From the NCBI GenBank assembly GCA_001929475.1, contig LXFE01000144.1, positions 1 to 51,030 of the forward strand: DNA of 51,030 nt, given 5' to 3'. Source of the DNA: Neolecta irregularis DAH-3 (Eukaryota). A program made the position numbers and the translations under genes. The notes beneath the pieces are model-generated. The model was not told the DNA's origin, made no database searches, and was given only the letters and a program-made list of their open reading frames with translations. This document shows, in pieces, positions 1 through 51,030 of this stretch; position 1 is the stretch's first letter; every line of letters begins with the position of its first letter.

Positions 1-550
1 TCTAATTCGCGATTCCTTATCCTATCTGCTTGGCACGGTTCTGCTTCTGACGTCGGTCCTCTGTTTCTTAAGAGTATCTTCGTACAGGGAGTATGGGGCG
101 TGCTGACGAGTCACCGTATATAAAACGGGGCTTAGCTTAGCTTTTCCTTTTTTTAACTTACAGCATGTACTGGAAGGAAGTATGTTGAGTTCTGCAGGTA
201 TATAGATTAGTCCTCCGCCCCTCTTTCTTTCAATCCACAATCAAAATATATCAAAGATCAAAAGCACAACTCTAAGAACCATATCCGTCGTTACCCTCCC
301 TTCCACCTCAACTGACAATCACTCTACACCCATCCTTTTCCTGACCTTGACCCTAGGGACGGATTCTGAGCGACAAGCTCGTTTTTTGGCCAATTTATAT
401 AGTTCAATATCAAATTCACTAAATAACCGAAATTGCTAATATAAAATGATTTCTTAGTAGGTGAAGTATGCCTCAATACTCGCAAAGTTTCACGTCGAAT
501 CATCTGGATCAACGTGTCACGTGACCAGTAACATTTCTTGCGGGCATAAC

Positions 551-870
551 TTAGAGCGAATGGCAATCAATTCACAGTTGAGCAACCAGCTAACGGATTC
601 AAACGAAACAAGCACTATCAGGATCGGAATTTAAAGGCGAAACTAATGGCCTGCCAACAAATTCAATACAAGAAAGTCAAATGGGGACCTTGGAGGAAGC
701 ATAGGAAGCGCCACATGTAAGTGCTGTATTCAAAACACATCACAGGAAACCGTAATTACTACTGGCGGATGCGCCTCAACGAGGGCTTTCCAACGGTACC
801 AAAATCATTGAGATTGGAGCACTCTCCAGGTGGGTGGTTTGGATCTCTTAGTGAAGGCGGGCGGTATAAG
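551..870 (+). repeat. Dispersed repeat, part A (direct copy of ~50246-50492)
   Basis: gcaatcaattcacagttgagcaacc...tttaaaggcgaaactaat...ctgccaacaaattcaatacaagaaagtcaa...ggtttggatctct..gtgaaggcg recurs with substitutions at 50258-50490. Confidence 0.9.
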
Positions 871-1495
871 TGACGGGAATGGAGAAGTAATGCAGGCGAT
901 GGCACGGGTTATAACACGGCCGCGATGACCACAGCTACCTGTGCCGCTTCATATTTGCAAGCATCGCCCTCCCACTGTTCAACAACCACGAGGACTGCAG
1001 CAGCGGCAACTTTGATCTCGTTGACCTAAAATCGAGACCATCCCCGTCGCCCTCGTGCACCAGACATCGTCTCCCTCACCATTTCAAAAAGCTGTCCCAT
1101 CAGCTGCCCTCAGGTTTACCTTGGAGTGTCCTCGATCATCGGGGGTATTCAGACACCTGAGGAGCCGCTGGGTAGCTTTCAGGGGGCTGAAGATTCTCCT
1201 GTTTGGCCCCACACACAACGGCAAACCCCGGATGAAACCTAGAGGACGCCACAAGCCGTGGGCGTCCTCCCAGTCCGGATCCCCTCGTGGAAAGTGTTCC
1301 ACAGGGACCAGTCAGATGACCGGACGGTGGCGCGGGAGGACGGGTATTCAGGTAGCGCCCAGCGCGATTAGCGCGCTATGCTTAACACTGTGTATTAATA
1401 CCAACGGTTATTACTACTAATAACCCTCGGCAACTATATACGACTTTAAGGCTCAGCGGAGTACAGACCAGACCGGTCAAGTACTCACACAAGCA

Positions 1496-2260
1496 ATGTC
1501 AAGTGACAAAGAAGACAAGAAGATGCCAACGACAAGGGCATCATTAGGGAAAGCAGTAAAGTTGGAAGATGCAGACAAGTCTACAGTATGTACCACTCGC
1601 CAGCTACCAATGTTTTCTGGTGCAGAAGACTGCTCCTTGACAGCGCGAGCATGGCTCAGTGTAGCCAAGCGGATTACCCGTGTGCGACAGAGTCAGGAAT
1701 ATTGTTCAGCTAAAGGACAGCTAGACGATCTAGCCTGTGCATTAACAGGGGATGCATCAATCTGGTTTGACGAGATAGAAGAGAATATCTCTACGGTGAA
1801 CCAGTTTTTTGAAGAATTCTCAGAGGAATTCTTGGACCCAAGCGAGATGTCCATTGTACAAGGCAAATTTGAGGTATTGAGGCAAGGGAATCGTTCAGTT
1901 GCTGAATATTCATCTGAATTTCAAGCACTCTGGAAGAAACTTGACCGGAGCCTCTACCCTGAAGTTATTATGGCCCGCAAATTCTGCCTCGGTTTACGAG
2001 CAAATGTCCAGATGACATTTACAGCTGCGATCCCTGAGTTGACCAGTGTTCGCAAGGCTATCAACATAGCACTAGTAGGAGAAGCAGCCCTGAATCTTCA
2101 AGCTCGAGAATCTATGAATTTGGCCCTAAGCACTGGTACATCAACTGAATCCAGTGAGAAGACTAAGCAACACTTGTACAAGGAGTGCTACCAGTGTGGA
2201 ACTCAAGGCCATTTCGCGCGTGACTGTATAAAGGGTCCAAAGAAGGGAGCAAACAATGCC
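1496..2260 (+). mobile_element. gag: LTR-retrotransposon gag (capsid + CCHC zinc knuckle) with no following protease/pol
   Basis: Retrotrans_gag-like motifs and CX2CX4HX4C; no pol sequence downstream. Confidence 0.9.
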
Positions 2261-3097
2261 CATATTTTTCGTTTGTTAATTATCCACTTGTTCTCACTGG
2301 TTCCCTTCGTCTTCTTTGCTCTCGCCCTTGCGACTCTCGTACCTGCTAAAAGTGGTAACAGTGGTACCTCAGGCCCACAATGGTTTAGTACATCCTAAAC
2401 ACCGTTCACATCCTGATAACCAGATTTTGCGACTATGAAATCGGGCGATATAAATGTTCATCAGTTGTCATTGTCTTCTTCTGGCACCGATCTCTTTCTC
2501 TCCAAGAACCCGCCGGACCTGCTTAAGCTTACTCTGGACGACTCTGGCTCCCTCGTCGATCCAGACATACGTATTGTGTCGGTAGATCCTGTTACTGGCC
2601 GTTGTTCGATTTCAAGTACACCTGAAAAAACAAATATCGCTGGTGTGTTCTCATTTGATTTTCCAAGATTGGAACTATCGTCGGGCGGTTCTACTTGCAG
2701 CTTTCTGGCTCGCCCGGATGGGGGGAGCGTTACATATCTCCTTTACGCTACAGGTGGAAAAGAAAAAACGCCCCCTACCGCATCTTCAGGTCATGCGAGT
2801 TCTACCCTTCCTAGCTCGAACCTCTCCAGCACCTTGGATTCATCGTCTATGAATGCGGACAGCTCTCTTGCCAATGGAACGGTCATTTCTCCATCTAATA
2901 CCGTCTCTCCCTCTGGAGAGTCCATTGATTCGTCGTTCAATAAAACAAATGGCACAAACGCGGGACCGCTTTGCACTTCAAATACCGGAACATCGAATGC
3001 CACTACTGGCAAGCCTAGTTCTTCCACAAAGAATGGTAGAGCAGAAGTATTGGCCGGGATCGTGGGCCTTGTTGCTTTTATGGCTATTCTGCCTTGA
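1496..3097 (+). CDS. Predicted chimeric gene: Ty3/gypsy-type Gag fused in frame to a GPI-type cell-wall protein; exons 1496-2387 and 2424-3097 (521 aa)
   Basis: Retrotransposon gag motifs (LTGDASIWF, LRQGNRSVAEYSSEF, KFCLGL) and knuckle CYQCGTQGHFARDC; hydrophobic LVPFVFFALALATLVPA; intron gtacat..ctgataaccag 2388-2423 restores frame (W-F-N-F-A-T-M-K); Ser/Thr-rich region; C-terminal SSTKNGRAEVLAGIVGLVAFMAILP. Confidence 0.65.
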
Positions 3098-3385
3098 TAA
3101 AAAAGGGTTTCACCAGTCAGTCTTTTGCAATTCTCTTACAAGTGCTCATTTTAAAGTACTCGGATTCATTTAATCATTGATTTCCGATCTTTCTGTCGAC
3201 CGGGAAATTCCTGGTTTTGAAGGACATTTTGTCGAGATCCGTTTGTATATATCCCTATTGTGGAAGTGATCTTCTGACCCTATTTACAAATTCAACAGCC
3301 AGTTGAGAACCTATAATTCTTCATAATCATGAGTACGCAGATTTCTTCATAACATGAACTGTCCTTCAAGTACCTAGTGAGCTGG

Positions 3386-3562
3386 TCTAAGCATATACCC
3401 TGGGTTATAGCTTGCCATTACGGAAGGAAGGCTTGCAATAATATTGCGACATTTTAAAATTGTATTATATAAAGGAGATAGGCGTTCATTATTTAACCAA
3501 TCTCAGTCACCTAGGCAAGTGTAAATAAACCTAGTCTTATTCCTCGAGCCTCAAGACTTACA
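3386..3562 (+). mobile_element. Solo LTR (177 bp), TGTAAG..CTTACA family
   Basis: Ends tctaag (degenerate tgtaag)...cttaca; 5-bp TSD GCTGG at 3381-3385 and 3563-3567; internal tatataaagg; homologous to the reverse complement of 46324-46538. Confidence 0.85.
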
Positions 3563-4055
3563 GCTGGCATTCTAAAATAATGCAGTGCTGCAATTCGAGA
3601 AGGCGATGGGTAGTTCAAGTTCCATGAAACTCTTGGTTTGTGACAACGTTATCCTTGAAAACACGTGGTTGGTTAGGCTACGTGATCGCATGTTGGATCA
3701 TGTCGAGGCTACGTGATGATGGAGGGTACCTGATTAATGTCTAAGCCACGTTCATGATGGAGGCAATAACAATGGGAGCAAGGGGAATATCTGGAAAGAT
3801 GATGGAAGAAATAACGGTTAACGTTTGGCGGTTAATCTGTCACAGGCAATACATTGCAGTCTGCGGATATCTCCCCAATCGCACCATGCGCCTTTCCTTT
3901 TTGTGAGGATTCTCTGCTTTAACTAAAGCCAGAAGAAAGGGACTGGACCCGTCAATCTGTCTAAAATAGTGCCGAACTGTAGCTTCTCAATGATGATTCC
4001 TTATTAAGCCATCTGAGCCTCTCCTGCTGTCAAGCTACCCACTCCTGCCTGCGAA

Positions 4056-4822
4056 ATGTTGGCTTTCGTCGCCCTTGTCCTTGTCGTCGCAGCCTTTGTA
4101 TCTGCTCAAAGTAATGCCATTGGGGAGTTCTCAGATTCAAGATCAATCAGTATGTCTTCTATACCTAGTCCACATGTTGATATCCAGGCTTTGTCAACAT
4201 TCGTCCAGGAACTAAGCTGAATTCCGCTCAATTGAGCCTTTGGGAGACGAATATTGTCATCAGCCGGAATTCTGGCAGCAATCTGAAGTTCACTCTTCTC
4301 GACGCGGGCAGCCGCATCAACCAAGAAGGACATAACCTATGGGTAGATCCAGCCTCTGGTATTTGTTCTATTGCGACCATCACTCCTGGGACCTCTGCGG
4401 TCGTTGGCAAATTCTCTCTCGATGATGGAGGATATTTGGCACTGTCATCGGATAATGAGCAATACGGTTTCCATGCTTGTCCAGATGCGAACAACAATTA
4501 CCTTCTTTACGCATTTCCCCTCTCTTCGGCTGTGATTCCGCAAAAGTGTTTCCCACTTAGCTTGATAGATACATCCCGAATGATAAACCAATCAGGTTCT
4601 CAAAACAGTGTTTCAAGTAATGCTGGTGGTAGTGGTAGCTCTGGCCCAAGCGACTTTAAATCCCTCAGTCCGGTCAGCTCATCGTTTAGTAAAGTAAATA
4701 CGACCTTCGCCAGTAAAAAGAACAACAGTAGTCCTAAGGAACCTAATTCCTCAACAAAAAATGGTAGAGCCAATGTGTTGGCAGGGGTCATGGGTCTTGT
4801 TGGCTTTTTTGCCTTGATGTAA
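4056..4822 (+). CDS. Secreted GPI-type cell-wall protein (PhiA/Cwp1-like), tandem paralog of the 2297-3097 moiety; exons 4056-4149 and 4188-4822 (242 aa)
   Basis: Signal peptide MLAFVALVLVVAAFVSA; intron gtatgt..ccag 4150-4187; GKFSLDDGGYLALS..GFHACP..YLLY motif; Ser-rich linker; C-terminal SSTKNGRANVLAGVMGLVGFFALM. Confidence 0.85.
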
Positions 4823-5586
4823 AGGGTTTTTGCTTACCAATTCTGCAATATTCAAGGGAAATAAAATGCCGATGTAGTGCTTCCATAATTTGTCATTTAT
4901 CAATATACTTCATTAGATAAGATTGGACCATATAACAAATATATCAAGGGAGTGCGGATGGATACCTGAAGTCAGAAAATGATCCATTAACCGCGATAAC
5001 AAACAAGTTCGAAAGCTCTGCAGATTCCACATCTGGATCCTCTAGTTATGTATAATTCGTTCTAGAAAAGTGAAAACAAAGGATCGCCCCAGTGCGCTGT
5101 GAATATTGGGCATGCAACAATAATCTATTTCTATATCTATTGAGGCGGCACTGTGAAAGTGTTCGTGCTGTCATAAAGCTTCTCTAATAGTTGTATGATG
5201 TTGCTCTCAAATGGTATGAGCAAATAGCGTCATATTTACCTTTATCTATATTGATAAGAGAGAGCAGGATTGCAAAGCAGCGTGTGGCAAGACTTACTTT
5301 CATCTAATAAAAACAGGGTGGAGAGGTTTACTCGCTTTAGTAATGTGCTACTGTAGGCGATTTTAGCGACCCCACTCGAATGTAGAGATTAATTTGTAAC
5401 ATGCAAGTTGTTGCTGAAGAGTTTTCGGGATTACCACACCCAGTGAACTTCACATTTGTATACAACTGAGAGGAATATATCTATAGATAGCAGCTAGATG
5501 TATTGACTTTGAACAAAAATCTACTAGAGAAAATGGCCTTGAAATATTAGACATCGAACCTACCGACTCACATTGCATCGACAATC

Positions 5587-7338
5587 ATGCCCATGCTACT
5601 GAATCCACGCGAAAAATATGCTCCTTTCCAACCTTTGGAGCTCCCGACGCGCCAATGGCCATCAAAAACGCTGAAGAAGCCCCCAAGGTGGCTAAGCACA
5701 GATCTAAGGGACGGGAATCAAAGCTTGGTAGACCCAATGTCTGCGCAACAGAAACTTCAGTACTTTCGTACCTTGGTCTCAATCGGGTTTAAAGAAATTG
5801 AAATCGCATTCCCTAGCGCTTCCAGCATTGAATTCGATTTCGTTCGTGGGTTAATTCAAAATGGCGAAATTCCCGATGATGTTACAATTCAAGTTCTTAC
5901 GCCTTGCCGTGAAGATTTGATCCGCAAAACCATCGAATCGGTCCATGGGGCAAAGAAGGCAATCATTCATTTGTATAATGCTACAAGCCCTTGCTTCCGA
6001 CGAATCGTATTCGGTGCTTCGAAAGAAGCAACTGTGGAACTCGCCTTAACATCCACCAAACTTATTCGCCAGTTGACCAAAGACTCGGATTCCAAAACGC
6101 ACTGGACGTTTGAATACTCCCCGGAGACATTCTCCGCAACAGAGCCAGATTTTGCTATTGAAATTTGTTCCAAGGTACTAGAAGCATGGGATCCATCAGA
6201 ATCCAATGCAATCATTTTTAACCTTCCGGCAACGGTTGAAATGTCGACTCCAAATGTTTACGCAGACCAAATTGAGTTCTTCCACACTCGTATTCCCCGA
6301 CGAGCTGAAGTTTGCATATCTCTACATGCACACAATGATAGAGGATGTGCTGTAGCAGCATCCGAAATGGGCCAACTCGCGGGCGCAGATCGAATCGAAG
6401 GATGTCTCTTTGGAAACGGAGAACGTACAGGAAACGTAGACCTCGTTACTCTCGCCTTAAATCTGTACACCCAAGGTGTCTCACCAAATCTCGACTTCTC
6501 TCGACTCCATGAGATAAAACGCATTTGCGAATCTTGTAACGAAATCCAAGTGCACCCTCGCCACCCTTATTCTGGGGAACTTGTGTTCACCGCGTTCTCT
6601 GGATCTCATCAGGATGCGATTAAGAAGGGCTTTGAAAAACGCAAGGAAGGAGATATATGGGAGATGCCTTACCTTGCCATTGATCCCAAGGATATTGGCG
6701 CATCGTATGAAGCGGTCATCCGTGTAAACAGTCAATCTGGAAAGGGCGGAATCAGTTGGATTATTCTTCAAACGCTACATCTCGATCTTCCACGACGCCT
6801 TCAAATCGCTTTTTCCAAGGTCGTGCAACGGTCTGCAGAAACGTTGTCACGGGAACTTTCTGGGAAAGAAATCCGCGGATTGTTCCAGCGGGAATATTAC
6901 TTTGATGAAAAGATCAAACTGAAGAGTTATTCCTTCACTGAAGAAAATGAGAAGAAGAACATCAAAGCAGTCATTGAGAGAAAGGAAGAGTTGGTTGAGT
7001 TGGCGGGACAAGGAAATGGTGCGCTTTCTTCGCTTGTCGATGCTTTAAATCGACATTTCGATCTTCATCTTGATATCCGAGAGTATAGTGAGCATTCCAT
7101 CGGAGCTGGCAGTGGAGTCAAAGCTGCTTCGTACGTTGAACTAGTCAATGGTGACGATATACATTGGGGAGTCGGTCTGGATCCTGATATCGTTGGAGCT
7201 TCTCTTCGAGCTGTCATCAGTGCTTTTTCCGCCATTATTGGGGAACCCCTTGCAGATTTAAATCTCTCTTCTAACCGTGTCAGTGGACATGCCAAAAAGA
7301 TCCCAGGTAAAGCTGAGGAAGTCATTGCTATGGCATAG
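5587..7338 (+). CDS. LEU4: 2-isopropylmalate synthase (intronless, 583 aa)
   Basis: PRWLSTDLRDGNQSL, FEYSPETFS, NLPATVEM, SLHAHNDRGC, GNGERTGNVD, FSGSHQDAIKKG; C-terminal regulatory domain. Confidence 0.97.
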   Translation: MPMLLNPREKYAPFQPLELPTRQWPSKTLKKPPRWLSTDLRDGNQSLVDPMSAQQKLQYFRTLVSIGFKEIEIAFPSASSIEFDFVRGLIQNGEIPDDVTIQVLTPCREDLIRKTIESVHGAKKAIIHLYNATSPCFRRIVFGASKEATVELALTSTKLIRQLTKDSDSKTHWTFEYSPETFSATEPDFAIEICSKVLEAWDPSESNAIIFNLPATVEMSTPNVYADQIEFFHTRIPRRAEVCISLHAHNDRGCAVAASEMGQLAGADRIEGCLFGNGERTGNVDLVTLALNLYTQGVSPNLDFSRLHEIKRICESCNEIQVHPRHPYSGELVFTAFSGSHQDAIKKGFEKRKEGDIWEMPYLAIDPKDIGASYEAVIRVNSQSGKGGISWIILQTLHLDLPRRLQIAFSKVVQRSAETLSRELSGKEIRGLFQREYYFDEKIKLKSYSFTEENEKKNIKAVIERKEELVELAGQGNGALSSLVDALNRHFDLHLDIREYSEHSIGAGSGVKAASYVELVNGDDIHWGVGLDPDIVGASLRAVISAFSAIIGEPLADLNLSSNRVSGHAKKIPGKAEEVIAMA

Positions 7339-7646
7339 GATGACCGGATTGATTCTTTTTGGAGGTTCCATTCGCGTCACAGCTGAGTTGTCACTTTGTC
7401 CCAAACATATAATAAATATGGGATGCATATCATTTCACCCGGATTCTCGAATCACATCTTTTGCGCTTTTGCTGCAGTGTATTTATAAGCTCATCAGCAT
7501 ATTTCAATATTTGGCAAATTTTCGTCAGGTTTCTGCATCAGCTGAAGTTGTCCTCGCCTATTTCGAGAACAAAAGAACAAAAGAAAAGGGGATTTAAGCT
7601 TGTCGCGAGTAACATGGTAAACACGTTTCTTCATTTTGGCAGTTAC

Positions 7647-8162
7647 AGCGGCAAACATCCCCCTTCCTCTGCCACTATTCCAACCCATCTCCAACAGTTA
7701 CCCCCTTTTGCTCCTCCAGAACTCCTATCACTATCCCATATCGTCATATCAATTATCTTCAGTTACCTTGCACGGCATTCGCAAAACAACAACGTGTTTC
7801 TGCGTTTAACCTTAAGAACTAAGTCCTTGGATCGGCCCGGCCAGCCATAGGTCTCTGGCATAGGGAAATGTGGCCAGTTGTCTCACTGGGTTAGCTAAGA
7901 AAAGTTACTTTCTCAGTTTTGTTTTTCCGAGCTACCTGATATAGCGTGTGTTCTGCAGATAAGATAAAGGGGCTACATAGGTTTCTTTTCCCCAGGCGAG
8001 GACACTGTCTGAATAGCAAGTCAAGTCTTTTTCTTTGATACCTTGATTGCCTGTTACAAGACCCTGCCCTCACACAACAATTCAAATTTGTCATACCAAG
8101 AATCCCAATACTCATGAGCAATTGAAACTCATTGTGAATCCCGATTAGAACCTGTGTGCTAA
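7647..8162 (+). repeat. Dispersed repeat, part B (inverted copy of ~49671-50248)
   Basis: caacagttacccc..cccatatcgtca..gtgttctgcagataagataaaggggct..aggcgaggacactgtctgaatagcaagtcaa..ctgtgtgctaa matches the reverse complement of 49671-50185. Confidence 0.9.
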
Positions 8163-8339
8163 TTTAATTGGGATTCCAGCCTAATTTCCTGTAATTTGGG
8201 TTTAGTTTTTAATCTAAATATATACATTGAGGGGATACAACCCCGGATATGAAATAGCAGGAAATCCGGTGACATGTTTCGTCCAGATGCCAAGAGCTTG
8301 CTACGTAATGAGCCTCTTCAATAGCCCAGAGAGCGCAGT

Positions 8340-10194
8340 CTACCAATAGTGTTTGATTGGATCCAATGGCTCAACTTCTCTTACCAATCCAAATCCAGCA
8401 TGCCGTCTCCCCGACCCTGGCTCTCTCATCGCTCCATATTTGATTCTCGTGCGTCTGAATCCTGAAGGCAATAATCTTCCACCTAGACACGCACCGATAG
8501 CAACCTTATCAATGCTTGAATTCCGTGTTGTAGCGACAATCTGTCGAAACGAAATTTCAGAAGGAACGCCGTTTGACAAGAGGGCTCTCATGCCAATTGC
8601 CGCACATGCTATGGCCGCCGAAACTGCTATTGTGAAGGGTAATATCAAACGCCAAGAGGTATAACTGTATGTCGGGGCGACAGATTCGATGGTTACTGGT
8701 ACGACTTTGCTCTCCGTGTTCCATGATATCAAACTTATTGTGATATTCTGCAGTAATTGTTCCAGTCCATTTGCAAAGTCAACGTCAGAATCCAAAAGAG
8801 CCGTCTGAGCGATCATGGTATCATGAGTTTCGCTCGATTTGGAGTCACGTTTCGCATTACCAAGTGTTTGGGATTCGGATTCACTGAATGTATTTAATGA
8901 TCCAGAGAGAACGTAATCTATCGTCGAAAGAAGAGTTGCTTGATTAACAGATTTCCAGTCGTTTTGATTTAGTGACTTGATTTTCGTTGAATTCAATGAA
9001 TTTGGGTTATAATTAAATAGCCTTCGAGCAGTAAACGACATCACATTGACTGATGGAAAGTTTAGTTGATAGGAAACATTGAGCATATAGACCCCTTCAA
9101 AGAAATGACAGGTTGTATACTTCATCTCTGGTGAGTCAGGCGAAGAAGAAAACCAGGCCTCAAAGGTTGTAGAAGGATTTACCCTCTGGTCGATGACATT
9201 TGTCCGTCCGAGATATGTATGGTGTTGCAATATTGCGGGACGTGCAACATTTTCTGTCCAACACTTTGATGAAACACCTTCCAAAGGTAACGCATAAGAG
9301 CAATTGGATCCACAAGGAGATGACCAGGTTTTAATTTCGCCTCCGAACGCGACGGTATAAACAGTTCGGAGCAACCGGTCTGATATACCATTCCAAGTGC
9401 CAATCGTCAAATCGTTCTGACCACCCTGCCCTTGTGGTTGAACCGTAAAAAACAAACCCAGATCTTGACCCCAGTCAAGGGAGGGAACAGGTACATCATT
9501 TATGTTATTCTGAACGACATTCTGGACCGACAAACACCCTGGTGCGAAAATTGAGGATAGTGGAAGGAGCCATGTGATCAGAGTGATCAGGAACGGAATG
9601 GTTAATCGACCAAGTATGTCTCTATTGAAGACCGCGATGGGCGAATGAATCATTCCGAATGCCATAGATATTGTATCAATTGAATATGCTCTCATTCGAA
9701 CTTCATGCCATATTCTTTGTTCGTACGAACATATTATCGACGCCATCTAACTTGTCAGCAAACAGTCAAGTGACAAGATCTTACAAGTAATGAACGCACG
9801 ATATACGCAGCTTGAGTAACTACGTAATTGATAGCAGACTGAGATATCGTGATAGAATGATTAGAAAAATGGACTGAAGAGCGCCCGACGACCGTCCCAT
9901 TAACAAACGTGCAAAAGAAATGATAACCAAGAACGAACAATATTGCTAGACATGAGTAAAAGAGACTTTGGGCCAGGGATGGTACATACCGCCGAGAATA
10001 AATCCCGTCATCATCCACATTTTGTGCCAGCCGACTTCCCAAAGCGCAGGTGGTCGACCTTCTTCATCCGAGCTTTCTTCAACGATCAGACTTTCGAGCG
10101 ATCTGATGAATGTATTTTGTTCAAAAGCGACACTTTGTTCTGCTACGGTACTTCCTAGATCTTTTGTAGCAACTCTCTTACTCGCGCTGGCCAT
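8340..10194 (-). CDS. Fungal multi-pass membrane protein of unknown function (resembles the family often labelled 'formylmethionine deformylase-like'); introns 9946-9989 and 9747-9784
   Basis: Three exons join in frame via GT-AG introns; N-terminal TM helices, YEQRIW..IDTI, PCGSNCSY, LEQLLQNITISL, C-terminal TM followed by SFRQIVATTRN. Confidence 0.75.
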
Positions 10195-10441
10195 TTAAAA
10201 TCGTACCAAGAATATCTCACAGAACTAAAAGTTGGAGATAAAAGCAGGGATACGAAGCATTGAAAAAGAAATGAATGGGCCATTGATAATATTGGCGGAG
10301 CTAGTTGATAACTAGATAAACCATTTCACTAAAAAAAACCCATTATCGGTAATTTTCGGATGCGAGAAAGGCGGGGTCAAAACGCTACTCCTGCCAAAGT
10401 CTGGTTAGAAGCTCGGCTCACGACCACCATCTTGATTCCAA

Positions 10442-11783
10442 ATGAACCAAGCGACTTCTTTAAGCATTCTCTCGCTGAATGTCTGGTATTGTAAAATAAA
10501 TTGCTATTGCCAACTTTCAGGGGCCTCAAATATATTTCATCCCATCGTCTTTCGCGGATTAAAGCAATTGCTCATTCCATTCGATCTTCGACCTACGATG
10601 TCTTACTTCTTCAAGAATTATGGGTTCTTTCCGACTATACCTACCTACAAACCCAAATCTCCCATCTTTTCCCATACTCACATCATTACGCGTCTGGTCT
10701 ATTCGGATCGGGATTGGCAATCTTTAGCCGTTTTGAGATTGTCGATACTGAATTTACAGAGTATAAACTTAATGGGCACCCGCTTGCCGTTTGGAGAGGG
10801 GATTGGTATGTCGGCAAGGGAATCGCCTGGGCCGAAATCCTTGTTTCTGGCCGGAGAATTGAAGTGTTCAACACTCACGTACCTTTTCCCTACTGCAATT
10901 TCTCAGCTGAGATAAAAGTATCATGCCCCATATGGACAACAAATGGATACATACATGGTCCATCGATTAAGTCAAGCGTATCAACTACGTCGTCAAATCA
11001 GAAAAGCACTCGCTCGCAATAGTCTTGTAATTTGTGTATTTACCACCCCGCTTATTTCGAATTCTAAAACTTCAGGCCGGCGATTTCAATTCGTCTCCGT
11101 TATCGCTTTGCCACATGTTAATCCACTCTATTCTCGCCGATTCTTTTATTACCAAAAACCCAGATTTACCAGTCCACCCGCAACCAGAAATGACAAACGA
11201 ATATCTTGTGCAAGTAATGGGAATCACTTGCGACACCCCCCTCAATTCCTACCGAAGACACATATCAACCCACGACCGTCAACTTCGTTACGATCATTTG
11301 TATACAAACATGGTACCTACATCCCACAAAGTCGTTTTCACACAAAACGTAAATATGGCGGAATTTTCTGGGAAACAAGCTATTGGGAGTGTTTCAGATC
11401 ATTTCGGAATTAATGTCGACTTGTTGCCTAATCTCAATACATCTTCTTCGTCTCCTGATATCACTCAATCCAGTTTTACAGATATCCTGGCTCTATTGAA
11501 TAAACACCTCCGTCGCGAACGTCGTCATTCACGGTTCCGTATCGCGCACTTTTGGGTATCACTGGTCATTGGAATATCCCTAACCATTTCTTTATTCTGG
11601 ACAAAATTCGGTTGGAAATCATTTTTACTCTCTTTTGTGAGTAATCTGGTTTTTGTGTTTGGAGTGATTGATGGGATTGTCGGATTTATTTGGGGGAGGT
11701 GGGAAATTAATTCTATGATGGAATTTAAATCTGAGATTGAACGAGAAGTTATCCGAGACTCTGATCACCACCGATTATCATAA
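10442..11783 (+). CDS. ISC1: Inositol phosphosphingolipid phospholipase C / neutral sphingomyelinase (3 introns)
   Basis: LSLNVW|GLKYIS, LQELW, GSGLAIFSR, GDWYVGKG, NTH|YHAPY, GDFN, SDHFG, two C-terminal TM helices. Confidence 0.93.
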
Positions 11784-11998
11784 ATTATCAAGTTTCATAG
11801 GGAATAATACTATTATTACAGTTGTTTATTTTTGATGAGGATTGGACGTTCCCTAGACTGAATCAAAGCTATCTATTCAATTGTATCAAAAGGGGTTATG
11901 TTGTATCTATCAAACCGTCACCCCCGAGGCCATTTTGACAATAACTATGTTTGGAAACCTCAACCACACTAAACAAGGGAAATTCGGCGTAATTAAAT

Positions 11999-14021
<2,023 letters not shown>

Positions 14022-14535
14022 AGGTTGCAACGCGGGGCGGGGTCGACTGCTTAATATGTTTCCCGCTGCGGCACGTGACCGCGCAAGCACGGGCGTGCTG
14101 GTCGTCGCAGAACTGCTAGTGCAAACTCTAAATGATAGCCTATAGTACATAGTGGTGCAGGGCACGGATAGTGTGGTGTATGGCATCGTGTAGTATATGG
14201 CATGGGCACAGGACAGTGCATACAGTCCAATCTGCTGCTCCGCCATCTCTGCTGTGCTCGCATATCACTGCAGACTCGCAGACCTGCCGCAATGAACGCT
14301 TGCTACGCATCTCTGCGCTGCCGTTGTTCCATCGCAGTGTCGCTCCAGACACCGCCCCCGCTTAAAACACATACTGCACGAGACCCGGACCGCCAGCGCA
14401 TGCCAAGACCGCCAGAACATGTCGCGCGGTTTCCTCAGCGACGCTCCCTAGTCTGCCCGTGTTTGCTCTTATAGCCCCCTTGCACCTAATTTGCTTTGCC
14501 TGTTCATTACCCGTCCCTTCCCGTCCACCGTCTGC

Positions 14536-16197
14536 ATGCCCGTGAAGAAGATATGCTGCATCGGCGCGGGCTATGTCGGTAAGTCCGTTCTATCCTACCC
14601 CGGAGCTAATCACACGGCCATCAGGCGGCCCCACATGCACCGTCCTCGCTTCACGCTGCCCGGAGATACTAGTCACCATAGTCGATGTCAATCCGTCCAA
14701 AATCGCGCAGTGGAACTCAGACTCCCTCCCAATCTACGAACCAGGCCTCCTCCGGCTCGTCCAGCGCATCCGCGGAAGAAACTTGTTTTTCAGCACTGAT
14801 ATAGACACCGCCATACAGGAGGCTGATCTCGTCTTCGTCAGCGTAAATACTCCCACAAAGATCAATGGCATTGGCGCTGGATTTGCCGGCATGCCACAGT
14901 CACACGCGCCAGACTAACCAGATAGCCGACCTGAAATACATCGAACTAGCCACCAGACGCATCGCAGATGTCGCGAGGGGCTCAAAAATTATCGTCGAAA
15001 AATCAACAGTACCTTATAAGACGGCAGACGCAATGAGAGCCATTCTGGACGCAAACTCCAAGCCAGGCTCTCATTTTGACATCATTTCAAACCCAGAGTT
15101 TCTAGCAGAGGTATTTTTAGAAACAAGCCGCTCTAAACATAGGGCACCGCGATCGAAGATTTAACGAATCCAGATCGTGTATTAATTGGAAGTCTAGAGA
15201 CTCCATCTGGAAGACAGGCAGCAGAAGACTTGGCTGCAGTCTACAGGAACTGGGTCCCCGATGACAAAATCCTCATAACAAACCTATGGAGCAGTGAAAT
15301 CTCCAAATTGGTACTTCCCATCATCTAATTTCTCTCAACCCCCCAGGCTGCAAATGCTCTTCTCGCCCAAAGAATCAGTAGCATCAACGCCCTAAGTTCA
15401 ATCTGTGAAGCAACCGGTGCAAACGTAGCCGAAGTCGCAAGAGCGTGTGGTGTATTCCGAACCCGAGACTATACATTAACCTCAAGTTTGACTCTCGAAT
15501 TGGTCCGAAATTTCTAAATGCGTCCCTTGGCTTTGGCGGTTCCTGTTTCCAAAAAGATATTCTTAATCTAGTATACCTCTCCGACTCACTTCATCTCCCT
15601 CAAGTTTCATCCTACTGGAAACAAATCGTCCTTTTAAACGAATTCCAAAAACAACGATTTATAAACCGATTAATCCAAGGATGTCTAAACACAATAACCG
15701 GAAAACGAATCGCAATCTGGGGATTCGCATTTAAAAAAGATACAGGCGATACCCGAGAAAGTCCTGCGATCACAATCGTCCAAGGATTCCTAAAAGAAGG
15801 CGCAAACGTAATTATATATGACCCCAAAGTCCCTGAAACACAAATATGGAGCGACTTGCAAGAAGAAAGTTTTGCATCTCCATTTGATGAGAATCCAAAT
15901 CCAAATCCATCTTGTTTAAATTCGCTTCATCTCGTTACAATTGCAAAGTCGGCCGGTCAAGCTGCGTTTGGCGCTGATGCTGTGGTTATTTGTACTGAAT
16001 GGGATGAATTTAAACCCGAAAACTGCGACTACGATTTAATTTATAGGAATTGTAGGAAACCTGCCAGTCTTTACGATGGTCGTGGTATAATTCAACTACC
16101 TGATGAAGAGAAATTAATTAAAATGGGATGGAAAGTTGAAGTTGTAGGAAGAGCTCCTCGACAAAAGGATTCTTCCTCTTTAAACGATTCTCCTTGA
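14536..16197 (+). CDS. UGD1: UDP-glucose 6-dehydrogenase (5 introns, one GC-AG)
   Basis: [67 protein letters not shown]. Confidence 0.96.
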
Positions 16198-16926
16198 TTT
16201 GATGTTGCTTTGGATGGGTATTTTCTGCCCCTTTGATCATTGGAGTTTTAGGGCTGAATTCTCCATAATTTTTAACTTGAGTCAATCCAAAGATTTCCTC
16301 ATTCAATACAAGCAAAATAAAATATCATCAAACTCATTAGCCAACCCCTTTACTGCCCCAACAAGACAATTACGTCTATTATGTCTAATCCCTGTATACT
16401 TCCGAATCACCAAGGTAATATCTCCAACCTATAACAAGTACCCTACTGTGTATGGATTGTAGACTTGATTCCAAATTAGCTTGAGAACTTATCAAGAGTT
16501 TTAGCGGATACCCTATGGTAAACTACAATCGCAAGGTCTCGTTAGATTGCTTTAAATGGATGATAATATAATAACCTATTGATATGAATAATTGTCTAGA
16601 AAGGTCTTCTTGATCAAAAGTCCCGATTATACCAAGGGGATCACTATATATGTTTGTCGAACATGACAATTTAAAATAATTGTTCTTTTATTGATCTTCT
16701 CAGTGGGAGTTCTCGCGGCATTGTGGGCAAAACAGGCAAGGTATCCCGCGTGGCTCACAAATTGCATGTATTCTCACTACATAATTATTTGATGAATCAT
16801 CCTGGCGTCCATATCCTCTGAAAAACAGAAATCCATATGCTGTTTTCTCAAACCGTTGGTAGAATTTGGTATCAATCTCACGTGGTTCGATATATATATA
16901 CTGGGGGCTGTACTCCTAAATATGCT

Positions 16927-19900
16927 ATGACTGTAGATTCACAGTCAGACGAACTACAAGAAGCTCTAAAACATCTTAGTTCACTAAAGGCAAACGAGCA
17001 TTGGTTTTGCCAGCCAAAAAATGTCATATATGCCCGTACAGCCCTTCATTTGTTTTCTTACCCTGAAAGCGACGCTTTAAAATGGCTCAAGAAATCGTCA
17101 ATTTTGCAATTGACATCCTGCCATCTCTGCTCAAAGGAATACCACAATTCGAAAAGGGAATTGAGAAGGGATATGGGCGGGTATAATACTATCATTCGTA
17201 TCTATTTCTAATCAAAAAGTTACGAAGATGGAGGAATCGAGGAGTTCTTTAAGCGGTTATACGACTTTGATGTCTCTCGACTCAAATCCTCTCTTGAAGA
17301 ATCTTGCGCTGCGATTGAATTGAACCCGAAACTCAAATCTTCTGAAATCCCTCTTCAAAGTCATGTAGCGATGTTTGAATGTATCTATGCACCCGTCCTC
17401 CTCCATGACAATTCCCTTTTCGAGTCTTTCAAAAAAGTCTTTCTTGGCGTTCAAGCGAATGGAGGGTTTCTTAGAGTAGAATTGGTCCCGGGTGTTCTCA
17501 CTTTTCTATTTAGTGATAACCCGGGTCTTCGCGGATGGGCTGAGAAGTCGCTTAGAAAACAGGCTCACAAGATAACTTCCAAAGAGTTTCATTCCCTTTT
17601 TCGATACGAGTTTGAAGAAACAAAGAGGACTCTAACTCGGCCAATGGTCAATTATGAATGGAGGGCACTGTCAATTCTTTTAAAGGCCCTCGATAAAAAC
17701 GCTATCTTGTCTGGAATCTGTGGTGAAGGATTTGATATTGTCAAATTTGTTCATTCAAATTTGTGGTCCCAAGATTCCTCGATCTTGGAAATTCTTCAGG
17801 CTTTCTCCACGCTATTGTCTACACTTGGATCCGAATTTTGGGTGCGGCTGATGCCACTTACATGTGCAAACATCATCGACCAAATCATGTTAAAACTGAA
17901 AGATCCAATCGAACATCCGGAAATTTTAAGAGACGATGAATTGACTGAATCATTCGGCTGGGTTAAGCCTCTTCTTTATTCACAAAATGGACATTCAAAA
18001 CCAAAAGTCGCACAGAAATTATGCCACTATTTCTTTGACCAGTGGCAAACTCAATACATTCCTGGTATATCCAAACAAGTCGCTCTTTCCTTTGGGCTCT
18101 CAACTCTCAAGACGATGTTGGACGAAACCAGTCAATCCAATTATATTGATGCATCACCTGATCGACTTCTTCGAAAAGAAATCCGGGGTGTCGTTGATGT
18201 GTATCAAGATTTTGTCCTTTGTAATCTCGATCATCCGGATTCAATCGCGATTATCGGATTGTGTATCGAAATAGACGCTAATCAAGTGAAACAAGACTAT
18301 CTTGAAAACGCGTCGGATCTGTGGGACTATAGTCAAACAATATCAGTTCTTCCGCAAATTCGCAACACAAACTTATACAAAACAATTATCGCAAACTTGC
18401 TCCCGTCAGTAATGGTTGATCTACTCCCCGAAAACCCACCATATACTGCTGGCCTTCAGAAATTTAGAAACGAGATATCGGGATTGTTTCAGCAATTATC
18501 TCTGCTTGATCAAACGGAACTAAACTTTCTTCTTCGCGACGAAAAAACTCAAAAAACGATGATTGCATTTTTGCTATCACCATGTACCGAATGGACTCAA
18601 GCTGCCATCGATATCATTAAGCAAGCCTTCGACGCAACTAGTCGTGCGGAAGGCGTTAAAGGATTAATTCAGCTAGATCCAAATTTATCTATTCGAAATA
18701 TATCAAATGCTCTTGAAAAAGTCGGAGAACTGAAGAGTCTGTTATCCGCAAGGCGCGCCGTTCGATTCGGAGGAGATTTTCTGACCCACATGGTAGCTGA
18801 TCGAGGTGGCATCCTTAAAAATTCAAATATTAAACTCGATCGCCTCGTAATTCAATTATTCTGGAAATCATACTGGGGTGTTCTTATACACGGGATCGCA
18901 AATGCAACTAGCTGGTCTGAAAAAGAAGATAAATATCAACTAATCGAATTTATGAGAAGTCTCACGGATGTGGCGACGGAACTCATTGAAAGTCACCATT
19001 TGTTTGAATCGGCTATCAGTGGGGAAGTAATCTCATCGCCACTACGACCTAGCGGAATCAAATCGGAACTCTTAGGGATTGCCATGCAGGCTCTTCCATA
19101 TCTCGTCGTTTGGTTGCGTTTGAATGACAAACAGCTTCTTACTACAACTGTCAGCCTCATCTGCCGGATGTTGCGAAAGTTCGTCAGGGCCGCTGTTGAA
19201 GTTCCGAAAGAGATTCTTCAAGACCTTGAGAAATCCACGACAAGCAAGAAGCGACTGATTCTAGACGACCAGATGAGGGAAGATATTTGGATAGCACTGA
19301 GTGAGCATGAGGATGAAGCAAGAATGCTTGTCGAAGGTACCGCTGAAAAATCTACTGCTCCAATACCCTCGACGTCAATGCCAACCGGAAAGATCGACTT
19401 TGTAAAGTGGAAGAACTATAGTAAGAAATCAAAAGCTCCAATGACTGAACTGGGGCCTTCTTGGAAAGAAAACGCTATAATAATTGATGATGATACTGCT
19501 CTATCGCAGATAAAAGAACACGTCCCTATGGTTATGGACCCGCCAAAGGTTTATGTTAGGTCAACGAACCCAGCAAAGTCGCGCTCTGCCCAAAAATCGT
19601 CGGTTAAGACAGCAAGTTCATCGAAATCTAGCTCTGCAATGCAACAACTTCGAGGAGATTTTTCTAAAGACCGGAAAACTCTCTCTAAACCGATCAAGAT
19701 TAGCGATAAGAAGCCTCGATTACTCGGACAATCAGATATTGTTGGGAAAGATTCTGCCGGCACTATTAGTACTAGCGATAATTCATCGTCTGAAGAAAGT
19801 AGCGACGACGAAAGTGATAGTAATGGTTTGTTTTCTCTAGCTAAAACCCATAAAACGCCCCCAAAGATTCGCAGAACAGAACGTCGAGAGATCAAGATCT

Positions 19901-22900
19901 TGGAAGGAACAAGTGACATGAGTGGAGTTCGAAGGGCCGAAACTGAACGCCAGCGACGAATCAAAGCTGAACAGCATGCGAAAGCTAGACTGACGCCCGA
20001 TCTTGCTCCTCTACATAAAATAATTCTCTCCTGGTCACCTCATCATGAAGGGCCTCTACCTCCCGATGCGAAAGAGAGTGATTACCTCAAAGTTTCGAAT
20101 AAATTCAATTCTGCCGAAAGATACGCTCAGACTTTCCAGCCATTACTTATGCTCGAAGCATGGCAACAGATTGTCCGGGCAAAAGAAGAATGTGGGACCG
20201 AAATATTCAAACTTAAAGTCGAAGGGCGTAGCTCTGTCGATGAAATGGTCGAAATTCAGGGTAATGTCGATCATGAAACTTTTCGATCTCATAAACTCGG
20301 CGATACCGATGTTATTGTCTTGAGTAATAGCGCCAATCCATTTGACCAAGGCCCTGCTAATTTCTCTTTCATGGCCAAAGTTCACGGGGTTTTAAGAAAA
20401 AAGGATACAGTTGAGATTTCAGTTCGCTGTGTACCTCCATATACTGTTATCCAACAATTACGAACCAGGATAGAGTACTTCGCTGTGAAGCTTATTGGGT
20501 GCGTTTGGGCGTTGGGGGTAAAAAGCTAATTCAAGGCTTACACCTATCCATCGGGAATATAGCGCTTTGAAAGGACTTGCTTATTACGATCTCTGCGATG
20601 ATATAGTCTGTGGTAGGCCCTGTATCATTCAGAATCCGCTTCCTCAGATCATTCGTGAAACTATGAGTGCATACAATCTTAATGAGCCACAAGCCAAAGC
20701 TGTTGCTGCTGCTCAAAACGTAGAAGGCTTTAGTCTGATCCAAGGGTAAATTCAATCCAGCTTGACACATTGCTTATACAATAAGGCCCCCAGGAACAGG
20801 AAAGACGAAAACGATCTTGGGCATGGTCGGTGCGTTCCTTACGGATCAAAGAAATAAGCCTGTTCAAATTGCCCGTCCGGGGATGACGATGATCAAATTA
20901 AACCCAGCAAAAATCCTTCTTTGTGCACCTAGTAACGCAGCTGTGGACGAAATTTTACTCAGACTTAAAGGCGGGATCTTGGACGCCAAAGGGGAGAAGT
21001 GGAGTCCAAAGGTCGTTCGCATAGGTCATTCTGACATGGTCAATGTCGCTGTGAAAGATATGACATTGGAAGAACTGGTTGATCGCGCAATGGGGAACTT
21101 ACAATCCTCCAACGTTGATCCCAGCGCAATTCGAGAGATGCTTAACAAAATTCTTCAAGAGCGGGATTCATTAAAACACGAAGCTGACCAACTTCGCCAA
21201 AATAATCAAGACACATCAGCTCTTGAAGAAAAGATTCGCTCTCTAAACCAAAAGAAATTGAAAATTGGCCAAGAACTCGATGATGCTCGTGATAAACAGA
21301 ATACAGATAATCGGCGGCGTGACTTTCAAAGGAGGAGTTTGCAAATGGAAATCCTGAACAATGCCGAAGTAATTTGTTGTACATTGAGCGGTAGTGGTCA
21401 TGAGATGTTGACAAGCATGGCAGTCAACTTCGAAACTGTCATCATCGACGAGGCTGCTCAATGTATCGAACTAAGTGCTCTCATTCCGCTAAAGTATGGA
21501 TGCAAAAGATGCATATTAGTCGGAGGTCTACTCTTCCTCAAGTACCATACTGAAGATGTAGATCCCAATCAATTACCACCAACTGTCCTATCCCAAGCCG
21601 CAGCGGGCTATGCATATGAACAGAGTCTCTTTGTGCGAATGCAGGCAAATCATCCTCAATTGGTCCATCTCCTCAGCATTCAGTATCGAATGCATCCAGA
21701 AATATCACTTTTTCCTAGTCGTCAGTTCTATAATTCGAAACTTCTCGATGGCTCAAATGTGGCGATAGATACAAAACGCCCATGGCATAAAAGTTCGCTG
21801 TTCACTGAGTACCGTTTCTTTGATGTAGGTGGTCGTGAGGAAGTGGGCAAAACTCGCTCTGTCATGAACAGAATGGAAATAAATGTTGCAATTCAACTTT
21901 ATGACCGACTACAGGCCGATTTTCCAAAAGTTGATGTCAGTATATCCTGAAATAGTCCTTTGACATTCTAGTTTGACGGGAAAATCGGTATTGTTACACC
22001 CTATAAACAGCAATGGCGTGAACTTAAACGACAGTTCCAAAATAAATACGGCGGAATGATATTCAATTCAGTAGATTTTAACACTGTTGACGGGTTCCAG
22101 GGTCAAGAGAAAGATATTATCATATTCTCTTGTGTGCGAGCTTCGGAAGGTACTGGAATCGGGTTTCTTGCAGATGTTCGGCGTATGAATGTTGCTTTGA
22201 CTAGGGCGAAAAGTTCCTTGTTTATTTTAGGAAATGTGAACAGCTTGGAAGGCAATAGCTATTGGAGAGCACTAATTCGAGATGCAAGAGAACGAAACCT
22301 TATAACCCGGGTACGCTTTTGCTATACCGTATGCTGATATACAGTGGAACCCTGGATTGTTTCGAAATAGGATTAAACCTCGCGAAAATCACTACCAAGA
22401 CAAAGAATTTAAAAAATCCAATGATCTCATAATCACCGCTGAGAATCATCATGTATATCAACCTCAACTAAACCTGGTCAACAGACACTCTGAGTCACTA
22501 GCTTCTCTGACAGCCCAACCTGGATTATCTGGCTCAATTTCCGCACAGAAACCTTCAAACTCTTCCAGCGTTAGAGAGGCCCCCATTAAAATCTCTCGAG
22601 CGGAAGACTGTGCCATTCGTAGGGCGAACGTCACTAAAAAACGAATTGCAGAACAGCCAACAGAGGATCCTATTAAATCAAGACCACTAAAGCAGTCCAA
22701 GAAGGAAGATCTTCAATCTGCAAATTCCAAAAAGGTACACTTTGCCATGATATTGGTATTTTGACTAAAATAAGATTTCTGAATTCCCCAACGGAGACAA
22801 GGAGACTCCCCCATTGAACGAGAGCCCGAAACCCCCTATTGTACTGGTAAAACGTCCCAAAAAAGAGGTGGATATTTTCATTCGTAGAAAACCCGGGCAG

Positions 22901-22947
22901 GTATTAAACTTCGCTCTCAGTCACCTGCTAAAAATCAGGCCCGTTGA
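16927..22947 (+). CDS. SEN1: Sen1/senataxin SF1 helicase (8 introns)
   Basis: SEN1 N-terminal domain (HWFC..C..C), IQG|PPGTGKT, LLCAPSNAAVDE, IIDEAAQ, GDPNQLPPT, QYRMHP, TVDGFQGQEKD, RRMNVALTRAK. Confidence 0.95.
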
Positions 22948-24980
22948 TTAGAAGAGTAATTTAGGCTAGTATAGATATTGGACCAGGCAGGCATCATAGT
23001 GTGGAGTTTGATATCATTACAGAGCATATTGGGGTGGGATTTGGGAAAGGCGTCTTCAGGGATTTTATTTTATTGTCTAATGTCATACAATTTCCATTGC
23101 AGTATCTCCATTATAGATCTGACAAAAGGAGCAAGGTAATTACCTTGCTGCTTTGGGTAAACAATTATGCATTAACATTGTGCATAAGTAAAGGAGTTTC
23201 AGTAACAGACTGTCAAGTAAGCCCCTGTTTAGCCTCTAAAACAGCGTCCAACAGTACATATTCATATTTATCTATGCAAGAAGAAGCATGTATTTACTCG
23301 TACATCCGACCAAAGCTTCTCTACGGGAATTTGCTTAAAGATCCGCGTGTATATGTCCGCTCTTCGTTCTCATACCAAATGCGTCAGTTGACTTTCAAAT
23401 AGCTCCTGCACAACCTTGATAATCTGAAGCCTTTTATAATGGCATTTCTCAACGAAAGAACCACTTATTGGAGATTCGATATGTGGTCTCTTGCATGGAT
23501 TTTTGGTCATTGGATAACCCCTGGCAAAATTTGCTGCGCAGTGACACTTTAATCCAATGTGATCGGCGTTGAGAATGTCAGTTTCCCTTCGTCCCATACG
23601 CCGACAATCCTTTGTGCACAGTCCCTGTCAATCGTGTTACATGGATCATGCCGTCCCATTTTTTGGTTCTCGCCAATTTCTAGCGATGCATACTTAAGAC
23701 CGCCTTTTCTTCGCTTTCTTAACCATATTGGAAGACAACCCTATTTCAGCTGTCATTTCTGATATCTTACTTTTATAGTCCGACAGAAACACGAAAAATC
23801 AGTCATTTCTCATTGTCGATCGTTTGACTGAGAATGAACGACGTCATATACGGTGATAAAATGGTTTTTACAATTCCGAGCATCTTTGAAAAGGAGGCAT
23901 CAAGGGATAAGCTCCTTTGCTTAATTCGCGAGGGAAGATTCGTTTTTCGAATAGCTGAAGTTTTCAATGGGAGCTGGATGAATATCGAACTGCTTAGGAC
24001 ACGAAAGGAGGTTCATCTTTTGATTTTCCTCAATAAAGATGGTACTGATTTGTCTCATAGGCCTTTAAATACCCATTTTTGTGTCCAAGAGATTGTATTT
24101 CTATGCTTCAATCGTTCCAGAAACCAAACCTCTCATCATATTCACAATTTGACTCCCCCTCAGAATTTTTTCGACCGATGGTAGATCTTCTACTAAGTCG
24201 CCTTGACGATGTCTGCGTCAGGTTGAGTTCTTTTTTCCTTTCTGTTGAATCTTAACCGCTAGATTGTCTGAAGTGTGGGATACTGAGTATCTTCCGAGGT
24301 GCTCAAATGGCTCTCGGCTGCAGTTCTCTCTGCCTAGTCCAACATATACATTTTCGCCTCGGAATAGATATACTGTTTATGGCGATACAAAACTTCCCGG
24401 CGCTGTGAGCAACGAGAAGCAGCCCTCAATATTTCCTTTCCTGGTATGTCAGATGAGTACCCGGTGCCTGGCCCCCTCAGATGCAAACAATGTTGCTGAC
24501 ATCAAAGGGATACTCAACCCAAGGTTGACATTGATAGTGATTTATATCTTGCAATGTCAAAAATGCTTCATATCTTCGCATCTGTGGGAATATTTAGCCT
24601 CAGGGTATTCGGGTTGCTTTGTAAAGGCTCAAAATTTTCCATTTATACCGGTCGTTTATCAACTTTGAATCCTCGTGCATCATTATCCACTCGTTACAGG
24701 GTATATGTCTTCTCAGTGGAATTTAACCAACTCGCAGACTGAAATTCAGCTGATATTTCAAATCAATATCACCGAAAAGGAACATCCAAAATCTTTGGAG
24801 AAATTTCACTTTGTGAATTCGGAAGTTTTGGAACGTTTTAGGATGTTGTGCAATATTCTGTGGGCCATTCTGCACGAGGGGAAGAAGCGTATTTATGAGG
24901 CTATCGACACGCGAATCAAGGACATTACCTAATTTCATACTCCTCTAGTTACTAGATGAGTACCTTCCTGTGTAATCTAT

Positions 24981-25372
24981 TGTGACAAAGAGAGAAAAAT
25001 TCCTGTGCTGCATCTGGTCATATTTGTTGATCCAAAATGTCAGCACTACCTGGGGTTGGGTGCTGATGTGGACTTGGGTTGGATAGGCTAACGTAGATAC
25101 TATGAGCAAGAGTAACTACATATATTGAATATCAGGTGAAGACTAGCCAGCTACTCCAACTAGGCGCTACTTATATACAGATTCGGCACATGTGCTGCTA
25201 CTGCCATCTGCCTGCCTGTCTTTCTGTTGCCTTGCAGGGTGGCGGGTTTGTGACGGGCCCGACTGGGATGAGCTGCGGCCCTTGCTGCTCTCTGTGCTCC
25301 TTCCGACGATTGGGCGGTGGCGGTGGCAAGCTGGTGGGGGTTGCGCCGGTGGAGTAAAGTTGTGTCTCCACA
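24981..25372 (-). mobile_element. 3' LTR of a chromovirus-type element (~390 bp; left boundary 24969-24981)
   Basis: On the minus strand a G-rich polypurine-like tract (gggccggggggg) is directly followed by TGTGGAGACA; internal tatataag; ends ..CACA. Confidence 0.65.
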
Positions 25373-25890
25373 CCCCCCCGGCCCACAGGAAATTCCGTTC
25401 CGGTTTCCTTGACCTGTAACTGAATTTTTTGGGGGTTAACAAATAATTGAATTGACTCTTGCGCGTTCTTCAAGTGACTTTCCAGTTCCCAAGATGCTCC
25501 TCATCTGGGAAGCCTTTCGATTTGACAAGGTAAAAATTATTCCCTTTCCGGGTCTGATGGTCGCAGACTTTCTCGACATCATGCTCTGGGAACCCGTCTT
25601 GGAAATAAATCGGTGGCGGATATATGGTGGTCGATTCGGGAATAGCGTGGTGTCATTTCCTTGAAATTTCTTAAGCGACGTGTGGAACTTTGTGAAGTTT
25701 CGCATGTCCAGTGGAAGTTTTAGCTCGTGATTACCACTAGTGCCGACATGCGTTATAGGATAGGGGCCAATCCACTTTGGTATCAGCTTCTTACACGTCC
25801 CATCCTTTGCTGTAAAGTTCCGCGTCGAGAGCAGGACCAGGTCCTCTAGCTCGTACTCATTCCCTCGTTTCCGCGATTTGTAACAAAACC
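25373..25890 (-). pseudogene. Ty3/gypsy integrase C-terminus (GPY/F) plus chromodomain, two frameshifts
   Basis: DLVLLSTRN..KKLIPKWIGPYPI..ELKLP..FHTS; shifted frame PPPIY..EHDVEKVCDHQTRKGNNFYLVKSKGFPDEE; shifted again WELESHLKNAQESIQLF. Confidence 0.9.
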
Positions 25891-26160
25891 TCTCAGATCC
25901 GAGATAAACCAATTCTGTTGATTGGCACCCGTCCAGCATACTGAATCTAGTACGGCCAGGCCAATATCCACCCGCACCCGCCGAAGATTGACCTTTAAAG
26001 AAGAGCAGGTATTTTGAGGGGGTCGCTGCTATTTCCGATTGTTTCAGCTCTGATGCGCCGGTTCCACCGGAATTCTGACTGCAACAGCATCACGTGGCTT
26101 TCCTCTGAGATCGCATTACATTAAGGCGGTCGTTGCCCCTCACACGTTCCTCTTGATAGC

Positions 26161-28314
26161 ATGGCTGCTTTTGATGCGATGTCGACTATAGTAGACTCAC
26201 TGTCAGATTTTCCTGCTTTATGTCCATTTGATCCAATCACACCATCTGAAATTAATCTTACATCTGAGATTGTCAAGGCTGAATATGCCGACGCATCTTT
26301 GATGTTCAAAACTATTTCTCTAAAGGAGCCAAATAAGGATGCTACAGTAGCTTGGTTGAAAGCTGGAAAAAAAGGACCACCTCCTCTGCGCATCTCGTTT
26401 GCCCGCTTCTACAAGAGGGGAGACCGCTCTTACCATGAAGCTGTCGTCAATCTGACACGGAGAAAGATTGTCGAAAAGATAGCTCTCCCGAGCCATTTCC
26501 ATGGAAGACTCGATATAGAAGGCATGAATCAGGCTATCGAGATCGCCCTCGCAGATCCGTTAGTTCACGCCGAGATCGAAAGACTCAATCTGCCAAAAGG
26601 ATCTAAAGTCGCCGCTGAACCCTGGATGTATGGCAGCGACCGGATTGATCCCGGTAAACTTTTATGGCAGGCATTATAAGCGTCTTATTATCCTATGCTC
26701 ACGATTTAGATGTTCTTCTACCTCCAGTTGAACGACAACCCGCAACACAATCTTTATGCCCATCCTCTTGACTTTTCATGTGTCCTCGATCAGTTTGAGG
26801 GGAAAGTACTGAAAATTGTACGCCTTCCCCTCACTGAAGAGCCAAACAGCTTTGCAAAAGACGACCAAAAGTGGGTACAGACGGAAGATTCAGAATATGC
26901 CCCGGATTTCCAGAAAGAGATGCGCACAGACGCAAAGCCAATTGTGGTGACTCAGCCGGAAGGAACGTCGTACAAGATTACTAGAAATATAGTCAAATGG
27001 CAGAAATGGGAGTTTCATTTAGGATATAACGACCGCGAGGTATGTCTACAGGGATTTCTTATTCTCATCTCATAGGGTCCTGTTCTCTATAATCTTACCT
27101 ACGGCGGCCGTCCAACCTTTTACCGTCTATCCCTTTGTGAAATGGTTGTTCCCTACGGCGATCCACGGGCCCCTTATCATCGTAAGGCAGCCTTTGATCT
27201 CGGTGATTTTGGTGCTGGACCGTGCGCAAATAATCTCCAACTTGGATGTGATTGTCTGGGCGTAATCAAATATTTCGACGGATACATCACGACGCAGGAT
27301 GGCCAGGCATTGAAGAAGGAAAATTCTGTTTGCCTTCACGAACAAGACGCTGGAATTGGGTGGAAACATACCAATTTCCGAACAGGTGCAGTTACAGTAG
27401 TCCGGAGTCGAGAGTTAGTCATCCAAACTATTCTAACCGTTGCAAATTATGAGGTTTGAATTTGCACTGATCCTACTTGACAGTATAGTATGTTTTCGCC
27501 TGGGTTCTTGATCAAGCAGCTGGGATTCATTTCGAAGTTCGGGCCACTGGAATTCTTTCAACCGTCCCAATATCAAAAGATATCAAATCAACTCCATGGG
27601 GCATCAGCGTCACTCCAGGCTGTTTTGCTCCAGTACATCAACATATCTTTTCGCTTAGAATCGACCCGGCGATAGATGGTTATGATGGAACTCATGTTTC
27701 GTACGAAGATACCCTGCCAATGCCATTGGATGAACACAATCCCTATGGTGTTGGATATGGTGTCTATAGCACAAAAATTGAAACGAGCGGATATTTCGAC
27801 ACTGACGTTTCCAAAAATCGAGTTGTAAAGATAGCCTCCAAGGATACCAAGAGCGACGTCACCGGAAAGAATAGAGCCTACAAACTTGTTCCGGCAGCTA
27901 CGCAATTGATGCTCGCGCACCCTGAATCCCTTCATCAACAACGAGCAGAGTTCGCTGACCACGCATTCTGGTATACACTTTTCCGCGAACTTTGTTAACT
28001 TTAGGGTGACCAAACATCGAGACGATGAATTATATGCTGGTTCTGACCATACAAATCAGTCGCGAGGAGGTCACGGCATCCGGTCTTGGGCCAAACGAAA
28101 TGAAGATCTCGAAGATAAGTCGGTCCTATGGCACACCTTTGGTTTCAGCCATTCTCCTCGGCTCGAAGACTTCCCAGTCATGCCTTGCGAAACTTTACGA
28201 GTTGCCTTGAAACCGAATGGCTTTTTTGATCGGAATCCACTGTTGGATGTTCCTGGAGATAACAAAGAGAAGAATGGAAGTGTTCTTTACGACCAAGCGT
28301 GTTGTGCAAAGTGA
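26161..28314 (+). CDS. Copper amine oxidase (4 introns, one GC-AG)
   Basis: PFDPIT, WQKWEFH, EMVVPYGDPR, LGCDCLG, TVANYE|Y (TPQ motif), HQH, H.PRLEDFPVMP. Confidence 0.95.
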
Positions 28315-28790
28315 TTCTCGTTAGATGGTATATCTTTCTTTTAATCTCTGTTGATAAGTCAAATATTTTCAAAATATTTTCATCACGATTTGAACATTCC
28401 ATTTTGACTTATAGACATTGGTGCAGAATAATCCATAATACATTTGGCTCATGTTTCACCGAATGGCTACAATCTTGGTTGGTTGTCAATTTTCCAATCT
28501 AATCTCCGGTTGAGATCACTTTCCTTCATGACATGTGTTCTGAATCTTATAATTGTGGGATGTGAAATGGTGGAACTTCGGTTTCTGCTGCAACTTTAAT
28601 AATAAAAATGCATTCTCATTACTACTACATCCGTCAAATCAAATGGTGAAGTAACTCTGTTGAGATTACTCCGAAGATCAAAGTCGGACCAACATCAACT
28701 GTCGCTATGAAATGCAAGAAGTTATTCGATATAAATTATAATTATGTAACTTTTTCACATATATGAATAATATATCTGACAATTTACGAT

Positions 28791-51030: not shown

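Follow-up and report, generated by a model that had tools for sequence, protein, structure and literature searches.

LTR-driven chimeric transcripts are a known phenomenon, and tetherin (BST-2) combines an N-terminal transmembrane segment and a C-terminal GPI anchor, and it has a cytosolic tail that is short and an ectodomain that forms a coiled coil. Co-opted gag genes are another system with which the locus described here can be compared, and in the account of them given in PMC8321522, three fungal co-opted gag genes trace to Ty1/Copia and Bel-Pao elements. Unlike those three cases, the gag that we describe here is of the Ty3 type. It lies in Neolecta irregularis DAH-3, where it shares one open frame with a gene for a putative GPI-type cell-wall protein, called gene A below. 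The window that we analyzed is a complete contig of 51,030 bases, and the coordinates of its relevant features are collected in Table 1.

Table 1. Features of the gag-gene A locus, its tandem paralog and short introns of the same contig
Feature	Position	Strand	Content and basis
Putative 5' LTR or upstream TE sequence	550-1350	+	GC content and repeat match; boundaries approximate
PBS-like 10-mer AGGTAGCGCC	1350-1359	+	137 nt upstream of the gag ATG
TATATA element	1435-1440	+	Read directly; downstream of the PBS-like site
Gag-homologous coding part	1496-2254	+	Residues 1-253; capsid domain and CCHC knuckle (2183-2227)
Linker, 14 codons NAHIFRLLIIHLFS	2255-2296	+	Open in the gag frame only
Gene A exon 1	2297-2387	+	Begins with CTG; signal-peptide h-region and VPA-K site; aligned to NEOLI_001344 and NEOLI_000999
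Gene A intron	2388-2423	+	36 nt, phase 1, GTACAT...CTGAT...CAG; predicted
Gene A exon 2	2424-3097	+	Ectodomain, Ser/Thr-rich stalk, C-terminal hydrophobic GPI-type signal, TGA
Tandem paralog B (NEOLI_000999)	4056-4822	+	Exons 4056-4149 and 4188-4822; intron 4150-4187 (38 nt, phase 1); intact, with ATG
Short introns in the contig	22311-22344, 27040-27075, 30030-30071, 4150-4187		Examples, inferred; 34-42 nt, starting with GTA

Results

The gag half and the DNA around it

The ORF at 1496-2398 encodes 300 aa and contains a complete Ty3-type Gag. When compared with Pfam, residues 81-168 match Retrotrans_gag (E 9e-14; 51.9 bits, cut-off 24.1) and residues 230-244 match zf-CCHC (3.8e-5; 24.0 bits, cut-off 20.8), and a Ty3_capsid match likewise exceeds its cut-off (1.4e-8; 34.8 bits, cut-off 29.1). 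An exhaustive HMMER search with Gag returned 383 matches at E values up to 0.001, only two of which fall below 1e-30; no representative matched Gag at 100%. The two top relatives also come from N. irregularis, where short contigs encode them as gag-only proteins: NEOLI_004467 (288 aa; 59% identity, or 131/222, over query residues 30-251; E 3e-78) and NEOLI_004825 (248 aa; 37% identity). Homology to each of them ends abruptly at KKG/KKK, at about residue 253 and nucleotide 2254. With a nearest known relative of only 59% identity, gag is not demonstrably a recent copy of an active element. A word-indexed protein search with Gag, covering lengths of 165-525 aa, scored no protein, yet NEOLI_004467 is in the same collection, and the result is thus an unreliable negative. 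Matches from a PDB sequence search were at the level of the zinc knuckle only, the best being HIV nucleocapsid (E 0.0067), with the PEG10 capsid at E 0.61. Scanning metagenomes for Gag relatives produced 80 pattern matches, none of which was confirmed by tblastn. The GC3 of gag (0.44) is no different from that of gene A (0.43), paralog B (0.44) and the neighboring 2-isopropylmalate synthase gene (0.42), and it is uninformative on age.

The DNA upstream of gag differs in composition from its surroundings, with a GC content of 0.53-0.60 over 801-1400 versus 0.35-0.46 in adjoining non-coding DNA. Two parts of this upstream region, 550-702 and 817-859, match 50244-50396 and 50439-50481 in the same orientation at 87% and 91%, respectively, and the copy near the 3' end of the contig (50244-50481) lacks the middle 114 bases. 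A repeat placed near both contig ends in this way may be an LTR fragment or some other dispersed repeat that broke the assembly. The PBS-like 10-mer agrees at 9 of 10 positions with TGGTAGCGCC, which we take to be the complement of the initiator-tRNA 3' end; three one-mismatch matches occur in the window versus 1.31 expected, and the site is suggestive by its position alone. Downstream of it, a TATA-like element that a first-pass annotation had placed at about 1435 can be read as TATATA.

Self-BLAST of 1-3200 and tblastn of Gag revealed no second gag copy or LTR pair in the window, and no direct repeat of 1-1495 occurs downstream of gag within the window. The presence of a single LTR-like sequence, with none downstream of gag, fits a 3'-truncated relic. 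Gene A lies directly 3' of gag, where pol would be expected for a Ty3/gypsy-type element, and no protease, RT, RNase H or integrase-core family was found among the Pfam-scanned ORFs adjoining or downstream of gag. Because the relic was assembled through within a 51-kb contig, many near-identical copies of it are unlikely. The first-pass annotation had also described the other coding TE relics of the window as broken, and the one that we found agrees with that description. It is a stop-free frame at 25439-26089 (minus strand) with a Tf2-1-type integrase SH3 match (E 1.3e-6, just under the Pfam cut-off), which adjoins a copper amine oxidase gene and has no DNA similarity to 1-3200; we read it as what seems to remain, in isolation, of the 3' part of pol from a different Ty3/Tf-type element. 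Nine other stop-free frames of at least 70 aa from 22965-25500 had no Pfam matches, and scans of the whole window yielded no Rfam matches and no tRNA genes.

The wall-protein half and its frame

From the zinc knuckle, the gag frame passes without a stop through the linker and into the signal-peptide region of gene A. Once 2388-2423 is removed, it remains open to TGA at 3095-3097, giving a fused ORF of 521 aa. The linker contains the TE/gene junction, and its source may be the tail of the TE or the former 5' UTR of gene A. The stretch of gene A that begins at CTG 2297-2299, LVPFVFFALALATLVPAK, aligns with the signal peptide of paralog B (ATG at 4056) and is closer still to NEOLI_001344, whose N-terminus is MVSPFVFALALATLV. 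Because NEOLI_001344 begins MVSPFVF..., the CTG of gene A occupies the family's ATG position, and both intact paralogs, NEOLI_001344 and NEOLI_000999, have ATG there.

The predicted intron of gene A (GTACAT...CTGATAACCAG) has the same phase and the same aligned site as the annotated 38-nt intron of paralog B. The latter is validated by the fact that the spliced model of paralog B is identical, letter for letter, to the annotated 242-aa NEOLI_000999. Spliced gene A is colinear with NEOLI_001344 across the junction (WF-N-FA versus WF-T-FA), and if the intron is retained, translation meets a stop at 2396-2398, the end of the 300-aa ORF. The gene A intron is compatible with the local introns in size and branch-site motif, and its A at +5 may fit local usage. 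Intron calls in the window were made ab initio, from adjacent open frames; where just one solution existed, which was the case for three ORF junctions, the introns measure 34, 36 and 42 nt and start with GTACGC, GTATGT and GTAACG, and the other junctions were ambiguous. The predicted introns of this contig are extremely short, and G at +5 is apparently not obligatory in them.

The C-terminal part of gene A was compared with its paralogs by inspection and hydropathy. Its Ser/Thr-rich stretch and hydrophobic tail, SSTKNGRAEVLAG..., are nearly identical to those of NEOLI_001344 and B, and the GPI-type signal, judged by the same means, is a candidate. Only two hydrophobic segments are present in the 521-aa fusion, at residues 254-287 and 502-521. 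The first of these, 34 residues long, is preceded by lysines on its N-terminal side, and 10 more hydrophobic residues from the linker extend the signal-peptide region N-terminally. Given the two hydrophobic segments and the N-side lysines, a topology consisting of cytosolic Gag, anchor, ectodomain and GPI tail is a fair reading, if the fusion is translated.

Much of this anatomy had been proposed in the first-pass annotation, and the Pfam domains and alignments bear it out. The gag frame does run stop-free into a paralog-like signal peptide; comparison with both B and NEOLI_001344 places CTG 2297-2299 at the paralog's ATG; the 36-nt phase-1 intron coincides in site with the paralog's 38-nt intron (4150-4187); and exon 2 is intact, with a GPI-type end that closely resembles those of the paralogs. 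The two products that had been envisaged also agree with our reading, namely a Gag/signal-anchor/ectodomain/GPI protein, if translated, and, upon intron retention, a 300-aa Gag with a hydrophobic tail.

Gene A within its family

A search of 5.8 billion proteins with exon 2 of gene A found one close relative, NEOLI_001344 (73% identity, 100% coverage), a 279-aa protein encoded on another contig of 38,972 bases; 203 of the 253 aligned columns between it and gene A are identical. NEOLI_001344 and NEOLI_000999 are only 31% identical to one another. When a profile of gene A, NEOLI_001344 and B was used in a search of 5.8 billion proteins, only NEOLI_001344 and NEOLI_000999 were retrieved, and the family therefore has three known members. 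In the reading that we favor, gene A belongs to a set of three GPI-type wall-protein paralogs that is specific to Neolecta. The relationships of gag and of the wall-protein paralogs are real homology.

No Pfam family exceeds its cut-off for gene A, B or NEOLI_001344; NEOLI_001344 has a weak DUF7908 match (E 2.6e-4) that lies under the cut-off. In the ESM Atlas, a cluster named 'Cell wall protein CWP1' matches NEOLI_001344 with a feature score of 0.95, and clusters named 'Cell wall' and DUF7907 align with residues 25-164 of its Atlas model at a query-based TM of 0.41-0.44. We treat this apparent likeness to fungal cell-wall proteins as providing leads only. AlphaFold2 modeling of NEOLI_001344 with a 3-sequence alignment reached a mean pLDDT of 34.1, which is unusable for judging disulfides or the segment deleted from gene A. 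A metagenome scan with exon 2 produced 379 pattern matches for gene A relatives, none of them confirmed by tblastn. Separately, the 583-aa 2-isopropylmalate synthase ORF at 5587-7338 (plus strand) belongs to a 90% cluster that is represented by a sequence from a metagenome contig of JGI/IMG (1,874 bases), indicating that Neolecta-like DNA is present in at least one public metagenome.

Several changes at conserved features are specific to gene A. These include M to L at the start and S to P at position -2 of the VSA cleavage motif. Three cysteines are common to NEOLI_001344 and B, and gene A keeps the first of them. The second lies in ACP in B and AC in NEOLI_001344 and is replaced by R in gene A, where the ARP noted in the first-pass annotation is indeed found. 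The third, which is 23 residues past the second in both NEOLI_001344 and B, is taken out by a 22-residue deletion after KEK-PP (counted from the sequences). Two new cysteines are present at other places in gene A. Proline at -2 would disfavor signal-peptidase cleavage (von Heijne rule). The S to P change, and the M to L change within a hydrophobic stretch, would also be tolerable in a signal-anchor fusion.

We also compared amino-acid relative rates in a three-way comparison of 225 gap-free columns. There are 13 changes unique to gene A versus 9 unique to NEOLI_001344 (p = 0.52), indicating that gene A is not faster-evolving overall. None of the 9 changes unique to NEOLI_001344 affects the start, cleavage motif, cysteine or deletion features.

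Translation starts and annotation

The 5' region of gene A has no in-frame AUG between 2114 and 2435. From 2256 on, the AUGs comprise one that opens an out-of-frame 7-codon ORF (2256, with A at -3), one that opens an out-of-frame 2-codon ORF, and then 2435, within exon 2. A secreted gene A product is therefore left without any possible AUG start. The AUG-initiated, cleavable kind of signal peptide was not found in gene A, which has a CTG start and VPA in place of VSA. Several in-frame near-cognate codons occur at 2264-2297, including CTG 2297, TTG 2288 and ATC 2282, and none of them combines a purine at -3 with G at +4. CTG 2297 has T at -3; ATC 2282 is the sole near-cognate with A at -3, but it lacks G at +4. 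These contexts and the out-of-frame AUG at 2256 speak against initiation of the wall protein at the CTG, which the first-pass annotation had offered as an alternative.

Fruiting bodies of N. irregularis were the source of the DNA and RNA that were sequenced, and 99.4% of the 5,546 predicted genes are stated in PMC5309816 to have RNA-seq support. Annotated proteins exist for B, NEOLI_001344 and the two other gag ORFs. The 300-aa ORF and a 220-aa ORF that starts at ATG 2435 are absent from the protein collection, and gene A's own protein was not found in the ranges 122-391 and 115-489 aa. The lack of an annotated protein for the locus is a soft negative, as contiguous ORFs were looked up rather than the spliced 521-aa fusion.

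Discussion

We consider it probable that a young, 3'-truncated Ty3/gypsy relic took the place of the 5' end in a wall-protein paralog that is redundant, and that the 521-aa frame is a by-product of this event and not a co-opted gene. The data show the anatomy, the homologies, the lesions and the chance estimate, and from them we infer how the events were ordered, that an LTR is present and that function is lacking. The relic would be that of a Ty3/gypsy-type LTR retrotransposon, with upstream LTR-like DNA, a PBS-like site, a leader and a complete gag, from which pol and the 3' LTR have been lost, and the break would precede gene A's start position by 0-42 nt. The event would have stripped gene A of its own promoter and 5' UTR, and the former ATG is now CTG. 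Insertion and deletion would thereby have left a Gag-wall-protein frame that is too young to have acquired stops in either half. With NEOLI_001344 and NEOLI_000999 intact, gene A would be redundant and in early decay, or at least freed from ancestral constraints. If the LTR/leader still fires, the transcript would presumably read through to the gene A terminator. Splicing of such a transcript would give a type-II membrane protein made of cytosolic Gag, a signal anchor that stays uncleaved, an ectodomain with damage and a GPI signal, and intron retention would give a 300-aa tail-anchored Gag.

Judged against chance, the open frame across the junction is nothing remarkable. For a break close to where gag ends and gene A starts, the probability that the junction is in frame and stop-free over 14 codons is 0.15-0.17. 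In simulations, the probability that the whole fusion stays stop-free is 0.67, 0.40, 0.12 and 0.013 at 1, 2, 5 and 10% substitutions, respectively. Open frames are thus expected if the event is young, so that intactness points to a locus that is either young or selected and does not separate the two. The alternative that had been raised in the first-pass annotation, in which a copy in decay recently acquired the in-frame arrangement by chance, gives the best fit. Counting against a relic are the rate of gene A, which is not raised, its intact frame, intron position and phase, and GPI tail, and a complete gag whose nearest known relative is only 59% identical. If the locus is a relic only, it is a neat, small-scale case in which a single insertion and deletion took away the promoter and start of a gene and left a gene-like, long chimeric ORF, and it should serve as a warning in annotation and wherever scans favor open frames for their length.

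Two simpler origins were rejected: a TE within an intron of gene A, because both paralogs begin at the aligned position, and gene A as a retrocopy, because its intron is kept.

It is unlikely that the relic serves only as a replacement promoter and 5' leader, with the normal wall protein still being made. The wall protein could be released if signal peptidase cleaves the internal signal, as happens in viral polyproteins, or it could be made from a non-AUG start on a transcript that begins inside gag. The intact mature part, intron and GPI tail of gene A, together with a rate like that of NEOLI_001344, are consistent with continued production, and the known phenomenon of LTR-driven chimeric transcripts counts for it too. 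For the first route, however, the proline at -2 would disfavor cleavage. The second has several in-frame near-cognates at 2264-2297 to draw upon, but their initiation contexts are poor (T at -3 of CTG 2297, no G at +4 of ATC 2282), and the out-of-frame AUG at 2256 has A at -3. The loss of conserved cysteines speaks against either route.

We judge it quite unlikely that the locus is a selected chimeric gene. Such a gene would be transcribed from the LTR/leader promoter and translated from the gag ATG, and its uncleaved type-II anchor would yield a membrane-tethered Gag with a GPI ectodomain, in a tetherin-like arrangement whose role could be to restrict TEs or to serve at the surface. A single frame of 521 aa that is open and has a 36-nt intron compatible with splicing would be expected of it, as would the presence of just two hydrophobic segments with a K-rich N side on the first. 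The S to P change at -2, which is specific to gene A, would disfavor cleavage by the von Heijne rule and so suits an anchor. Selection would also agree with the rate of gene A, which is not raised, and with a Gag that is complete though 41% diverged from its nearest known relative. Against these points, the ectodomain lacks two cysteines and a segment that are kept across paralogs of only 31% identity, no annotated protein was found for the locus, the junction is unremarkable by chance, and open frames fit a young neutral locus as well. Gag co-option, including one gag-host fusion (Crtg10-KELP), is documented in the account of PMC8321522. The first-pass annotation had proposed a co-opted capsid gene at this locus; its anatomy and predicted product stand, but co-option is quite unlikely, given that no annotated protein was found and four conserved features of the wall-protein half have changed.

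A more specific history along these lines appears improbable to us. A Ty3-type Gag would have acquired three parts of a wall protein, namely its signal peptide, its ectodomain and its GPI signal, and the S to P change would have made the signal a permanent anchor, giving rise to a lineage-specific gene in an early-diverging ascomycete. If this were true, a protein with two anchors (TM and GPI) would hold a capsid protein to the plasma membrane on its cytosolic side. It could trap retrotransposon particles (dominant-negative Gag restriction) or link capsid-like assemblies to the cell surface. If expressed, the locus would represent the first reported Ty3-type gag exaptation in a fungus and a rare natural fusion of Gag to a secretory-pathway protein. 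If real, the fusion of a GPI wall protein with a Ty3-type Gag would be a novelty; nothing yet goes beyond a relic.

It is very improbable that the locus is an assembly chimera in which a gag-bearing repeat was joined at about 2255-2296 to a gene A that is not adjacent in the genome: the assembly is a short-read one with an N50 of 16 kb (PMC5309816), and only 1.5 kb separate the relic from the end of the contig, which has repeats at both ends, but the contig continues through the whole relic for another 0.5 kb, gag and gene A share no repeat at the junction that could mislead an assembler, 199-fold coverage is stated (PMC5309816), and the CTG for ATG is a point difference inside gene A-like sequence rather than a join.

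Returning to the young relic that we favor, comparison with known systems places the locus as follows. Its wall-protein half may resemble the GPI cell-wall proteins of fungi (those of the CWP1/PIR-like and DUF7907-7909 groups), as the Atlas matches of NEOLI_001344 suggest. Unlike them, gene A lacks an ATG and two conserved cysteines, and its family has no Pfam match above cut-off. The likeness to tetherin/BST-2 lies in predicted topology only (cytosolic N-terminus, one TM segment, ectodomain and GPI signal); there is no relationship in sequence or fold, and a 253-residue Gag and a wall-protein domain are present here. With the co-opted gag genes (Arc, PNMA, RTL/PEG10, the fungal Crtg12-14 and the plant Crtg10-KELP), the locus shares a stand-alone gag ORF without pol, and one of those genes is host-fused as well (PMC8321522). 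Those genes, however, are defined in the same account by orthologs above the family level, synteny, purifying selection and expression, whereas the present case is one of sequence anatomy alone. TE-gene chimeric loci, in which an LTR retrotransposon inserts close to the 5' end of a gene and a later internal deletion yields read-through ORFs that start in the TE, are alike in having a truncated element in the same orientation directly upstream, a replaced host promoter and start, and a TE ATG that leads into host exons. The present locus, known from its sequence only, differs from them in that a whole gag, and not just LTR/UTR sequence, is fused in frame, and in that the fusion point falls at the signal peptide, so that the predicted topology of the product changes.
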